This document shows positions 1-64,000 of a stretch of DNA of 64,000 nucleotides, piece after piece. The translations under genes and the position numbers were made by a program. The notes beneath the pieces were generated by a model that was not told where the DNA came from, did no database searches, and worked only from the letters and a program-made list of their open reading frames with translations. Position 1 is the stretch's first letter, and every line of letters begins with the position of its first letter. Source of the DNA: Candidatus Gallitreponema excrementavium (GTDB taxonomy: Bacteria > Spirochaetota > Spirochaetia > Treponematales > Treponemataceae); contig JADIMM010000080.1 in assembly GCA_017694795.1 (NCBI GenBank), forward strand, positions 13,217-77,216. The letters are read 5' to 3'.

Positions 1-450
1 TGTACCGGATTCTGCAGCAATATCAACACCATCATGGAAATGGGTACCTGAAGTTGAATCTGCAGTACCGGGGATTCCTTCCCGTATCCCATATTCACTG
101 GTAACAGCTGTCCCGTCTTCCAATGACTCTGTTCCCACCGGCCAGGAAACACCATTTACCACTTTAGCCAAATCCTCCCCTGAAGCAGTATCAACACCGG
201 TACTTATCACTGAATAAGAAGATTCCCCTCCCTCACCAATACTTACCGCAACACCATAAGAACCGGAAGAACCGGCCGGAACAGAAGAACCTTTACTGTT
301 ATTATTCCAGGCTGAATAAATTCCCCCTGAAGAGGAGGAATAACCAGACGATGATCCTGCTGCAGAAGAGGAACGGGATGAATACCCGCCGTTTATCCCA
401 AGCAAATCATCAAAAGAAAGCTCATAAAAACTTTTTTGTAAAACTTTCAT
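1..450 (-). CDS. M23/LytM-family metallopeptidase with an N-terminal double-glycine (bacteriocin-type) leader. Only the 5' part is present; the gene runs off the window start.
   Basis: Own translation of the minus strand from ATG 450..448. It is absent from the ORF track because no stop lies in the window. Sequence: MKVLQKSFYELSFDDLLGINGG/YSSRSSSAAGSSSGYSSSSGG...VSWPVGTESLEDGTAVTSEYGIREGIPGTADSTSGTHFHDGVDIAAESGT. An AGGAG SD sits 5 nt upstream. The leader fits LSxxELxxIxGG. WPV...TSxYGxR...HxGVDIAAxxGT is the M23 signature. Confidence 0.8.
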   Translation of the reverse strand, partial: MKVLQKSFYELSFDDLLGINGGYSSRSSSAAGSSSGYSSSSGGIYSAWNNNSKGSSVPAGSSGSYGVAVSIGEGGESSYSVISTGVDTASGEDLAKVVNGVSWPVGTESLEDGTAVTSEYGIREGIPGTADSTSGTHFHDGVDIAAESGT

Positions 451-778
451 AATACTCCTACTTTTTTTACATCTCAAGCAAATACCAACAGTATTTTAAG
501 CTTAAAATTTTATACGAAAAAAACAATATCCTATTTAACCCCCTAAGGATATGCCGGCAAAAAAAATCAAATGATTTTCCAACAAACCATAAAAAAGTAT
601 AATCGATTATTCCATAGTTTTCCTCCTTATATAAAATAAATTAAGTTAAAAAAAAATATTTTTTTTAACTTAAAACATTTCTCTAAATACTCAAATGTTT
701 TTTATTTTGCGGTATCACGGTTTTACCCTGTTTACGGAAATTTCTTAGACCTGACAGCATGAACATCTATAAAATACA

Positions 779-2443
779 TTAAGCAATACATACATCCGTA
801 TACCTAAATCCGATTTCTATACAATTAAACGGGGCTGCCTCTTTACTATTACATTCCATAAAAGAAAATTCTGCGAATGCTGAAAAACCATCAAGTAACA
901 TCACAAAATCATTATAGGATTCCATTTTTAAAATCTGCCAAGGTAAATCATCTCCGTTCCAATAATATATAATAACCCTTTCCACCCTTGAAATAATCAG
1001 CTGCCTGAATACAGCCCTTGGATCTGAAACAAACTCCCAGGACCCTATAAAACATACAGTCCCACTGAGATTTCTTAAAATAATTTCAGGACTAGAAACC
1101 ACAAAATTTGAATCCCTGTGTGTAACTGAAACCATTTTTTCTTCAGAATCCCAAATTGCTCCGCAGGTAATAAAATACATTTCATTGTTTTCTAAAGTAT
1201 GCTTATAAATTAAAGTATCAATTTTTCTTAATACGGAATTCTTCAGGTATAACTCAGCATTATTAAATTTTTGTACAATATTAAAATATTTTTTGTATGA
1301 AAAACTCCTTGTCATTTTCTGCCTGACTTTTTCATATATCTGCAAATGGGCATTTACAGATCTTTTCCATGACCAGGTTTTGCCCTCGCTGATTCCGTTG
1401 GAAATAAGTCTTTCCATTTTGTCATAATTTTTTACGGCTGTTTCCAAAACACTGGCAATACCGGCAGGGTTTTCGGGAATTGCAAGGGCATTTTTACCGT
1501 AAACAGCATAAGAATCCATCCCTAAACCTTTTGTGCACAAAAGCAATGCTCCGGAAGCCATTGCTTCGATTCCTGCAAGTCCAAATGGCTCATAATTACT
1601 TGGCATAACCATTATATCTGTTTCAGCCATTTCCTTATACAGATCTTCCTGTTTCAGGTATCCGGATCTGTCGATTAAAGAAATATCAATGCAGGCAGGA
1701 ATTTTCCCCCTGCCAAAGATTACATACTTGAGTTTGTTTTCAATTTTGAATTTCTTTCCAAGAATATTCACTGCCTCAATAAATTTTAAAAAACCTTTTT
1801 GTACATTTTCAAGTCTCCCAAAATAACCTATTGTAAGCTCTTTCCCTTTCAAAATCTTCTGGTCCAGTTTTTTTCCCGCCCTGGAAAACCTTGAAATCAG
1901 TTCCGTATTTATTCCAAGGGGCAGAACAAAAATATTCTCCGCTCGTGAATTCTTTAAAATTCTTTCAGCCGAAAAATCAGAATAGGCTATAACAGCACCG
2001 GAATTCTCCAGTGCAAGCCTTTCTATTTTCTGTTCCGGAAAATAAATATCATTAAGATTTCTCATTCCGATTAAATCCGTATACATAAGGTGGGAAGAGT
2101 ACACCACATTTTTTTTAAACCTGAAAGGAAGATAAGTCTGGCGGTCATTACAGTGTATAACATCAGGTTTAAAATCCAGAATAATCCGTTCAAGACTGTC
2201 CTAAAAACTTGCAGCAGTTTCAAGAATATTCCCTTCGATTGACACGGATGGAAATTTTTTTTCGGGAACCAGGACATAATCTATAGCCCCTCCAGGCTCA
2301 GGTGGAATTTCAGAGGAATAATGCAAATAAACTGCAACAACCTCTACAGTCTTTTTTAATTCTTTAACATAATCCCTGGTAAAAGACCCAAGCCCGCCAA
2401 ACTGATTTTCAGGATGTTCCGAAGTAACAAAAAGGACTTTCAT
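779..2443 (-). pseudogene. GT4-family glycosyltransferase. It is one reading frame interrupted by an in-frame TAG at 2201..2203 (pseudogene or read-through candidate).
   Basis: ORFs 2201..2443 and 779..2107 are in the same frame. The codons after the TAG read DSLERIILDFKPDVIHCNDRQTYLPFRFKKNVVYSSHL, running straight into the 442-aa ORF, whose M is really a GTG. N-terminus: MKVLFVTSEHPENQFGGLGSF. The C-terminal half carries EPFGLAGIEAMASG (E-x7-E). Confidence 0.75.
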
Positions 2444-2564
2444 TAAAACCTCTATATATAAAAATTAAGGGGAACCTGTCTAACCCCGTATTATATATAT
2501 AAAGAGTTTTCTGTATTTTACATAAAAATCAGCGGAAAAAAACTAAAAAATAATTACACAAGGG

Positions 2565-3182
2565 TCAACTCTTTGATATTTCCTGAATAACCATTGTGTC
2601 CATCTGCTTTTTCGTAATCCTGTTTTTTTTGCCGTAATTAACCCAGTACACAGTGGAAGCTTTCAAAAACATTTTTTTTGATATGGGCATCGTTACATAA
2701 CTGCAAACCGGCTTATTCTGCTTAAAAGCCTTTGCAAACTTTCTTATTTTTCGTACCACAAGGAATTTAAACGGAGTTGTCAGGATTGCCTCCCCGGAAC
2801 CTATGGCAAGCCGGGTACCCCATATTCCGCCTACAGAATTTACAAAAATCTCCATAATTTTGAGAGCTGCATTATTTTGTTCAGGTTCCAAAAAACCACA
2901 ATTAATTATTACCCCCATTACAGTTCCCGGTAAGATTTTTGAAGAATCCACCCCTGCCATAAAGCGCATCAAGGATGCCGGCAAGCTGTCTGCATAAAGG
3001 GGAAAAACGAATAGAATTCTGGAATAATCCTTGAGCTTATCATAAATAACACTGTGTTTATTTTCAGTCACATTGTAAATTTCATAATCTTCTTTAAAGT
3101 ACCGCAAAAAGATTTCAATATATTTCTTTGAATTTGATCTGGGAGCCCTTGGACTTCCGTTTACAATCAGCAGTTTTCCCAT
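2565..3182 (-). CDS. Flavodoxin-fold NAD(P)H-dependent oxidoreductase family protein
   Basis: 205-aa ORF. The N-terminus MGKLLIVNGSPRAPRSNSKKY is typical of FMN-reductase/flavodoxin-like fold proteins. It overlaps the upstream paralogous-type gene by 16 nt. Confidence 0.6.
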   Translation of the reverse strand: MGKLLIVNGSPRAPRSNSKKYIEIFLRYFKEDYEIYNVTENKHSVIYDKLKDYSRILFVFPLYADSLPASLMRFMAGVDSSKILPGTVMGVIINCGFLEPEQNNAALKIMEIFVNSVGGIWGTRLAIGSGEAILTTPFKFLVVRKIRKFAKAFKQNKPVCSYVTMPISKKMFLKASTVYWVNYGKKNRITKKQMDTMVIQEISKS

Positions 3183-3703
3183 TTTTTTACCTCTTCCGAT
3201 ACAATTTCTGCCAGGTTTTCTTCTGCGGCAAAAATTACTTGGTACTCTTTAAAATTCATGTTGTTCGCATTTCTGGACACAAGATACCTGAAAGTTTGCT
3301 CTTCTTCTTTAGTTTTGCAATCATAGGCTATTATAACAGCCTTTTTTTCCTTTACATCCCTCTGTTCATGGTGTGTCTCCCCGTTATGGAGCCTGATAAA
3401 AGCCTTTTGAATGGGAATGGAACGCTCAAACAAGGTCTTAAATGGTATGTCATAGGAACCCCAAACAACCTTAGTAACATATATAAGATTTTCTGCCTTT
3501 GCTATAAGAGGATATACCCAAGGGGCATCGTCCTTTATTACACAGGCCCCTGGTGTCTTAACCCAGCAGCTGAAACATCCAAGGCAATTGAGAATTCTTA
3601 ACGAAGACAAATCTATATATTTGTAATTTCCGGTTTTTTTTTCGCAAAAGCACAGAGGCTTATCAGTTATAACCAAGTTCATACTTTCTATCCTCTTTTC
3701 CAT
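3167..3703 (-). CDS. Flavodoxin-fold / iron-sulfur flavoprotein-like protein
   Basis: 178-aa ORF with a Cys-rich patch (CLGCFSCWVKTPGAC) as in iron-sulfur flavoproteins. The start may be the internal MNLVITD at 3682. Confidence 0.5.
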   Translation of the reverse strand: MEKRIESMNLVITDKPLCFCEKKTGNYKYIDLSSLRILNCLGCFSCWVKTPGACVIKDDAPWVYPLIAKAENLIYVTKVVWGSYDIPFKTLFERSIPIQKAFIRLHNGETHHEQRDVKEKKAVIIAYDCKTKEEEQTFRYLVSRNANNMNFKEYQVIFAAEENLAEIVSEEVKKWENC

Positions 3704-3989
3704 TTTATCTTGCTATGAACAGTATAACATTTAAAGCCTGTTATAATCCAGTAAATTCAAAGATAATTTCCACTTTTACCTAAATCAAAAGGAGAAGAAA
3801 TAAAAACTCATCTTTAAGCCAATGGATGACCGGTTTATATGCCGAGATGGAGGAACGGCAATTTTCAAGATTCACAGGGCAGTCAAACTTTAAGCATTAA
3901 GTCTTTAATCCAGGAAATCCAAAAGATACTGATTACCGGCAATCTGACAGACGAAAAACAAAAGCGGCATCTGTTTTCAGCCGGATTCA

Positions 3990-4682
3990 TCAGCCTTTTC
4001 TTCTCGAATCTATGTATGAATATTGGTTTTCCCCGGCCCTGCTGTATCTGACCCCCAGGGATAACTGGTACTGCCATACATGATTATAAGGTTCAAGATT
4101 CCGGTTTGTACCGAAATTACCATAATCATAGGAGGCTATACCGTCAATGAGGATTGTCCATCTCCTGGACAACGGGAGTTCCAAACCGGCAAGACCGCCA
4201 ATTCCCAAATCAATATAATTCCACCGCTCTGAGTTCTGGAAAAAGAAATGGAGGCCACCTGAAAGGTTGATATACACATAATTCCACATAGTAAGCCTCA
4301 AAGTCGGGGCAACATACAAATCAAGGGCATAATGCAACGGAGATGACGAAACCTGAGGATGACCGTTAAATTTACTTGAAAGAGGGTAATAGGCCGTCAG
4401 TCTCACAGTCAAGTCCATTGGTTCCATATTCCGGGCTGTGATACCGAAATATGCCCCGGCAAGAAAATCACTGAAAACAAAGTTGCTGCGGCCACTTTGC
4501 TTCATTACACGGGTTACCCAGGAGGTGGCAAGCCCTTCGTTGTAAACCACAAAGGGCTTTTCCTCTATGACCGGAAATCCCGTTAAGGGATCCAGATTTT
4601 CTTCCTGGGACGGAACCTCTTCCTGGGCAAATAAAAAGAAGCTGAAGAATACAAATAAAAAGACAGAAATTAATTTTTTCAT
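3990..4682 (-). CDS. Small outer-membrane beta-barrel-like protein with a signal peptide
   Basis: MKKLISVFLFVFFSFFLFAQ signal peptide. The rest shows alternating hydrophobic/aromatic beta-strand patterning with Gly/Tyr-rich stretches (LSLGVRYS, GIGGLAGLELPL). It is the last gene of the FN3 operon. Confidence 0.5.
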   Translation of the reverse strand: MKKLISVFLFVFFSFFLFAQEEVPSQEENLDPLTGFPVIEEKPFVVYNEGLATSWVTRVMKQSGRSNFVFSDFLAGAYFGITARNMEPMDLTVRLTAYYPLSSKFNGHPQVSSSPLHYALDLYVAPTLRLTMWNYVYINLSGGLHFFFQNSERWNYIDLGIGGLAGLELPLSRRWTILIDGIASYDYGNFGTNRNLEPYNHVWQYQLSLGVRYSRAGENQYSYIDSRRKG

Positions 4683-4693
4683 CCGGGCACAAC

Positions 4694-5026
4694 CTATGCT
4701 GTTTTGTAAAGGGTAAGATTAATTTCATCAAGTTCGGCAGTAACCCAGGTCAAGTACAACATATTTCCCCTTATATCCCATTCGGTAACTACTGTTGTAG
4801 TCTCGGTTACAAAACTAAGGGCATTTACAAGAACATTATAATCACCATTGTACATTGTAGAAACACCTACAGAATCCACAATTTTTGCAGTATAAGTGTT
4901 ATCTGCAATAAAAGTTATCTGATTACCTTTATTGTCTGTCCATGTCCCGTAAAGGGGACTGGGAGCCGTACAACCTGCAATTAATAGAACCAAAGCAAGT
5001 ACCGGAAAAATTCTTTTAATATACAT
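4694..5026 (-). CDS. Small lipoprotein (lipocalin-like size)
   Basis: 110 aa with lipobox LLIAGC. It ends in a TAG stop at 4694..4696. There is an 11-nt gap to the next gene. Confidence 0.6.
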   Translation of the reverse strand: MYIKRIFPVLALVLLIAGCTAPSPLYGTWTDNKGNQITFIADNTYTAKIVDSVGVSTMYNGDYNVLVNALSFVTETTTVVTEWDIRGNMLYLTWVTAELDEINLTLYKTA

Positions 5027-5055
5027 AAAATCATCCTTTTATTAAATTTGACTGT

Positions 5056-7194
5056 TCAATTTAAAACAGTCCATGAAACATCTTTCTTTTCAAAACCTAC
5101 TGGTTTTACACCGTAGGTTCCGCCACCGGCATCACCGCCCTTAATCTCAATTCCATCGTAAGATACGCTTCCAGGATACATTCCGGTACAGTTAATTGTC
5201 CCGTCCATGCCTCCATTGGCAGAAGTATTTGCCGAAGTATTGCTGTTTCCTGACAAAACAAAATAGGGTCCCAGATCCTTATTATTATCGATATAGGAAT
5301 CTGCATAATCCGTATACTGAATAATTATCCTGGCACTAAGTCCGTTCAAGGTAGCATTATAATACACCTTACCGGAAATATCCCCCTGGTATTCTTCAGA
5401 CCCCAAGGCACTGGTACTTGGCTTATGCATCAGTTTGAGTTTTTTCTGGGAACTCAGTATTGTTTTGTTAAATTCCAGAATGTACTGTTCGTGGGTCAAA
5501 GCTCCGTACCCCACCTTTGTTTCGGAATAGTTATTCCCCTGTTCCAACTCATTGAGGGCGAGGACACGGTAATAGTAGTATTTTCCGGCCTTAGCCGTAT
5601 CATTTTTATCCACGAATTCACAGTCAGTAACCGGTACATCAGTAATTTTCCTAAAACCGGAATCTTTGGTTGTAGAACGGTAAACATGGTAGGCAGAGGC
5701 CCCTCCCTGAGGAGGCTCCCAGGTTATTTTTACAGGATATACCCCGGAGGAATTTGCAGGATAAAGGACTGCATCCCCAAGATTTTCCGCCCGGGAAGCA
5801 CTGACATTTTCTGCTGCAAAGGGAGCAGGAGCCACAGTGTCACTTTCAGAACTGGAAACACTGGCGTATAAAGTTTTAATGCGGTAGAATTTACTGGTTC
5901 CGGCAAGCTCTGCAGAACACTCACCGGGGGCTGTTCTACATAAAAAGGCAAAGCCGTCATCCTTCCGGTCAGAACCATAAATTTCATATTCGTACAAAGC
6001 CTGTTCTGTCTCATGCCCGATTGCCGGCTGCCAGGTAATACTGTGGCCGGTCTGATCTGCCGCAACACCAATTCCGGAAGGGGGACTTAATAAAAAGCCT
6101 TCAGAAGTCTCATCAGTACCGCCTTCAAAGGGGTCTACGGTGGAAATCTGGCTTTTAAGCTTTTTGCCGGTTTCATCCTCCACCCAGGCCTGGACCTGGT
6201 AATAATACAATATACCCGGCTTAACATTGTTTTTATCAGTCCATTCACAGGCTGTAGTCCCGCTTGTAAGCTGGGTAAGACTGGAGTCAATAGAACTGTA
6301 ACGGAAAACCGCATATTTAACCTCCCCTTCTCCGGAGGCAGAAGCATCCCATTTTAATTTAATTTCGGATATGGACGTTCCCCGGGTCAAAACCTTTACA
6401 GGAGAAGGCATCTGGGGAGCCCCAGACATAAGGGAATATCCCAAGCCAATATTGGAAGCCTCACTTAAAACACCGGCAGAATTTACAGCCTTTACGATGT
6501 AGTAAAAATCCACCCCCTGCTCAGATTCTTCAATCGTGTCCTTGTACCAGTTCTGATTACCTGTTATACGGGCTTTTTCTTCAGCACCGGTTCCGTCGGA
6601 ATTTTTTGTTCTGTATACCACATAACCTGACGCATTGTTTGCAAAATCCCAGGTAACCCTTATATTATCAGAAGCAGCCCCCTTCGTGGCATCAACATTT
6701 CCAGGAGGGGCAAACATTGTACCCGGTTTGGAACACAGGGCCGGATCACTGGCCTCGTATTTTTCCCGGTTGTTTTCCGCATATACACGGTACCAGTATT
6801 TGTATCCGTATTCTTCACTGGTATAAGAAGGATTACTTAGGATAACATCGGTATAGGAAGTTCCGTATACAGCCTTGTTTATAACCTCGAAATTTTCAGG
6901 TACCTTTCCTTCTGAATAGCCCGGGTCTTCAGGTGTCTGCACAGCCCTTTCAAGACAATAGGAAACGGCATAATCCACAGGATGCCAGGAAATACTGATG
7001 GAATCCGTTGCCAGGCCGCTGGAAACAAAAACCTGGGAAGAAGAATCCAGCTTGGTTATTTCTTTTTCCGTAACAAAAATATCACTCAAACTTCCATTGG
7101 AGCCCGGCCCCATGGCAATCTTGGTCTGAAACAAATCAGCACAGGAAGTAAGGAGGAAGAGGACCGGGAGTAAGAACAATATAAATTTACGCAT
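5056..7194 (-). CDS. Fibronectin type III repeat lipoprotein (about 712 aa)
   Basis: The ORF track gives 5056..7245. The preferred start is ATG 7194 (MRKFILFLLPVLFLLTSC lipobox), preceded by a GGAGAGG SD. It has at least 5 repeats of the FN3-like pattern I-x-V/I-S/T-W ... Y-x-V/L-Y-R ... YYY-x-V-x-A. Confidence 0.7.
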   Translation of the reverse strand: MRKFILFLLPVLFLLTSCADLFQTKIAMGPGSNGSLSDIFVTEKEITKLDSSSQVFVSSGLATDSISISWHPVDYAVSYCLERAVQTPEDPGYSEGKVPENFEVINKAVYGTSYTDVILSNPSYTSEEYGYKYWYRVYAENNREKYEASDPALCSKPGTMFAPPGNVDATKGAASDNIRVTWDFANNASGYVVYRTKNSDGTGAEEKARITGNQNWYKDTIEESEQGVDFYYIVKAVNSAGVLSEASNIGLGYSLMSGAPQMPSPVKVLTRGTSISEIKLKWDASASGEGEVKYAVFRYSSIDSSLTQLTSGTTACEWTDKNNVKPGILYYYQVQAWVEDETGKKLKSQISTVDPFEGGTDETSEGFLLSPPSGIGVAADQTGHSITWQPAIGHETEQALYEYEIYGSDRKDDGFAFLCRTAPGECSAELAGTSKFYRIKTLYASVSSSESDTVAPAPFAAENVSASRAENLGDAVLYPANSSGVYPVKITWEPPQGGASAYHVYRSTTKDSGFRKITDVPVTDCEFVDKNDTAKAGKYYYYRVLALNELEQGNNYSETKVGYGALTHEQYILEFNKTILSSQKKLKLMHKPSTSALGSEEYQGDISGKVYYNATLNGLSARIIIQYTDYADSYIDNNKDLGPYFVLSGNSNTSANTSANGGMDGTINCTGMYPGSVSYDGIEIKGGDAGGGTYGVKPVGFEKKDVSWTVLN

Positions 7195-7213
7195 TTTCTC
7201 TACCTCTCCCCTG

Positions 7214-10200
7214 TCAGTTATATACGAAATATCCGGAAACATCACTTCGGAAATCTCCTGTTTGGTTGTTGTAATTCACCGTGTAAGTTCCACCTCCATT
7301 CCTCATGGAATCAATGGTTACAGTTCCCTGATACATGGTTACTTCATTATCATTACATTGCAGAGTTAAAGTAGTAGGACTTGATTTTCCACCACTTGCT
7401 TCTCCTCCAATCCCGGCACAAACAGCTCCATACCAACGAGGTTTATTCCATGTTGCAGTAGCATATCCATACAATGTACCTGAAATTTTCAAAAAATACT
7501 TTGCTCCATTATTAAACTCAAAAGTTCTATTGTAGCCAATATTCCATTTAGTAACAGTACAATATCTTGAATCATAGGTTGAATCTGCAATAGATATTGC
7601 AGAGGCTGTTGCAAACTCCTTTGCCGTTATCTGCCTTGCCCCCCAGATACTGTCGTCGTCTCCCAACACAGCGGTTATTTCGGTTTCAACCCCGTCACTG
7701 TCTTTTATGGTGCGGACTGCTTCTATCTTGTAATAGTGCTTGTAGTCCCGCAGGACTTTCAATAACCCTCCGTGGACATCACCGGAGAAAACAGGGGTAA
7801 ACCGAAGCCCGGAACCGGAAACGGTAACATTTATATCAGACACATTTACAGCCGGGGTACCGTAACTTTCCTTGTTTACCGGTATGGTGGCTACAAGATT
7901 GTAGTTTCCGTCAATATTGTTATTCTTTACATACACCTTGTATTTTTCAGGACCGTTTTTCCTTTCAGTCCAGTTATAAGGAGTAATGGAAAGCTCTTCT
8001 GCAAAGGTAGATGCCCCGCCGTCTTTTATGTCTGTTTTGCTGGCTTCTGCCCCCACAACGGAGAAGAAATACCCCTTATTGGCAGGTTCATCCAGGGAAG
8101 AGTCCCCCTTTTGTGCTTCTGTGTAAGCTGCCAAAGGAGAATAAGTAAAGCCGGAGCTTCCGTCAGGAACGTATTTAACAACATAGTCATAGGCCTTGTT
8201 TCTGTTTGCCCCATCCCCACTTAAATGAACAGTAGCCTTGCTTCCCTCTGTTTCAAAATCAGCCTGGGAGTAGGTAGTCCAGGATGTTTCAGACATACCG
8301 GATTCCACCCTTAAAAGCACAGGCTTTAAAGTCCCGGTTCCTCCCATGTAGGGCTTTGTCCAGGTAACGGTAACGGTGTCGGCACTTTCCGCCTTTGTGG
8401 CTTTAACATCAAGGCCGTACCCAATGGCGGAACCTACAACATAATTTTTATCTGCATCCAAAAAGACAACGTCGTCTACAGTACAAAGGCTTATATTTTC
8501 CCCGTCCCGGCTGAATACAGGAACACTTGTTTTTACAGGGATAACCTGGTAACGGTAGGGATATCCCCAGCCCAGTTTATCCTGTTCAATACGGAATTTC
8601 CGGGTCGGATCATCCAGGTCAACATCCGTAGAGTCAGTATAGGTATCAGAAAGGGTAAAAACACCTTCACCGGCGGCAACCGAAGAAACAGGTGTCACAT
8701 CCTGCCCCACTACGGTCAAATTCTGCGTATCCACATCGTAAAAATAAACGAATTCCCCGTCTGAACTTCTTGAATCATCGGAATTGGATGCCCCGTACCG
8801 GGTCCTGGCAATAAGGTATCCGGTGGCTCCGGGAACTTCTTTCCAGCTTACATCTATACTGTTTTCATTTGCGGCAATTGTAGCTGTTGTTCCGGCTGCT
8901 GCAGGACCCAGGGTATATACAACGGTTTTTCCCTCTGTGTAAACATTTTCCAGATTTTCGTTAAGAGCCTTAACGGTGACTTCAACATTCCTTCCGGAAA
9001 ATTCCATGTAGTCATAACCGATAGGTTTTTCAAAAGTACAAGAAAGGGTATTTACTACACCGGGATCCCCATCTTCCTTTGCAACAGGAATTATTTTAGT
9101 ATCTGCCTCATAAGCCTGTGCAAAGGTAATAAATTCACCATCCCTCATTACCTTTGTATTTTCAGAAACACCTGGATACTTATAAGAAACCACATAGGAG
9201 GTTGCCTTCTCAATTTCAGGCCAGGAAACAGAAAGAGAATTCTGCGAAACCGTTACACTATCAAAGGTTACACCGGGAGTTCCAAGGGTATAAAAAACCT
9301 GGTCAAAGCTATAAGGAACCCCAATTTTTCCCTTACTGTCAACAGGCGTTATTTTAAATCTAAGGGCATCCCCGCTTTTTACGGTATAATTGCCGTCATC
9401 GGTGGCGGTAAATGAGAACACATACTCCTCAGAAGTTCCTTCACTGCCTGATTCCGAAACATCAGTTGCCTTAATTTCGGTTATAAGCTTATATGAATCT
9501 TCATCTTCTGTGTCCAGCCTGTATTCAAGCCTGTAAGTATTTACAGGATACCTGGTAAAGCCGATTTCAAATTTGTCAACAAACCCATCCCGGACAAAGG
9601 CGTTTTCAACCATAAGGGGATTAAGGTCTTCGACTATGTAACGGCTGTTGGAAGACTTTATTTCTTCGCTCCAACCGCTTTTTTTGTTGGTGATTTTTAC
9701 TACAAAACTGTAATTCCCCTCACCTTCCGGCAACTCGACATTATAGAAAGATTCTTCCAGTTGGGAACGGGTTAGTCCAGTACTTAACTGAACTGTCTCG
9801 GCAGGTTCTATCAATACTCCGGAAACAGGATCTATTTTATTAACAGAATAGGACAAATCAAAAGCATAATCATCATCAAGCCCTTTTGCATCAAAATCCA
9901 GCGTTCCCTGAAGCATAGCCATTATATGTACACCGGCTTTCGTATCATCTGTGTATACAACATTCTTCATCTGATAGGATGCGGTGGAAACAGGCCATCC
10001 TGTACCGGCTTGAGACGACAAATCCGAGGTTACCAGATTTGATACATTATCAGCATAGGACTGCACTTTATAAACATATTGCCGCCCCCTTTCTACATTT
10101 GTATCTTCCCAGACAACAGAAGCCCCTGGTTTATATGGTGAGTCCGGAGTGTCAGGTGTATATTGCCCTGCAAAACAGATTCCACTCTCGCCGGCATTGG

Positions 10201-11110
10201 CTTCATAGGCTCCAAAGTACGAACAGACGGGAATATAGGATGAATCTTCTTCGTCCACAAGTTTTCTGTATATTTTAAAGTACAAGGGCTTTTGCTCATA
10301 TACATTTTTTTCGACAGCAACATCCACCATTCCAGGCAGATTAAAAGAAACAGAAACCTTGTCACTGTACAAGCCTTGGGAAACAGTAAGACTTTCCGGT
10401 GCATCAGGACGGAGCCTCCGTGCAGTCTGGGCTGTCATGGCATCGCTTTCCTCAACCAGAGACTGATCTGTCACATTGTAGGCTTCTACCTGATACAAAT
10501 AGGTGGTATTGGGAACCAGTCCGGAAACCAAAGCTTCTGTTTTGCCGGAAGAAACAGAAATACGCAACTGCTCCTTTCCCGAAGAATCAAGACATACAAC
10601 GTCATAGCGGACGTTGTCACTATAGGCATCCAGGTTATTCATGTACCAGTAAACTGTCACACTGGTATCACCAGCCTCCGAATCCCCCACAATATCACTT
10701 ATTACAGGCCTTGCAAGGCTTGTTCCCCTTACTGCTGTGGAAAAAGATGACTCTTTACCGTTAATATCCACCGCCTTGAGTTTAAAATAGGCATCTGTCC
10801 CGGCTGAAACCACAACTGAATAAGAGGCGGTAGAATCCGATGTTTCCCCTATTTGAACATAATTACTGAAAGGAGTATCAGCTTTGTATATGTAATATCG
10901 TACAGCCTTTTTTACGGGAGTCCATTGTAAATCTATTTTACCTTTCAGTCCCTGACTTGCAGTAACCCCCTGGGGAGCCCCCCAGGCACTTCCAACATCA
11001 ATCAGACTTCCGGTACCAAGATCAGGCCTTGGAAGAAGATTGTTCTTGCATCCTGCAAGGCACAAAAACAATATACCGAATATACAAATACTTCTTAGAA
11101 CATTTTTCAT
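7214..11110 (-). CDS. Giant fibronectin type III repeat lipoprotein (about 1298 aa)
   Basis: The ORF track gives 7214..11155. The preferred start is ATG 11110 (MKNVLRSICIFGILFLCLAGC lipobox), preceded by an AGGAG SD. FN3-like modules recur throughout (IDLQWTPVKKAVRYYIYKA, VSWKEVPGATGYLIART and others). Confidence 0.7.
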   Translation of the reverse strand: MKNVLRSICIFGILFLCLAGCKNNLLPRPDLGTGSLIDVGSAWGAPQGVTASQGLKGKIDLQWTPVKKAVRYYIYKADTPFSNYVQIGETSDSTASYSVVVSAGTDAYFKLKAVDINGKESSFSTAVRGTSLARPVISDIVGDSEAGDTSVTVYWYMNNLDAYSDNVRYDVVCLDSSGKEQLRISVSSGKTEALVSGLVPNTTYLYQVEAYNVTDQSLVEESDAMTAQTARRLRPDAPESLTVSQGLYSDKVSVSFNLPGMVDVAVEKNVYEQKPLYFKIYRKLVDEEDSSYIPVCSYFGAYEANAGESGICFAGQYTPDTPDSPYKPGASVVWEDTNVERGRQYVYKVQSYADNVSNLVTSDLSSQAGTGWPVSTASYQMKNVVYTDDTKAGVHIMAMLQGTLDFDAKGLDDDYAFDLSYSVNKIDPVSGVLIEPAETVQLSTGLTRSQLEESFYNVELPEGEGNYSFVVKITNKKSGWSEEIKSSNSRYIVEDLNPLMVENAFVRDGFVDKFEIGFTRYPVNTYRLEYRLDTEDEDSYKLITEIKATDVSESGSEGTSEEYVFSFTATDDGNYTVKSGDALRFKITPVDSKGKIGVPYSFDQVFYTLGTPGVTFDSVTVSQNSLSVSWPEIEKATSYVVSYKYPGVSENTKVMRDGEFITFAQAYEADTKIIPVAKEDGDPGVVNTLSCTFEKPIGYDYMEFSGRNVEVTVKALNENLENVYTEGKTVVYTLGPAAAGTTATIAANENSIDVSWKEVPGATGYLIARTRYGASNSDDSRSSDGEFVYFYDVDTQNLTVVGQDVTPVSSVAAGEGVFTLSDTYTDSTDVDLDDPTRKFRIEQDKLGWGYPYRYQVIPVKTSVPVFSRDGENISLCTVDDVVFLDADKNYVVGSAIGYGLDVKATKAESADTVTVTWTKPYMGGTGTLKPVLLRVESGMSETSWTTYSQADFETEGSKATVHLSGDGANRNKAYDYVVKYVPDGSSGFTYSPLAAYTEAQKGDSSLDEPANKGYFFSVVGAEASKTDIKDGGASTFAEELSITPYNWTERKNGPEKYKVYVKNNNIDGNYNLVATIPVNKESYGTPAVNVSDINVTVSGSGLRFTPVFSGDVHGGLLKVLRDYKHYYKIEAVRTIKDSDGVETEITAVLGDDDSIWGARQITAKEFATASAISIADSTYDSRYCTVTKWNIGYNRTFEFNNGAKYFLKISGTLYGYATATWNKPRWYGAVCAGIGGEASGGKSSPTTLTLQCNDNEVTMYQGTVTIDSMRNGGGTYTVNYNNQTGDFRSDVSGYFVYN

Positions 11111-11142
11111 GGAATACAATCTCCTGATTTTTTCACTCCGGG

Positions 11143-11961
11143 TCATCTTGAACATAAAACTGTTTCAAAAAACACACCTTCATAATTCTGCTTGTTAAGA
11201 AACGGGGAACAACCGGCTCCATCCTCCGAAAACACAGCCGTCCTCCTGTTTTTATCCTTTACCCCGGGGAGAAAATCCACCCCGCCGGTTCTGATCATTG
11301 CTTCCTTATATTCATTATAAAGCACAACCTTTCCGGACTGAGTTACAAACCCAATCGGGTCATTTTCGTAAAAAAAACTGGTTTTACACAGGGGAATTCC
11401 TTCAACCGGTACATAGGCACATGGAACTTCCCTCCCGAATTTCTTCTCCGTTTTGGAAATACCACCGTATGCAAAAACCAGTTTTGAATACGTATCCACG
11501 GCAAAAATGTAATTGTCCAAAGATACCCCCATACCAAGGATTTTTGCATCACCCTTGAACTGATAAAACCTGAACCGCTCTATAAAGTCCCCGGGATAAG
11601 AATCCATTCCTTCCGGAAAAAGTGGATTCCAACCACAATATACTGTTATTTCAACATCGGAGACAGTTATTTTTTCAGGAAAAGAAATTCCGGTAGCAAC
11701 AGTATTCTGATCTTTGGTTCCGTCCATTACGGCCTTATTCTCCGAAAGGTAAACCCATTCCCTGCCATCCTGAGGCATAAAAAAAACATAACATGGAATG
11801 TTATCAGCATCATAGGAAGCTTTTACAAACCAGTTGTCGAATACAGCTGCATCGAAACCACCACAAAAAGGAGAATTCCAATCCAAGTAATACGAATCAG
11901 AAACCTGGGCATGAATTTGAAACAAAAGAAAAACAAAAAATACAAAACAAAGTTTCTTCAT
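11143..11961 (-). CDS. Secreted protein of unknown function; first gene of the FN3 operon
   Basis: 272 aa with signal peptide MKKLCFVFFVFLLFQIHAQ and an AGGAGG SD upstream. I recognise no motif. Confidence 0.55.
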   Translation of the reverse strand: MKKLCFVFFVFLLFQIHAQVSDSYYLDWNSPFCGGFDAAVFDNWFVKASYDADNIPCYVFFMPQDGREWVYLSENKAVMDGTKDQNTVATGISFPEKITVSDVEITVYCGWNPLFPEGMDSYPGDFIERFRFYQFKGDAKILGMGVSLDNYIFAVDTYSKLVFAYGGISKTEKKFGREVPCAYVPVEGIPLCKTSFFYENDPIGFVTQSGKVVLYNEYKEAMIRTGGVDFLPGVKDKNRRTAVFSEDGAGCSPFLNKQNYEGVFFETVLCSR

Positions 11962-12010
11962 GCTGTCCTTACCTCCTGAATATTACATATTTTTAAAATA
12001 TGTCAAGATA

Positions 12011-12039
12011 ATAATAGTCCCAGCATGTAAAAGTTTCAA
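12011..12039 (-). promoter_or_regulatory. Candidate sigma70-type promoter for the FN3 envelope operon
   Basis: The minus strand reads TTGAAA-N17-TATTAT. A second TTGACA lies immediately downstream at 12001..12006. The ATG is at 11961. Confidence 0.35.
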
Positions 12040-12076
12040 TCAAGGGATAAAAAAAATAACCGGGTTATAAAAAAAA

Positions 12077-12110
12077 ATAACCAGGTACAACAGAATTTGT
12101 ACCTGGTTAT
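12077..12110. terminator. Perfect 14-bp-stem hairpin, bidirectional-terminator-like, between divergent promoters
   Basis: ATAACCAGGTACAA-cagaat-TTGTACCTGGTTAT. On the minus strand it is followed by a T8 run. A smaller palindrome ATAACCGGGTTAT at 12056..12068 shares the same outer arms. Confidence 0.5.
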
Positions 12111-12158
12111 TAGAAATTTTGGAGATTCAAGTTTCTATTTTTTTTAATTTTTTTATTA

Positions 12159-12187
12159 TTTACTTTGGCAGTAATAGAGTTTATAAT
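12159..12187 (+). promoter_or_regulatory. Candidate sigma70 promoter of the membrane LuxR-type regulator
   Basis: TTTACT-N17-TATAAT, about 48 nt upstream of ATG 12236. Confidence 0.45.
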
Positions 12188-12235
12188 AGTATGACAGTGG
12201 AAATTACGGACAGTACTGTTTTTCAAGAGGAATAA

Positions 12236-13054
12236 ATGGCACAAAACAACAAATACATAGCAGAGAGGGTATACAGCGGAGTCATCATTTTTCTTTGCCT
12301 TTTTCTTCTGGCAGTAAACATTATAATTGCATTTCCTGTTTTTTCGCCTAAAAACATAGCAGTGTTTGCAGCCTTGGGGCTTGTTTGTCTCAGCTGTCTT
12401 ATTTTTATAATCCGCCCCAAATGGTGGCCCTGCCTGGTAATCCCCCATTATCTTTTTTCACTAGGGGCTGCATTTTTAGGTATGATAGAACTTTCAGCCC
12501 TTACAGCATTGGCAGCGTTCGGATTGGCACTGATAAGGGGTTTTTTTCTGGAACACTGGAAAATAAAGGTTGGAATCGCAGTGGGGGTCTACCTTGCATT
12601 TATACTGACCCAGTTCAGGTTTTCTGTTATAACCGTATTCAGCACCCTGGCCTGCTCGATTTTTTTGTGCGGCATCCTGGTTGTTCTTGTCCTGGAACTG
12701 AGGGATTCGATAAGGGATGTCCTCCCTCCGGAAATCAGGATACCTGAAAAACCGGATTTAAAATCCGAGCTTATGCTTTGTGAGTATGATTTGAGCCAGA
12801 GAGAACTTTATGCCCTTTATGCAGTACTTTTCGGAAAAACATATTCCCAAATAGGGGAAACACTGTTCTGTTCTACTTCGACAGTAAAACAGATGATGCG
12901 TAAAATATACCAGCAGTTTGGGGTTTCAGACCGCTACCACTTTATTGATTTGGTTTCCCAGTACAAAATCGTACCACCCGACTGGTACAGGGTTCCTGAA
13001 GAATTTTCAGGAGAAATCCTGTTGCCAAAAGAAAAATCACCTGAAGATGAATAA
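12236..13054 (+). CDS. Polytopic membrane protein with a C-terminal LuxR/GerE-type HTH
   Basis: 272 aa with an AGAGGA SD. About 5 hydrophobic segments occupy the first 165 aa. The C-terminus LSQRELYALYAVLFGKTYSQIGETLFCSTSTVKQMMRKIYQQFGVSDRYHFIDLV matches the GerE/LuxR HTH pattern. Confidence 0.65.
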   Translation: MAQNNKYIAERVYSGVIIFLCLFLLAVNIIIAFPVFSPKNIAVFAALGLVCLSCLIFIIRPKWWPCLVIPHYLFSLGAAFLGMIELSALTALAAFGLALIRGFFLEHWKIKVGIAVGVYLAFILTQFRFSVITVFSTLACSIFLCGILVVLVLELRDSIRDVLPPEIRIPEKPDLKSELMLCEYDLSQRELYALYAVLFGKTYSQIGETLFCSTSTVKQMMRKIYQQFGVSDRYHFIDLVSQYKIVPPDWYRVPEEFSGEILLPKEKSPEDE

Positions 13055-13090
13055 AATCCAGGAAAAATCATGAAAAAGAGGAGTTTTTGC

Positions 13091-13141
13091 TTGACATACT
13101 TGTTAGTTTATACTAACTTATTTGTGTTAGTTACAACTAAC
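13091..13141 (+). promoter_or_regulatory. Promoter with two tandem palindromic operator-like sites
   Basis: TTGACA at 13091..13096, N17, then TAACTT at 13114..13119. Palindromes: GTTAGT-TTAT-ACTAAC at 13102..13117 and GTTAGT-TACA-ACTAAC at 13126..13141. Confidence 0.5.
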
Positions 13142-13207
13142 TTTATTAAGTAACTCTCCTAAAATACTTAGTAAACGGTTCAACCGGAAAAACCGGAAGG
13201 AGGATTC

Positions 13208-13777
13208 ATGAGTATCGAACAGCTTTTGGCCTATCACTGTGGTCCTGCATTAACCGGGTTAAAACCCTCTAACCTGGTAAGCTGCACTAAATACAGTACC
13301 AGAGATGTAATTGAAAAAAACATTCTGCTGAACAAGAGCTGTAATACTTACGGGGTATACTTTCATCCAATCGTCAGGCCTAAGGGTTCCGTCCTTATTT
13401 TTGTTTACAATAAACCTTTATTGGAACAAACCCTTAAAAATCCCAAGGCCATGAAGATTCTGGACAAAGAAGGATATACCCCTGAATCTTCCCTCGAGGA
13501 CAAAATCAAATTCCTAGAGAAGAGAATAAATTCAAGCCCGGACTTTCCCCACGAAATCGGGCTTTTCTTAGGGTATCCCGCTTCCGATGTTGCAGGATTT
13601 ATCAAAAACAAAGGGGAAAATTACAAACTTTGCGGATACTGGAAAGTTTACGGAAACAAGCGAAAGGCAAGACGCCTTTTTCGCAGGTATAACAGGTGCA
13701 GAAAGGACTGCCTCTTTCTTGTAACCGGAGGTAGACCGTTGGAAACCCTATGCCTGCTAAATAATAAAGCTGTATAA
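13208..13777 (+). CDS. DUF3793-like protein
   Basis: 189 aa. LAYHCGPALTGLKPSNLVSC and FPHEIGLFLGYPASDVAGFI...YWKVYG resemble the DUF3793 family as I recall it. GGAGG SD. Confidence 0.55.
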   Translation: MSIEQLLAYHCGPALTGLKPSNLVSCTKYSTRDVIEKNILLNKSCNTYGVYFHPIVRPKGSVLIFVYNKPLLEQTLKNPKAMKILDKEGYTPESSLEDKIKFLEKRINSSPDFPHEIGLFLGYPASDVAGFIKNKGENYKLCGYWKVYGNKRKARRLFRRYNRCRKDCLFLVTGGRPLETLCLLNNKAV

Positions 13778-13788
13778 CAGGAGGTTCT

Positions 13789-14208
13789 ATGAAAGCAGCA
13801 GTAATATATACAAGTTTAACCGGAAATACGGAAATTATGGCAGAATGTATTTACAAAGCCTACCGGGAAAAAAACGGACCTGAATCGGCAGAACTATTTC
13901 CTGCCGGTTCCATTACACCTGACAAGGCCCTTGACTACGGGATTCTGATTTTAGGCTGTCCTGCAATGGGGTCAGAAGTACTGGAAGAAGAAATCTTTGA
14001 GCCGTTTTTTTCCGGTATTGAACCAGGAATTAAAGGAAAAAAAGTTGCACTTTTTGGCTCTTACGGCTGGGGAGACGGACAGTGGATGAGAGACTGGGAA
14101 GAACGGTGCAGGGCCGCAGGAGCAGAAGTAGCTGAAACCCTCATTGTCCATGAAACTCCGGAGCCACAGGATCTTGAAAAATGTGTTGAATTTGCCGGAA
14201 AAATTTAA
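13789..14208 (+). CDS. Short-chain flavodoxin
   Basis: 139 aa. MKAAVIYTSLTGNTE (the T/S-x-T-G-x-T FMN phosphate loop) and GSYGWGDG. It lies 11 nt after the DUF3793 gene. Confidence 0.8.
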   Translation: MKAAVIYTSLTGNTEIMAECIYKAYREKNGPESAELFPAGSITPDKALDYGILILGCPAMGSEVLEEEIFEPFFSGIEPGIKGKKVALFGSYGWGDGQWMRDWEERCRAAGAEVAETLIVHETPEPQDLEKCVEFAGKI

Positions 14209-14217
14209 ATTTCCAAG

Positions 14218-14258
14218 ACAGCTGCCCTGCAAATAAAAATTACACAACGGGCAGCTGT
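14218..14258. terminator. Hairpin between convergent genes
   Basis: ACAGCTGCCC-N21-GGGCAGCTGT, a 10-bp perfect stem that overlaps the stop of the minus-strand gene. Confidence 0.45.
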
Positions 14259-15109
14259 TAATTCCATAAGTAATACCGGTGTATACCCCTTAAAAGCAAA
14301 ACAGTTCCAAGAACATAAAAAACCACTGCAATACAGACTATAACAAGGGAAGATGTAAGCAAAAGTCCGAGATATCCCAAAAACAGAAACAAAATTCCCC
14401 AGGCAGCTTTCCTGAATTCACCGGAAGTCTGGGCCTCAGTAGAACAATAAAAGGAAAAGAATGCAGCTCCTACACATAAAGCATAGAGAACAAAAAACAT
14501 GGATAAATAACCGGGTTTATGAATAAGACATTCAGTCCACATTCCGGTATCAAATGGTATATACAAGGCGAAAAAAAAGGAAATAGCTATTATTGAGGAA
14601 ATAATCTTTCCGGTTTGGGAAGAATTGCTTTGGGAACTAAAAATTCCGGTTCCAGCCAGTGCCAGCATTCCAAGAATACGGGAAAAAAGCAATATACGGG
14701 ACACAGAAAGAAGCAAATCCGGTGAAAGAGTATACAAAGCCTGAAAAGGAAAAACCATCCGGAAAACCTCCAGCACTGAAAAAACAGAAAAGAGAACATA
14801 AAAACTTATTTCCGAAGTCTGGGTTTTTTGAAACAAATTAACCACAAACAGGGAAGAAACAATTCCCCCTAACCCCAGAAACAACCCTGCCCCCATGGAA
14901 ACCCAGATTGAATTAAAGGGAACAAACCACCCCCATAATTTTCCGTTGTAAACAGGTAACAAACGGGAAACCTTATCAAAATTTATCAAACACAAAACAA
15001 AAAGGAACACACCAAGAAGAAACAGAACACTGCTCAATATAATTCCTGTAATTATCAATATATTTCTGTTTTTTATCGTCATACGGAATAATAATACATG
15101 GAAAACCAA
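14258..15109 (-). CDS. Polytopic membrane protein of unknown function
   Basis: 283-aa ORF, hydrophobic throughout. The track start is a TTG. An in-frame ATG at 15082 (MTIKNRN) is an alternative start. Confidence 0.5.
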   Translation of the reverse strand: MVFHVLLFRMTIKNRNILIITGIILSSVLFLLGVFLFVLCLINFDKVSRLLPVYNGKLWGWFVPFNSIWVSMGAGLFLGLGGIVSSLFVVNLFQKTQTSEISFYVLFSVFSVLEVFRMVFPFQALYTLSPDLLLSVSRILLFSRILGMLALAGTGIFSSQSNSSQTGKIISSIIAISFFFALYIPFDTGMWTECLIHKPGYLSMFFVLYALCVGAAFFSFYCSTEAQTSGEFRKAAWGILFLFLGYLGLLLTSSLVIVCIAVVFYVLGTVLLLRGIHRYYLWN

Positions 15110-15320
15110 GTATTTTCAATCTTAGAAAATTTGACTTTATAGTGGTAAAGCGACAGGTAAAAATTCTTTCCCAGGGATGCCCGGATACCGGTTTTAAGCC
15201 GCAACGCATTGAATGCAGCAGAAGATTTATCCGGAAATAAAACACTATCAAGTTTTAATGGCTGATACCGATAAAACAAGTGAGATACTGAAAAGATTTA
15301 TTTGGAGGAGGAATAATATA

Positions 15321-16007
15321 GTGAAGAAGACACTTCTGACAGTTTTAATATCATTGTTTTCACTGTCTGTTTTTTGCGGTGATTTGGCAACCTTTGTTGA
15401 CCTTGGATTTTCAAAAGACGGGAAAAAGTATATGTTCGGGCAGTACGGAGTAACAGACTCAGAAATCCAGGGATATGCAGAAATATATATTGTGGATGTT
15501 GAAAAAAATGAATATGTAGAAGGCGGGGTTTTCAGAAGGTTACCTTCAAAAGAAACCGAAGGAAAAGACGGCAAGGGACTTTTCAATATGCTGATCAGTG
15601 CAGCAGATGGAAAGGCAAAAGCTATGGGAATCGACTACTCCGATACAGGAAAACCGCTTTTTGTTCTTGCAGATGCAGCAGATGAGGGAAAAAACATTTC
15701 CTTCAGAGACTTTGAAAAAAAGAGAAATTTTGAAATGAACCTGAAATCCAGTGTATACGGAAAGGATTCAAAGGTACTTTCATCATTCTACATAGATACA
15801 AGAATCTTTGATGAATATGGAAATGAAATATTTTCCGGTAAGGTTGGAAATCCAGACTACCAAAGAAAGAATGTCTCGGATTATGAAATCCGGCGGGTAA
15901 TAACAAATAAAACCGGAAATTCCGTAGTCTGCATAATTGAAAAAAAAGAATATGACAGGAACGGGCCATCCTCCCGCTTTATGGTGGAAACTTTTACCAT
16001 TAATTAG
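15321..16007 (+). CDS. Secreted protein of unknown function
   Basis: The ORF track starts at 15213. I prefer GTG 15321 (VKKTLLTVLISLFSLSVFCGD signal peptide), because a GGAGGAGG SD lies 9 nt upstream. TAG stop at 16005..16007. Confidence 0.5.
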   Translation: MKKTLLTVLISLFSLSVFCGDLATFVDLGFSKDGKKYMFGQYGVTDSEIQGYAEIYIVDVEKNEYVEGGVFRRLPSKETEGKDGKGLFNMLISAADGKAKAMGIDYSDTGKPLFVLADAADEGKNISFRDFEKKRNFEMNLKSSVYGKDSKVLSSFYIDTRIFDEYGNEIFSGKVGNPDYQRKNVSDYEIRRVITNKTGNSVVCIIEKKEYDRNGPSSRFMVETFTIN

Positions 16008-16036
16008 TTAAAAAAGATATAAAATCCTCCTGTAAG

Positions 16037-16080
16037 GTGTACCCCTTGGAATCACAGATTTTATTGGGGTACACTTTTTA
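16037..16080 (+). terminator. Rho-independent terminator candidate
   Basis: GTGTACCCC-N20-GGGGTACAC followed by TTTTTA. Confidence 0.5.
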
Positions 16081-16632
16081 TTTTACAGGCCAGATAACCT
16101 GAAATAATGCAGAGCCCTTTTCTCCCAATAACCTCAGGTAATATCCGTTTTGGCAGAGTTTTTTACCCTCCCAAATTGAATCCAACCATAAATTGTACCC
16201 GGCAGTCCTGATAATTTCCGGGTCAAATCCGGCCCCCTGGGTTACAAGATACTCCCCAGGTAAGAATTCGTATACACTACCCTTTTTTATGATTAAATCT
16301 GGGTTTTCAATATTGTACTCCCTTTCACCGAGTAAAGCTGTTCCACAAAAAAAACCTTCTGTAAAAAAATCAGCGGGAAGTGCTTTTAATTTTCCAATTT
16401 TGGAATCTGCCTTAAAATAAAAAAGAACATCTTTCTCCATAAAACTCTTGAACATATCCCCCAGACATTCCCTTGTAATGGAAATTTCCCCGGGCAGTAA
16501 GTCCATCAGGGACTCTAAACCAAGGTATTTACCGCCAGGATTTTCTTTCTTCCCGGAATTTCCTCCGTGGTTTGAAAAATAATAAAGGGGAGATTGAAGA
16601 AAAAGATTCTTGGTTCCGGATTCACAACTCAT
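16078..16632 (-). CDS. Hypothetical protein
   Basis: 184-aa ORF with coding-like composition. I recognise no motif. Confidence 0.4.
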   Translation of the reverse strand: MSCESGTKNLFLQSPLYYFSNHGGNSGKKENPGGKYLGLESLMDLLPGEISITRECLGDMFKSFMEKDVLFYFKADSKIGKLKALPADFFTEGFFCGTALLGEREYNIENPDLIIKKGSVYEFLPGEYLVTQGAGFDPEIIRTAGYNLWLDSIWEGKKLCQNGYYLRLLGEKGSALFQVIWPVK

Positions 16633-16755
16633 GTATTGGAGGATATAAAAAAAAAATTCAAATGTAAAGATTTTTTCTGCAAAATAAAGAAATTCAATTA
16701 TAAATATATTGAACTGGTAAAAGAAATTTTACTTTAAACAGCTACGGAGGTAAAA

Positions 16756-17781
16756 ATGTCCAAAAAAAAGATTATTATTTTAATTTCAATTTTAACCCTG
16801 TTATTTTCAGCCTGTCCTCTGGAAGAAGGGATTTCAGCAATCACCTGTGAGGCAGAAGAAATTCCGGCAATAGAAGCCTTTCATGTATTATCAAAGAACA
16901 GCATTAAGATTAAATTCACCGGAACGGTGAACGAAGTGGAAATTGTTTCAGAGCCAGACCTGGGGTTTCCGGAAATAGTAAAATCAGGTACAGAAGTGGA
17001 AGTAATTTTTCCACAAAATACCGAAGTCGGGAAAAAATATATTATCTCCGGTTCTGCCAGGGCCGGCAAAGTATCAACCCTTGATTTTGAACTTAACATT
17101 CTTGGATTTAACGACAGAGTTCCAGGGCTTTTTATCAATGAAATTAGGACAGATTACTCAAAGCCTAAAGCAGAATTCATTGAATTCCGTTCTTTATCAG
17201 ACGGAAACCTGTCTGGAGTAACAGTTGAAATAGCTTCTGCCGAAGAAGAAGGGATTTACATCTTTCCTCCGGTGGAAATTCAAAAAGGAGACTACATCAC
17301 TCTTCATTTAAGAAAACTTACTGAAACCGAAGGTGCTTTAATCGAGGATGATTTGCTTTCAAAAACTTCAGGATACTGTGGCACTGACACAAATGAAAAT
17401 GCATGGGATTTTTGGGTCGAAACAGACAAAAAGCTCCTGAGAAAATCAGATGTTATAATCCTTTATGAAACAAAGGAAGGAAAAATCATTGACGGGGCGG
17501 TTATGACAGAAGGAAATATATCACAATGGAAAAGCGAAATCCTGGCCAACAAAGCACTTTGTCTCGTAAATTCCGGAATTTGGGGACCTGATGAAAAGAA
17601 TCAGAATGGTATATACACAACAACGGAAGAAGGCAGTAATCTTACCACAACCACAAGGACTTTGGGGCTTGTCCCGGGTTTGGAAACTATTCTACCCAGA
17701 ACAAAAGAAATGTGGCAAGTATGCGACACAGGGGATGCCAGCCCCGGAAGCGAAAATTCCACAAGCGTTTACGAACAATAA
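16756..17781 (+). CDS. Lipoprotein with a lamin-tail-domain-like segment
   Basis: GGAGG SD and lipobox LLFSAC. FINEIRTDYSKPKAEFIEFRSLSDGNLSGVTV resembles the LTD motif (INE...EFIEL.N...LSG). Confidence 0.5.
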   Translation: MSKKKIIILISILTLLFSACPLEEGISAITCEAEEIPAIEAFHVLSKNSIKIKFTGTVNEVEIVSEPDLGFPEIVKSGTEVEVIFPQNTEVGKKYIISGSARAGKVSTLDFELNILGFNDRVPGLFINEIRTDYSKPKAEFIEFRSLSDGNLSGVTVEIASAEEEGIYIFPPVEIQKGDYITLHLRKLTETEGALIEDDLLSKTSGYCGTDTNENAWDFWVETDKKLLRKSDVIILYETKEGKIIDGAVMTEGNISQWKSEILANKALCLVNSGIWGPDEKNQNGIYTTTEEGSNLTTTTRTLGLVPGLETILPRTKEMWQVCDTGDASPGSENSTSVYEQ

Positions 17782-17787
17782 ACGGCA

Positions 17788-18114
17788 TTAAAGGATACCG
17801 TTTTCAAAAATTTCCTTGTAATCGTAGGGTTCCAAGGTTCCTGCAACTTTCTTTACCAGTTCGTTATTTTTAAAAATCAACAATGTAGGAACCGATATTA
17901 TCTGGGTTTCATCGGTTCCAAGGGAATCTGTAAGCACAAAATTGTAAAAACAACAGTCTTTCCTGTAATCCGCTTCTACTTTTTTTATGTTTTCAACGGC
18001 ATGGGTAGAAGGAAGATCATTTGGAACAGTACAAATTATTGCAAACAACTTTAAATTTCTGCTCTTTAAACTTTCCAGAAAGTCAGTAAAAACAGTGTTT
18101 GTTATCTTTTCCAT
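17788..18114 (-). CDS. Thioredoxin-fold protein lacking a CXXC motif
   Basis: 108 aa. VPTLLIFKNNELVKKVAG is the classic thioredoxin cis-Pro/beta-strand region, but no CXXC is present. Confidence 0.5.
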   Translation of the reverse strand: MEKITNTVFTDFLESLKSRNLKLFAIICTVPNDLPSTHAVENIKKVEADYRKDCCFYNFVLTDSLGTDETQIISVPTLLIFKNNELVKKVAGTLEPYDYKEIFENGIL

Positions 18115-18222
18115 TCCTAAGAATACAATGGTTTTACCGATTTGTGTAAAAAATTTTTAAAAATACTGTTTTTTAATAAGTATTTACAATATACTTTTAA
18201 AAGATTTTTTTCAGGAGAAAAT

Positions 18223-20409
18223 ATGGCAGAATTACTTGCACCGGCTGGAACAATCGAAGCATTGGACGCAGCCTTTGGAGAAGGGGCTGATGCTGTTTAT
18301 TTGGGATTGAAGTTTTTTAATGCCAGAATGAGGACTGCAAATTTTGCATGGAACCAGTTTGAAGCAGCGGTGTATGCCGCCCATAAACGAAATAAAAAAA
18401 TTTTTGTAACCGTTAATACGGTTTTGGAAGAACGGGAAACCGAAAGAATGTACCGCTTCCTGGCCTATCTCAACTCTGTAAAACCAGACGGTATAATAGT
18501 CCAGGATTTAGGTGTAGCCAGAATGGCAGAAACACACTTTCCTGAATTAAGACTCCACGGTTCCACCCAGATGAATATTTCCAGTGCAAGGGGTGCAAAC
18601 CTTTTAAGCAAGGAGGGATTTAAAAGAGTTGTACTGTCAAGAGAGCTGAGTCTGCCGGAAATAAAAGCAGTAAAAGCCTCTACTAATATTGAGCTTGAGG
18701 TTTTTGTTCACGGAGCTCTTTGTGTTAGTGAGTCGGGATTATGTCTGTTTTCCAGTTATCTTGGAGGAAAATCAGCAAACCGTGGTATCTGTGCCCAGGC
18801 GTGCAGGAGACTTTACAGTGCAAAATCAGACAGTGAATTACAGGAGGGGTATTTTTTCTCACCCCACGATCTCCAGCTTATAGAAAAAATCCCGGATCTT
18901 ATTGAAGCAGGAATTTCGTCATTTAAGATTGAAGGAAGGATGAAAAGCGCCGAATATGTGGGGACTGTCGTGGCAGCCTACAGATATCTTATGGACAATT
19001 ACCAGAATGATAAAAAGGGGGCAATTGCAAGTGCAAAGCGGATTCTGGCAAATGACTTTGCAAGGGAAAAAACCCTATACTGGTACACAAATGACGACGG
19101 CTCGGAACCGGACAGTAAATATTTTCTAAATCCAAAACAAGCGGGAGGAACAGGGATTTTTCTCGGAAAAATTACTTCGGTAAAGAGGGATAAAAACAAT
19201 ATTTGTTACGGGGCAATAAAAAATTCAACCTATGATCCCCAGCAGGGGGATTCAATACGAATCCATAAAAGTGACGACACCAGAAGGGAAAGCCACAAAG
19301 TAAAGACTGTCAGCACTGACGAGAGAGGTACAATCTGGATTGATATTCCACCGAATTTTTCCCAAGGAGATTCTGTTTATCTGATACAAATGAAAACTTA
19401 CGGAAAAAGATACGAACATTTTCTGCCTCGGGATTTAACGCCATTCAGAAAACAGCCGGGAGCCCAACCCCTTCCGCAACCACCAAGATTTGAAGATGCT
19501 GAAAAAGAAAGCCCTTTCCTTCCGGAAGGACTTTATGTACAGGTATCCTCCATAAAAGATTTATATGCCTTACAGATAAAACGCCCTGTAAAAGCTATTT
19601 TGGAGTATAACACCGAGATAAAAAATACACTCCTTAACTCTGATGCACCTCTTCCATTTTCCAAAAAAGAAATCATTATCAGTCTGGAACCTTTCTTTCC
19701 GGAATCATTGGAAAACGAACTCTTTGTGAACATTAACAAATTAATTGAAATGGGTTATTACCACTGGATTGTAAACAATCCGGGGCATATATCCTTTTTC
19801 AAGCAGAAAAATGTTACCGTTATCGCCGGCCCTTATCTTTATGTATTTAACAGGTGGGCCCTTAACTGGCTGAATGACAAGAAAATTTACCAGTTTATAA
19901 GTCCCATCGAAAATTCAAGGCAAAATCTTGAAAAAACCGTAGACCCCAAAATAAGGAAAAATGCATTTGTCACGGTTTTTGCCTACCCGGCCCTGTTCAG
20001 GATGAGGTTCAAACTTCCTGCATATTATGACTTTGTCAACTTTTCCGATAAACAGGAAGGGGAATTCCGGACTTTGGTTACACCGGAAGGGTCTTTTGTT
20101 CTTCCGGAAAACCCTTTTTCAATCGTGGATAAACTGGCCTTTCTGAAAAACAGTGGATTTAAAAGATTTATCATTGACTTTTCCAAAGTTGAAGTAAACA
20201 AACAGTCTTACCGCAGATTGATTCAGAATATGGAAAAGGGTATTCCCCTTCCTGAAACTACAAGATTCAACTGGAAAGACGGTTTCTATAGTCCAGAACA
20301 CAGCCCGGCGGCCGCAAAAGAAGGAAAAACAGGAGATTCCGGTAAAAAACCAGCCATTAACAGGAACAGGGGCAAGTCCTCAAAAACAACTGGGAAAAGG
20401 AAAAAATGA
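18223..20409 (+). CDS. Peptidase U32 family protein (collagenase-like)
   Basis: The track ORF starts at a TTG at 18142. ATG 18223 (MAELLAPAGTIEALDAAFGEGADAVYLG) follows an AGGAG SD. E-x-F-x-H-G-A-L-C region: ELEVFVHGALCVSESGLC. The C-terminal tail is basic. Confidence 0.8.
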   Translation: MAELLAPAGTIEALDAAFGEGADAVYLGLKFFNARMRTANFAWNQFEAAVYAAHKRNKKIFVTVNTVLEERETERMYRFLAYLNSVKPDGIIVQDLGVARMAETHFPELRLHGSTQMNISSARGANLLSKEGFKRVVLSRELSLPEIKAVKASTNIELEVFVHGALCVSESGLCLFSSYLGGKSANRGICAQACRRLYSAKSDSELQEGYFFSPHDLQLIEKIPDLIEAGISSFKIEGRMKSAEYVGTVVAAYRYLMDNYQNDKKGAIASAKRILANDFAREKTLYWYTNDDGSEPDSKYFLNPKQAGGTGIFLGKITSVKRDKNNICYGAIKNSTYDPQQGDSIRIHKSDDTRRESHKVKTVSTDERGTIWIDIPPNFSQGDSVYLIQMKTYGKRYEHFLPRDLTPFRKQPGAQPLPQPPRFEDAEKESPFLPEGLYVQVSSIKDLYALQIKRPVKAILEYNTEIKNTLLNSDAPLPFSKKEIIISLEPFFPESLENELFVNINKLIEMGYYHWIVNNPGHISFFKQKNVTVIAGPYLYVFNRWALNWLNDKKIYQFISPIENSRQNLEKTVDPKIRKNAFVTVFAYPALFRMRFKLPAYYDFVNFSDKQEGEFRTLVTPEGSFVLPENPFSIVDKLAFLKNSGFKRFIIDFSKVEVNKQSYRRLIQNMEKGIPLPETTRFNWKDGFYSPEHSPAAAKEGKTGDSGKKPAINRNRGKSSKTTGKRKK

Positions 20410-20504
20410 TGTAAAAAAGTAGTTTCAGCCTTAATTGACAATGGTTATACTGCCATGATATTCTTACCGGAGAGTTTATTAAATCTTATTTTCAGGGGTT
20501 TTAC

Positions 20505-21977
20505 ATGCCTATAAAAAACAATAACCACGGAATTTCTTTAAAGAAAGTGCTGGCCTATATCGGAATCCTTATAGTGTTGGTCCTTACAACCATAAGTTTT
20601 ATTTTTCTGCCAGCCATCGGTCCGAAAACCGGTGATACATACAGCTCGGTAATATTCGGTAAATGGGGTAAGAACACGGTCCGTTTTACAGATGACTCGT
20701 TTTTTGCTGCGTACATCAAAACAAGCATGGATCAGCTTGAGCGCAGCGGAATGGGAAACATAGATGAAACACAGCGGCGGGAACTTTGGGAAGGGGCCTA
20801 TTATCAGTCCATTTTGAGACTTGCCGCTAAAGATTATCTTACAGAGGCGGGGTATTTTATTCCTGATTCCATCATAAATAAAATGATTGTTGATTCCCCT
20901 GTTTATAAAAATCCTGAAACCCAGACATTCTCAAAAGAAGCCTATAACGCTGCTTCTGAATCATTTAAGAAGCTGGTGAGGGACGACATAACAGATTCAA
21001 CACTGTATCAGGAATATATTTTTGATATGCTGAATATTCCTGTTACAAAAAGCCAGTACCAGCTTTTTGGTGAGATGGCCAAAACAAAAAAGAATTTTAT
21101 CATCGGACAGTACTCAATGACAACAGTACCTGACGAGATATATGAGAATTACGGAAACGAAAATTCTGAAAAATTTTCAAAATACGACATTTCAATTATC
21201 TCAACTGATTCAAGCAGTGCTGCAGAGAATTTAAAAACCAGAATAGCCGGTAACGAGCTTACATTTGAAGATGCCGCTATGGAATTTTCAACTAAGACTT
21301 ACAGCAGTGATAACGGACAGGTTTCAAATAATTTCAGATACCAGATAGAGCGTTTTATGAGCGAAGAGGATTTGGAAAAAATCGATGCCCTTTCGCCGGG
21401 AGAAATTTCCGGGGTAATTAAACTGGGAAACCTTTACGGATTTGTCAAGGTAAACGGGTTGAAAAAAGCCTATGATTCCTCGGACAACACAATGTTTGAA
21501 GCAGTAAAAAACTATGTTAATTCATACGAAAAGTCTCTGGTAGAAGATTATTTTATTGCAGAGGCTGAAAATCTTGTTGCAGGGATCGGATCTTCCCAAG
21601 CCTTTAGAAATGCCTGCAACAGGGAGGGTTTAAATCCTGTTGAAACAGGCTTTATTCCCCTAAACTATGGCAACACAACAGTTATTGGCAGTGTAACAGA
21701 GCCGGAAGGGTTATCGGGAATCATGTACAATGAAGTATTCCTTAAAGAAGCTTTTGCCCTTAATGATAATGAGATTGGAAACCCCTTTGTTTTCCGGGAC
21801 AAGGTTCTTGTAATCAGCTGTGCGGAAACCATCCAGGACGGAGACGATGAGACGGTAAACAAAAATTATAGGGAAGGAATCACCGCCGCTTCTGACTCAA
21901 CACTTGCATACGGAATCCTGCTGAATGAAAAACATGAAAATCTCTTTTCACAGGCATACCAGAAATTTTTTAACTGA
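20505..21977 (+). CDS. Membrane-anchored SurA/PpiD-like periplasmic chaperone
   Basis: 490 aa with an N-terminal TM anchor (VLAYIGILIVLVLTTISFIFL). Length and architecture resemble PpiD/SurA-N proteins. Assignment is tentative. Confidence 0.45.
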   Translation: MPIKNNNHGISLKKVLAYIGILIVLVLTTISFIFLPAIGPKTGDTYSSVIFGKWGKNTVRFTDDSFFAAYIKTSMDQLERSGMGNIDETQRRELWEGAYYQSILRLAAKDYLTEAGYFIPDSIINKMIVDSPVYKNPETQTFSKEAYNAASESFKKLVRDDITDSTLYQEYIFDMLNIPVTKSQYQLFGEMAKTKKNFIIGQYSMTTVPDEIYENYGNENSEKFSKYDISIISTDSSSAAENLKTRIAGNELTFEDAAMEFSTKTYSSDNGQVSNNFRYQIERFMSEEDLEKIDALSPGEISGVIKLGNLYGFVKVNGLKKAYDSSDNTMFEAVKNYVNSYEKSLVEDYFIAEAENLVAGIGSSQAFRNACNREGLNPVETGFIPLNYGNTTVIGSVTEPEGLSGIMYNEVFLKEAFALNDNEIGNPFVFRDKVLVISCAETIQDGDDETVNKNYREGITAASDSTLAYGILLNEKHENLFSQAYQKFFN

Positions 21978-23668
21978 TGAACGAAATCAGCCGGGAATCC
22001 CGGCTCCGGTTTAACCGGGAGAACAGGGATGATTCACAGGCCCCCCGTCTTGTAGAAACCAGGCGGGGAGCTTCTGTTTTATACAGGGAAAGGTATCTTT
22101 ACTCAAAATATAACCCGGAAGAAGCCGTAGATAGAATTGTTGCCTGCACGGAAATTAAGAATCAGACCCTTATAATCTGTACCTCACCGCTTTTAGGTTA
22201 CGGATTGGAAAAATTATCAGAAAAAACCCCTTCGGACTCTTTTATTCTTTTAACAGAGGGGAATCCGGACTTATATGAATTTTCATTAGACTATATTTCT
22301 GCCCTGCATCTACCGGAAGAAAAAACGGAATATATTTTTTTAAAAAAAGGGAATGACATTTTAAAATGGCTTGAATCAAAAGGGGAAAACTTTATTTTGA
22401 ATTTCAGGCGGGTTGTCCGGCTGGATTTTTCAGGAGGATCTTTTTTTTCCCAAGATAAGTATTCAGTTGCAGAAAAACTTCTTACCCAATCAATAAACTT
22501 ATCCTGGAAAAATAAAATGACCCTGATAAAATTCGGAAGACTTTATTCTAAGAATATTATTCTAAACCTCAGCCTTCTCCCGGAGGCAAAAGTTTTTCCG
22601 GAAATAACCAAACCAGTAATTGCCCTTGGAGCAGGAGAGTCTCTCGAAAACACTGCCGGATTTTTACGAACTGCAAGAAATGATTTTTTTGTTGCTGCTG
22701 TAGACGCTGCTTTAATTCCACTACTTGATTTAAACATCTGTCCGGATTGTGTAGTGGTTCTTGAATCCCAAATATATAACAATGAATCTTTTATCGGCAT
22801 AAAAAAACGGATTCATGATAAAGAATTTGAAATGCCTTTTTTTATTTGTGATTTGACTTCCCGATATTCGTTAAACAGGGAATTTACAGAAAATATCGGA
22901 TTTATTCTTTCTGATTTTTCAAGGTGTAATTTTCTGGAAATAATCAAGGCTTTAGGTATTCCTGTTATACCGCCATTAGGTTCTGTAGGACTTGCCCTTC
23001 TTAAAATAATTTCGTTACTGAATAAAAATTCCCAACCAATATTTTTTTCCGGGCTGGATTTTTCATACAAACCAGGAAAAACCCACTCAAGGGGAACCCA
23101 CCAGATTATGAATGATATACATACAGCCTTCAGACTCCAACCTCCCGGTTCAAGGAAAACATTCTTTTCTCCTGAAATATTTAAAGTGTGGGGAATAAAC
23201 AAAAAAAGGGTTTTATGCGATCCCTCTTTGAATATGTATGGTGAAATTATGAATACAATATTCAAAGATGAATTTTTTTACGACTTGCGGACATCCGGAA
23301 TTCCATTGGATTTTCCCAGGACTGACATAAGGAATATAAATTCATTTATCTCCGGTATTAAAACTTTACACAGAAAGGATACATTATTTATAAGGGGAAA
23401 TTACAATCCTAAGAAAATCCTCAACTTTCTGGAAAACGAACTTGCATATCTGGAAAACCTGTGCAGGGAACTTACAGGAGAAAAGCAGACAGGTTCTACA
23501 GTCCCTTCCCGGGATTTAAAAAACCATGAATACCTTTTCCTTCATTTTCCCGATATTTTGGGAGCCACAGATCCTGGAATTTCATTTTATAAACGCCTTA
23601 AAATCGAGGCCATTTATTTTTCCAAAATAATCAGGACTTCAATTCTCATTTTAAGAAAATCATTTTGA
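21977..23668 (+). CDS. DUF115 (MptE/Maf-like) domain protein
   Basis: 563 aa. VIALGAGESLEN...FVAAVDAALIPLLDLNICPDCVVVLESQ matches the Maf/DUF115 core. The start overlaps the upstream stop (TGATG). Confidence 0.55.
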   Translation: MNEISRESRLRFNRENRDDSQAPRLVETRRGASVLYRERYLYSKYNPEEAVDRIVACTEIKNQTLIICTSPLLGYGLEKLSEKTPSDSFILLTEGNPDLYEFSLDYISALHLPEEKTEYIFLKKGNDILKWLESKGENFILNFRRVVRLDFSGGSFFSQDKYSVAEKLLTQSINLSWKNKMTLIKFGRLYSKNIILNLSLLPEAKVFPEITKPVIALGAGESLENTAGFLRTARNDFFVAAVDAALIPLLDLNICPDCVVVLESQIYNNESFIGIKKRIHDKEFEMPFFICDLTSRYSLNREFTENIGFILSDFSRCNFLEIIKALGIPVIPPLGSVGLALLKIISLLNKNSQPIFFSGLDFSYKPGKTHSRGTHQIMNDIHTAFRLQPPGSRKTFFSPEIFKVWGINKKRVLCDPSLNMYGEIMNTIFKDEFFYDLRTSGIPLDFPRTDIRNINSFISGIKTLHRKDTLFIRGNYNPKKILNFLENELAYLENLCRELTGEKQTGSTVPSRDLKNHEYLFLHFPDILGATDPGISFYKRLKIEAIYFSKIIRTSILILRKSF

Positions 23669-26419
23669 GGTTATGTTGTAAATACCGTCCCAACCGGATG
23701 GAGGTGGATTTTTTATAAAGCAGGCACACCGTTCCATGTAAGTTTTGCTGGGTAAATCTCCGTAATTTTTGTAGAGTCCTGAAAACGTCTCCCCGGCATC
23801 CCGGAATTTTCCGGAAAGATACAAATCAAGTCCATTATGGAAGGTATCTACCAAATTCTTTTTTTCTGCAGAAATTTCCGACGCATAACCGATAACTTCA
23901 TATAACTGTACCGGGGTTGAAATTCCCATAACACGAACCTTATCCAACCGTCTTACAGCAAAACCGGGACCTGCCTCTTTCACAGTACTTTCAGAAGCAA
24001 TTATCCAGGTTCCGTAAATTTTATTTATCCCTTCAAGGCGGGAAGCAAGATTAACATCATTTCCCATAATCGTATAATTCATTTTTGAATTTGTACCCAT
24101 ATTTCCTACAACCATAGAACCGGTATTTATTCCGATTCTTGTTTTAATAGGGTCGGAAAGCAAACCTTCTTCAAGTAATTCTTTATTAAGAATGTCTTCC
24201 AGTTTTTTCATTTCTATTGCCGAAGATAATGCACTTGCAGCGTGATTTTCCAGGGAAACAGGTGCTCCGAAAAAGCTTACTATTGCATCACCGATATATT
24301 TATCAACTGTTCCCATTTTTTCGAGAATCACATTGCTCATTGCCGTAAGATACCTGTTTAAAATTGAAACCAAATCCACAGGACTTAACTTTTCGGAGAA
24401 AGTGGAAAATGATTTTATATCGGTAAAAAGAGCAGTAATTCTTTTTTCTTCTCCTCCCAAAGACAATTTTTCGGGATTTTTTACAATTTCTGAAACAACG
24501 CTGTCAGGAAGGTATGTTGAAAAGGCCTTTCTCAAAAAGTTTTTATCTTTTTCTGTAATAAGCAGGGCAATCAAAGTCTGGGAAATAAAAACCAATATTG
24601 TGCTTAAATAAATCCCGGAAGCCTGAATATAAACATCAAAGATGCAAAAAGCCGAAACAGGAAATAAAATAACAACAAGAATGAATACAAGTCCTGCAAT
24701 AATTTTTTTAAGGAATTTTTTCATTCCATGAAACAGCAACAAAATACAAGCTGAAAAAATGACGGCAAGTAAAACCGAAACATAGGCATTTACAGGATAA
24801 ATAAACTGTCTCCCCATAAGGCAGTTATAAATATTTGCATGGGTACCTACATTTGGATAGGATTTTTCAAAAGGAGTAACACCTAAATCGGTTGTTGCAG
24901 AAGCTGTATTACCGATAATAACAAATGAATTATCAAAAAAATCTTTTAGTCTTTGTAATTCAAGTTTATAATTTTCCAGGTCTTTTTCCAAAGCAGTAAA
25001 TCTGTTTATAACACTTTCTTCAACATCTTTATAAAGGGTTTCATTTCCTGACTGCCCCCTTACAACCTCAAGAACAGAAATGACTTCGTCTACATACTGC
25101 CGGTCATTAAGAAATCCTACATTATCAAAAAAATCATTCCGCAAGGAAAAATAGGAAGAATAGTCTGTTTCTTCACCTGAAACAAGCAAATCCTTAAAAG
25201 AGGAAATATTTTTGTATTCTTCCAAAAGCCATTGGGCAGCATCCACACATGAAACATACCCCCGGGAAGTTCCGATTTTAAATCCTGAAATAGCCTCAAG
25301 ATGAGAAAGTATACTTTCTTCCCATAAATCCAACTGTTCAATCATATAATAAGATTCGGAACGGAAACTGTCTTGAAAACTGTCCGGTATCCATTTAATA
25401 AGCATATGACCATTTGAGTCCAAAGGGATTTTAAAAGAAACATTTGATCCGTCCGAAAGCCGCCCGTTTTTTATGTTAATGCTGTGTTTTGTACGCTGGA
25501 TTTCTTCCGGATTAAGTTCATAAATTACAGGGGCAAAAACCAACTGGCCAAAATAAAGTCCCCCGTAATTAAACATCAGTTCAATCCGTCTTCTGACCCC
25601 GTCCTGATCTACAACAACATTGGGAAAACCGGCACCTTTTGCACCGTAAATCAAAGGGGTTACTGCCGGTGTAAGTCCGGGAGATGCACCGATACTTTCC
25701 AAATAGGAAAGATTATCTTTCAATGTATAACCGGATTCATCCCTTACATTATTGAGAAAAAAATTCTCCATTACAAAGGTTTGGGAATTCTTATCCGGCG
25801 AAATACTGTTTACATCCTGTGTATTAACTGTAAGAAAAGCATTCTGAAAATAATTTATGGCTTCTGCAAAATACAAGTCATTGTCCCGAACAGCATTTTC
25901 CGAAACATTTTCTTCCAAACGGGACAGGGCAGGAACAAGTACCTGGGAATCCAGGTATTCAGCTGCTTCTGATGATTCTGACACAGGAAAATTTCCGGAA
26001 GCCAGTGCCCCGGCAAATTCATTAATTCCGTAAGAAATTGTACTGTAGGCATCATTCAATGCAAACTGGAAGTCTGCTTCAAAATACTTACTGTTAAAAG
26101 CCTTTACTGCCGGAGAAAGATACTCAATATCAAAAACAACAAGTCTTGCCCCTAGCTCCTTCAATCTTATAAGCCCGTCGGCAATAATATCCCGTGTCCA
26201 TGGCCACTCCCCCATTGCTGAAATTGAGGGATCATCGATTTTTAAAATAACAAGGTCGTCAACAACTTCTTTTCCGGGATTCAAGTGTAAAAAGGAATCA
26301 TAAATGAGACTTTCAGGTTTTTCCAGTAATCCCACAGAAAAAACAATTATTATGAGAATAATAATAACAACACCAATAATCCAATCAATTCCGGGAAAAA
26401 AACTACCTCTGCTTTTCAT
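23660..26419 (-). CDS. CHASE2 sensor-domain class III adenylate/guanylate cyclase
   Basis: 919 aa: TM segment, a CHASE2-like periplasmic region, several TM segments, then the cyclase core ITALFTDIKSFSTFSE...DKYIGDAIVSFFGAP...GINTGSMVVGNMG. Confidence 0.8.
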   Translation of the reverse strand: MKSRGSFFPGIDWIIGVVIIILIIIVFSVGLLEKPESLIYDSFLHLNPGKEVVDDLVILKIDDPSISAMGEWPWTRDIIADGLIRLKELGARLVVFDIEYLSPAVKAFNSKYFEADFQFALNDAYSTISYGINEFAGALASGNFPVSESSEAAEYLDSQVLVPALSRLEENVSENAVRDNDLYFAEAINYFQNAFLTVNTQDVNSISPDKNSQTFVMENFFLNNVRDESGYTLKDNLSYLESIGASPGLTPAVTPLIYGAKGAGFPNVVVDQDGVRRRIELMFNYGGLYFGQLVFAPVIYELNPEEIQRTKHSINIKNGRLSDGSNVSFKIPLDSNGHMLIKWIPDSFQDSFRSESYYMIEQLDLWEESILSHLEAISGFKIGTSRGYVSCVDAAQWLLEEYKNISSFKDLLVSGEETDYSSYFSLRNDFFDNVGFLNDRQYVDEVISVLEVVRGQSGNETLYKDVEESVINRFTALEKDLENYKLELQRLKDFFDNSFVIIGNTASATTDLGVTPFEKSYPNVGTHANIYNCLMGRQFIYPVNAYVSVLLAVIFSACILLLFHGMKKFLKKIIAGLVFILVVILFPVSAFCIFDVYIQASGIYLSTILVFISQTLIALLITEKDKNFLRKAFSTYLPDSVVSEIVKNPEKLSLGGEEKRITALFTDIKSFSTFSEKLSPVDLVSILNRYLTAMSNVILEKMGTVDKYIGDAIVSFFGAPVSLENHAASALSSAIEMKKLEDILNKELLEEGLLSDPIKTRIGINTGSMVVGNMGTNSKMNYTIMGNDVNLASRLEGINKIYGTWIIASESTVKEAGPGFAVRRLDKVRVMGISTPVQLYEVIGYASEISAEKKNLVDTFHNGLDLYLSGKFRDAGETFSGLYKNYGDLPSKTYMERCACFIKNPPPSGWDGIYNITSK

Positions 26420-26459
26420 GGATTACATTATAACACATAAAAACAAAAAAAAAGGATTT

Positions 26460-28277
26460 TTATTCTTCTTTGGTTTTAAGAACAGCAAGAAAGGCAGACT
26501 GTGGCAGTTCAACATTTCCCACCATTTTCATCCGTTTTTTTCCTTCTTTCTGTTTTTCAAGCAGCTTTCTTTTACGTGTCACATCACCACCGTAACATTT
26601 TGCAATAACATCTTTACGGAGAGGGTTAATAGTCTCCCTGGCAATTACCTGGCTGCCGATTGCCCCCTGTATTGGGATTTTAAACTGTTGTCTGGGAATT
26701 TCATCCTTTAACCTTTCGCAAACCTGCCTTGCTTTATCATAAGCATTTCCCTTGTATGCAAGCTGTGAAAGAGCATCAACGGATTTTCCGTTTAAAAGAA
26801 TATCAATTTTAACCAAATCCGTAGGCTTATATCCGGAAACATCGTACTCAAAAGAGGCGTATCCGCGGCTAATACTTTTAAGTCTGTCATAAAAATCAAA
26901 CAAAACTTCCGCCAGCGGCATTTCGTAAATGAGTTCCACCCTTTTTTGGTCCAGATAACTCATGTTCTGCTGGACACCTCTTTTTTCCACACAAAGGGTT
27001 ATTATGTTTCCCACATACTCTGCCGGAGTTATAATTGAAGCCCGGATATAAGGTTCCTCCGCACTTGATATTTTTCCCTGATCCGGATACGAAGCAGGAT
27101 TATCTACATAAATGCTTTCGCCGGAAGTAAGATGAATAAGATAACGAACGGAAGGGGAGGTAAAAATCACGGACTGGTTAAATTCCCTCTCCAGTCTTTC
27201 CTGCACTACCTCCAGATGGAGGAGGCCGAGAAAACCACAGCGGAAGCCATGCCCCAAGGCAACGGAAGAATCCCTGTCATAAGTCAAACTGGCATCATTT
27301 AGCTTGAGTTTTTCCATACTGTCCCTAAGCTCATCGTAGTCATTTGTGTCCATGGGGTAAATCGAAGAAAAAACAACCGGCTTGACTTCTTTAAAACCAG
27401 AAAGAGGCTCTGAAGCCGGACACAAGGCATCTGTGATAGTGTCACCAACCCTTACATCGGAAACTGTTTTTATTCCTGCAATTATATATCCCACTTCGCC
27501 TGCACTTAGCTCCCCCGTTTCAAAAAGGGCAAGCCTGAAAATCCCGGTATGTTCAATTTTATACTCAGAACCGGAATTCATAAATTTAATTGTCTGTCCG
27601 GTTTTCAATTTGCCGTTTACCACCCTGATATGGACAATAACCCCTTGATAAGGGTCATAATGACAGTCAAAAATCAAGGCCTGCAGCCTGCCGTCAGGTT
27701 TGTAAGCAGGGTTTTCCAAAGGAGAGGGGATTCTATCCACAATGGCTTCAAATAAATCATCTACCCCCTGCCCGGTTTTGGCAGAAACCTGGAGGGCCCC
27801 GTCAGGATCCAATCCTAAATCATGGTCAATCTGGTTCAAGACAGCAGGTATATCTTTGGAGGGCAAATCAATTTTATTGATAACAGGAATTATCTCTAAA
27901 TCATGTTCCAAAGCCAAATACATATTCGACAAGGTTTGGGATTCAACCCCCTGGGAAGCGTCAACCAAAAGAAGGGCACCTTCGCAGGAAGCAATGGCCC
28001 GGGAAACCTCGTATGAAAAATCCACATGGCCGGGAGTATCAACAAAATTCAGCTGGTATTCTTTTCCATCTTTTGCAGTATAAGGAATTGTTACCGCCTG
28101 GCTTTTTATAGTAATTCCCCTTTCCCGCTCTATATCCATTGAATCCAGTATCTGGTTTTGGAAATTCCTGTCATCAATGATTTTTGCTTTTTGAATAAGC
28201 CGGTCGGCTAAAGTCGATTTTCCGTGGTCAATATGGGCAACTATACAAAAGTTTCGGATTCTTTCAGGATTTGTCAT
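26460..28277 (-). CDS. lepA: Translation elongation factor 4 (LepA)
   Basis: 605 aa. IRNFCIVAHIDHGKSTLADRL, DTPGHVDF and the conserved LepA C-terminus. Confidence 0.95.
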   Translation of the reverse strand: MTNPERIRNFCIVAHIDHGKSTLADRLIQKAKIIDDRNFQNQILDSMDIERERGITIKSQAVTIPYTAKDGKEYQLNFVDTPGHVDFSYEVSRAIASCEGALLLVDASQGVESQTLSNMYLALEHDLEIIPVINKIDLPSKDIPAVLNQIDHDLGLDPDGALQVSAKTGQGVDDLFEAIVDRIPSPLENPAYKPDGRLQALIFDCHYDPYQGVIVHIRVVNGKLKTGQTIKFMNSGSEYKIEHTGIFRLALFETGELSAGEVGYIIAGIKTVSDVRVGDTITDALCPASEPLSGFKEVKPVVFSSIYPMDTNDYDELRDSMEKLKLNDASLTYDRDSSVALGHGFRCGFLGLLHLEVVQERLEREFNQSVIFTSPSVRYLIHLTSGESIYVDNPASYPDQGKISSAEEPYIRASIITPAEYVGNIITLCVEKRGVQQNMSYLDQKRVELIYEMPLAEVLFDFYDRLKSISRGYASFEYDVSGYKPTDLVKIDILLNGKSVDALSQLAYKGNAYDKARQVCERLKDEIPRQQFKIPIQGAIGSQVIARETINPLRKDVIAKCYGGDVTRKRKLLEKQKEGKKRMKMVGNVELPQSAFLAVLKTKEE

Positions 28278-28377
28278 AAGTGAATATTAAAGGAAAAGAA
28301 CTTTACTTTCAATACCGGAATGATACTGAAAATAAAGTTCCCTCTGGATTTTAAACCTTTATGTTGAACAACAAAGT

Positions 28378-28971
28378 TTAACCATACAAGTGTTCAAACT
28401 CGTGAAGTAGTTCCAAAGCCCTCTTTTTGCATTCCCCGCAGGCTGTTCCTATCTTTGTCCGTTCCTGCCAGGCCTCCCATGTAACGGCCCCGGATTTAAA
28501 GGCTTCTTCCAAATCTTTGTCAGTAATGTTAAGACAATGACAGACAACTTCCTTTGCCTCTGTTCCTTTAAGAGAAGGAAGCCCGTTTTTGGCAAGATAA
28601 TCATCAATTGCCGCCCTCAATGCCTTGTCCCCAAGGACGGAACAATGAAGCTTGTTGTCGGGAAGCCCCCCCAGCTTTGAAACAATATCCTGGGGTTTCA
28701 GTTTGTAAGCATCTTCCAGCTTCATTCCTTTTATTGCCTCTGATAAAATCGAAGTCGAAGCTATGGCACTGGCACAACCATAGGTCTTCCAACGGCAATC
28801 CCGAATCATGCCGTCTTTTACCCTTATTAAAATAAGCATCTGGTCACCGCACTTAATGTTTCCCACAATACCCCTGCCGTCACAGGGCCAGGAAGCCTCA
28901 TCTTCCGTTAGAACATTTCTGGGATTCATAAAATGGTCTTTCACCGTATCAGAATATAACCAATCACTCAT
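28378..28971 (-). CDS. nifU: NifU-like Fe-S scaffold (IscU-type N-domain plus BFD-like [2Fe-2S] domain)
   Basis: 197 aa. GNIKCGD, YGCASAIASTS and LHCSVL give the three scaffold cysteines. The C-terminal part has CHC...CGEC. Confidence 0.85.
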   Translation of the reverse strand: MSDWLYSDTVKDHFMNPRNVLTEDEASWPCDGRGIVGNIKCGDQMLILIRVKDGMIRDCRWKTYGCASAIASTSILSEAIKGMKLEDAYKLKPQDIVSKLGGLPDNKLHCSVLGDKALRAAIDDYLAKNGLPSLKGTEAKEVVCHCLNITDKDLEEAFKSGAVTWEAWQERTKIGTACGECKKRALELLHEFEHLYG

Positions 28972-29089
28972 AAAACTCTCCTTCTAACTGCCGGAAAGTT
29001 TCCCGGCTTTAATATTTCCGAAATTTTCAATTTCAAATAAAAAAATGCTTCCAAATATCTAATGCCTTAATAGCAATAAAAACCAAACA

Positions 29090-30256
29090 CTAAACAAGTC
29101 CCACTGTAGAAAACTTTCTAAGTTTCTCTATTACAGGGGGAAGGTTTTTTAATACGTAATCAATTTCTTCTTCCGTTGTATATTTGCCCAAGCTGAATCT
29201 GATTGAACCGTGGGCCAGTTCCGGACCAAGTCCTGTTGCAACCAGAACATGGGAGGGCTCTAGACTTCCGGAAGCACAGGCTGAACCCGTTGAAGCTTCT
29301 ATTCCCAATAAATCCAAATGTAACAGGATAGCTTCTCCTTCAGCTCCGGGAAAGGAAACACTCAAGGTATTGGGTATAAAGAAATCCTGGGAACCGTTTA
29401 TCCTGATATTGGGAACAGAATTAACAAGTCCATCCCTTAATTTATTCCTTAGGGGAAGGACATGGGCCCTGTAGGATTCCAATTCTTCTTCTGCAATGGA
29501 AGCCGCAACTCCAAAAGCCGTAATTCCGGGGCTGTTGTAGGTGCCAGCCCTTCGGCCGTTTTCCTGATGCCCTCCGGCAATAAGGGAAGCAAATGGAACA
29601 CCTTTTTTGACATACAATGCCCCTACTCCCTTTGGACCGTAAATTTTATGGGCGGAAATACTCATATAATCAAGCCCCCAGTCTCCGGCGTCAACAGGAA
29701 TTTTTCCAACTGCCTGGACACAGTCCGAATGAAAATAAGCTCCGGCTTCATGGGCCATGGAGGACAGTTTTTTAATATCCTGGACAGTACCTATCTCATT
29801 ATTGGCAGCCATAATTGAAACCAACCTGGGTTTTAATTTCAAAAGTTTTGAGTATTCTTCCATGTCAATAAGCCCCTGGCCATCCACAGGAATTTTATGA
29901 ATTTTAAACCCGAAGCTTTTCAGTCTCTCTGCAGACTCCAAAACACAGGGATGTTCAATTGCAGAAATCAAAATATCCCTTCCGGGGCTTTTTTCCTTAT
30001 TGGCAGCAATGGACCAAAAAACAGTGTTATTGGACTCAGATCCACCTGATGTAAAAATAAGTTCATCCGGATTTTTTATTTTAACCAAAGATGCAAGCCT
30101 TTCCCTGGCCTCCCGGATTTTTTTTGCTGCCAGTCTTCCTGCTTCATGAAGACTAGAGGCATTGCCATATCCATCCCGTAACTCCACAGCCAAAACCTCC
30201 TGAACCCTTTTATCTACAGGAGCCGTAGCGTTGTAATCAAGATAAATCCTTTTCAT
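29090..30256 (-). CDS. nifS: Cysteine desulfurase (NifS/IscS class)
   Basis: 388 aa. IYLDYNATAP, SISAHKIYGPKG (PLP lysine) and STGSACASG (active-site Cys). Confidence 0.9.
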   Translation of the reverse strand: MKRIYLDYNATAPVDKRVQEVLAVELRDGYGNASSLHEAGRLAAKKIREARERLASLVKIKNPDELIFTSGGSESNNTVFWSIAANKEKSPGRDILISAIEHPCVLESAERLKSFGFKIHKIPVDGQGLIDMEEYSKLLKLKPRLVSIMAANNEIGTVQDIKKLSSMAHEAGAYFHSDCVQAVGKIPVDAGDWGLDYMSISAHKIYGPKGVGALYVKKGVPFASLIAGGHQENGRRAGTYNSPGITAFGVAASIAEEELESYRAHVLPLRNKLRDGLVNSVPNIRINGSQDFFIPNTLSVSFPGAEGEAILLHLDLLGIEASTGSACASGSLEPSHVLVATGLGPELAHGSIRFSLGKYTTEEEIDYVLKNLPPVIEKLRKFSTVGLV

Positions 30257-31404
30257 TCTATCACCTCACTTATGATGCCGCCGCCCAGAATAACATCCCC
30301 ATCATAAAAAACCGCAGATTGTCCCGGGGCGGCGGCCATGACCTTTTCTGAAAAATCAACCCTGATTCTTCCGTCTTCCAACCTGTAAACCCTGCCCGGC
30401 ACCGGTTTACTTGCCAGACGGATTTTAACCGACAATTCCATGCTTTCTGTATTCTCCGGAAAAATCAAGGAGGAATCTTCAACAATAACCCCGGAAAAAA
30501 ACATTCCATCCTTTCCGGATACAACAATATTATTCCCTTTTCTGTCTATAGAACGGACATAAAGGGGAGCCCCGCCGCCGATTCCCAATCCACGCCGCTG
30601 CCCGATTGTGTAATAAATAATCCCTTTGTGTTTTCCCAATATTTTTCCGCAGGTATCCACTATATTTCCGGGACCGGGAACATTCCCCTTAAACAAGGCA
30701 GGCCACTGGGACTGGGGAATAAAATCCTGGCTTTCCTTCCTTTGGGCTGAAACCAGCCCCATTTTAAGGGCCTCTGCCTTTACATGCCCTTTACGCATCA
30801 TTCCCAAGGGAAATCTGACCTTTTCCAAAACTTTTGATGGCACACCATACAAAAAATAACTTTGATCTTTTGTTCCGTCCATGCCGTTCCCGATATGAAA
30901 AGTTCCTGTAATATTGTCCATTACAACCCTGGCATAATGACCGGTCGCAAAATAATCAAAGTTTATTCCAGTTTTACGGGCTTTCTCGATAAATGCCCCG
31001 AATTTAACCCTTTTGTTGCATTCCACGCAGGGATTGGGAGTCCGGCCTCTTAAATATTCCGATGTAAAATACTCCAGAACAGAATTTTTGTATTCTTCGG
31101 ACACATCAACCGTATAATAGGGGATACCGTATTTTGAACAGAAATCCCGGCAAATTTGCAAATCTATTTCTTCATCAGGACCATAACAGGAACCTCTCAA
31201 CACAAGAGGATTATCCCTGTAGGAATCTTTATAAACGGACTTTTCCCCGTCCCAGGTACACATTGTTGCCCCTATCACCTTATAACCTTTGTTCAATAAA
31301 TAAAGGGCGGTAAAAGAGGAATCCACACCTCCCGACATCCCCACTAGAAAGGTACTTCCTTTTGGGGGCATGGGAAGGACTTTATATCTGCCATCTCCAG
31401 TCAT
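30253..31404 (-). CDS. mnmA: tRNA 2-thiouridine(34) synthase MnmA
   Basis: 383 aa. PP-loop GMSGGVDSS, NPCVECN and ATGHYAR. It overlaps nifS by 4 nt. Confidence 0.9.
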   Translation of the reverse strand: MTGDGRYKVLPMPPKGSTFLVGMSGGVDSSFTALYLLNKGYKVIGATMCTWDGEKSVYKDSYRDNPLVLRGSCYGPDEEIDLQICRDFCSKYGIPYYTVDVSEEYKNSVLEYFTSEYLRGRTPNPCVECNKRVKFGAFIEKARKTGINFDYFATGHYARVVMDNITGTFHIGNGMDGTKDQSYFLYGVPSKVLEKVRFPLGMMRKGHVKAEALKMGLVSAQRKESQDFIPQSQWPALFKGNVPGPGNIVDTCGKILGKHKGIIYYTIGQRRGLGIGGGAPLYVRSIDRKGNNIVVSGKDGMFFSGVIVEDSSLIFPENTESMELSVKIRLASKPVPGRVYRLEDGRIRVDFSEKVMAAAPGQSAVFYDGDVILGGGIISEVIE

Positions 31405-31517
31405 AAGAAAAGTATACTGATTTTATATCAGAGTGGCAAGGTAGGAATTAAAAAATAACTTTGATATTCAAGTTTTTAAAAAAAAATGATACAATGTAGC
31501 ATACAGGAGTATACCTT

Positions 31518-31862
31518 ATGGAATTTAATATTAACGGAGCCTTAGACCGGCTGGATAACGATAAGGACATTTTAAAAATGATGATTTCGGACTTTCTTGA
31601 AACCGATAAAAATATTCCCGGTGAATTTAACGCCCTTTTGGAAAAAAAAGATCTGGATTCCATCAGAAGCCTTGCCCATAGAATGAAAGGGTGTCTTTTG
31701 TCTTTGGGAGCCGAAACACTTGGGGAAAAGTTTAAGGATTTGGAAAGGGGAATAAAAGAAGGCAGATACAGTCTTTCCGATGCTGAATCAAAACTCCCGG
31801 GGATTATCTCCGGTTTTAATGAAGCCTATACTTACTATGAGCAGCTTTTAAACACCCTTTAA
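31518..31862 (+). CDS. Stand-alone Hpt (histidine phosphotransfer) domain protein
   Basis: 114 aa. SLAHRMKGCLLSLGAE matches the Hpt H-x-x-K-G motif. Confidence 0.7.
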   Translation: MEFNINGALDRLDNDKDILKMMISDFLETDKNIPGEFNALLEKKDLDSIRSLAHRMKGCLLSLGAETLGEKFKDLERGIKEGRYSLSDAESKLPGIISGFNEAYTYYEQLLNTL

Positions 31863-32684
31863 CCCGAAGATATTACAACAATTCTCAAGAAGAATTTCTT
31901 CGAACATGGATTCCGGCAGGGACTTAAAGTCCAGAATAAACTTTTTTATTTTTTCAATTTCCACCGGCCTAGTAAAATCCTGGTTTTTAAGGGTCATAAA
32001 TGGAAAATCCGTTTCTGTCAGAATCCTTTCCGGAGGAAGGAATTTAAGGGTTTCCAGGGAATTCTTCCGCCCCTGGAGAAGGGCCTTACCAAAAGAAAAA
32101 AAGGCGTTTACCCCTTTTTTCAAGAGGCTTTCCGCCTCCACAGGGGAACCGGGCCAGCCATGAAATATAACTGCCGGTACTTTTTTAAGGTCAGGTATGT
32201 GTCCAAAAATCAGCGGAAGCGCCTTTCTCACATGAATAATCATGGGAAGCTGTTTTTTTACAGCCTCATCCAGCTGAAAATCCCAAACCATTTTCTGATT
32301 TTCAAGAGTTGAGGCATATTCAGGGGTAAACATATCAAAACCGCACTCGCCTATTCCGTAAATCATTTTTTTTTCTATTAAGCCGGAAAGAATTTCCATT
32401 TGGGAAGGCTCGGGATTCTGGGGATGAATTCCAAAAACCGGGATTATGTTAAAATCACTTGTTTTTTCCAGCAAAGAAATGGTTTCCCTGTATTCTGTTC
32501 CGGAAAAAGAGTTTACATAAAAACAATCTCTTGAAAGCATACTTTTAAAAAATTCCAGACACTTTTCTTCTGATTTGCCCTCCTCTGGTAAACATTCAGA
32601 GCAGGCTGAAAATAAATCCCAAAAATGACAATGGAAATCAACAACCATATGACTAATTAAATAATACTTATTCTTTTTTTTCAA
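31848..32684 (-). CDS. tatD: TatD-family metal-dependent hydrolase
   Basis: 278 aa. VDFHCH at the N-terminus, GECGFD, IHVR, and ETDFP near the C-terminus. Confidence 0.75.
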   Translation of the reverse strand: MKKKNKYYLISHMVVDFHCHFWDLFSACSECLPEEGKSEEKCLEFFKSMLSRDCFYVNSFSGTEYRETISLLEKTSDFNIIPVFGIHPQNPEPSQMEILSGLIEKKMIYGIGECGFDMFTPEYASTLENQKMVWDFQLDEAVKKQLPMIIHVRKALPLIFGHIPDLKKVPAVIFHGWPGSPVEAESLLKKGVNAFFSFGKALLQGRKNSLETLKFLPPERILTETDFPFMTLKNQDFTRPVEIEKIKKFILDFKSLPESMFEEILLENCCNIFGLKGV

Positions 32685-32906
32685 CTGCCGATTATTAATA
32701 TGCCGGAGGTTAAAAAATAAATGTCCTACGGTCTACTAACCCGGAATATTCCGGGAAATTAAAAAACTGAATCCGTAATAAGGTAATGCAAACAGGCAAT
32801 ACCGGTTAAGGCGGAATAAAACCTTTTTCGTTTTTTTACCTTTGACCTGTAACACAAAAGCAGCAGAAAGGCCGGAAAAATGGAAAGAACCTTTACAGGA
32901 GGGAAT

Positions 32907-33119
32907 ATGAAAACCTATGAAATTAAATCATGTGAAGGACAGAAAGCTTCTTTTACAATAATCTCAACAATGAAAAATGGATTTAAGGTCAAGATAACAC
33001 GGGAAAAAAACGGATACGAAACCGTTACGGAAGATTTTTTAAGCAAAGAGCTTTTTGAAACCTGTTTGCGAACCGGATATATAAGAGAAATCAAGGTATC
33101 TGCAGAAGGTGTTGCTTAA
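32907..33119 (+). CDS. Small hypothetical protein (70 aa)
   Basis: An AGGAGG SD lies directly before ATG 32907 (MKTYEIKSCEG...). The track ORF begins 27 nt earlier. Confidence 0.4.
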   Translation: MKTYEIKSCEGQKASFTIISTMKNGFKVKITREKNGYETVTEDFLSKELFETCLRTGYIREIKVSAEGVA

Positions 33120-34060
33120 TCAATAAAAAGACTCTGTTCAATAATATTTACTGAATTTAAAAAAAAGTCACCTGTTATCCAGTTTATCTTTACGCCTTTA
33201 CGTTCCATTCCCCGGAACCAGGTGTCCTGGCGTTTGGCAAACTGGCGGATAGCAATAAAAAGCCGGTTGCGGAGTTCGTCAAAAGATGGTACTTTCCCCT
33301 GAAGGTACTCCGCAACAAACCGGTACTCCAGCCCGAACCTTTCCAGCCTCTGCCAGCTTACCCCCTGCAAGTTAAGGTTTTTTACTTCATCTATAAGCCC
33401 GGCCTCAAAACGCTGGTCAAGCCTTAAAAGAATCCGCTTTCTAAGTTCCTCCCGGGGAATTTTAATACCGATTATAAGGGGTTTTATTTCAAGGCTTTCC
33501 CCGACGATATCACAAACCGGTTCCGGCCCGTTCTTATCCTGCTGTTTTTGCGAATATTCAAAAATTTCGATGGCACGGAGCAATCTGTGCCGCTCAGTTA
33601 AATCTGTTTCGTTATGCATGGCTGGATTTAGGGAGCGGTAATAAGCCTGCAATTCTTCCATTGAAAAGCCTGAAAGTTTCTGCCTCAAATCCGGATTGGA
33701 AGGTACTTCAAAGAGCCGGTAATTCCTGACAATGGAATCAAGGTACATTCCCGTTCCCCCGCAAAAAACCGGAAGCCGTTTCCTTTCCCGTATTTCTTTC
33801 CAGGCTTCAATGGCCATTTTCCGCCATTCAAAAAGATTGAATTCTTCCATTGGGCTTGCCACATCAATCAAATGGTATTCAATATATCCATATTCCCCCA
33901 GGTCTTTTCCGGACCCCAAATCAAGGCCCTTGTAAACCTGCCTTGAATCTGCAGAAATTATCTCTCCTCCGTATTTTTCCGAAAGCTTTACAGCAAGGCT
34001 GGTTTTACCACAGGCTGTAGGCCCCACAATCATGACTGAATTGTATAATTTTTTTTCCAC
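33116..34060 (-). CDS. miaA: tRNA dimethylallyltransferase MiaA
   Basis: 314 aa. P-loop GPTACGKTSLA, SADSRQVYKGLDLGSGK and GGTGMY. Confidence 0.9.
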   Translation of the reverse strand: MEKKLYNSVMIVGPTACGKTSLAVKLSEKYGGEIISADSRQVYKGLDLGSGKDLGEYGYIEYHLIDVASPMEEFNLFEWRKMAIEAWKEIRERKRLPVFCGGTGMYLDSIVRNYRLFEVPSNPDLRQKLSGFSMEELQAYYRSLNPAMHNETDLTERHRLLRAIEIFEYSQKQQDKNGPEPVCDIVGESLEIKPLIIGIKIPREELRKRILLRLDQRFEAGLIDEVKNLNLQGVSWQRLERFGLEYRFVAEYLQGKVPSFDELRNRLFIAIRQFAKRQDTWFRGMERKGVKINWITGDFFLNSVNIIEQSLFID

Positions 34061-34079
34061 CTGGGCTCCTTTCTGTCTT

Positions 34080-35372
34080 TTAAAAAACCCTTAAAAGAAC
34101 ACAGGTCAGATATGAAGACTCAGGATAACCTGCCAAAACCGGATGATCAGGACCGGGGCCGGTGCGGCTTATAATCTGTAGTTTTTTATGGGCATCCCGG
34201 CCGGCATTCAAAAGCATATTCATAAACATTTCATCGGTAAAAAAATGGGAACAGGAACAGGTAAGAAGATACCCTCCTGTTTTAAGTATTTTCATTGCCC
34301 TTAAATTAATTTCCTTGTAGCCTCCATAAGCCTTGGAAGAAGTCTTGGCATTTTTTGTAAAGGCGGGAGGATCCAGAATAATTACATCAAAGGTTTCTCC
34401 GGAATCGCAGTAGGATTTTAAAAGCTCAAAAACATCTGCTTCAAGAACTGTATTTGTTTTTTCACTGTGGTTGAGAATTATGTTCTCTTTAGTCAGGGCA
34501 ACGGCTTCCGGTGAAATATCGGCAGAAATTACCTCCGCCGCCCCGAACAGGGAGGCATTAAGTCCAAAGGCTCCGGTATGGGTAAATGTATCCAAAACAC
34601 GCTTTCCGGAAACTATGGGAGAAAGAAGCCGCCTGTTGAATTTCTGATCTAAAAAATAACCGGTTTTCTGCCCCTCCAGGAGATTTACCTTTAACAGGAT
34701 TGAATTTTCCCTGATTATTATTTCCGGATTAAACTCAGGGCCTATAAAGCCTTTTTTTTCTTCAAGACCTTCCAGAACCCTGACCCGGACATCGCTGCGT
34801 TCCACAATCCCTACAGGATTGAGGATTTTTCTCAGTGCATCAATTATCAGATCCCGGTATTCTTCTACAGCCCGGGATAAAAACTGGATTGAAAGAAAAA
34901 CCTGAGGGATAACCTCCGCCCCGGGGTTGTCCGTCCCTAAAGGAAAGGCCTTAAAACAGTCCACTATAAGACCAGGCAAAAAGTCTGCCTCCCCGAAAAC
35001 CAGCCGGAAAGAATCCCCGGGAGAAAAAAAATTCTTCCTTAGCTCCAGGGCAGTTTTAATACGTTTGGAAAAAAATTCCCCGTTAATTTCATCCCTCTCC
35101 CGGGAAAAAAAACGGAATATTATTTTTGAAAAGTGATTGTAATAACCTATCCCGAGAAAAAACCCGGAAGCAGTATAGGCCTCCATAAGCCCGGTATATT
35201 CAAATCTGCTGTTGGAAAATGGAAAACATTGTTTTCCGGTTCTTATTTCCTTTACTTCGTTATCATAAATCCAAGGATGCCCCTCCAAAATCCGGTCTTC
35301 TTCTTTTGGTTTCAAAAAAAGTCTGGGCAAAACAGGATTACCATGTGGTTCTTTTAAGTTATTATCAGGCAT
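34080..35372 (-). CDS. rlmI: Class I SAM-dependent rRNA methyltransferase (RlmI/PUA-domain type)
   Basis: 430 aa. GHPWIYDNEV (PUA-like N-terminus), VLDTFTHTGAFG (SAM motif I) and IILDPPAF. Confidence 0.75.
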   Translation of the reverse strand: MPDNNLKEPHGNPVLPRLFLKPKEEDRILEGHPWIYDNEVKEIRTGKQCFPFSNSRFEYTGLMEAYTASGFFLGIGYYNHFSKIIFRFFSRERDEINGEFFSKRIKTALELRKNFFSPGDSFRLVFGEADFLPGLIVDCFKAFPLGTDNPGAEVIPQVFLSIQFLSRAVEEYRDLIIDALRKILNPVGIVERSDVRVRVLEGLEEKKGFIGPEFNPEIIIRENSILLKVNLLEGQKTGYFLDQKFNRRLLSPIVSGKRVLDTFTHTGAFGLNASLFGAAEVISADISPEAVALTKENIILNHSEKTNTVLEADVFELLKSYCDSGETFDVIILDPPAFTKNAKTSSKAYGGYKEINLRAMKILKTGGYLLTCSCSHFFTDEMFMNMLLNAGRDAHKKLQIISRTGPGPDHPVLAGYPESSYLTCVLLRVF

Positions 35373-35413
35373 ATTATGAGATTATCACAAGACAGGACTA
35401 AAAACAATATTCA

Positions 35414-35461
35414 GAACAAAACAAAAAAGACAGCCGGGAGAAACTTTCACCTGACTGTCTT
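35414..35461 (-). terminator. Rho-independent terminator of the minus-strand binding-protein gene
   Basis: The minus strand reads AAGACAG-N21-CTGTCTT followed by TTTTTGTTTTG. Confidence 0.5.
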
Positions 35462-35492
35462 TCATAAAAGTCCGTTCTAATTCCGGAAAAAA

Positions 35493-36452
35493 TTACTGGA
35501 GTTCTGCAAGAACATCGGCCGGAATTTCAATGCCCATTTCTTCTGCTGCTTCCATGTTAATTGCAAGGTCGCATTTTTCAAGATACTGAATCGGCATTTC
35601 GGCAGGATTTTTTCCGTTTTCAAGAATATCAACTGCCATGGCAGCTGTCTGTTTGCCAAGTTCGTAATAGTTCAATCCGTAAGTTGCAAAACCTCCGTTG
35701 TCAACCATTCCGGCCTCACCGCAGAAAACGGGAATTCCTGCCGGTGTTGAAACCATGGAAACAGTGGCCATTCCGGCTGCAATCATGTTGTCGGTGGGGG
35801 CATAAATTGCATCAACCTTTCCGACAAGGCTTTCAACTACAGACTGAATTTCATTTGAGCTGGAAACTGTTGCGTCCACATACTCAAGGCCGATTTCGTC
35901 GGCAGTTTTCTTTGCAAGACCAACCTGGAAGTAAGAGTTTTCTTCACTGGAACAGAAAAGGAATGCGATTTTCTTTGCATCAGGAAGAATTCTCTTAATA
36001 AGTCTGACCTGGGCATCCACAGGATTCAGATCGGAGGTTCCTGAAACATTTGTTCCGGGAAGATCATTGGAATTTACAAGCTTTGCAGAAGCAGGGTCTG
36101 TAACGGCTGTAACAAGAACCGGAATAGTATCAGTAAAATTTACCACTGCCTGGGCTGCCGGTGTTGCAATGGCAAGAATCAAATCGTTCTGGTCATTTAC
36201 CAGTTTCTGGGCAATAGTCACACAGTTTGCCTGCTCACCCTGGGCGTTCTGATAATCAATGGTGAGATTTTTTCCGTCTTCGTATCCGGCTTCTTTAAGC
36301 CCGTCCACAAACCCCTGGTAAGCGGCATCAAGGGCGGCATGTTCCACCAACTGTACTACACCGATTTTTGGTCCTTTTGTTTTTTCTGCACATCCGGACA
36401 AAATCAATCCGAGACTCAGCAGAACTGTTAAAAATGCAAATGTCTTTTTCAT
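35493..36452 (-). CDS. ABC transporter substrate-binding lipoprotein (PF04392-like)
   Basis: 319 aa. Lipobox LILSGC. IGVVQLVEHAALD and later blocks are paralogous to the protein at 36826..37851. Confidence 0.75.
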   Translation of the reverse strand: MKKTFAFLTVLLSLGLILSGCAEKTKGPKIGVVQLVEHAALDAAYQGFVDGLKEAGYEDGKNLTIDYQNAQGEQANCVTIAQKLVNDQNDLILAIATPAAQAVVNFTDTIPVLVTAVTDPASAKLVNSNDLPGTNVSGTSDLNPVDAQVRLIKRILPDAKKIAFLFCSSEENSYFQVGLAKKTADEIGLEYVDATVSSSNEIQSVVESLVGKVDAIYAPTDNMIAAGMATVSMVSTPAGIPVFCGEAGMVDNGGFATYGLNYYELGKQTAAMAVDILENGKNPAEMPIQYLEKCDLAINMEAAEEMGIEIPADVLAELQ

Positions 36453-36765
36453 CTTTTCCCCTCTTTAATTTTACCGGACAAAATCCTTTGTAAAATTAAA
36501 TATACTTAATATACTTTAATCTAATCAAAGTTTTTTTTATATGTCAAGGCTGAATTTACCAAGTTTTGAAAAAATAATGAGGGAAAAGCATTGTTACATA
36601 ATTATAATCAGGGCAGGATTGTTTTTTGATAACCACAGGAGACAGACAAAAAACTTCTTATAATTTTATCCGGTCTGGAAAAACTGTCCTGGTTTTCCAT
36701 TTCCTACCCTGTCTATTCAAACTGAGGATTGAATGAATATTTTTCCAGTTAATTTTTTTTACCTC

Positions 36766-36812
36766 TTGACAAAAAGTGTTTGATTTTATATTGTTTCTAT
36801 AAATAGAAACAA
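36766..36812 (+). promoter_or_regulatory. Promoter with an overlapping 22-bp perfect palindrome
   Basis: TTGACA at 36766..36771, N17, then TATTGT at 36789..36794. Palindrome TTGTTTCTAT-AA-ATAGAAACAA at 36791..36812, followed by a GAGG SD and ATG 36826. Confidence 0.5.
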
Positions 36813-36825
36813 AAGAGGTCACATT

Positions 36826-37851
36826 ATGAAGTCAAGAGTTTTACTGTTAATTTTTTGTGCTTTACTGGTTTTTTCATGCGGTTCCGAATCTGATAAAGAA
36901 GCCGGTGCAATTAAGATCGGAATTGCCAAGGTCGTACAGCACGAAGCCCTGGACCAAGTTGAAAAGGGAATTATCGATGTTATTAATGAATCCGGGTTGG
37001 ATGTCCAATACGATTTGCAGAATGCAAACGGCGACATAAACACCGCCGCACAAATTGCAAATAAATATAAAACAGAAAAGGTTGACGTTGCTGTAGGGAT
37101 TGCAACTCCTGTTGCTGTAGCCCTTGCAAATTCAATAAAAGACATACCTATCGTATTCGGTACAATTACAGATCCGGTAGGGGCAGGCCTTGTAACAACC
37201 CTTGACCGGGGGGAAGGAAACGTAACAGGAATGAGTGATGCCATTCCAACAAAAGAGCACATAAAGCTTTTTAAGGAACTGGCAGGAATAAAAACCTTGG
37301 GATACATTTATTCCAGCAATGAAGCAAATTCAATCTCTTCCCTCAGCCTCGTGGAAGAAGCCTGCCGTGAAAATTCCATTGAACTGGTAACCCAGTCCAT
37401 AACAACATCTGCCGAGGTACAACAGGCCGCTGTTTCCATTGTTGACAGGGTGGATGGAATTTACCTGACAACGGACAATACTGTTTTTTCTGCACTTCCT
37501 TCCCTGCTGCAGGTTTTTGAAAAGGCAAAAAAACCGGTTTTTTCAGGAGATGTAACCGGTGCAAAACAGGGAGGCTGTTTTGCTGCCTACGGCTTTAATT
37601 ATTACAAGGCCGGAAGGGCAACAGGGGAAATTGTATTGGAAATTCTTAACGGAAAATCCCCTGCAGAAATTCCTGTAAAATTTATGACCGAAAAAGAAGA
37701 TTCAGATATACTTTTTGATTTGGATGCTGCAAAAAACTGCGGGATAGAAATTCCATCTGATTTATTGGAAAATGCCACAATGATAATCAAAGACGGCGTT
37801 TTAACAGAAAATACCCCGGATGCTTCTTCCGAAAAATTAACGGCTGAATGA
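36826..37851 (+). CDS. ABC transporter substrate-binding lipoprotein (PF04392-like)
   Basis: 341 aa. Lipobox LLVFSCGS. IGIAKVVQHEALD and other blocks are paralogous to 35493..36452. Confidence 0.75.
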   Translation: MKSRVLLLIFCALLVFSCGSESDKEAGAIKIGIAKVVQHEALDQVEKGIIDVINESGLDVQYDLQNANGDINTAAQIANKYKTEKVDVAVGIATPVAVALANSIKDIPIVFGTITDPVGAGLVTTLDRGEGNVTGMSDAIPTKEHIKLFKELAGIKTLGYIYSSNEANSISSLSLVEEACRENSIELVTQSITTSAEVQQAAVSIVDRVDGIYLTTDNTVFSALPSLLQVFEKAKKPVFSGDVTGAKQGGCFAAYGFNYYKAGRATGEIVLEILNGKSPAEIPVKFMTEKEDSDILFDLDAAKNCGIEIPSDLLENATMIIKDGVLTENTPDASSEKLTAE

Positions 37852-37852
37852 G

Positions 37853-38215
37853 ATGGAAACATTTACACTTGTAAGACCGGAACATCTGAACCACCATGGA
37901 CAGCTTTTTGGAGGACGGCTCTTAGAGTGGGTGGATGAGTATGCCTGGCTGGCTGCAGCCAGGGATTATCCCGCCAACGAACTTGTGACAAGGGCAATGG
38001 ACAGTATTGATTTTAAATACGGAATTCCTAACGGTTCAATACTTAGATTTTCCATTGGAAAGGAAAAGGAAGGCACAACTTCCGTAACATATAAAGTTGA
38101 AGTTTTTACAAAAATCCGGGGAAAAAAAGAGCAACTGGTATTTTCAAATAAGGTAACTTTTGTAGCAATAAATCAGGAAGGAACAAAAGTGCCCCTGGTA
38201 AAGGACGGAAAATGA
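37853..38215 (+). CDS. Hotdog-fold acyl-CoA thioesterase
   Basis: 120 aa. LVRPEHLNHHGQLFGGRLLEWVDE is typical of YciA/acyl-CoA hydrolase hotdog proteins. Confidence 0.7.
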   Translation: METFTLVRPEHLNHHGQLFGGRLLEWVDEYAWLAAARDYPANELVTRAMDSIDFKYGIPNGSILRFSIGKEKEGTTSVTYKVEVFTKIRGKKEQLVFSNKVTFVAINQEGTKVPLVKDGK

Positions 38216-39147
38216 TAGAAAGTATTCTTTCCGAGGGATTAATATATTCCATAATGGTTCTGGGAGTTTTTATTACTTTCAGACTTTTGAATTTTGCAGA
38301 CATGACGGTAGACGGTTCATTTCCTTTGGGAGCCTGTATTCTGGCAGCCTGCCTTGTAAATGGGATAAACCCGGCTACAGGACTTTTTCTTGCCTTTGGA
38401 GGTGGTGTGGTTTCCGGTCTTGTAACAGCCCTGATTCACACCAAACTGAAAATTCCGGGACTGTTGGCGGGTATCCTTACAATGACAATGCTGGGTTCAA
38501 TCAACTTGCGTATCATGGGGAACCGCTCCAATATAAGCTACTTAAAAACAGATACACTGTTCACTGATATAACAAAAACAATTTCAGGACCCCTGCCAGA
38601 AGAATGGACACTGGTTGTTTTTCTTTTTATATCCGTGCTTATAATAAAGACAGTTTTGGATATTTTCTTCCACACTGATTTTGGCCTTACATTGGGAGCC
38701 CAGGGTTCAAATGAACAGATGATAATCAGCCAAGGTATGAACCCGGAAATTATAAAAGCCACAGGAATAGCGTTGGCAAACGGATTGAGTGCTTTTTCCG
38801 GAGCCTATGCTTCTATGTATTTAGGGTATGCCGATACGGGAATGGGAACCGGGGTAGTGGTTTCCGGCCTTGCCTCCCTTATGCTAGGTGAATTTGTCAT
38901 CCGCTCCAATAAAATTTCTTTCCTTACATTAAGGGTTATCATAGGCTCAATAATTTACAGGGGAATAATGTACTTTGGAAGAATCTACGGACACTACATC
39001 AATCTTACAGCAAATGACTTAAAACTCATAACCGGTATTCTTATAATTTTGTGTCTTGTAGTTTCAGGTTACGGGGATAAATTCATTAATAAAATCCGTA
39101 ATTTAAAAACAGAAACTTTAAAAAAAGGTAAAGGGGTTAATCCGTGA
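38212..39147 (+). CDS. ABC transporter permease (BPD_transp_2-like)
   Basis: 311 aa and polytopic. It overlaps its neighbours by 4 nt at both ends. Confidence 0.75.
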   Translation: MIESILSEGLIYSIMVLGVFITFRLLNFADMTVDGSFPLGACILAACLVNGINPATGLFLAFGGGVVSGLVTALIHTKLKIPGLLAGILTMTMLGSINLRIMGNRSNISYLKTDTLFTDITKTISGPLPEEWTLVVFLFISVLIIKTVLDIFFHTDFGLTLGAQGSNEQMIISQGMNPEIIKATGIALANGLSAFSGAYASMYLGYADTGMGTGVVVSGLASLMLGEFVIRSNKISFLTLRVIIGSIIYRGIMYFGRIYGHYINLTANDLKLITGILIILCLVVSGYGDKFINKIRNLKTETLKKGKGVNP

Positions 39148-39950
39148 TAAGCTTGAAAAATATTGATATGGTTTTCGGGGAAGGCACAGCAGACAGGAAT
39201 CATGTTCTAAAAAATATAAACCTGACCATAAACCCCGGAGATTTTATCACTGTTATCGGTTCAAACGGAGCCGGAAAATCAACACTCTATAATGTTATTG
39301 CCGGAACATTAAGACCTACAAAGGGCGAAATATTTTTAACCAGGGATAATGAAGCCCCTAAAAATATAACAAAAGACAAGGAATACAAGAGAGCTTATTA
39401 TATCGGAAGAATTTTCCAGGATCCACTTTTGGGAACGGCCGGTAAAATGTCCATAGCCGACAATATGCTAATTTGCAGTAAAAAAGGCTGGAAAGGCCTC
39501 AAAATCAGCCTTAACAAAAAACTCCGGGAAGAATTTAAGGAAAAGCTGAAAATTCTTGACATGGGCCTTGAAAACCGCATTAACGAAAATGTAGAAAAAC
39601 TTTCCGGTGGACAAAGGCAGGCTCTGACACTTTTAATGGCAGTAATGTCAAAACCATCCCTGTTGCTTTTAGACGAACATACCGCAGCCCTCGACCCTGG
39701 GAATGCCGAAGCTGTAATGAAACTTACAAAGGAGTTTGCAAAAGAATACAATCTCACGGTGATGATGATTACACACAATATGAATCATGCCTTGGAATAC
39801 GGAAACAGGCTCCTGATGATGGACAGCGGGGAAATTATCATGGATATTTCAGGAAAAGAAAAAGAAAACCTTACAATGGATGTTCTTATAAAAAGATTTA
39901 AAGAAATAAAAAAACAGGAACTTAACAGCGATGCAATGCTTTTAGGATAG
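39144..39950 (+). CDS. ABC transporter ATP-binding protein
   Basis: 268 aa. Walker A GSNGAGKST, signature LSGGQRQ and Walker B LLLLDEHTAALD. Confidence 0.9.
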   Translation: MISLKNIDMVFGEGTADRNHVLKNINLTINPGDFITVIGSNGAGKSTLYNVIAGTLRPTKGEIFLTRDNEAPKNITKDKEYKRAYYIGRIFQDPLLGTAGKMSIADNMLICSKKGWKGLKISLNKKLREEFKEKLKILDMGLENRINENVEKLSGGQRQALTLLMAVMSKPSLLLLDEHTAALDPGNAEAVMKLTKEFAKEYNLTVMMITHNMNHALEYGNRLLMMDSGEIIMDISGKEKENLTMDVLIKRFKEIKKQELNSDAMLLG

Positions 39951-40013
39951 CATTTTATCGACTCCTCCCCCGGGTAAAATTCCTCCAGTGATAAATACCC
40001 GGTGCTGCAACTT

Positions 40014-40093
40014 ACCAAAAAGAACTGCCTGCTTAAAATCCCAAACATTGCTTTGCAGTGGTAGGGGATTCTAAAAAGCAGGCAGTTCTTTTG
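40014..40093. repeat. Long nested inverted repeat between convergent genes
   Basis: CCAAAAAGAACTGCCTGCTT-N41-AAGCAGGCAGTTCTTTTGG has a 17-bp perfect core and one bulged A. An inner AATCCC/GGGATT pair sits within the spacer. Confidence 0.6.
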
Positions 40094-40161
40094 GCCGGCA
40101 CCCTCTGATTGTCAGTCAAAACACTGCTTAAAGGAAACTGCTGTCCTGCAGCGTTGCATAC

Positions 40162-40191
40162 TAAAAGAGTTTCCGGACAGCACCCTGTCCG
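40162..40191 (-). terminator. Candidate terminator of the OmpA-family giant gene
   Basis: The minus strand reads CGGACAG-GGTG-CTGTCCG followed by GAAACTCTTTT, 23 nt after the stop. Confidence 0.35.
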
Positions 40192-40213
40192 AAAACTCAT
40201 TAAAAAGTCAGGC

Positions 40214-43200
40214 TTATTTAATCAGAATAAACTCAACCCTCCTGTTTTTCCACCAGTTATTTCTGTCACTCCGGGGAACAACCGGCTGTGTTCCGCCCCG
40301 GCCAACTGTAGACAAACGGGAAGAATTCACACCGTAATCTGAAAGAATTTTCATAACAGCCTCAGCCCTGGCATTTGATAAAGGCAGAAGGTCTTCTTCT
40401 TCCTCCTTCTGGGTTCCGGTAACATTATTGGCGTGCCCTTCAATTACAACCCTGTAATCCTTGAATTTATTAAGGATTTCCGCCACACGTTTAAGAACCT
40501 GCTCATTCTTCTCTACGGTAGCTGCAGGCAAACCTATAAAGTCTGCATTGTTTTCACGGAATATAATCGAGGGAACCTGTATTTTCAAATTTTCTCCCTG
40601 ACGGATTACCAGAATATCCACAGGAATATATCCAGTCGTGACCGAAACATTACCCAAATCATCTGCTACTGTAAAGACATAGGGATAATCGGTGGCAGCC
40701 TGGACAAGTTCTCCCTTATTTGATTTTCCGTCCCAGATTATTCTGGGAGTAATGGAAGTAGTTCCCTCTGCCTTCCAGAAAGTAAGTCCCGCCCCCTGGG
40801 GCTCCTTGATTTCAAAAGACCACTTTGTAAACGGCGAAATTGACTTGGCAGAAAGGGAAATATACAGGTCGTCGTCCACCCCGTCATTATCCGGACTGAA
40901 ATATTTTGGTGAAAGACTTACACTCAATTCCGGTGCCTTTCCGTTTACAATGAAAGGAGATGAGTAAGCTTCCAAAACATCCCCCTTCTCATAAACCAAG
41001 GAAAGTTTTGCAATAAAGTTTCCTCTCACAATCAGTCCGGAATAGTCTTTTCCGTCCCATTTGATGGATTCAGGAAGCCCTTCCCCTTTTGTGCCGGCCC
41101 AGGTAAATACCTCCACTTCTTTTTTACCGGTTACATCAAAAACAGACACCTGCCAGGATTCAATTCCGGTAGTAATCGAAGCTACAGGATTTAAAACCTG
41201 CTGATCCTTTATTCCGTCATTGTTAGGCGAAATCCCGGAAAGTTCTGCGGTCAAATAGGCCTTGGGGATTCTGGAGTCAAGGTTAATCTCCGGGATTTTA
41301 ACTGTTGTTTTATTTCCGGCTTCGTCTTCAGAAGTCAAAACATAACTGTAAATTCCATCAGGCAATATATTTCCGGCTTCATCTGTTCCGTTCCAGGCGA
41401 AATCCTTCAACTGCCCGTTCCAATGGAAAGTCCGAACCAAACGGGACTCCGAATTGAATATTTCACCCTTCCAGTTGTCTGTACCCTTGGAAGACTGTTT
41501 AAAATTCACCTGGTCTTTTTTACCGTCTCCGTTTGGTGAAAAACTAAGGGTATCAACTTCTGTACTGCCTTCAGGAAATACTCTGTCCAGCAAAATGGAA
41601 GAAGAGGTTGCAGAAGCCTGATTTCCATTGGCATAAGAAACCTCTATTGTAGCAAAGTACCGTCCGTCCGGTGAACCTTCCCCGTCCCAGGTAAACACAG
41701 AAGGCAGATTCCTGTCTCCTGTCCAAGAATGGACTTCCTGATTATTTTCTGAATAAATGGAGAGCTTGTAGGTCAATATGCCTGTGTTTCCCTTATTGGT
41801 AACATTAAAACTTAAAGTATCCTTTACCCCGTCACCATTAGGAGAAAAAGCATTTAAGGAAGGATAAATCATAACTTCGGCTTCTTCTGTATTTAGTGTT
41901 ATTGAAACCTCTTTTGACCCGCCGGTATTTCCGGCCCTGTCTTCCGAAACCAGCACATAACGGTAAACCCCATCCGGCAAAAGTTCGTTATTTTTATCCA
42001 GACCGTCCCATTCAAGTTTTTCTGCAGGTTCTCCCGTCCATTTCCAAAGCCTTACAACATTATCCCTTGAATCCAGGATTTTACCTTCCCACAAGGCTTC
42101 GGAACTGGCTGTTTGTGAAAAAACGACACGGTCAAGATTTCCGTCCCCGTTTGGAGAGAAAATTCCGGTATCACTTGAAACTCTTGCCTCAGGCGCTGTA
42201 ACATCAACCGTAAAAACAGGGGACGCCGATACCGGCTGGTAACCGTTTTCATAATAAACTGTTAATACCGCCTGGTATTGTCCTTCTGCCAGGACTGCCC
42301 CGGTAGATGTTTTTCCGTCATAATTGAATTCCGACGGGGCCTCCCCATTCCCGGTAAAAGCCCTCACAACTGTACCGTCATTATAGGAATTCTCAACCTT
42401 AACAATCTGGATATCCCAGCTTACAAGCCCCTTTGTCACCGGCACAGAAGGCCTTACAGGCAGAACATTTTTACTGCCTGTAGTACCGGGGGCAAAATAA
42501 TTATAATCAATAGTGAGATTAACCGAAGGCTTTTCGGTATTTACGATAATGTTATCCAACCGGGCCGAAACATTATTCCCAGCCTTGTCTACCGCAGAAA
42601 TTACATAATAGTAAATTCCGTCAGGTACTATTACGCCATTATCATCCTTTCCGTCCCAAACAAGGGTTTCAGGCTCAGAATCTTTCCATGTAAAAGTTCT
42701 TACTGGAGTTCCACGGTTTGTATAAAAAGTCCCTGTCCAAAGGTCTTCTTTTGTACCTTTCTGGGGAATCCTGAGAAAATCTTTATTTCCGTCCCCGTCA
42801 GGGCTAAAAATCAAATCCCTGGCAGGAGTTTTTGGAGTCCCCGGATCCGGAAGGGAATTAACCGCCTGGGCAATGAATGTCCCTCCCAAGGAAGATGATA
42901 AAAGCTCCAAACCGGCAGGAATATTATTTTCCGGTCTATCTACTCTATATGGAGATATCATACCAAAAAGCTGGATTGAAGGAGGTGTTACATCTATTTC
43001 CACCTGGTAAACCGGTGTAACCTGCTTGTTCCCGTTATCATCAACGGCTTCCATTCTAAAGTAATATACGCCGTCCGGGGCAACTTCCCCGGAATCCATT
43101 ATCCCGTCCCAGCGGATTGAAGAAGGAAGGTCTATACCCTGTTTTGGAGTTACAAGCCTTTTCATAACAGTACCGAAAGTTTCATTTTCCGGGCGTTTTT

Positions 43201-44389
43201 CCTTGTTTTCAATGCGTTTAACCTCGTTTCCATCTTCGTCAGTTACAATAAAAGCCCAGGATGTTACATATCTTGAATCAATCACCGAAACATCAAAAAT
43301 AAGTTCGTCGTTTATTCCGTCATTATTAGGGGAGAAGGAATAACCTTCCTTATAAGTCATCTTAATTTCCGGAGGATTTGTATCTTTCACTCCAAGATGT
43401 ACATTCAATCCGCCTCCAAAAGCCCAGACACTGTCCGTTACAGGTCTGGCAATAAGGGAAGGTGTAAGCTCGCTTTTGTTCCAACCGTTCCTGCCGATAA
43501 ATGTGTCTGACTCCGGATTGTTTAACTTTATTTTAACCCCCAAAGAGAAAGCCGGCATAAGGAGGGAATGCCCCGTAGCAGCCTCCATAAGGTTAAAATC
43601 CCAGTCCGTACTTAAGAAAACACTGTTGTTCCAGGCGAATTGTAGTCCTACCCCGAAAAGAAAATTGGATACAGAAGGAAAAGCAAAGTCCGTCCATCCG
43701 CCGATTTTAAACTTCTTGTAGTCCAATAAAACAGCAGAAGCCCCTATTTCCGGAGTTACAGCAGAGGGAATCCCTGTTAACTTAGACCCATTTCTTACAC
43801 CGGTTGCCCCGGAAGGAGCCATTCCTTTCCCCAGTCCGGTTAGCGAGGCTCCAATTCTTATGTCTTTAAAAATTGAAAAATCTTCCGGAAGGTATACCAC
43901 TCCCAGAGATCCGGAAAAAGCCCAATCCGAACCGAAGGCTGAATGAAGCCCCAAGCCAACATAAAAGTTTTCAAATAAATCTTTGGAAAATGCCAGATCA
44001 AAAAAACCGGAAGTACCATAATAAAGTCCATCCTGCTTTGAAGAGGTAAAGCCCAGATTTGATGAAATTACCGCCCACCGTGTAGGCACTGAAACGCCAA
44101 GTTCACCACTATGTCCAATCCCGGCTTTTTCCAAGTCCTTTAAAATGAGGTACCCTGCATTAAGCACAATTCTCTGTTCCCCGCCAGCCAAGGCCGGATT
44201 CAAAGACGTATAGGAAGGCAGGGAAATGTCAAAACTGCCACCGGTTACAGACCTGCCAGCACTCATCCCCGGGTAAGCGACGTTAAAGAATTTTTCGCCA
44301 CCTTCCATGGGGTTTACAGGAAAAAAACCCCAAAGCCCGGTAAAAATAAAACAAACGATTATCAAAATAAAAAAAAGCTTTCTCACCAT
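40214..44389 (-). CDS. Giant envelope protein with an N-terminal putative beta-barrel, eight FlgD-Ig-like modules and a C-terminal OmpA peptidoglycan-binding domain
   Basis: 1391 aa with a signal peptide. Seven clear F/I-SP-N/D-G/N-DG-x-x-D motifs plus one degenerate copy, each followed by W-D/N-G-x-D...PDG-x-Y. The C-terminus VVIEGHANNVTG...NARAEAVMKIL...NRRVEFILIK is OmpA-like. Confidence 0.8.
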   Translation of the reverse strand: MVRKLFFILIIVCFIFTGLWGFFPVNPMEGGEKFFNVAYPGMSAGRSVTGGSFDISLPSYTSLNPALAGGEQRIVLNAGYLILKDLEKAGIGHSGELGVSVPTRWAVISSNLGFTSSKQDGLYYGTSGFFDLAFSKDLFENFYVGLGLHSAFGSDWAFSGSLGVVYLPEDFSIFKDIRIGASLTGLGKGMAPSGATGVRNGSKLTGIPSAVTPEIGASAVLLDYKKFKIGGWTDFAFPSVSNFLFGVGLQFAWNNSVFLSTDWDFNLMEAATGHSLLMPAFSLGVKIKLNNPESDTFIGRNGWNKSELTPSLIARPVTDSVWAFGGGLNVHLGVKDTNPPEIKMTYKEGYSFSPNNDGINDELIFDVSVIDSRYVTSWAFIVTDEDGNEVKRIENKEKRPENETFGTVMKRLVTPKQGIDLPSSIRWDGIMDSGEVAPDGVYYFRMEAVDDNGNKQVTPVYQVEIDVTPPSIQLFGMISPYRVDRPENNIPAGLELLSSSLGGTFIAQAVNSLPDPGTPKTPARDLIFSPDGDGNKDFLRIPQKGTKEDLWTGTFYTNRGTPVRTFTWKDSEPETLVWDGKDDNGVIVPDGIYYYVISAVDKAGNNVSARLDNIIVNTEKPSVNLTIDYNYFAPGTTGSKNVLPVRPSVPVTKGLVSWDIQIVKVENSYNDGTVVRAFTGNGEAPSEFNYDGKTSTGAVLAEGQYQAVLTVYYENGYQPVSASPVFTVDVTAPEARVSSDTGIFSPNGDGNLDRVVFSQTASSEALWEGKILDSRDNVVRLWKWTGEPAEKLEWDGLDKNNELLPDGVYRYVLVSEDRAGNTGGSKEVSITLNTEEAEVMIYPSLNAFSPNGDGVKDTLSFNVTNKGNTGILTYKLSIYSENNQEVHSWTGDRNLPSVFTWDGEGSPDGRYFATIEVSYANGNQASATSSSILLDRVFPEGSTEVDTLSFSPNGDGKKDQVNFKQSSKGTDNWKGEIFNSESRLVRTFHWNGQLKDFAWNGTDEAGNILPDGIYSYVLTSEDEAGNKTTVKIPEINLDSRIPKAYLTAELSGISPNNDGIKDQQVLNPVASITTGIESWQVSVFDVTGKKEVEVFTWAGTKGEGLPESIKWDGKDYSGLIVRGNFIAKLSLVYEKGDVLEAYSSPFIVNGKAPELSVSLSPKYFSPDNDGVDDDLYISLSAKSISPFTKWSFEIKEPQGAGLTFWKAEGTTSITPRIIWDGKSNKGELVQAATDYPYVFTVADDLGNVSVTTGYIPVDILVIRQGENLKIQVPSIIFRENNADFIGLPAATVEKNEQVLKRVAEILNKFKDYRVVIEGHANNVTGTQKEEEEDLLPLSNARAEAVMKILSDYGVNSSRLSTVGRGGTQPVVPRSDRNNWWKNRRVEFILIK

Positions 44390-44443
44390 TAATCTCCTGA
44401 TTTCCTGCCATAATCACGGCAGAAGTATAATACAAGTTTCCGA

Positions 44444-45133
44444 CTATTTCTTCATTAAATCAATTTTTTCTACATTCCACTTTGATTTACCATCAGGGGA
44501 AATATAAACCCAGGCAAATTCTCCTGCTGCCAAAGCTCCCGGATTGATAACAAAAGTTTCCCCGATTTTTGAGATCCCCTGACTTTCATGAATATGACCA
44601 GTCACAACCAGGACAGGTTTTATTTCTTCAATATAGTTTCTTAACAGCTTTGACCCAACATGAATATCCCCTGGAATTTTGTCACAGTCCGTACCAAAAG
44701 GAGGGTTATGCACAACAAGAACAAGATTTGACCAGGCTCTGTCTCCTCCGCCAGAGTCCGACGACAAAACCTGTTTTAAATCCCCAACTATACAGTCCTC
44801 ACTTCTTTCATTAGGTGTATCATTTGAAAAAGGTGTTGCACCCCCTGAGCCGGTAAAAAGCAAACCTCCGAAAGAAGAAAGAGAGCCTTCTATACTAACA
44901 TCATACTGTTCCAATGTATCCTTAAAATCAATTTCATCATGGTTTCCGATTACTGCAAAAAGATTTTCGTTACAGTGTAAAAGCTCTTTTAAAATTTCAT
45001 CTCCTGAATCAGGATTTGTAATATCACAAAAATCCCCTCCAAAAATAACCAGATCAGCCTTTCCGGCCTCTTCTTTTATCAAATTAATTTTTTCTTTTTT
45101 TCCATGAATATCAGAAATTACAAGAATTTTCAT
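44444..45133 (-). CDS. Calcineurin-like metallophosphoesterase
   Basis: 229 aa. MKILVISDIHGK, GGDFCD, GNHD and TGHIHE motifs. Confidence 0.8.
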   Translation of the reverse strand: MKILVISDIHGKKEKINLIKEEAGKADLVIFGGDFCDITNPDSGDEILKELLHCNENLFAVIGNHDEIDFKDTLEQYDVSIEGSLSSFGGLLFTGSGGATPFSNDTPNERSEDCIVGDLKQVLSSDSGGGDRAWSNLVLVVHNPPFGTDCDKIPGDIHVGSKLLRNYIEEIKPVLVVTGHIHESQGISKIGETFVINPGALAAGEFAWVYISPDGKSKWNVEKIDLMKK

Positions 45134-45172
45134 AACTTCTCCTTTTTTCTGTTTTGTGTCCTGGCGGACAGT

Positions 45173-46318
45173 TTATAACCGGGAAAAATTCCTTTTAAAA
45201 ATTTCAATCAGTCCTTTCATTTCGTTATCAGTCCCCACTGATATTCTTACAAAATCACGGATTCCGGGAATATCAAAATAACGGATTAAAAAACCCTCCT
45301 CTTTCGCAATCTCATAAAGAGTTTTTCCAGGAATGCCGGTTTTCTTTACGAAAACAAAATTTGCCTTGGAAGGTAACACATCAAAACCAAGTCTTTTCAG
45401 CTCCCGTGAAAAATTATCCCTGGTAAAAGCAATTTTTAAGGCATTTTCTTTATAGTAATCCCAATTTTCGCAAATTGTTATCCCCAGCTTCTGGGCAAGA
45501 ATATCCACAGGAAAATGGTTGAAAGAATTTTTCACGGCTTTCAGTACCCCGATATTTTCAGGGGAAGAAACAGCAAACCCAAGCCTTCCTCCGGCAAATG
45601 AACCGCTTTTTGAAAAAGTCCTTAAAACAACAAGATTATTAAAATCTTTCAGCAACGGGATAACAGATTCACCGCCAAAATCAACATAGGCCTCATCAAC
45701 CACAACAATTTTATCGCCAGAGTACCTGGTAAGAAAATTCCTGATATATTCACAGGACAAATTTATCCCCGTGGGAGCATTTGGATTTGCAAAAATTACA
45801 CCGGAGGAATCCCCTCCCAAATATCCATCCAAATCAACTGAATAATCCGGAGCCAAAGGAATTCTCTTAAGGGGTATTCCGTAAAATTCGCTGTATACCG
45901 GGTAAAAACTATATGAAAATTCAGGACTTAATAAAGGTTTGTCATCGTCAAAAAAGGCATAAAAAACAAATGATAACACCTCATCGGACCCGTTACCGCA
46001 AAACACCATGTCTTTTTCTACGTTAAGAAGTTTAGCAATTTTTTCCGAAAGAAGCCCGCACTCCGGATCAGGGTATCTTGCATAAAGGGAATAATCAAAA
46101 TCAGAAATGACCTTTTTAAAATCCGGAACCGGAGGGTAAGGATTTTCATTTGCATTCAATTTTATGTAAACCCTGTCCGAAGGTTGTTCCCCGGGAACAT
46201 AGGGATGAATTTTCCTGCTTCGTTTTGAATACATTACAGCACCGCCTGCATAAATGTTTTTCAGTCTGTCAACAACTGATAGTAAACTTATAACACTTTT
46301 AATTTTTTTTTTCATCAT
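45173..46318 (-). CDS. hisC: Histidinol-phosphate aminotransferase
   Basis: LNANENPYPP, VVVDEAY and TFSKSGSFAGGRLGF (PLP lysine). The true start is probably ATG 46234 (MYSKRSRKIHPYVPGEQP). Confidence 0.8.
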   Translation of the reverse strand: MMKKKIKSVISLLSVVDRLKNIYAGGAVMYSKRSRKIHPYVPGEQPSDRVYIKLNANENPYPPVPDFKKVISDFDYSLYARYPDPECGLLSEKIAKLLNVEKDMVFCGNGSDEVLSFVFYAFFDDDKPLLSPEFSYSFYPVYSEFYGIPLKRIPLAPDYSVDLDGYLGGDSSGVIFANPNAPTGINLSCEYIRNFLTRYSGDKIVVVDEAYVDFGGESVIPLLKDFNNLVVLRTFSKSGSFAGGRLGFAVSSPENIGVLKAVKNSFNHFPVDILAQKLGITICENWDYYKENALKIAFTRDNFSRELKRLGFDVLPSKANFVFVKKTGIPGKTLYEIAKEEGFLIRYFDIPGIRDFVRISVGTDNEMKGLIEIFKRNFSRL

Positions 46319-46430
46319 ATCAGACCCGCTTAAAGATAAATCCTGCTAAAAAAAAATAAGTTTTTGATATAAAAAAGTTTACAAGCAACAATAATTCCAA
46401 AAAATTAAATATGGTAAAATTTTCAGACAA

Positions 46431-48392
46431 ATGAAACATAAATTCAAAATGCTTGCTTTAAGAAATTTTATCGTCTATAATAGCCCTATGGCAGAGTCAG
46501 TTGATATTTATTCCATAATGCGTTTATACGCCAACAAACAGAATTCCCCTTCAATTTATTTTTCAGAATTCTGCGAATATATGCAAAAATATGCCAGACA
46601 CTATCTGGAGAGCAACCCGGATTTGGTTGTATTCCTGGATAATCCACAAAGTGCTGTAATGGAAGCCATAACAGAACTGGAAGGAAGTAAGAAAGTCTTG
46701 TCCTCTGTGGACAACAAAAACCGCAGGCTTATAACAATCCCCAGATATTATTCCGACAAAATTCTCCAAAGATACAAGGAGATAACCTCCAACCCGGACA
46801 TTCCTTTTCCTCAGGAAACTGAGATTGACAAGAAAATCGCACCTCTGATTACAGAAGATATAATATATTCAACACAATATACTGAATATTTTGAGGGAAA
46901 AACGAACGGAAGTTCCGTATTGTACAAAATCATTTTTCCCGAAGGAATACCTTCTCTCATTGTACCTACAAGCCTGGATCCGGACAAGGTTATAGAAATT
47001 TGTATTTACAAAATCAGAATTTTTCTTTCAAAAAATGATTTTAAGGATTTTATTTTAAAAAAACTGCTTATTGCAAATCCCGGAAAAGAGATTTCCATGA
47101 GAAATTTTATGTCCCAACTTATGACAAAACCGGCAGATACAATAACAGGACTAAAACATTCCGGTGAAGCCTTTATATTCTGGACCTGTCTCTGTTCTTT
47201 TGCAAAACAGGATTTGGACAAAAAAAATGAATTAACCGCAGAAGACATTTCTTTTTTGCAGTCTCTGATTTTTATCGAATATGCAAACACCTATTACAAA
47301 AACAAAAACCAGCAGAATCTCCAGAGGGAAACGGCACTGAAAAATCTTGAATTGTGTTTCCAGAAACCACCGTTTTATTTCTCCGGAGATGACATTTCCA
47401 GATTTACAGATTCAAGGGGTGTTCCGCTTCTGGGACAGTACAGCCAGAAAGATCTGGAGGAATATATGCACACAGCTACAACCTCCGGCTCATTTGAAAC
47501 TCTCCCGGAAATAATTGTGTTTACCCTTGAAAACGGTGAAAGATACTTTATAAACAAGAAAAAAATCGTACCCCTCATATTTTCCCTGGCAAGCGAAATC
47601 AGGGTTCCAGTAAAGAACTCCGTAACCGAAGACTGGAAACAAATTCTGAAAAATTTCGGCCAGGATAAAGCCATGAAAGACCAGAAACTTTTTGAAAAAA
47701 AGCTTGAAGAGAAAACCGCTTTTTTTTCCCCTGTACTCTATACAATTTTGAAAGCTTCTTTCCTGCCGCAGGCTATAAACGAAACCTCTTCAAAAGACCT
47801 GGAAGGCCAGGATTTTAATCTTATCGAGAAAGGGAAAATAGTACCTTTGAGCAGGATTTTAATGCTTTCAAGAGAAGAACTGGTTACTGATACTAAAATC
47901 CTGCTTCCGTTTTGGTACACAATTCCGATTATCTCTCAAATCATTGCCTTTTTTAAGCGTCCCAGGACAGAAAAAACAAAAAACAACAGCACAAGAATCA
48001 GGAAACCTGAATCAGACATTCCTGAAACAGACAAGACAACTGCCCCTCCAAAACGTAAAGAAGAATTCAAGAATGCTGCCCTTGAAATCAAAAAGAAACT
48101 TATCCGCAAGGGTTCAACATTGGACTTGGATCTTAGCTATTATTTGGACAAATGGAACCAGAACCTGAACCCGAACGTAAAAAATGATCTTACAGAAGAT
48201 GTGAATGTCTTGATCAGGGACTATCTGAGAAAGACAATCCGCATAATGCCGGTGGCCTCTTTCACCCTTGAAAGGATAGAAGTCTTAGCCACAACATTAG
48301 CAGACACCCCTTCCCTGATGAAAATAAGAAACAGGGATGCACTTATTGCTTATATACAATGCTATATGGTGAAAATAGTAGCTGGATTGTAA
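46431..48392 (+). CDS. Large hypothetical protein (653 aa) with a basic internal segment
   Basis: Long ORF with coding-like composition. I recognise no catalytic motif. One hydrophobic segment (LLPFWYTIPIISQIIAFF) is followed by a Lys/Arg-rich stretch. Confidence 0.5.
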   Translation: MKHKFKMLALRNFIVYNSPMAESVDIYSIMRLYANKQNSPSIYFSEFCEYMQKYARHYLESNPDLVVFLDNPQSAVMEAITELEGSKKVLSSVDNKNRRLITIPRYYSDKILQRYKEITSNPDIPFPQETEIDKKIAPLITEDIIYSTQYTEYFEGKTNGSSVLYKIIFPEGIPSLIVPTSLDPDKVIEICIYKIRIFLSKNDFKDFILKKLLIANPGKEISMRNFMSQLMTKPADTITGLKHSGEAFIFWTCLCSFAKQDLDKKNELTAEDISFLQSLIFIEYANTYYKNKNQQNLQRETALKNLELCFQKPPFYFSGDDISRFTDSRGVPLLGQYSQKDLEEYMHTATTSGSFETLPEIIVFTLENGERYFINKKKIVPLIFSLASEIRVPVKNSVTEDWKQILKNFGQDKAMKDQKLFEKKLEEKTAFFSPVLYTILKASFLPQAINETSSKDLEGQDFNLIEKGKIVPLSRILMLSREELVTDTKILLPFWYTIPIISQIIAFFKRPRTEKTKNNSTRIRKPESDIPETDKTTAPPKRKEEFKNAALEIKKKLIRKGSTLDLDLSYYLDKWNQNLNPNVKNDLTEDVNVLIRDYLRKTIRIMPVASFTLERIEVLATTLADTPSLMKIRNRDALIAYIQCYMVKIVAGL

Positions 48393-48614
48393 AAAAAATC
48401 ACATAAAAAAGTCGCAAAATGCAGAAAACTCTTTATATATAATATATAGGGCTGATCGGCACCATATATTATTTTAATGAGGATTGAGCAAATGCCAGGA
48501 ACCGATTCTTTTTACAAAATAAAAAAAGTTATTGAATAGGTCAAAAAGTCATTTATTTCTGTCCTCGCCATGCAGAAAGATTCCGGCCGGATTTTTCTGT
48601 CCACAGGAGGTTTT

Positions 48615-49016
48615 ATGAACAGTTTAAATTCAATTCTTGTAGAAGGAAACATTGTTAGGGATCCCGTAGTAAAGGAAACGCCCAAAGGTACAAAAGTTTG
48701 TACATTTTCCCTTGCCTCTAACCGGTACTACAAAATCAATGACGGGTATGAGCAGGAAACATCATTCTTTGATGTTGAATCCTGGGGCCAGGAAGCCGAA
48801 AGATGTATGACAGAATGTACAAGAGGCAGAGGAATAAGGGTGGTAGGAAGACTAAAACAAGACAGATGGGTGGGTGCCGAGGGTAAAAATTACTCCCGGG
48901 TTAAAATTGTAGCTGACCACATCGAATACAAACCAAAACTTACAAAAACAAAGGAAAAAGAGCAGGAAAAACCTGCTGAAATGGAAACAGCTGAAAAAGA
49001 AGCCTTAGTCTTCTAA
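48615..49016 (+). CDS. ssb: Single-stranded DNA-binding protein
   Basis: ATG 48615 follows a GGAGG SD. MNSLNSILVEGNIVRDPVVKETPKGTKVCTFSLASNR is the SSB OB-fold N-terminus. The tail ends in ...EKEALVF. Confidence 0.8.
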   Translation: MNSLNSILVEGNIVRDPVVKETPKGTKVCTFSLASNRYYKINDGYEQETSFFDVESWGQEAERCMTECTRGRGIRVVGRLKQDRWVGAEGKNYSRVKIVADHIEYKPKLTKTKEKEQEKPAEMETAEKEALVF

Positions 49017-49025
49017 TCAGATGCC

Positions 49026-49057
49026 GGAGCCGCATTTTACACCCAATATGCGGCTCC
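49026..49057 (+). terminator. Hairpin downstream of ssb
   Basis: GGAGCCGCAT-N12-ATGCGGCTCC, a 10-bp perfect stem. No T-run follows. Confidence 0.4.
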
Positions 49058-49119
49058 CCAAGGCTGTGCATTTAATAATAACGGCACTATTTTTTATTCA
49101 AAATAATTGCCGCCAAGTA

Positions 49120-49148
49120 TTGACTTTTTTTTTCCTGTTTTGTATAGT
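49120..49148 (+). promoter_or_regulatory. Sigma70-type promoter of tRNA-Asp
   Basis: TTGACT-N17-TATAGT, ending 10 nt before the tRNA 5' end. Confidence 0.6.
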
Positions 49149-49158
49149 TTCAGCATCT

Positions 49159-49232
49159 GGGGGCGTAGCGAAGCTGGTTATCGCGTCGGCCTGTCACGCC
49201 GAAGATCGCGGGTTCGAGCCCCGTCGCTCCCG
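49159..49232 (+). tRNA. tRNA-Asp (GTC)
   Basis: Hand-folded cloverleaf: acceptor GGGGGCG/CGCTCCC, D-stem GCGA/TCGC, anticodon arm TCGGC-CTGTCAC-GCCGA, T-arm GCGGG-TTCGAGC-CCCGT. CCA is not encoded. Confidence 0.9.
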
Positions 49233-49236
49233 AAAA

Positions 49237-49269
49237 AACCGTTTTGGATGTATCCAGAACGGTTTTTTA
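49237..49269 (+). terminator. Rho-independent terminator after tRNA-Asp
   Basis: AACCGTTTTGGAT-gt-ATCCAGAACGGTT (one G-U pair) followed by TTTTAT. Confidence 0.7.
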
Positions 49270-49362
49270 TTCAGTGCCGTAGCAGGGTTCGTAAAACGGC
49301 ATTAAGAAAAGAACCCTGATTTATATATATGCTGTTCTGGCTTTTTCAGGACAGCTCTTAAA

Positions 49363-49434
49363 CGGGCAGTAGCGCAGGGGTAGCGCGCTTGGTTCGGGAC
49401 TAAGAAGTCGGGGGTTCAAATCCCCCCTGCCCGA
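49363..49434 (+). tRNA. tRNA-Pro (CGG)
   Basis: Hand-folded: acceptor CGGGCAG/CTGCCCG, D-stem GCGC/GCGC, anticodon arm CTTGG-TTCGGGA-CTAAG, T-arm GGGGG-TTCAAAT-CCCCC. CCA is not encoded. Confidence 0.9.
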
Positions 49435-49568
49435 TAAAAAAATCAGGACAATATAATTTGGTTTAAGGGAAATTCAAAGTACCAGGAAAAAAATTGCTTT
49501 GCGTAAGCAAAGTGCTTTGCGTAAGCAAAGCGGGATTTGAACCTGCCTTTGTAAAAAGGCAGGAGGGG
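49429..49568 (+). repeat. Direct repeat copy 1 (140 bp), starting within the last 6 nt of tRNA-Pro
   Basis: About 95 percent identical to 49659..49799. It contains three GTAA-capped hairpins at 49496..49513, 49514..49531 and 49542..49563. Confidence 0.85.
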
Positions 49569-49658
49569 CCCCGGAGGGGCAAATCCCCCCCTTTGCAAAG
49601 ATGGTTTTGTGGTCATTTGTTGCTTGTTTTGCAGCAAGATTAACTCCTCTGCAAAGAG

Positions 49659-49799
49659 GCCCGATAAAAAAAATCAAGACAATATAATTTGGTTTAAGGG
49701 AAATTCAAAGTATCAGGAAAAAAATTGCTTTGCGTAAGCAAATTGCTTTGCTTACGCAAAGCGGGATTTGAACCTGCCTTTGCAAAAAGGCAGGAGGGG
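49659..49799 (+). repeat. Direct repeat copy 2 (141 bp)
   Basis: It begins with GCCCGATAAAAAAAA like copy 1. I count about 7 differences, including the loop-flipped hairpin at 49745..49762. Confidence 0.85.
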
Positions 49800-49854
49800 T
49801 AAATAGCTTTTCCAAAAAAAATCAGGTACGAAGAGACTAAAAGCCCCCCGAAAA

Positions 49855-50601
49855 CTAACCCAGTTGGCATCTGATATTTCTTTCTGTTTCAGGATCCCGG
49901 AAATTAAGGGTTACGGCATATAATTCCAAAAATGGGGATTTTTCCCCTCCATAAAGTTCATCCCCAATTATGGGATAAGAACACCATGCCAAATGACTTC
50001 TTATCTGATGCCTGAATCCCTTTACCAACCTTATCCGAAACAAATATTTTTGACGGCATTCATCCACCGAAAGAATATCCGTAGTATAAATATTTTTTTC
50101 TGTCTTTTTGATTATAAGCCTGTTTTCTTCATCCAGTCTCACGGGTCTAACGGCCTGCCTGCCCTTTCCGTAATAACGGAATCTGCTCTGAATTGAACAG
50201 GGGCAGTCTTTTTTATCCAAGAAATAAAATGCAGGGGTTGGAAAACCTTCCGGAATATCATTTACACCGTTTTTCTTTGTTACTGCTATATATTCCTTAC
50301 AAATCCTGCCGCTTTTTTGCTCATTTATAAAAAAACCGGCAGTCTTTTTATTTCTTGCAATAAGAACAAGACCATAGGTTCCGTTGTCAAGCCTGTGAAT
50401 TACCCCTCCTTCATCTTTTTTTCTGGTATCCGGTGATGCCTCCAGTACCTCAGGGTAAGACTTTGAAACAAAATCCAGCAGACTGTATTTTTCGGAACCG
50501 GTAACAGGGACAGTAGGAATTCCGTGAGGCTTCCGGGCAACCAAAAAGTTTTTGTTTTCCAAAACTATTTCCGGAATATTTTCAAAACAGGGAATATTCA
50601 A
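49855..50601 (-). CDS. RluA-family pseudouridine synthase
   Basis: 248 aa. GVIHRLDNGTYGLVLIA (catalytic Asp motif) and HQIRSHL. Confidence 0.75.
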   Translation of the reverse strand: MNIPCFENIPEIVLENKNFLVARKPHGIPTVPVTGSEKYSLLDFVSKSYPEVLEASPDTRKKDEGGVIHRLDNGTYGLVLIARNKKTAGFFINEQKSGRICKEYIAVTKKNGVNDIPEGFPTPAFYFLDKKDCPCSIQSRFRYYGKGRQAVRPVRLDEENRLIIKKTEKNIYTTDILSVDECRQKYLFRIRLVKGFRHQIRSHLAWCSYPIIGDELYGGEKSPFLELYAVTLNFRDPETERNIRCQLG

Positions 50602-51596
50602 CTTTCAATATCCTTCCAGTTTATTTTGCCCCTATCCCTGGGATACATTTCCCTTAGTTTTTTTATAACTCTCTTAAACCTGACCGGTACAGGAATTTTA
50701 AAACGGGAGAATTCAACCTTGCCGGGAAGCCTGATTCCCAACAATCTGGAGCAAAGCATCAGTTTTTCCCCGGGAAATTCAGAGTCCGGCTTTCCGTACA
50801 AGTTATCACCTAAAATCGGACAACCTAAAGACTTCATGTGAACCCTGATCTGATGGGTGCGTCCGGTTTTTAGTTTCAGGACCACAAGGGAATAATTACC
50901 GTAAACCGCAGTTACCCGGTACACAGTGTGGGAAAACTTCCCCTTTCCCGGTTCATCTATCCAGGAAAAGCGTTTACGGTTTCTGGGATCCCTAATCAAA
51001 AAATTTTTAACGGCACCGTAAAGCGGGCGGGGTACACCCTTTAAAATTGCAATATATTCCTTTTGCACCCTACGGTGAAAAAATTGTTCCTGAAGATACT
51101 TTTCGCTCTCAAAGTTCTTTGCAGTGATAATAAGTCCGGATGTTTCTTTGTCAAGGCGGTGTACAATCCCGGTCCGGAATCCCGGTTCTTCTGCCAGGGA
51201 CGAACCGGCTTGCAGATTTTCTTTACCATCCTGTTGCCGGTTTAAATGGAAAAGAAGTCCGTTTGCCAGTGTACCGGTCCAGTTTCCCGCAGCAGGATGG
51301 GTCACTAATCCTGACGGCTTATTGATTACAACCACATTTTTATCTTCGTAAACGATTTCCAGAGGAATATCTTCCGGCACCAGGGCAGAAACGGTTTGTT
51401 CTTCCCAGGACAAAAAAATTTCGTCTCCCCGGGCTACGCACCTGGATAATTTTGTTTTTTTACCGTTTACCTGAATGATTTTAAGGGATTTTTTCAGCTG
51501 GGAACGGCTTATTTCCGGAACTAGTCTTGAAACAATCTTATCAAGCCGTTCCCCTGAATACTCTTCCGGTACAATCAGTTTTCTTTCCTGTATCAT
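50598..51596 (-). CDS. rluD: 23S rRNA pseudouridine synthase RluD-type (S4 domain plus RluA core)
   Basis: 332 aa. S4-like N-terminus (RLDKIVSRL), GIVHRLDKETSGLII and THQIRVHM. It overlaps the downstream synthase by 4 nt. Confidence 0.8.
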   Translation of the reverse strand: MIQERKLIVPEEYSGERLDKIVSRLVPEISRSQLKKSLKIIQVNGKKTKLSRCVARGDEIFLSWEEQTVSALVPEDIPLEIVYEDKNVVVINKPSGLVTHPAAGNWTGTLANGLLFHLNRQQDGKENLQAGSSLAEEPGFRTGIVHRLDKETSGLIITAKNFESEKYLQEQFFHRRVQKEYIAILKGVPRPLYGAVKNFLIRDPRNRKRFSWIDEPGKGKFSHTVYRVTAVYGNYSLVVLKLKTGRTHQIRVHMKSLGCPILGDNLYGKPDSEFPGEKLMLCSRLLGIRLPGKVEFSRFKIPVPVRFKRVIKKLREMYPRDRGKINWKDIES

Positions 51597-51613
51597 TCCT
51601 AATCCAATGCCTT

Positions 51614-52237
51614 TTAAGTTTCTTTGTCCAGGCTGATTAAAACAGCCTCGTTATTAAGAAGGAAATTTTCAACCCTGTTATTAAATTCGGTATTCCTGCT
51701 TTCTATAGCCGATAAATCCGAACCTTCAGCATTAATATTTTTTCCCAGATTATTTTCTTCAGCAGGTAAATCCTGTTCTTCCGGAACAGCTGTAGTATCG
51801 GGAGACCCGGAAACGGGGGTTATGACAATGTTTCCCCGCTGCCGGGATTCGGCAAGGCGTTTTTCCCTGGCACGGACAAGAAATCTTATACCCTGGTCAA
51901 TGAGGGCTGCCCCCAGCGAAATTCCGATTGCCGTAAAAAAAATATTTTTCTGTTCATCTTCGGTATATCCGGCTGAGGAAGTCTTTTTAAAAGGCCAAGG
52001 AGCATAATTTCCGTCCATTCCGTTTGAAAAATACCTGTAAGAATCATATCCGATGGTACTAAGCATCATTGCAAAAGGAAGGGAACCAAAGGATACTATC
52101 TCAAAGCGTCTCAATTCTGATGCCCACAGGGGAATTTCTCCGTCTTCAATAGGAGCAGGAGTAACCGTTTGGGACATTAGTGAAGAGAAGGAAAAAAACA
52201 GCAAAAGAATGATTGCAATACAACGGTGGAATTTCAT
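51614..52237 (-). CDS. Hypothetical exported/membrane protein
   Basis: 207 aa with a signal peptide (IAIILLLFFSFSSLMSQ) and one later hydrophobic segment. Confidence 0.45.
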   Translation of the reverse strand: MKFHRCIAIILLLFFSFSSLMSQTVTPAPIEDGEIPLWASELRRFEIVSFGSLPFAMMLSTIGYDSYRYFSNGMDGNYAPWPFKKTSSAGYTEDEQKNIFFTAIGISLGAALIDQGIRFLVRAREKRLAESRQRGNIVITPVSGSPDTTAVPEEQDLPAEENNLGKNINAEGSDLSAIESRNTEFNNRVENFLLNNEAVLISLDKET

Positions 52238-52941
52238 TCTCTTGTCCCGAAAATTGCAGTTCCGATTCTCACCATGGTGGAACCTTCTTCTATCGCAATT
52301 TTATAATCATTAGACATTCCCATGGAAATTACCGGCAGCTGGAGACCGGGATATCTGGAAACCACCTGATGTTGTAAAGCTATAAGCTTTTTAAACGAAG
52401 CCCTTATAAGATTTTCATCCTGTGTAAAAGGAGCCATTGTCATAAGGCCTTGGATTCTTACTTTTCCGGATTTCAGTGCATAGTCAATGGAATCAAACAA
52501 ATCCTTTTCACTTGTATAACCGGACTTTGATTCTTCTCCGGTATGAATTTCCATAAGCACATTCTGAAAGGTCTTTCTCTGGTCATCAGAATTTGAGGAA
52601 AGTTTCCGCTCTATTTCCATGACAAGCTCAATTCTGTCAACAGACTGGATACAGGAAACATAAGGCAGGATTTTTCCAACCTTATTCCGTTGCAGGGAGC
52701 CGATAAGATGCAGTTCAATGTCTTTTTTTCCTATTTCTGAAAATTTTTCCACCGCTTCCTGAACCCGGTTTTCCCCAAAGATTCTCTGACCGGCTTCATA
52801 AGCTTCCACAACAGCACTGACCGGATGGAACTTACTCACTGCCACCAGTTGTACAGAGCCTTCTTTTCTTCCGCTTCTTAATTCTGCTTCCCGGATATTA
52901 TCCAGAACCCGGTTTAAATTCTCCCTTATGTTGCCTTTCAT
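52234..52941 (-). CDS. yggS: YggS-family PLP-binding protein
   Basis: 235 aa. LVAVSKFHP (PLP lysine), FGENRVQE and MGMSNDY. Confidence 0.85.
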   Translation of the reverse strand: MKGNIRENLNRVLDNIREAELRSGRKEGSVQLVAVSKFHPVSAVVEAYEAGQRIFGENRVQEAVEKFSEIGKKDIELHLIGSLQRNKVGKILPYVSCIQSVDRIELVMEIERKLSSNSDDQRKTFQNVLMEIHTGEESKSGYTSEKDLFDSIDYALKSGKVRIQGLMTMAPFTQDENLIRASFKKLIALQHQVVSRYPGLQLPVISMGMSNDYKIAIEEGSTMVRIGTAIFGTRE

Positions 52942-52998
52942 ACAAAAAATATCTCACAATACTTTAAATCATTCAATAGATTATTCCACTCAAGAATT

Positions 52999-53877
52999 TT
53001 ATATTTTTTCTGATAATTTTTCCGCCAGGTTTATAATTTCCTTATATGAAAGATTTTCGCCCCGGATATTTTCGTTTAATCCAATTTCTGCCAAAAACCC
53101 GGAAACTAAAGAGTCACTGTTTTCCCCGGACCGGGCAAGACTAAGAATATTATTTTTTATTGTTTTTCTCCTGTTCAGGAAAATTGTTTTTGCCAGGGAA
53201 AGGGCCAGCTTGAATTCCCCGGTTTCCGGAAATAAAGCTTTTTTGTCCAGAACCACCGTCCTTGAGTCCACATGGGGACGGGGCCAAAAAAAACCGGGCC
53301 CCAAGTCGCAGAGTGTTTTTATATCGTAGGCCCACTGGCACAATACAGAGAAATACGAATAGTCTTTTGTTCCCGGCTGTGCAGTCATTCTTCGGGCAAC
53401 TTCTTTCTGCACCGTCAGAACAGCCTTTTCAAAAACAATTCCGTTTTCTGTTAATCTGGCAATAAAATCAGAAGCGATGTTGTAAGGCAGATTACCAAAT
53501 AGTCTGTCTGGCAGTTTTCCACATTTTTCTGCATCAAGGAAACAGGATTTTACTGTTTTTAAGGCATCCCCTTCTACAACTGTAAAATTCCTGTATTCAG
53601 AAAAAAAATCCCTCAGACAACTTGCAAAGCCCTTGTCTATCTCAAAGACTGTTAATTCCGCACCGCTTTTTAAAATCAACTCCGTTACGGCTCCCAATCC
53701 GGGACCGATTTCCCAGACTCTGAGTCCAGGCTTTAAATCCAAGGCGGCCACCTGTTTTTCCCGGATACCCCGGTTGATAAGAAAGTTCTGCCCGAATTTT
53801 TTTTGCATTCCAAAGCCTTTCATTTCCAGAAAAGCCTTTATATCCTGGGGATTGTCATAATTTATCAAAGTCTTCAA
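52999..53877 (-). CDS. rsmA: 16S rRNA (adenine1518/1519-N6)-dimethyltransferase RsmA/KsgA
   Basis: 292 aa. KKFGQNFL, VWEIGPGLGAVT and GNLPYNI. Confidence 0.9.
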   Translation of the reverse strand: MKTLINYDNPQDIKAFLEMKGFGMQKKFGQNFLINRGIREKQVAALDLKPGLRVWEIGPGLGAVTELILKSGAELTVFEIDKGFASCLRDFFSEYRNFTVVEGDALKTVKSCFLDAEKCGKLPDRLFGNLPYNIASDFIARLTENGIVFEKAVLTVQKEVARRMTAQPGTKDYSYFSVLCQWAYDIKTLCDLGPGFFWPRPHVDSRTVVLDKKALFPETGEFKLALSLAKTIFLNRRKTIKNNILSLARSGENSDSLVSGFLAEIGLNENIRGENLSYKEIINLAEKLSEKI

Positions 53878-55360
53878 GACGCAAACTCCTTTTTTCCATG
53901 TGTACTTTCAATAACTTTATACCAAAACCAGCCATTAAACAAACCCCGAAAGAGAAAACCACCCCGGAAATTGTATCCACCTTTACAGACGGAAACAAGC
54001 TGAAAAATTTTGCTGTTTTCTCAATTATGCCGCAAATAAATTCCATAGGGAAAAAACAAAAATCCGGGAGGAAAAAAAACAAGTCCAGAATCAGAGTCAA
54101 ACCACCTGCATATAGAAATATTAAAACCAGGATGCAAACCGGAATAGAAGCGATAACCCCTGCAAGGTAAAATTCACCAAAAAATAATGCAGAAACGCCG
54201 GTCGTCATAAGAACTGCCCCCAAAGAAGCGCTGAAAGAAGATGCAATTCCGGAAGGAATGTAGGGCTCAAGAAACCATTTTATGGAATCAGCAAACAAAA
54301 TAATTCCTAGAAGCCCCCCGTAAGACAAAATAAAAGAAACAGTCCCGCTTTCTTCCGGGAAAAACCATGTATGAAAGACAAAACTTATTGAAAGAACAGA
54401 AATCAAAGGTATTCTGATTCCTGCCCATTTTACGATGCCAGCAATGAAAACCATTATTATTGCCCTTTTTAAAGACGGGGAACCGCCTGCAAAAATATAA
54501 AAGCACAGGGAAGCTGCAAAACCAAACAAAAAAGCCCATTTTTTGCCCATAAGTCCTTTCCAGAGAAAAATACCCAAAGAGCAGATAATTGACAAATGCA
54601 TTCCGGAAAGAGCCAGAACATGGGCACAGCCTGATTTTGTAAAATATTGGGAAAAACTTTCCGGGAGGAATTCTTTGGAAGAAGTTAAAAGGGCATACAA
54701 CAGTCCACCGGCATTTCCTTTTGATTCAATTTTTTCCATAAGGCGGAATCTGATAATTCCCCTGAATTTTTTAAAAGAATTTTTCCATTCTTTTTTTTCT
54801 ATCCGGTTGAATTTAAGAAACAGCATGCCTGTTTTGTTTTCAAAAACAGTACCTGTGCCTGATAGAACTGCCCCGGAAGCTATAACTTCCCGGTATTTAT
54901 GGTTCGGGGATTTTACAATTTCCCTGGGAATCAGAGCTGTGATACTCCCGGTCTTTTTTTGTTTTATTCCGGAAAAAGATAATTCCGCCAAACAACCGTC
55001 ACATGAATAAAAACTGTCTCCATAAGGCTTTAAATCGGATTTCAGTTCAAAAACAAACCCGGCTTTTGTATTCATGGCTGTAGCCGGCAAACTGAATTTC
55101 CGGGATTGGGAATAAAAGGCTGATACCCCGGTTAAAAGACCTGCAATAAAAAAAAACAAGACAAGCCTGTATTGTTCAAAATTTTCCGGCAACTTATCCC
55201 TAAGACCAAGAATAAGAAACCAAGAACTGAGGAAAGAAAAAAACAAAACCAGAATTCCTGCCAAAAACAGGTATCCAGGTTTCTCCAGCCAAAAGAAAAA
55301 ATACCTCCCCAGAAAACAACCTAAGGCACAAACACAAAAAGGCGAAAAAGATTTTACCAC
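53855..55360 (-). CDS. comEC: ComEC/Rec2-family membrane protein without a metallo-beta-lactamase domain
   Basis: 501 aa and polytopic. FTKSGCAHVLALSGMHLSI is the ComEC competence-domain motif. Confidence 0.7.
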   Translation of the reverse strand: MVKSFSPFCVCALGCFLGRYFFFWLEKPGYLFLAGILVLFFSFLSSWFLILGLRDKLPENFEQYRLVLFFFIAGLLTGVSAFYSQSRKFSLPATAMNTKAGFVFELKSDLKPYGDSFYSCDGCLAELSFSGIKQKKTGSITALIPREIVKSPNHKYREVIASGAVLSGTGTVFENKTGMLFLKFNRIEKKEWKNSFKKFRGIIRFRLMEKIESKGNAGGLLYALLTSSKEFLPESFSQYFTKSGCAHVLALSGMHLSIICSLGIFLWKGLMGKKWAFLFGFAASLCFYIFAGGSPSLKRAIIMVFIAGIVKWAGIRIPLISVLSISFVFHTWFFPEESGTVSFILSYGGLLGIILFADSIKWFLEPYIPSGIASSFSASLGAVLMTTGVSALFFGEFYLAGVIASIPVCILVLIFLYAGGLTLILDLFFFLPDFCFFPMEFICGIIEKTAKFFSLFPSVKVDTISGVVFSFGVCLMAGFGIKLLKVHMEKRSLRLEDFDKL

Positions 55361-56535
55361 TTTAACCGCTCCAGGGCATCCCTGGAAGCGACCTTAATAG
55401 ATTCAGGATAGTCGAGATAGCTTACATACAAGAGATAGTCAAAGGCAGATTTGTCACCAAGGTCTCCCAAGGACTTGATTATTGCAAGCAGAACCTGCTC
55501 GTTATAATTTTTTGTCTGCTCCATTTCAGAGTTAAGCAGACCAAGATATATGGACAAACTTTGGGCAGCCTCAGCTGTTCCCATAACTCCAAGACATTTG
55601 ATGGAATCAACAAACATGGATATGGTTGCATTTCCACGGCGGTAGTCGTCTTGGGCAAGATAAAAATGCTTTATGGCTAAAGGTGACGCCTTGACCCACT
55701 TAACATCTGTTATTACACTCACCGCCTCGTATCTGAGTTCCAAGGCTGACTGGTCTTCATTATCCTTGTCGGCATTGAGGGCGGCCTCAAGGGCTTCTTC
55801 TGCCAGCTCTCCCCTTGTTATGTCATCAACATAGGAAGAAGAAACTGCCATCCTGAAAACCTTTAATTTATCCTGATAACTTCCCATAGAAAGCATTCTG
55901 GAAATATTTTCACGTACCAATCCTTCCAGATTTGCAAGGGAGTCAAAGCAAAGAAGAATAAGCTCATTATCAGAAAAAGTCATAACACCCTTATACAAAA
56001 CATCAAAAGAAGAAGAATCAGAAAGAATACCAAGGGCTGAAACTGCTTCCGAGACAACATTTTTGTCAAAAACCATTCCCTGGCTCTGCCTGTCAATTTG
56101 CTGTGCCAAATAGTTATTTATATTCTCCACTGCTAAATTCCGGTTATTCTCATCGACAAGGAAAGGAATTGCTTTCAAAATATTGGTTTTTATCTCTGAA
56201 GAACCATAAACTTCAAACAGCTTCCAGGAAGGCTCGAATAATTCCGGGGAGGAACCGTTAACTCCGAGAAAACCCGACACTGTCAAAGCAAGTTTTTCAA
56301 GATTTGAATCTTCACCTAAAACCGGGGCATAGGACAAAACAAAATCAAGGGCCTCTGCATACAGGGGGGACATATCCCTCTCCTGGATTTTACCCGCATC
56401 CTGGATAAGCTCTATCTTTGTTATGAGACTCGCCCTGATGAAATTCCTCCTGTAGGAAAGAACTACAGAATCCTCCTGGGCGAAAATTGAAATATACATA
56501 AATAAAATCAAAAAAGTAATTAAACCCCGTCTCAT
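55354..56535 (-). CDS. Exported alpha-helical repeat (HEAT-like) protein
   Basis: 393 aa with signal peptide FLILFMYISIFAQ. The remainder looks helical-repeat-like (AIIKSLGDLGDKSAFDYLL). Confidence 0.45.
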   Translation of the reverse strand: MRRGLITFLILFMYISIFAQEDSVVLSYRRNFIRASLITKIELIQDAGKIQERDMSPLYAEALDFVLSYAPVLGEDSNLEKLALTVSGFLGVNGSSPELFEPSWKLFEVYGSSEIKTNILKAIPFLVDENNRNLAVENINNYLAQQIDRQSQGMVFDKNVVSEAVSALGILSDSSSFDVLYKGVMTFSDNELILLCFDSLANLEGLVRENISRMLSMGSYQDKLKVFRMAVSSSYVDDITRGELAEEALEAALNADKDNEDQSALELRYEAVSVITDVKWVKASPLAIKHFYLAQDDYRRGNATISMFVDSIKCLGVMGTAEAAQSLSIYLGLLNSEMEQTKNYNEQVLLAIIKSLGDLGDKSAFDYLLYVSYLDYPESIKVASRDALERLKW

Positions 56536-56569
56536 TTTCTACTCCAAATATACATATATTATATATTAA

Positions 56570-57790
56570 TCAAAAACCTTCATTTTGCAGGTTTTTTTCG
56601 GAATTTTCCTGATTATTTTCCGGAATTATTTCCTCCGGAAGAACCACATTCCCACGGGAATCCTTAATTCCTTCTTCTTTTTCCGGGGGATTCTCCACAG
56701 GAGATTCTTCCCCCCTTCCGTTCTCTGATACTTCTACGTCTGTAATACTCTGTTCTTCCGACAAGCGGATTGCATCAAATACTTCCCGTTCCCCCTCCGG
56801 CATTACATTGTAGACATAGGAGAGAATCGTATTCCTCATCCACGGGGCAAGGTTTTTACATTCAAAATGTAGCCTGGATTGCTGTTTTTTTGGAATGGAA
56901 TCCACACCCTTTATTTCCCCTACCATAATGATGGGATTTTCACCTATATCGAATTCCAGTCTTACCCTAAGTCCTTTTGTTCCCTTTCCCCCTACAAGAA
57001 TTGCAGCCCCGTCTTCCGACAAGTCTTCCAAAAGGCAGGAAAAGCCTTCGTGGGCAGGTATCTCATCCTTTCCGTCAGTACCGGACTTTAAGATGTAAAG
57101 TACTGCCGGAATTGAACACTGAACCCGGATAGAACGGCGCTTTTGGGAACGGACAAGTTCCGGGGAATGCTTAATGCAAACCGCAGGTTTTGATTTAACA
57201 AAAGACTGCCCGGATACAACAGTATCAAAAACATACCCTGCATCATCCCTTCTCCAAAAATAAACACTGACAATAACCCCGTTCCAGTCAGGATTTGCAG
57301 CGTTTGCAGATGTGGCCACAGGAAATTCGGCAAATATTCCCTGGTAAGAATTCTGTATGACCTTTGTATTATAAACACCCATTCCCTTTACCAGGATACA
57401 CATAAGCTGCCCCTGCTCGATTTCACGGGTTGAAGTAAGCCCTCTTTTGTATTTTGGCGAATCAAACTCAATTTTTGTCCTGTAGGCATAGAGCCGGCTT
57501 AAAAAATCCTGGTTTTTTACCGAATCCTTTATCCCCTTTTCTTCAAACTTCCGGAGTATTGCTGCAATACTCTTGTCAAAGGCCGTCAACGACCAGAATA
57601 GGGCCGAAGGATTTTCAAGCTCAGCAACTTTTGAAACCGACCACAACAAATGGATTTCCCTGAAGGAAAAACCGGAGTCCTTACCGAGAACATAGAATTT
57701 AAAAACTTCCAGGACTAAATGCCCCTTTGGAGACATTAAAAAAGCTGTTAAGCCGACTATCAAAAAAACAGGTATTACCAAATACAACAT
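56570..57790 (-). CDS. PilZ-domain (c-di-GMP receptor) protein with an N-terminal TM segment
   Basis: 406 aa. RRSIR (RxxxR, residues 218-222) and DLSEDG (DxSxxG, residues 256-261). The C-terminal tail is acidic. Confidence 0.75.
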   Translation of the reverse strand: MLYLVIPVFLIVGLTAFLMSPKGHLVLEVFKFYVLGKDSGFSFREIHLLWSVSKVAELENPSALFWSLTAFDKSIAAILRKFEEKGIKDSVKNQDFLSRLYAYRTKIEFDSPKYKRGLTSTREIEQGQLMCILVKGMGVYNTKVIQNSYQGIFAEFPVATSANAANPDWNGVIVSVYFWRRDDAGYVFDTVVSGQSFVKSKPAVCIKHSPELVRSQKRRSIRVQCSIPAVLYILKSGTDGKDEIPAHEGFSCLLEDLSEDGAAILVGGKGTKGLRVRLEFDIGENPIIMVGEIKGVDSIPKKQQSRLHFECKNLAPWMRNTILSYVYNVMPEGEREVFDAIRLSEEQSITDVEVSENGRGEESPVENPPEKEEGIKDSRGNVVLPEEIIPENNQENSEKNLQNEGF

Positions 57791-57811
57791 GATAGTATAT
57801 AGTATAATGCG

Positions 57812-58609
57812 ATGAGAAAATTTGCAAACCGGAAGAAGATTTTTTTTGAATTTTGTATAATTTTCGGATGTTTTATCCTGCCGAATTTCTTTTTTATTAA
57901 AAGATTCGAGATGTTTCCTAAAATTACAGTAAATATCTACACCCTGGCAAACCCTGTAAACCTTGTTTATAATCTGGCAAGGCTGATTCTTCCCCTGGTA
58001 TTTTTTACTGACTACGGGAAAAAAACGGACGCAGGCAAAACATTACAGATGCAAGATGAAAATCCACACAATGTAATATCCCGTAAATTTCCGGGAAAAA
58101 CTTTTTATAAGAACTGCATATTTACGTTTTCCTGTCTTGCCATACTGCTATTGTCAGGTCTTGTTTTTGAATACGTAGGAAGCTTTTTTGGAGGGGAAAC
58201 AGAAATAGAACCTGGAAAAATCCCTGTAACTACCCTGTTTGCTTTTTTCGTTCCTGTAATTTTTTACGCAGCCTCCGAAGAAGTACTTTACAGGCTTTAT
58301 CTTCCGGAATCACTGAACAAGTTTTTCTCCCGGATAAAACGGATTAAAAGAGAAGAATCTTTTATTGGAGAAAAAATATCCCGGAAAGCCCCCCAGGAAG
58401 CGGAATGGAATCTTCCGGGAGAAATTCTTTCTGTTCTTATCTTTGCTCTTGCCCACTATCAGGGGGGAATTCTGCCTGTTCTAAATGCCCTGGTTTGCGG
58501 TACAATCCTCAGGATTTGCCTTAAAATGTCAAAAAGCCTTTTCCCCTGTATTTTAAGCCACGGGCTGTACAACTTTATACTTTATTTTTCTTTGTACAGC
58601 CAGCCCTGA
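57812..58609 (+). CDS. CPBP-family intramembrane glutamic endopeptidase
   Basis: 265 aa. SEEVLYRLYL (EExxxR), FALAHY and SHGLYNF motifs. Confidence 0.75.
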   Translation: MRKFANRKKIFFEFCIIFGCFILPNFFFIKRFEMFPKITVNIYTLANPVNLVYNLARLILPLVFFTDYGKKTDAGKTLQMQDENPHNVISRKFPGKTFYKNCIFTFSCLAILLLSGLVFEYVGSFFGGETEIEPGKIPVTTLFAFFVPVIFYAASEEVLYRLYLPESLNKFFSRIKRIKREESFIGEKISRKAPQEAEWNLPGEILSVLIFALAHYQGGILPVLNALVCGTILRICLKMSKSLFPCILSHGLYNFILYFSLYSQP

Positions 58610-58632
58610 ATCCCGGTCAAATAAGTACCGGC

Positions 58633-59967
58633 TTAAGTCAAACCAGCTACTGCTGCTCCAAGGGTAATGGCGTTGTCCATTGAAACAATATTCCAGTAAA
58701 GCCCTTTTTCCATAGTCAGATATGTGTGGAGGTAGGCTTCCACCCTTTTCTGAAGGTTATGGGTCTTGAGGAAAGTTGTCCCCTCGCAAAGAATACAAAC
58801 AGGGCGGGAGGGACTGTGTCCTTCCCCGGATTTAATAACAGCAGCAGAAAGATTTGCAGCGGCAAGCCTTGCAGAGCGGTCTACAAAGGCATCCAGAATC
58901 CTGTACATAGTATCCATGTCAGAATCAGTTCCTGAATTGGCAATTCTTCCCAAAAGGGTTCCGGAATCTTTCGGTCCATGTAGGAATTTATCCATATCGA
59001 TAAGTCCGAAATCTTCCAATGCCAATATTTCCTGTGCGGTTTTTTCTGAAAACAGACCTTCCTTTGCGGCGGTTTTAAGGGCAAGGGAACTTACAGGTCC
59101 GAGATAAGCACCGGAACACATTTTTTCAAAAACATAAAGTCCGGGGGTATTTGTTTTGCTGTCTATTTCCACATCAAAACTGCACCTTGGTAATTTATTG
59201 AATTTGCCGGATTCACAAACAACAATCTGGGGACTGTCATTTTCCACAGATACCTTGGGTATTGTCCTTTCCATGTAGGCAGCGTTCATTCCGGTTCCAA
59301 GGATAAATCCGATGTAAGAAGAATAATCCCTTCCATCCACAGCTGTAGAAGCCCCTGCAAGAAGAGCGGCTGCCGTATCATTTAAGAGAATAATTTTTTC
59401 AGGCCTGTTCCAGCCCCGTTTAACCAAAGCATCAGAAAGACTCTTTCCAACCAAAGAACCAATAACTTCTTTTGCCTTAATCTCTTTTGAAAAAGAAATT
59501 ACCTGTCCATCCCCGTCCTTGGTAATTTTCATGGCATAGGAAAAACAGAACCCTATACGGCTGCTCATATTTTTCAAATGGTCAAGGTTTTCTGCAATGG
59601 CATCAAAGAATTCTTCCTTGGAAAGCTCTTTTTTAATCCCAGGCATACCGCATTTTTCAAGATTTGTAATTTCAGGATTACCCTTTGAATCAAATTTTAC
59701 GAGGCATGAACGGAAATTTGTCCCCCCCGCATCTATGACAATCACCGGCTCATTCTGTGGTACAGAATCAGGAAGTTTTGTCCAAGTGGGTATCATTTCC
59801 AGACTTGGCTCCATTCCTGCCTTTTCCAAGGGAAGGCCGGAAGGATCTTTTTCCAAACCTGACTCCATATCAGCCAGCATTGCCCGGGTAAGCACATCAA
59901 TTGAACCGCCCGCAGCTGTAACACCATGTTTTGCAAGAAATGCGGAAACTTTACAAGACTGATTCAT
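58633..59967 (-). CDS. Hexokinase-family sugar kinase
   Basis: 444 aa. VIVIDAGGTNFRSCLV (LDLGGTNFR-type phosphate-1 motif), GFILGTGMNAAY and CEGTTF. Confidence 0.8.
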   Translation of the reverse strand: MNQSCKVSAFLAKHGVTAAGGSIDVLTRAMLADMESGLEKDPSGLPLEKAGMEPSLEMIPTWTKLPDSVPQNEPVIVIDAGGTNFRSCLVKFDSKGNPEITNLEKCGMPGIKKELSKEEFFDAIAENLDHLKNMSSRIGFCFSYAMKITKDGDGQVISFSKEIKAKEVIGSLVGKSLSDALVKRGWNRPEKIILLNDTAAALLAGASTAVDGRDYSSYIGFILGTGMNAAYMERTIPKVSVENDSPQIVVCESGKFNKLPRCSFDVEIDSKTNTPGLYVFEKMCSGAYLGPVSSLALKTAAKEGLFSEKTAQEILALEDFGLIDMDKFLHGPKDSGTLLGRIANSGTDSDMDTMYRILDAFVDRSARLAAANLSAAVIKSGEGHSPSRPVCILCEGTTFLKTHNLQKRVEAYLHTYLTMEKGLYWNIVSMDNAITLGAAVAGLT

Positions 59968-60176
59968 TTTAAACCTCTCAAGAATTATTTATTCACCGCT
60001 TGTTTTACGGTTTAATCCAATATTTCTAATATGATAACACAGGATTTTTTTTCTGAAAATAAAAACTTTGAATACGGCTTTCTATTTTTAACACAAACCA
60101 GAACCAGAGACTTTTTATTCTCCCATAAAAGGTAATAGAATTATGTTTTTAAGTCTTCCGCAGACGGAATTTTAAA

Positions 60177-60812
60177 TCAATTTTTTAAAACCGGAACAAC
60201 CTTCCCGCCTGAAAAATCTTTTATTAAACCGGCAGCTGCTGCTCCGGCAGTAAAAGGAATCCGGTATTCCATGGTAATATCCTGGGAAAATTCCTCATTT
60301 TTGATTACAGCCCCGTTTTCAGTTAGGATTTTTTTTATACCCTCGTAAAAACAGTAGGGACAGGAAAGAGAATATTCGGCCCATCTAATCAAGGGAACAG
60401 GCTTTACCGCCGATAAAACTGCCTTAGCCGTATCCCCGTAAGCCTTTACCAGCCCCCCGGTTCCAAGCAATACACCGCCAAAATACCTGGTTACGGTCAG
60501 AAAAATATTCGTATAACCGGAACCTTTCAAAATATCCAGTACCGGCTTACCTGCCGTTCCAGAAGGCTCCCCGTCATCAGAACACCCCATGTAAGACCCG
60601 GAATCCCCGGCAATAAAACCGTGAACCACATGGGTTGCATCAAAATATTTTTCCTTCTGTCTTTTTAAAAAGTCCCGGGCTGTTTTCTGGATACTTTTGG
60701 GATCAGGAAAATCCAGGACAAAAACCTCCCCTATGAAACGGGATTTTTTTATTACCAACTCTGCAACATGATAGGAATCCGGTATATTCATAAAAAAATT
60801 ATAACAAATCAT
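60177..60812 (-). CDS. yigZ: YigZ/IMPACT-family protein
   Basis: 211 aa. KKSRFIGEVF, DDGEPSGTAGKPVL and VTRYFGGVLLGTGGLVKAY. Confidence 0.8.
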   Translation of the reverse strand: MICYNFFMNIPDSYHVAELVIKKSRFIGEVFVLDFPDPKSIQKTARDFLKRQKEKYFDATHVVHGFIAGDSGSYMGCSDDGEPSGTAGKPVLDILKGSGYTNIFLTVTRYFGGVLLGTGGLVKAYGDTAKAVLSAVKPVPLIRWAEYSLSCPYCFYEGIKKILTENGAVIKNEEFSQDITMEYRIPFTAGAAAAGLIKDFSGGKVVPVLKN

Positions 60813-60873
60813 TATTTTTTTTGCGACCTAATATTTACCTCGGTATAAATGCTTTATTGAGTTTTTTTCCGCT

Positions 60874-61818
60874 TTGGAATATTCTTTCCTCATGTGGAAA
60901 GACTTATTACCGGAAAAAACCTCTTACCTTTGTTCAGGCTGCAAAACCTGTGACGGAACAGTTTGTATAAACCAGCTTCCCGGCTGGGGGGGAATAAACA
61001 GCAACAGAAACTTTATTTTAAATTATTCCTCTTGGGAAGAAATACAGATTCCGGAACAGGATATTGTAAATGCAGGGCTTCCGGAAATTGCCCTGGCTCC
61101 CATGACGGGAATGGTCCAGAACGCCGGACTTAAAGATGAAAAGCAGGGATATTTTACACTGGTAGAAAGTGCCGCAAATGCCGGGATTAAACTTTCCATC
61201 GGGGACGGGGAACCTGACTATAAACTGGAATACGGGATAGAGGCTCTTAAGACCCTGGGTAAAAAAGCTGCCGTTTTTATAAAACCCTATGAAAACCATG
61301 AATTAAAAAAGAGAATCGGAAAATCCCTTTCCATAGCGGAGTGCATAGGTATAGACATCGACGCATGGGAAATAAAGACAATGAAAAACTCATCCTCCAT
61401 GCCTGCGGCAATGGAAAAAAAGAACCTTTCCAAACTAAAAGAGATAAAGTCCTTTCTGCCACCGGAAATTCCCTTTGTTATTAAAGGGGTTGCCGACCAG
61501 GAGACTTTAAATATGATTCTTGAGCTTAAACCTTTTGCGGCCGTGGTCTCCAACCATGGGGGAAGGGTTTCCGCCCCGGAAAAAGGGACGGCATATATTC
61601 TTTCAGATTTTGCAGGAAAACTACTGGAAGCAGGTATACAGGTATGGGTAGACGGCGGACTGAGGACAAAAGAACACCTTCTAAAGGCCTCCGCCTTAGG
61701 TGCTTCCAGGGTGCTTATCGGGAGGCCCTTTCTCCAAGGGGCAATCTGCCTTGGAAAAGAAGGAATAAAAACCGTTCTTAACCAGGACTTTGGTTTTTCC
61801 ATCCCGGAAACAAATTAA
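60874..61818 (+). CDS. FMN-dependent alpha-hydroxy-acid dehydrogenase-like TIM-barrel protein
   Basis: The track start is a TTG; ATG 60892 (MWKDLL) is plausible. VVSNHGGR, VWVDGGLRT and VLIGRPFL are hallmarks of the family. The N-terminus is Cys-rich (CSGCKTCDGTVC). Confidence 0.65.
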   Translation: MEYSFLMWKDLLPEKTSYLCSGCKTCDGTVCINQLPGWGGINSNRNFILNYSSWEEIQIPEQDIVNAGLPEIALAPMTGMVQNAGLKDEKQGYFTLVESAANAGIKLSIGDGEPDYKLEYGIEALKTLGKKAAVFIKPYENHELKKRIGKSLSIAECIGIDIDAWEIKTMKNSSSMPAAMEKKNLSKLKEIKSFLPPEIPFVIKGVADQETLNMILELKPFAAVVSNHGGRVSAPEKGTAYILSDFAGKLLEAGIQVWVDGGLRTKEHLLKASALGASRVLIGRPFLQGAICLGKEGIKTVLNQDFGFSIPETN

Positions 61819-61900
61819 CCCCCCGGAACACTTTTCCTAAGGAAACACCAGGACACTGCCCTGGGAAAAAAACCGGATATTACAAGCCCGGTGCACAGCC

Positions 61901-64000
61901 TTATTTTTTACCCGGCTCCGGAGATTTTTTGGAGCCTGTACTTTTTTTAGCCTTGGATCCGGTATTCTTATCCCCGGAAGCCACTTTTCCAGCCGGAATT
62001 TTCTCCCCGGACAGAGGTTTTACCCCTGTTTTTGCCGGCAGTTCCTTCTTATCAGAAATTTGGGAAGTTTGCTTTTTTACCAAGGTTTTCACGGCCGGTT
62101 TTTCACCAGCCCCGGATTTTCCGGCAGGGCTGGTTGAGGGGGCAGCTTTTTCCCCGGAAACTGATTTTGAGGCTGTTCCGGCGGTTTTTACGGCAGAACT
62201 GCCTTTCACAGTTCCGGCTTTGGCAGAACCTTCTTTTGCGGTTTTTCCAACGGCCGGGGACATTTCTGCAGACAAAGCCACCCGCCCGGAAAGTTTTATA
62301 CCCAGGGTTTTAAGCCCCTTTTCTTCGTAATCCTGGATTTTAAAGTTTTCTTCCTGAATTTTGGTTCTTGCCTTTGGCTCGTAATGCAGGGTGATTAAAC
62401 CTTTTTCTTTGGTTGTTATTAAAAGCACCTCGCCGCCTTCGGGCACAATCTGATAATCCCGGTTCATAATAAACTGCTCAATCCTGCAGCGTTTGATATA
62501 GGGGAATCCGGTTTTTCCGTCCTTAAACACTATGGTAAACAGAACCTTTGAAAGGGTTTCCTTGTCGGAAAAATTGCAGTAACCAAGTTTTTTATCCACA
62601 AACAGCTTGTCAGGAACATCCAGAACCGTATATACCCCGGAACCACGCATTACAAGAATCCTGTCATAGGGGGAAACGGAAAGAATTTCTTTTCCGGTGG
62701 AAACAGAGGTTCCCAAATATCCGGTATTTTCATCATAACGGAGTGGAACATCCCGTTTTACCGCATCCTTTACATCAATTTTTCCGAATTTTGCAATCCT
62801 GGTGTGGCGTATTTTTTGCTCCGGTTCCAGTTTCTCCAAAATCCCGTCCAGATAAGCCAGGGCGTATTCCTTTAGATGCTTTAGATGGTGCCTTACTTCC
62901 TTCATTCTGGCGTTTATTTCGGAAACTTCCTGGCGGTTTTTGTTTATGTCGTATAGAGAAATCCTGCGTATAGGGATTTTTAAAAGGTGGTCCACATCCT
63001 CGGTGGTAATTTCACGGATTATTTCGCTCTTGAAAGGCTCAAACCCCGAAATTACCGCCTTTATAACCCCCTCTGCGGTTTTCATTGTTTCTATTTTTTT
63101 ATAAATACGCTCTTCTATAAAGATTCTTTCCAAAGTCCTTAAATGAAGTCTCTCAAAAAGGCGTTTAAGCTCCAGTTCAAGCTCATCCTTAAAAATTCCC
63201 ACAAGCTGCTTTGCCTGGTGGGCAATGACTTCGGAAACAGTCATCACCACAGGAAGGTTGTCCTTGATAACAAGAAGGTTGCAGGAAATGGACTGCTCGC
63301 ATTCTGTAAAGGCATAAAGGGAATCCACCACATCCTGGGCATATACCCCCCGCTGGAGCTTAATTTCTATTTCCGCCTTTGAGGTGGTAAAGTCATTTAT
63401 CTCTGCACTTTTAATCCGTCCCTGTTTAACGGCATTTTCCACTGACTGAATAATGCTCTCTGTTGTGCATCCGAAAGGGATTTCCCTTATAACTATTTTT
63501 TTGGGATCGGAAATATCCAGTTTTGCCCTTACAAGCACCTTTCCGTTACCGTCGTTGTATTCTGAAACATCGATTTCCCCGCCGGTAGGAAAATCAGGAT
63601 AGAGTTTTATTTTTTCACCGTTGAGATAAGCCTTTTCGGCTTCGATAACTTCCCGGATATTGTGGGGAAGGATTTTTGTGGACATACCGACGGCAATTCC
63701 TTCTGCCCCGATTATCAGCACCACCGGAAGCTTTGAACGGAAAACCACAGGCTCCTTGTTTCTTCCGTCGTAGGAAGGCACATATTCCGTAATATCCGGA
63801 TTGTAAAAAACATCCTTTGCAAAGGGGGCAATACGGCACTCAATATACCTGGAAGCCGCAGCCCCGTCCCCGGTCAACAGGTTTCCGTAATTTCCCTGCT
63901 TGTCGATAAAACTGCTTTTATTCGCAAGAACTACCAAGGCACCGCCTACAGAAGCATCTCCGTGGGGATGGTATTTCATGCACTGACCAACAACATTGTT
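61901..64000 (-). CDS. DNA topoisomerase IV/gyrase subunit A family protein; the N-terminus lies beyond the window end
   Basis: The reading frame continues upstream of M 63979 (..NNVVGQCMKYHPHGD, the conserved GyrA/ParC motif). YPDFPTGGEI is present. It has a 125-aa Lys/Ala/Gly/Ser-rich C-terminal tail. Confidence 0.85.
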   Translation of the reverse strand, partial: NNVVGQCMKYHPHGDASVGGALVVLANKSSFIDKQGNYGNLLTGDGAAASRYIECRIAPFAKDVFYNPDITEYVPSYDGRNKEPVVFRSKLPVVLIIGAEGIAVGMSTKILPHNIREVIEAEKAYLNGEKIKLYPDFPTGGEIDVSEYNDGNGKVLVRAKLDISDPKKIVIREIPFGCTTESIIQSVENAVKQGRIKSAEINDFTTSKAEIEIKLQRGVYAQDVVDSLYAFTECEQSISCNLLVIKDNLPVVMTVSEVIAHQAKQLVGIFKDELELELKRLFERLHLRTLERIFIEERIYKKIETMKTAEGVIKAVISGFEPFKSEIIREITTEDVDHLLKIPIRRISLYDINKNRQEVSEINARMKEVRHHLKHLKEYALAYLDGILEKLEPEQKIRHTRIAKFGKIDVKDAVKRDVPLRYDENTGYLGTSVSTGKEILSVSPYDRILVMRGSGVYTVLDVPDKLFVDKKLGYCNFSDKETLSKVLFTIVFKDGKTGFPYIKRCRIEQFIMNRDYQIVPEGGEVLLITTKEKGLITLHYEPKARTKIQEENFKIQDYEEKGLKTLGIKLSGRVALSAEMSPAVGKTAKEGSAKAGTVKGSSAVKTAGTASKSVSGEKAAPSTSPAGKSGAGEKPAVKTLVKKQTSQISDKKELPAKTGVKPLSGEKIPAGKVASGDKNTGSKAKKSTGSKKSPEPGKK

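Follow-up and report, generated by a model that had tools for sequence, protein, structure and literature searches.

N-terminal double-glycine leaders and ABC exporters with a C39 peptidase domain are commonly associated with peptides smaller than ~10 kDa, and wall-degrading bacteriocins with export through Sec. In double-membraned bacteria, class II microcins leave the cell by a three-part exporter. The leader described below resembles those read by C39 in class II microcin secretion (MccV, CvaA, CvaB, TolC) and by PCAT1, with their L(-12)-x3-E(-8)-L(-7) pattern followed by GG (PMC8277102). For these systems a cargo size of less than 10 kDa is given (PMC10231218), whereas the mature protein predicted here is an enzyme of 226 aa.

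The described system that lies in the same lineage as the present locus is that of Treponema denticola, whose secreted double-glycine proteins measure 167, 614 and 607 aa and are found in the culture supernatant; their genes follow lipoprotein genes and precede the tepA1-B1 exporter (PMC11879956). A sequence-only reading of the DNA studied here had placed such leaders normally on small peptides; this agrees with the common view, but is too strong as a rule, the T. denticola proteins being the counterexample. Compared at the level of description, that system and the present family both combine large leader-bearing proteins with an adjoining signal-peptide or lipoprotein partner and a C39-ABC exporter with its adaptor. 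The T. denticola proteins differ in having no recognised enzymatic domain or known activity, in that killing was not detected, and in a partner of ~400 aa that is encoded upstream, whereas the locus described here has an identifiable hydrolase as cargo, a partner module of ~180 aa and no linked exporter.

Millericin B of Streptococcus milleri (MilB, MilF, MilT) is a bacteriocin, a secreted murein hydrolase with its own dedicated ABC transporter (PMC4786598) and an immunity gene (PMC4786598, PMC7476776). It differs from the present case in its single-membraned producer and its FemAB-like immunity, which alters the cross-bridge, and it has neither a Ser/Gly linker nor swappable toxin domains. 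The MilB leader, as Beukes and Hastings are said to have described it in 2001, is 18 aa long and ends in IIGG. Lysostaphin, zoocin A and enterolysin A resemble the protein studied here in catalytic fold, zinc motifs and proposed use as wall-degrading weapons. These enzymes carry Sec signals and C-terminal wall-targeting domains (SH3b or similar), and immunity to them is of the FemAB type (PMC7476776, PMC12116727). The Sec signal, the wall-targeting domain and the FemAB-like immunity of a lysostaphin-type class III bacteriolysin are all absent here, so that the leader-M23 protein is not a member of that class, though its action may be similar.

Polymorphic toxins (Rhs, CDI, type VI; PMC3482391) offer a further parallel, with a constant trafficking front, a variable toxin end, adjacent immunity genes and arrays of paralogues; the tips of Rhs toxins also contain closely related M23 domains. 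They differ in the trafficking module, which here would be a double-glycine leader served by a C39-ABC exporter. The 2012 survey of these toxins (PMC3482391) has the term 'double-glycine' 0 times in its main text, where C39 stands as the name of a toxin domain or in a passing comparison with C39/ComA peptidases that cleave leaders, rather than as a listed trafficking route. Within the collection of papers searched, none joins a double-glycine leader to an M23 domain, the sole co-occurrence of the terms being unrelated.

The leader-M23 gene and its full-length protein

The gene lies at the left edge of the window, by which we mean the whole 64-kb stretch of DNA of Candidatus Gallitreponema excrementavium, a spirochaete of the chicken gut, that was analysed (Table 1). 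Translation of its minus strand reproduces the letters quoted in the sequence-only reading, namely MKVLQKSFYELSFDDLLGINGG, a Ser/Gly-rich stretch and SWPVG...TSEYGIR...THFHDGVDIAAESGT, before the frame exits the left edge. An in-frame stop 15 codons upstream of the ATG and the ribosome-binding site in front of it support this start. The complete protein is available as NCBI entry MBO8457879.1 (Ca. Gallitreponema excrementavium, 248 aa; P0035), with which the 150 residues encoded at 1..450 agree without exception. Residues beyond 150 are taken from this entry; of the catalytic set, the window itself contains H139 and D143.

Table 1. Features of the leader-M23 region, in window coordinates
Feature	Position	Strand	Remark
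Leader-linker-M23 pre-protein gene, codons 1-150 of 248	1..450	-	Translation; remainder past left window edge
Double-glycine leader MKVLQKSFYELSFDDLLGINGG, codons 1-22	385..450	-	Predicted cleavage site: after G22
Ser/Gly-rich low-complexity linker, codons 23-92, predicted disordered	175..384	-	Composition, pLDDT, alignment
Pre-core segment (LAKVVNGVSWPVG...TSEYGIRE) and start of M23 core, codons 93-150	1..174	-	
Zinc motif H139-x3-D143, within HFHDGVD	22-42	-	
AGGAG ribosome-binding site	455..459	-	4 nt 5' of ATG 448-450; direct reading
GT4-family glycosyltransferase gene, 554 codons, directly upstream of M23 gene	779..2443	-	TAG at codon 81 (2201-2203)

Most of the 114 sequences that cluster with it have the 248-aa frame unbroken and retain the catalytic residues. 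A second full-length allele, P0001, is 95% identical. Comparison of the window with the locus L001 gives 8 amino-acid changes, all of them in codons 1-92: K6R in the leader and the other 7 in the linker. In codons 93-150 the differences are 0 non-synonymous and 4 synonymous, which are small counts. Some strains carry 132-aa alleles from which the entire catalytic core is missing.

Double-glycine leader and linker

Counted back from the GG, the leader has F-15, L-12, S-11, D-8, L-7, I-4, G-2 and G-1, as had been numbered before. It agrees with the double-glycine signature given in PMC8277102 in its length (15-30 aa), in the hydrophobic residues at -4, -7, -12 and -15 (I, L, L, F) and in the acidic residue at -8 (D). 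The same motif was matched by 2 of 2439 background ORFs, this gene being one of the two, and by 17 of 200,000 shuffled N-termini. In an alignment of 11 family sequences (A1), which are 37-47% identical except for one 90%-identical allele, L-12 (L11), L-7 (L16), N-3 (N20) and G-2 (G21) are invariant and G-1 (G22) is nearly so, while the linker cannot be aligned across the family. With additional members (P0228-P0232), the diverged relatives that keep L-12, L-7, G-2 and G-1 in register number at least 14, and the linker is not kept. Of 18 alleles within the species, 17 retain the consensus leader positions; in one allele G-2 is replaced by D. With key positions conserved while the linker is not, the resemblance of this predicted leader to the double-glycine type is more than chance.

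The leader has a net charge of -1 and no hydrophobic core. On a custom hydropathy measure (the highest Kyte-Doolittle mean over 10 residues), on which the call of Sec absence is based, it reaches 0.7, whereas signal peptides of the partner proteins described below score 3.1-3.6. On this measure the pre-protein has neither a Sec nor a Tat signal peptide, as had been expected for Sec. The expected match to a curated bacteriocin-type signal model did not materialise. An NCBIfam scan at E values up to 10 reported no bacteriocin-signal match for the first 39 residues, and no match to TIGR01847 or PF10439 was reported for either these residues or the leader-M23 protein; the sister cargo protein L055_304 gave a sub-threshold PF10439 match (E = 0.0078). 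HMMER speed filters readily drop such short leader models. The linker that follows consists to 73% of S, G, A, T and Y. In the AlphaFold2 model residues 20-91 have pLDDT values below 50, and a short helix at residues 13-19 is of low confidence.

M23 catalytic core

PF01551 matches residues 138-227 of the full-length allele P0001 with 106.6 bits, against a gathering cutoff of 28.7 (E = 7.5e-31), as had been anticipated from the translation; the 150-aa window fragment by itself is too short and matches no Pfam or NCBIfam model. The second zinc motif, whose absence would have undone the assignment, is present, P0035 carrying both YGH187 and PH218LH220F. In A1, H139, D143 and H187 are invariant and H218 and H220 nearly invariant, and within codons 93-150 the invariant positions are A95, V97, G100, G106, G121, H139, G141 and D143. 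EnvC, NlpD and other degenerate LytM factors differ by not keeping the full set of zinc ligands and catalytic histidines.

The core is modelled by AlphaFold2 with pLDDT values of 80-90 and resembles StM23, LytM and lysostaphin. Foldseek aligned it to 9gy1 with E = 3.4e-11 and a target-normalised TM-score of 0.83, and gave TM-scores of 0.76 for LytM and 0.72 for the catalytic domain of lysostaphin. Pfam detected no domain after it in the 248 aa. The best NCBIfam similarities are to ShyC, MepM and Pgp3, all well under their cutoffs, and the nearest M23 relatives are toxin domains, including C-terminal tips of Rhs proteins (TIGR03696 above cutoff). With its catalytic residues intact, the domain is predicted to be a peptidoglycan-cutting zinc endopeptidase of the LytM/lysostaphin type. 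The proposed combination of a double-glycine leader, a Ser/Gly linker and a catalytically intact M23 domain in a protein devoid of a Sec signal is in this way borne out by translation, PF01551, the alignment and hydropathy.

A Sec-exported partner beside the M23 gene

Just beyond the left edge of the window, downstream of the M23 gene, lies a gene for a 366-aa protein with a Sec signal and two modules of ~180 aa. Such a Sec-exported module of ~180 aa is found beside the M23 gene at every locus with readable flanks, homologous modules flanking it in L001, L048, L049, L051, L052-54 and L066, while cargo types other than M23 pair with different partner families. In 121 sequences, 92-99% identical, the partner gene has stayed unbroken. 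From this layout the protein is probably the immunity protein. An immunity factor had been expected to the left of the window, possibly of the FemAB-like kind; the position agrees with a candidate gene directly adjacent, and the kind does not, its two Sec-exported modules not being FemAB-like.

In Pfam the partner gave sub-threshold similarities to DUF7738, DUF3862 and DUF4309 and nothing stronger, NCBIfam gave no match, and a PDB sequence search returned nothing meaningful. Its AlphaFold2 model, built on a shallow alignment, has a mean pLDDT of 37. Among the called neighbouring genes none has a FemAB-like domain. The AlaRS-like gene ~200 bp past the partner was considered as a further component of the system but is most likely a housekeeping gene.

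Exporter linkage in relatives and at this locus

Full exporter operons lie less than 10 kb from homologous leader-M23 genes in L049 and L055. The order in L049 is GT4, a 746-aa C39-ABC exporter, an HlyD-like adaptor, proteins of 437, 187 and 361 aa, and the leader-M23 gene; the exporter scores above the curated NCBIfam TIGR01193 cutoff and has the catalytic Cys and His motifs. In L055 the operon is 4.5 kb from the leader-M23 gene. In L053 and L054 a fragment of a C39 gene adjoins the M23 gene and the partner gene. Third in the exporter operons comes a gene for proteins of 374-509 aa, for which neither Pfam (L049_437, L055_504) nor NCBIfam (L049_437) gave a match; we assume that its product is a putative outer-membrane component.

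Several of these cargo proteins begin alike and end differently. L055_304 and the M23 protein P0232 have their first ~113 residues in common and then diverge, and L048_306 and the M23 protein P0083 have ~160 residues in common at 61% identity. In the complete genome of Brucepastera parasyntrophica the leader-M23 gene (P0083) lies ~1.5 Mb from the exporter (P0405), and its leader and linker recur in three cargo genes that adjoin the exporter. Besides L055_304 and L048_306, three cargo genes in L067 have the same front end. At least three kinds of C-terminal domain occur on the common front end: M23, a Cys/His domain, and a third domain with no family assignment. These paralogues with a common front end and different toxin domains were seen in relatives, not in the window. 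Going by the common front ends, by adjacency and by the type-specific partner families, the layout in the relatives appears to be that of a polymorphic-toxin system. The family has so far been seen only in Treponema-like spirochaetes. With P0001 as query, a scan in which each of 185,579 species was represented by a single genome found no orthologue and returned generic M23 domains, 25-46% identical, from Chloroflexota and other phyla.

At the present locus the picture is different. No C39-ABC gene is present in the window or in the 10 kb past its left edge (~74 kb in total), and when the window and L001 were searched by tblastn for remnants of the exporter, the adaptor and the third gene, the only match was an unrelated ABC ATPase (39141-39950). 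The dedicated exporter that had been placed just left of the window is not there: after the partner gene, the 10 kb beyond the edge contain housekeeping genes (AlaRS-like, rotamase, NusB, a TPR protein, SbcCD). The proposed routing through a C39-ABC exporter is accordingly backed by the operons near homologues in L049 and L055 and by the C39 remnant in L053 and L054, but not by linkage here. The exporter would act from another locus, or has been lost, if the gene content of this region is a guide.

A profile built from two exporters gave 872 matches, of which the best 120 were examined. Twenty exporter clusters were checked by name; those with a name were Treponema sp., T. socranskii or Spirochaetia, with Gallitreponema not among them. 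The tetranucleotide composition of three exporter contexts (P0435, P0395 and P0434) correlates with that of the window at 0.52-0.80. The sole compositionally close context among those compared is that of P0575 (L060-L062), which correlates at 0.94-0.955, the same-genome control being 0.97; two of its three contigs come from the same ENA sample series, and L061 is scaffold_521 of ERZ16268053. The leader of its cargo is unlike that of the window, and its GT4 is only 41% identical to the window GT4. L060-L062 carries no species assignment to Gallitreponema.

The glycosyltransferase neighbour

The GT4 gene of the window is 41-42% identical to the exporter-operon GT4 of L049, L056, L061, L063 and L067. 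In 5 of 7 loci GT4 is a neighbour of the exporter operon; here it adjoins the M23 gene. The gap between GT4 and the cargo gene is 328 bp, whereas in L049 it is occupied by the exporter, the adaptor and the third gene, a synteny that suggests loss of the exporter from this spot. Codon 81, a stop codon in the window, reads CAG in L001. We infer a tie between GT4 and the toxin system, in which the enzyme might modify the Ser-rich linker.

Proposed function and alternative explanations

We put at roughly two in three the probability that the 248-aa pre-protein is a leader-tagged M23 toxin exported through a C39-ABC exporter, one of a swappable family with Sec-exported partners. This reading draws on the domain architecture, the intact catalytic residues, the conservation of the leader, the recurrent partner, the exporter linkage in relatives and the common front ends on different toxin domains; from these sequence features we infer cleavage, export, killing activity and immunity. 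The leader would dock on the C39 peptidase domain of the ABC exporter and be removed after GG, and the cargo would then be pumped through the exporter, the HlyD-like adaptor and the outer-membrane component, avoiding the periplasm of the producer. Once outside, the enzyme would attack the cell wall of competing bacteria, and the two-module partner, placed in the periplasm by its Sec signal, would protect the producer and its kin. A secreted enzyme of this sort would face the outer membrane of double-membraned targets, which speaks against its use as a weapon. Also counting against this reading are the missing exporter in ~74 kb and among the named clusters checked, the short gap between GT4 and the cargo gene, the broken GT4 and the defective alleles, the leader's failure to match a curated bacteriocin-signal model, and a partner that matched no family or structure.

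The most serious competitor, though unlikely, is that the gene is a stranded relic: its exporter operon would have been deleted, leaving a pre-protein that stays in the cytoplasm, is harmless there for want of peptidoglycan, and slowly decays. The missing exporter over ~74 kb, the short gap where L049 has three genes, the nonsense codon in the adjacent GT4, and the natural alleles that have lost either the M23 core or G-2 would all fit such a history, and L053 and L054 demonstrate that exporters beside cargo genes of this kind do decay to fragments. Decay sits poorly, however, with a reading frame and catalytic residues that persist in most of the 114 sequences, with the absence of non-synonymous change in codons 93-150 (small as the counts are), and with a partner gene that has stayed intact. 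Also against a relic, the Brucepastera gene lies 1.5 Mb from its exporter, and L060-L062 offers a candidate exporter locus close in composition to the window.

An improbable alternative makes the protein a housekeeping autolysin that remodels the producer's own wall in the manner of MepM, ShyA or Helicobacter Csd, its leader being an odd export signal or pro-peptide and the partner a regulator. Most M23 proteins of double-membraned bacteria are indeed housekeeping endopeptidases, the top NCBIfam similarities point to such enzymes (far under cutoffs), and a periplasmic partner sits where a regulator would act. Housekeeping does not readily account for so patchy a distribution, with no close relative in the one-genome-per-species scan, or for core-less alleles being tolerated in nature; moreover, the leader and linker are common to unrelated C-terminal domains, the nearest relatives are Rhs toxin tips, and the company that the gene keeps is that of exporter operons and arrayed partner paralogues, not of division genes. 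It is very improbable indeed that the leader is a chance resemblance, or that the true start lies elsewhere, on an ordinary M23 enzyme. Short motifs can arise randomly and no curated bacteriocin-signal HMM match was reported, but only some 1 in 2400 background ORFs has the motif and shuffling rarely recreates it, which stands in register in the diverged relatives. The upstream stop and the ribosome-binding site speak against another start, and there is no alternative signal peptide.

Implications

If the pre-protein is an exported toxin, its predicted folded 226-residue enzyme on the double-glycine route, together with the other toxin domains on the same leader and linker, stretches the common view of what this route carries. 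The claim is weaker for the Gallitreponema genome itself, where the exporter is unlinked and may be missing. More tentatively, and at somewhat less than even odds, Treponema-like spirochaetes may use the leader and linker as a universal export handle, read by a C39-ABC exporter with adaptor and outer-membrane component, for at least three toxin domains, each with its own periplasmic immunity family, sometimes in arrays; GT4 might modify the linker. The leader-M23 family is a possible source of lytic enzymes and of enzyme-inhibitor pairs, and the leader a possible secretion tag for enzymes. Such a polymorphic-toxin route, if true, would offer a role for the large double-glycine proteins that the periodontal pathogen Treponema denticola secretes, which could be antibacterial weapons with immunity partners.

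The leader-M23 gene and its product

Translation of the minus strand at the left edge of the window gives MKVLQKSFYELSFDDLLGINGG, followed by a Ser/Gly-rich stretch and then SWPVG...TSEYGIREGIPG...THFHDGVDIAAESGT, the frame remaining open at the edge. An upstream in-frame stop lies 15 codons from the ATG. Pfam and NCBIfam scans of the 150-aa window fragment by itself returned no match. A protein search retrieved full-length, 248-aa relatives at 89-95% identity, and an exact-sequence look-up found the complete protein (MBO8457879.1, annotated 'M23 family metallopeptidase'; P0035 hereafter), the same as the window at 150/150 residues. Translation and this identity confirm the sequence-only reading of the gene as a GG-type leader, a Ser/Gly linker and an M23 core. 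A full-length allele 95% identical to it (P0001) matches PF01551 over residues 138-227 (E = 7.5e-31). In P0035 the second half contains both a catalytic histidine (YGH187) and an HxH (PH218LH220F), so that the second M23 zinc motif is present. AlphaFold2 models the M23 core with confidence (pLDDT 80-90), residues 20-91 as disordered and a short helix within the leader; Foldseek and sequence searches matched the M23 domain to the solved structures of StM23, LytM, lysostaphin and zoocin A. Beyond the HxH, at residues 223-239 and left of the window, a DGNGDGxYxD...DNP loop is conserved in the family alignment; this loop is similar to the calcium-binding DxNxDG type and might link folding with export.

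Counted back from the GG, the leader displays F-15, L-12, S-11, D-8, L-7 and I-4, the signature recognised by C39 domains (PMC8277102). Of 2439 background ORFs, a regular expression for this motif picked out 2, one being the leader-M23 gene; of 200,000 shuffled N-termini it picked out 17. A hydrophobic core is missing from the N-terminus, whose top 10-residue hydropathy is 0.7 as against 3.1-3.6 in neighbouring true signal peptides. Among 1.84 billion representatives, HMMER recovered nine further 50%-identity clusters combining leader, low-complexity linker and M23 domain, and a profile search added five more. Across the 11 aligned family members L-12, L-7, N-3 and G-2 are invariant, G-1 nearly so, and the M23 ligands are conserved, while the linker is unalignable; within the species, 17 of 18 alleles keep all consensus leader positions. 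The rarity of the motif, the missing hydrophobic core and the recurring layout together argue that the leader is not a product of chance. On the negative side, the leader gave no match to any curated bacteriocin-signal model (NCBIfam).

Features of the window and of related loci
Feature	Locus	Positions	Strand	Basis
Leader-M23 gene	window	1-450	-	
Leader-M23 ATG	window	448-450	-	
AGGAG, ahead of leader-M23 ATG	window	455-459	-	sequence
GT4 glycosyltransferase gene, directly upstream of M23 gene	window	779-2443	-	
In-frame TAG, GT4 codon 81	window	2201-2203	-	
Surface protein gene, 729 aa	window	5056-7245	-	
ORF, 755 aa	window	18142-20409		
tRNA-Arg call	window	19397-19479	-	ARAGORN
ABC ATPase	window	39168-39950		
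C39 fragment, 140 aa	L053/L054	7277-7699		
GT4	L049	1652-3304		
GT4	L056	8132-9877		
GT4	L061	5787-7412		
GT4	L063	8045-9748		
GT4	L067	14700-16355		
Cys/His cargo family	L061	660-9891		
Cys/His cargo family	L048	880-1800		
Cys/His cargo family	L055	5507-6421		
Third-cargo partners	L067 (Brucepastera parasyntrophica CP084606, 596669-618819)	3118-3687, 5130-5699, 8176-8748		
M23 partner modules (suffix, protein length)	L001_366 (two modules), L049_187, L049_361 (two modules), L048_202, L052_190, L051_149, L066_195			

Exporter linkage in relatives

At one related locus (L049) the genes run GT4, 746-aa C39-ABC exporter, HlyD-like adaptor, proteins of 437, 187 and 361 aa, and leader-M23; the exporter lies above the TIGR01193 cutoff (NCBIfam) and its sequence has the catalytic Cys and His motifs, and the GT4 is 42% identical to that of the window. 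At another (L055), the leader-M23 gene is 4.5 kb from the exporter operon. At L053/L054, a C39 fragment that lacks the catalytic-cysteine N-terminus comes after the M23 gene and its partner and close to a transposase-associated fragment; this C39 piece looks like the remains of an exporter. In the complete genome of Brucepastera parasyntrophica no exporter was found within 10 kb of the leader-M23 gene (P0083); the exporter, adaptor, third gene of the operon and GT4 are located ~1.5 Mb away, adjoined by three cargo genes with the same leader and linker as P0083. This distance and the common front end indicate that unlinked cargo with a distant exporter is a real arrangement in the family.

A GT4 of 540-580 aa, whose ~170-aa C-terminal extension lacks assignment, neighbours the exporter operon at 5 of 7 loci, and the M23 gene in the window. 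Modification of the Ser-rich linker of the cargo is a possible role for this enzyme.

Partner proteins and exchangeable putative toxin domains

At every locus with readable flanks, the M23 gene is flanked by a module of ~180 aa with a Sec signal, and within the species this partner gene is well conserved; this candidate immunity factor is of a different kind from the one proposed in the sequence-only reading. Other cargo types have other neighbours. At L055, a 304-aa protein and the M23 protein are alike over their first ~113 residues and divergent beyond, and in Brucepastera a 306-aa protein resembles P0083 over ~160 residues (61% identity). This second C-terminal domain, with a conserved Cys in an ACAATS motif and a conserved His in an HF motif, recurs in L061_277 and as a fragment in L049_79, and may be a papain-like enzyme. 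Its genes are followed by proteins of ~230-245 aa; at L061, seven paralogous Sec-signal proteins (~230 aa each, one of 307 aa) form what looks like a multi-immunity array. A third cargo domain type adjoins the Brucepastera exporter and is followed by ~190-aa Sec-signal proteins with a degenerate M23 domain, where a catalytically dead M23 fold may serve as immunity protein. Among the closest M23 relatives there are several C-terminal tips of Rhs toxins (TIGR03696 above cutoff). Swapped C-terminal domains, type-specific partners and Rhs-tip relatives are hallmarks of polymorphic toxin-immunity systems.

The locus in Gallitreponema

Gene content left of the window was read from a syntenic contig (L001). 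There, the start codon of the 366-aa partner gene overlaps the M23 stop codon by one base, and genes for an AlaRS-like protein, a rotamase, NusB, a TPR protein and SbcCD follow. An exporter had been expected immediately left of the window; none was found in this flank, which holds the partner and housekeeping-type genes. Across the 64-kb window no exporter remnants were found, and its only ABC ATPase is putatively a member of an importer-like cluster, since it adjoins permease-like and lipoprotein ORFs. Among the 20 exporter clusters checked, none bears the Gallitreponema name, and no exporter was assignable to this organism. There is one candidate, the P0575 cluster (loci L060-L062): 2 of the 3 contigs shown share an ENA sample series with M23 contigs, and the tetranucleotide composition of the cluster correlates with that of the window at 0.94-0.955, compared with 0.97 for a same-genome control and 0.52-0.80 for other Treponema loci. 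Its locus nevertheless differs from the window in GC content (35% vs 41%) and cargo leader, and its GT4 is just 41% identical.

The cassette could instead be a stranded relic which has lost its neighbouring exporter operon, the pre-protein no longer being exported and the genes decaying. The GT4 gene indeed abuts the cargo gene at the site where relatives have the exporter operon, and its codon 81 is an in-frame TAG; the L001 allele, otherwise 97-98% identical, reads CAG, and the stop could mark a pseudogene confined to this strain or an error of sequencing or assembly. Moreover, in 132-aa alleles (P0004 and P0039; contigs of up to 192 kb) an in-frame deletion of residues 114-230 has taken out the catalytic core altogether and joins ...SLEDG straight to KYNDPKYD..., and one allele carries G-2 -> D. 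However, most of the 114 sequences retain the full-length frame and catalytic residues, codons 93-150 differ between the window and L001 by synonymous changes only (small counts), and the partner gene is well conserved; we regard the relic reading as the less probable one. Active export in the Gallitreponema genome itself is held with lower confidence than the family-level reading.

Two further observations concern the window. The gene for a fibronectin-type-III-like surface protein has a synonymous divergence from L001 of ~0.22 (flanking genes, 0.04-0.06), a local divergence or recombination hot-spot in a predicted surface protein. A tRNA-Arg of 83 nt (anticodon tct) was called inside an opposite-strand ORF; either this call is spurious or no gene exists there on the other strand.

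Discussion

Lysostaphin, zoocin A and enterolysin A share the fold of leader-M23 but rely on Sec signals, on domains that target the wall and on immunity of the FemAB type; for leader-M23 none of the three was found. Millericin B reportedly bears a GG-type leader. This murein hydrolase comes with a dedicated transporter and a gene for immunity (PMC4786598, PMC7476776). In Treponema denticola, genes for secreted double-glycine proteins of 167, 614 and 607 aa each follow a lipoprotein gene upstream of tepA1-B1 (PMC11879956). Given these precedents the arrangement seems somewhat less unprecedented than first held; the earlier interpretation was right in substance, and erred on exporter position and immunity-factor kind. 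Microcin-type exporters have described cargo of <10 kDa (PMC10231218), whereas the mature leader-M23 cargo would have 226 residues. By term search, the main text of the 2012 polymorphic-toxin survey does not use 'double-glycine', and C39 occurs there solely as the name of a toxin domain or where leader-cleaving peptidases are briefly brought in for comparison.

We consider it probable (roughly 65%) that the members of the family are M23 toxins which depend on an exporter and have cognate immunity proteins. The C39 domain of the exporter would bind the leader and remove it after G22, and the 226-residue cargo would be threaded through exporter, adaptor and outer-membrane component, and so would never meet the producer's own cell wall. 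The Ser/Gly linker might act as a spacer, serve translocation as a disordered segment or be a site of glycosylation. Once outside, the M23 domain would cleave the peptidoglycan cross-links of rival bacteria, and the Sec-exported partner would act in the periplasm to protect producer and kin.

Follow-up and report, generated by a model that had tools for sequence, protein, structure and literature searches.

The 371-bp region that follows the tRNA-Pro(CGG) gene in the window (the whole 64-kb stretch of DNA analysed here) is best explained as a tandem array of two tRNA-matched trailer elements in partial decay, a reading that we consider likely. Elements of this kind make up an apparently undescribed family, for which we found no paper in the literature. 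Their folded core lies 3′ of a tRNA gene and shares its strand, and it is closed by a stem that pairs an inverted with a direct copy of that gene's own 3′ end. The window holds a reduced member of 76 nt, starting 88 nt past tRNA-Pro(CGG) on the same strand, and the truncated beginning of a second (Table 1). The 140-bp direct repeat at this locus is the period of the tandem array, with its second unit truncated, and is not itself a functional RNA.

Table 1 Features of the tRNA-Pro(CGG) trailer region and its neighbours, in window coordinates
Feature	Position	Strand	Basis and remarks
tRNA-Asp(GUC) and bidirectional terminator hairpin (49233-49268)	49158..49268	+	tRNA call; inverted-repeat search
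Host tRNA-Pro(CGG) gene	49363..49434	+	ARAGORN; Rfam tRNA, 66.5 bits; no encoded CCA; 3′ end copied downstream
D1, tRNA-Pro 3′ segment from T-loop C56 to discriminator (CAAATCCCCCCTGCCCGA)	49417..49434	+	Sequence; template for the downstream copies
Repeat copy 1	49429..49568	+	Repeat search
Unit 1 trailer: A7 run (49487-49493), then tandem hairpins (49497-49512 and 49514-49531)	49487..49531	-	Terminator scan; folds
Mini-element, reduced tRNA-matched trailer element, three-way junction	49523..49598	+	Models R1 and R2; alignment; fold
5′ arm, inverted copy of tRNA-Pro T-loop/T-stem (GGGATTTGAAC)	49532..49542	+	Inverted-repeat search; tRNA-end scan
P2 hairpin, CCTGCCTTT-GTAA-AAAGGCAGG	49542..49563	+	Covariance-model alignments; position of the family's P2 and GCCGACC-loop-GGGAGG module
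P4 hairpin, CCCC-GGA-GGGG	49569..49579	+	Covariance-model and pairwise alignment; same as in the C69 units of the same genome
3′ arm, direct copy of T-loop/T-stem (CAAATCCCCCC)	49580..49590	+	Direct 11-mer at +145; 11 nt identical to D1
67-nt stretch between 3′ arm and tRNA-tip copy	49592..49658	+	Bounds CTTTGCAAAGA and CTCTGCAAAGAG; contains CTCT-GCAA-AGAG
Repeat copy 2	49659..49799	+	Repeat search; 95% identity with copy 1; opens with tRNA-tip copy GCCCGAT (49659-49665)
Unit 2 trailer: A7 run, then perfect 16-bp hairpin (49727-49762)	49716..49762	-	Terminator scan; inverted-repeat search; folds
Truncated second element: 5′ arm (49763-49773) and P2 hairpin with GCAA loop (49773-49794)	49763..49799	+	Sequence; inverted-repeat search
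Third copy of AAAAAAATCAGG, the start of the tRNA trailer	49815..49826	+	Repeat search
Convergent RluA-family pseudouridine synthase gene	49855..50601	-	ORF list; Pfam PF00849, E 2.9e-18

The preliminary description had reported two copies of about 140 bp that are 95% identical and begin with the last 6 nt of tRNA-Pro, and the repeat search and the tRNA call bore out both points. The hexamer GCCCGA at 49429-49434 is the final 6 nt of tRNA-Pro(CGG); the repeat starts at 49429 and 49659 share the exact 14-mer GCCCGATAAAAAAA, with A7 versus A8 as the sole gap, and 49436-49568 aligns with 49667-49799 ungapped, at 95% identity and an offset of 231 bp. The repeat relationship extends further than had been described, to the direct T-loop/T-stem copy that forms the 3′ arm and to two inverted copies, which belong to the same structure as the direct one. 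Searches with the 140-bp unit returned, across the 2.47-Mb genome, just the two copies and an internal palindrome; there was none in 60 relatives or in GenBank phages nor, using an exact pattern in each case, in IMG/VR, species-representative genomes or JGI metagenomes. A generic dispersed REP, raised earlier as a possibility, is thus contradicted by the own-genome search. The 67-nt stretch that precedes copy 2 had no match elsewhere in the genome or in the 60 relatives. Downstream of copy 2, the third copy of the 12-mer AAAAAAATCAGG may be the original trailer, displaced downstream; this 12-mer occurs 17 times genome-wide, on both strands, with an expectation of ~0.002 per 400 nt.

The repeats are rich in hairpins. 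Copy 1 carries CTTTGC-GTAA-GCAAAG (49497-49512), GCTTTGC-GTAA-GCAAAGC (49514-49531) and the larger hairpin listed as P2, the spacer carries CTCT-GCAA-AGAG (49647-49658), and copy 2 repeats the larger hairpin as CCTGCCTTT-GCAA-AAAGGCAGG. The statement that almost every loop is a GNRA tetraloop therefore holds for copy 1 but not for copy 2, in which the second small hairpin has a TTAC loop and both small hairpins fuse into a perfect 16-bp hairpin with the loop TTGC. Three changes relative to unit 1 complete this palindrome, and the flipped loop could have arisen by a template switch that perfected a quasi-palindrome. As a hallmark of functional RNA the GNRA loops are weak, being few independent observations (the repeat units duplicate each other), one of which is flipped in copy 2.

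The mini-element was recognized by covariance models. Model R2, built from the eight tandem elements of the tRNA-Ser cluster on contig C69 of the same genome, gave a single match on both strands of the window, at 49523-49598 (+), with 27.7 bits and, by a rough calibration, an E value of 2.8e-5; true long-form members score 26-37 bits. The same interval was the best R1 match in 3 kb, with 16.2 bits and a roughly calibrated E value of 5e-4 over those 3 kb, which corresponds to an E value of ~0.4 genome-wide. In the whole-genome R2 search the mini-element was absent from the matches listed, presumably through initial filtering. Pairwise alignment with one C69 unit gave a z-score of 7.5, and the fold has a z-score of -3.5.

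In its closing stem, GCAAAG.GGGATTTG pairs with CAAATCCC...CTTTGC. The 5′ arm corresponds to GTTCAAATCCC of the tRNA in reverse complement and leaves out the acceptor part, as does the tRNA-Pro element of a relative (G008); with the flank included (GCGGGATTTGAACC), the two 5′ arms share 14 identical nt. The 3′ core of the family is also present, reading GGAGGGG CCCC GGA GGGG CAAATCC in the window and GAAGGCGG CCCC G(T/G)A GGGG in the C69 units. Among the 44 tRNAs of this genome, inverted and direct copies (at least 10 nt) of the gene's own 3′ end are found together downstream only at tRNA-Pro(CGG) and at the tRNA-Ser cluster.

The window copy also departs from the family. GCCGACC-loop-GGGAGG(AAGAG), the module that is most strongly conserved across its members, is lacking, and the covariance-model alignments place the GTAA-capped 9-bp hairpin in its position; because this P2 module is missing, we class the copy as a reduced or decayed derivative rather than a typical member, and it is probably a relic. 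Its 3′ arm comprises 11 contiguous nt, compared with 16-19 nt in the family, and the tip GCCCGAT follows 67 nt further on, at 49659. With the acceptor part of the direct arm missing and the tip 67 nt away, the array reading requires an insertion or rearrangement. The second element has neither P4 nor a 3′ arm, and R2 has no match there.

Across the family, the 3′ arm repeats 16-19 nt of the tRNA in direct orientation, beginning at T-loop C56, as D1 does, and ending with the discriminator; it is immediately preceded by a 3′ core of GG(C)GG and a CCCC-NNN-GGGG hairpin. Long versions measure ~140 nt. R1 matches occur in 76 of the 151 Treponemataceae genomes and 18 of the 24 genera; outside Treponemataceae, further families of Spirochaetota and some MAGs labelled Desulfobacterota are matched as well. 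By genus label, elements occur in g4, g5, g6 and g11, in 1 of 15 genomes of g17 and in none of the 15 searched from g24. Cultured carriers are Brucepastera parasyntrophica RmG11, where elements follow tRNA-Ser(GGA) and tRNA-Ser(UGA), and Treponema primitia. Compensatory changes affect 26 of the 34 pairs in an alignment of 12 elements; with 57 distinct sequences, paired cells amount to 92.7%, versus 64% in shuffled and ~45% in slid controls, and double changes are seen at 31 of the 34 pairs. A tRNA lies upstream on the same strand within 1.5 kb of 47 of the 57 elements, and 32 of these 47 have at least 16 consecutive nt in common with its 3′ end. At least 15 types of host tRNA are involved. Arrays recur too, often with the units arranged head to tail along with the tRNA trailer: the eight C69 elements have no terminators between them, terminator-free arrays within a tRNA operon are present both in this genome and in G008, and the arrays of relatives likewise finish in a 5′-partial unit, with copy numbers that vary between genomes.

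Covariance modelling, as had been proposed, assigned 49523-49598 to a family with strong compensatory covariation in relatives. The idea of an RNA from the tRNA trailer is supported in part: a trailer element on the tRNA strand, belonging to a structured family, is present at 49523-49598, but the functional unit is not the 140-bp repeat.

We envisage the following arrangement. One period would comprise the tRNA tip, an A-rich, hairpin-bearing trailer of ~95 nt, the inverted arm and the GNRA-capped hairpin P2. In unit 1, P4 and the direct arm would complete this into the 76-nt three-way junction, with the central module lost; unit 2 would stop after P2. What the array duplicates, at the DNA level, is the tRNA end together with its trailer, and such arrays may expand and contract by unequal recombination or slippage between the tRNA-end copies. 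The direct arm appears to follow the present tRNA (CCCCCC), whereas the inverted arm seems to retain an older T-stem (GCGGG, as in G008); that one arm tracked the change in the tRNA and the other did not points to DNA-level homogenization by the neighbouring tRNA gene.

No plus-strand terminator-like site was found between tRNA-Pro and 49800 (scan of 49435-49800), in agreement with what had been noted from the sequence, and because no terminator precedes it the array would be transcribed together with tRNA-Pro. The closing stem would then imitate the stacked acceptor/T helix of a tRNA, so that RNase P and RNase Z could excise the element.

The minus strand looks different. There, the unit 1 trailer reads hairpin, hairpin, T7, which is terminator-like, and the architecture comparison puts it at the position of the tRNA terminator in relatives. 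The unit 2 trailer reads hairpin and AATTTTTTT, has a fold z-score of -8.65 and is the first strong terminator-like site past the convergent rluA-like gene. Both 49762-49727 with AATTTTTTT and 49512-49497 with CAATTTTTTT qualify as intrinsic terminators on this strand. We infer that the trailer hairpins serve as minus-strand terminators for the convergent pseudouridine synthase gene; the GCTTTGC hairpins, each with T7, could terminate the rluA-like operon, and the transcript of the RluA-like gene would end inside the repeat region. The GCTTTGC hairpins have no homologues in the collections searched. Mechanical ORFs of 58-67 aa on the minus strand overlap the repeats, within the duplicated hairpin DNA. 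The pairing of tRNA-Asp with tRNA-Pro is conserved in Treponemataceae relatives. A metagenome search with the neighbouring RluA-like protein gave a best full-length match of 29% identity and hence no ancestral or empty site.

The strongest competitor is that the family acts as DNA, either as a selfish hairpin or palindrome or as a folded single-strand recombination site, colonizing tRNA 3′ ends, and that the array in the window is dead selfish DNA. We regard this as rather unlikely. The family's loops are purine-rich, conserved and strand-specific (A(N)GGAU and GAAN, with no TYNC loops), the orientation of its elements relative to the tRNA is constant, and both this genome and G008 have terminator-free arrays as part of a tRNA operon, all of which argue against it; nor was an associated transposase or recombinase gene seen in an unsystematic look. 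However, A-C cells in the helices are nearly as numerous as G-U cells (43 versus 52, with 8 versus 18 in the inner helices), and tandem amplification, truncated end units and variable presence in a single genus, where the tRNA-Pro trailer of G025 is empty, would suit a DNA element. In one genus (g4), the tRNA is cut off from the element by an intrinsic terminator, a point against efficient co-transcription in that genus; terminators also separate the g4 units, and the tRNA end, terminator and inverted arm together make one long palindrome, both features that favour action as DNA.

A purely local origin is improbable. According to this explanation, slippage duplicated a 231-bp intergenic terminator stretch between tRNA-Pro and the rluA-like gene, and the likeness to the family is coincidental. 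The confinement of the unit to one locus, the head-to-tail copies with their 95% identity, the hairpin and T7 sites on the minus strand and the low R1 score would all be expected. Yet the sole window-wide R2 match falls exactly here, on the tRNA strand; inverted and direct T-arm 11-mers occur in the correct order and spacing, a combination otherwise confined to the Ser cluster; 14 nt of the 5′ arm recur unchanged in the orthologous G008 element; and many relatives share this array architecture.

More doubtful still is a scar of repeated integrase activity, as the preliminary description had suggested, in which a tyrosine integrase targeting tRNA-Pro inserted and lost elements and left att fragments (tip plus trailer) and remnants of element arms. 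Relatives do use tRNA-Pro(CGG) for integration: in G012 the gene is directly followed by a split tyrosine integrase (PF00589, E 3.6e-11), and G064 has a 48-nt tRNA-Pro 3′ fragment ~42 kb from the gene. The direct repeats start within the tRNA 3′ end, and the 3′ arm copies the tRNA from T-loop to T-stem, as this explanation would have it. But the 231 bp between the repeat starts enclose no integrase, no cargo and no ORF longer than 70 aa, and for want of integrase or cargo a plain scar does not fit. Rather than being confined to an att segment, repeat identity runs on for 133 nt into the trailer past the tRNA tip, 130 nt past any plausible crossover segment. No T-stem 5′ half lies upstream of the direct arm, hence there is no complete att-like site, and an inverted tRNA-end copy with a covarying core is atypical of att scars.

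The weakest proposal, that each 140-bp copy is a novel GNRA-rich structured ncRNA from the tRNA-Pro trailer, is very improbable despite the GNRA loops on the plus strand of copy 1, hairpin folds that beat shuffles and the terminator-free plus strand, as the hairpins fold just as well when read on the minus strand, one copy 2 loop is flipped to TTAC, the part that has homologues runs from the end of copy 1 into the spacer and does not coincide with the unit, and no homologue of the trailer part turned up in the 60 relatives or among the phages, viral contigs, genomes and metagenomes searched, which leaves it without covariation support.

Other candidates were tried and rejected. A second, decayed tRNA was considered for the 90-bp spacer, but colinearity with tRNA-Pro is lacking, and only a T-arm-like 19-mer and the tip match; the T-arm-like motif of a supposed minus-strand tRNA remnant is accounted for as the element's 5′ arm. 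An IS200/IS605-type element or MITE would lack both extra copies and a nearby transposase, an integron attC has no cassettes and its arms match tRNAs, and growth of a palindrome from a terminator is at odds with a window trailer that is not palindromic as a whole.

Returning to the tRNA-matched array, we tentatively raise the possibility that the class rewrites its closing helix for each host tRNA, with the window as a decaying outpost, and that it constitutes an RNA with a tRNA-like handle whose arrays could sponge proteins. Such rewriting would imply that the elements are copied, or home, by a mechanism linked to the T-loop of the tRNA. The conserved A(N)GGAU loops are similar to the GGA-loop hairpins recognized by CsrA-type proteins, and on this likeness arrays could act as sponges expressed from tRNA promoters.

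tRNA trailers are usually dismissed as discard, and here a trailer repeat revealed a large, well-supported structured family that is absent from Rfam, co-varies with its host tRNA and amplifies in arrays, with the window as a snapshot of its decay. If the elements are RNAs, they would represent a new route to small RNAs through tRNA promoters and tRNA-processing enzymes, in spirochaetes, for which almost no small RNAs are known to us. Should they instead work at the DNA level, they would define a novel type of selfish element, one that needs no integrase to target tRNA ends. In either case, such arrays should not be annotated as integration scars or pseudo-tRNAs.

Several known systems share features with the locus. 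Each repeat of ~178 bp at E. coli tyrT opens with a copy of the tRNA-Tyr 3′ end. These distal repeats lie in tandem directly 3′ of the tRNA and are co-transcribed with it, and their rtT RNA is freed in tRNA processing, as a passage of PMC4986893 citing Bosl and Kersten 1991 relates. The tandem direct repeats immediately after the tRNA gene resemble the window; rtT differs in that it is not known with an inverted tRNA-end copy closing a conserved core, nor re-matched to many tRNAs, and it is enterobacterial and pasteurellacean, whereas the present family is found in Spirochaetota. The Rfam cmsearch that had been suggested, run on 48500-50500, returned neither rtT RNA (RF00391) nor any other family at E values up to 10, apart from tRNAs and chance miRNA-like hairpins, and full-length elements searched at the same threshold likewise matched only these.

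The 3′ETS-leuZ of E. coli is a functional RNA cut from a tRNA trailer by the tRNA-processing machinery, according to a passage of PMC8166272 that cites Lalaouna et al. 2015. It is a 53-nt, single-copy, Hfq-dependent sponge with no tRNA-end copies, whereas for the trailer elements function and processing are inferred. tRNA-like processing handles include plant mitochondrial t-elements, mascRNA and minihelices on which RNase P, RNase Z and the CCA-adding enzyme act. By analogy, the acceptor/T-mimicking helix and discriminator of the family could direct cleavage by RNase P and RNase Z; in contrast to those handles, the 3′ strand is literally the end of the neighbouring tRNA plus trailer, copied at the DNA level, and the helix enters the T-loop.

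Tyrosine integrases, as Williams is said to have described in 2002, cross over in the T-loop and leave direct repeats of the tRNA 3′ end at islands and prophages. The family's direct copy similarly runs from T-loop C56 through the tRNA 3′ end and beyond, but its units of 110-230 bp have no integrase or cargo and combine an inverted copy, a covarying core and tandem arrays. Template switching at quasi-palindromes is a known type of mutation, and in copy 2 the change of GTAA to TTAC together with one loop base turns a 14/16 inverted repeat into a perfect 16-bp one; this covers the loop flip alone and not the array. Finally, REP, BIME and MITE sequences are likewise hairpin-rich intergenic repeats at gene 3′ ends, sometimes in tandem; unlike them, the 140-bp unit is undispersed, and the members of the family are tied to tRNAs, keep a single orientation and have arms that vary with the tRNA.

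Immediately 3′ of the tRNA-Pro(CGG) gene, a repeat search returned two gap-free copies that are 95% identical and 231 bp apart (49436–49568 and 49667–49799). The exact 14-mer GCCCGATAAAAAAA is present at both 49429 and 49659 and includes GCCCGA, the final 6 nt of tRNA-Pro, bearing out the preliminary description of two repeats anchored on the tRNA end. Every hairpin listed there exists as well, with the qualification that the second small hairpin of copy 2 has a TTAC loop. The two small hairpins of copy 2 fuse into a single perfect 16-bp hairpin with the loop TTGC, and the differences between the copies that produce it may have arisen in a single template-switch event.

Searching the whole 2.47-Mb assembly with the 140-bp unit by BLAST, we recovered the two copies, with their internal palindrome, and nothing else, so the generic dispersed REP that the preliminary description had set against its own reading was not seen. 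The unit had no match in 60 relatives or in phages, and exact-pattern searches of metagenomes, IMG/VR and species-representative genomes were likewise negative. A REP or MITE identity is ruled out by these searches, none of which found copies beyond this locus. At the locus, Rfam matches only the two tRNAs, and the trailer hairpins have no homologues that would permit covariation testing.

A promoter and terminator scan found zero terminator-like sites on the plus strand from tRNA-Pro to 49800, in agreement with the earlier statement that no terminator separates tRNA-Pro from the repeats. Several were found on the minus strand of the repeat region, the strongest at 49762–49727 followed by AATTTTTTT and at 49512–49497 followed by CAATTTTTTT. 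Transcription from tRNA-Pro would read through the array, and the trailer hairpins may act as a terminator for the convergent operon. At its 3′ end, the rluA-like ORF contains a palindrome, CCAAAAATGGGGATTTTTCCCC...CCCCAATTATGGG (49925–49974), with a minus-strand terminator-like site and weak matches on both strands (11–12 bits) to the general family covariance model R1, which are probably due to chance. Elsewhere in the window, ARAGORN called an 83-nt tRNA-Arg(UCU) with the odd 3′ end GTTCGTATCTTTTTCCGTAAG (19397–19479, minus strand); the genome also encodes a normal-length tRNA-Arg(UCU), and the 83-nt call may be a pseudo-tRNA or false.

Features of the tRNA-Pro trailer array and its flanks (window coordinates)
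Feature	Position	Strand	Remark
tRNA-Asp(GUC)	49158–49233		precedes tRNA-Pro; own terminator hairpin
tRNA-Pro(CGG)	49363–49434	+	
Unit 1, tRNA end	49417–49434		
Unit 1, trailer	49435–49531		A7 run and two hairpins
Unit 1, 5′ arm	49532–49542		
Unit 1, P2	49542–49563		
Unit 1, P4	49569–49579		
Unit 1, 3′ arm	49580–49590		
67-nt stretch	49592–49658		after unit 1; without homologues
Unit 2, tRNA tip GCCCGAT	49659–49665		followed by trailer
Unit 2, 5′ arm	49763–49773		
Unit 2, P2	49773–49794		unit stops at 49799
Third copy of trailer start, AAAAAAATCAGG	49815		
RluA-family pseudouridine synthase gene	49855–50601	−	next gene, convergent

Each repeat copy contains the tRNA-Pro T-loop/T-stem in reverse complement (GGGATTTGAAC), and 3′ of copy 1 the same segment recurs as a direct copy (CAAATCCCCCC). 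The tRNA-Asp/tRNA-Pro pairing is kept across the family, and in several genera the tRNA-Pro trailer contains a segment of ~140 nt that opens with the tRNA's final ~20 nt in reverse complement and ends with a direct copy running from T-loop C56 to the discriminator; beyond this segment, the trailer and terminator belonging to the tRNA occur a second time. Twelve segments from five tRNA types align to a multi-branched fold of 34 pairs, 26 of which show compensatory changes, and R1 was built from this alignment. R1 matches 76 of 151 Treponemataceae genomes and 18 of 24 genera, with no match in the genus that includes the 1.1-Mb genome. Further matches lie in other Spirochaetota families and in some Desulfobacterota-labelled MAGs (Desulfovibrionaceae or Deltaproteobacteria); named records include Treponema spp., Brucepastera parasyntrophica and Gracilinema caldarium. 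Across 57 distinct sequences, 92.7% of cells are paired, compared with 64% in shuffles and ~45% with slid partners, and 31 of the 34 pairs show two-sided changes. Full-length elements match no Rfam family, and our literature searches found no description of the family.

A same-strand tRNA lies upstream of 47 of the 57 elements (within the 1.5-kb flank), and 32 of these 47 have at least 16 consecutive nt in common with its 3′ end, a match also seen in the other phylum and in short-form arrays behind tRNA-Leu(CAA). Host tRNAs are of at least 15 types, and the element arms vary together with them: behind tRNA-Pro, one genome pairs GGGCAGGGGGG with CCCCCCTGCCC and another GGGCAAGTGGG with CCCACTTGCCC. 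Example loci whose closing stem matches the upstream tRNA are L102:1501–1642, L103:1501–1641 and 1878–2037, and L149:2470–2610.

In the window's own genome, R1 finds eight tandem elements of 92–107 nt on contig C69 (12825–14460; loci L093 and L100), alternating with tRNA-Ser(UGA), Arg(GCG), Ser(CGA), Ser(GCU) and Ser(GGA). Behind tRNA-Ser(CGA) stand five almost identical units, every unit ends with a tRNA-Ser 3′-end copy, and there are no terminators between units. This short form, which lacks hairpin P3, also occurs as arrays in other genera. At the array end, a truncated unit is followed by a terminator and SRP-RNA-like sequence (~14480–14600). Four of seven units (u3, u5, gct and gga; alignment A3, columns 78–90) carry a 13-nt hairpin insert, GCCCTAGTAAGGGC, in the 3′ arm within the portion copied from the T-loop, where it abolishes the ATTCG/CGAAT closing-stem pairs.

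A second covariance model, R2, built from the seven best C69 units, has a single match in the whole 64-kb window, 49523–49598 on the plus strand (27.7 bits, E 2.8e-5); true long-form members score 26–37 bits. Run unfiltered on 3 kb, R1 has its best match at the same place, at 16.2 bits, which alone is not significant genome-wide. The window copy and an aligned C69 unit have in common the 5′ arm, a GG(C)GG-CCCC-G(G/T)A-GGGG stretch and the 3′ arm. The window copy lacks the family's central module (GCCGACC-loop-GGGAGG), a GTAA tetraloop capping P2 instead. Its 5′ arm and flank (GCGGGATTTGAACC) are identical to those of the tRNA-Pro element in the related genome G008, where the tRNA-Pro T-stem reads CCCGC, whereas the window's tRNA-Pro and 3′ arm read CCCCC(C); the direct arm therefore tracked the tRNA and the inverted arm did not. 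The window copy is a reduced, partly broken family member. Final array units with a 5′ arm and an interrupted core, like unit 2, are also found in relatives and on C69, and the trailer-start copy at 49815 has a chance expectation of ~0.002.

Coincidental local duplication is an unlikely source of the window repeats, given the G008 identity, R2's sole window match, a global alignment of 49520–49600 to a C69 unit that scores 7.5 s.d. above shuffles, and the rarity of the arrangement: among the genome's 44 tRNA genes, only tRNA-Pro(CGG) and the C69 tRNA-Ser cluster have their own 3′ end copied downstream both inverted and direct. On contig C16, tRNA-Asn(GUU) (12360–12433, minus strand) has a 12-nt inverted copy of its 3′ end (GCTCCCCCGGCC) 125 nt downstream and no direct copy; this is possibly a further remnant, or else a piece of a terminator.

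The preliminary description had also considered an integrase scar at the tRNA 3′ end, and relatives do use tRNA-Pro(CGG) for integration. Directly after tRNA-Pro(CGG), G012 carries a tyrosine integrase split into ORFs of 135 and 198 aa (PF00589; L037, 326–1409, minus strand), which marks this tRNA as an integration site in the family. In G064, 48 nt of the tRNA-Pro 3′ end recur ~42 kb away from the tRNA-Asp/tRNA-Pro pair (contig C2, 762147–762194 versus 804264–804528), and two trailer elements lie immediately past this copy; this looks like an island inserted in the tRNA, displacing the old end and its elements. A plain integrase scar is nevertheless not supported in the window, where no integrase accompanies the repeats and identity extends far past an att core. 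Reading each 140-bp copy as a GNRA-rich non-coding RNA in its own right fails: the structured part with homologues runs across copy 1 and the spacer, and the hairpins fold as well on one strand as on the other. The observation made from the sequence is confirmed and its interpretation partly right: a tRNA-trailer element is present, as a member of a structured family with arms copying the tRNA end. The interpretation errs on the unit, on the weight given to the GNRA loops and on the integrase scar. What makes the window copy of interest is the family reached from it.

In the family, the tRNA end is copied at the DNA level along with its trailer; an encoded CCA is copied, and for tRNAs without one the copy continues into the trailer. 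Elements are amplified in tandem, with copy number varying among genomes and the fold conserved, and unequal recombination between tRNA-end copies would reshape the arrays. Presence behind tRNA-Pro(CGG) varies even within one genus: in G025, a congener of G003, the trailer is empty, a terminator preceding the next gene (L270:440–560), against one or two elements in its congeners, which indicates gain or loss within the genus. Minihelices are established substrates of RNase P and RNase Z and, by analogy, a closing helix that mimics the acceptor/T stack could allow these enzymes to free the element.

Nearly equal G–U and A–C cells in the helices, and terminators standing between units in the genus g4, fit a DNA-level element. 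Conserved strand-specific loops, a constant orientation relative to the tRNA and, in some tRNA operons, terminator-free arrays fit an RNA. In family alignment A2, the P3 loop is A(N)GGAU in 37 of 48 sequences, P5 is AGGAY or ACGAW and P2a is GAAN; P3 and P5 loops sit in short G+C stems (for example, CCAUGGAUGG and ACAGGAUGU), and the window element has a GGA loop in P4. Hairpins with GGA loops are bound by CsrA-type proteins, and the GGA loops of the family recall such binding sites.
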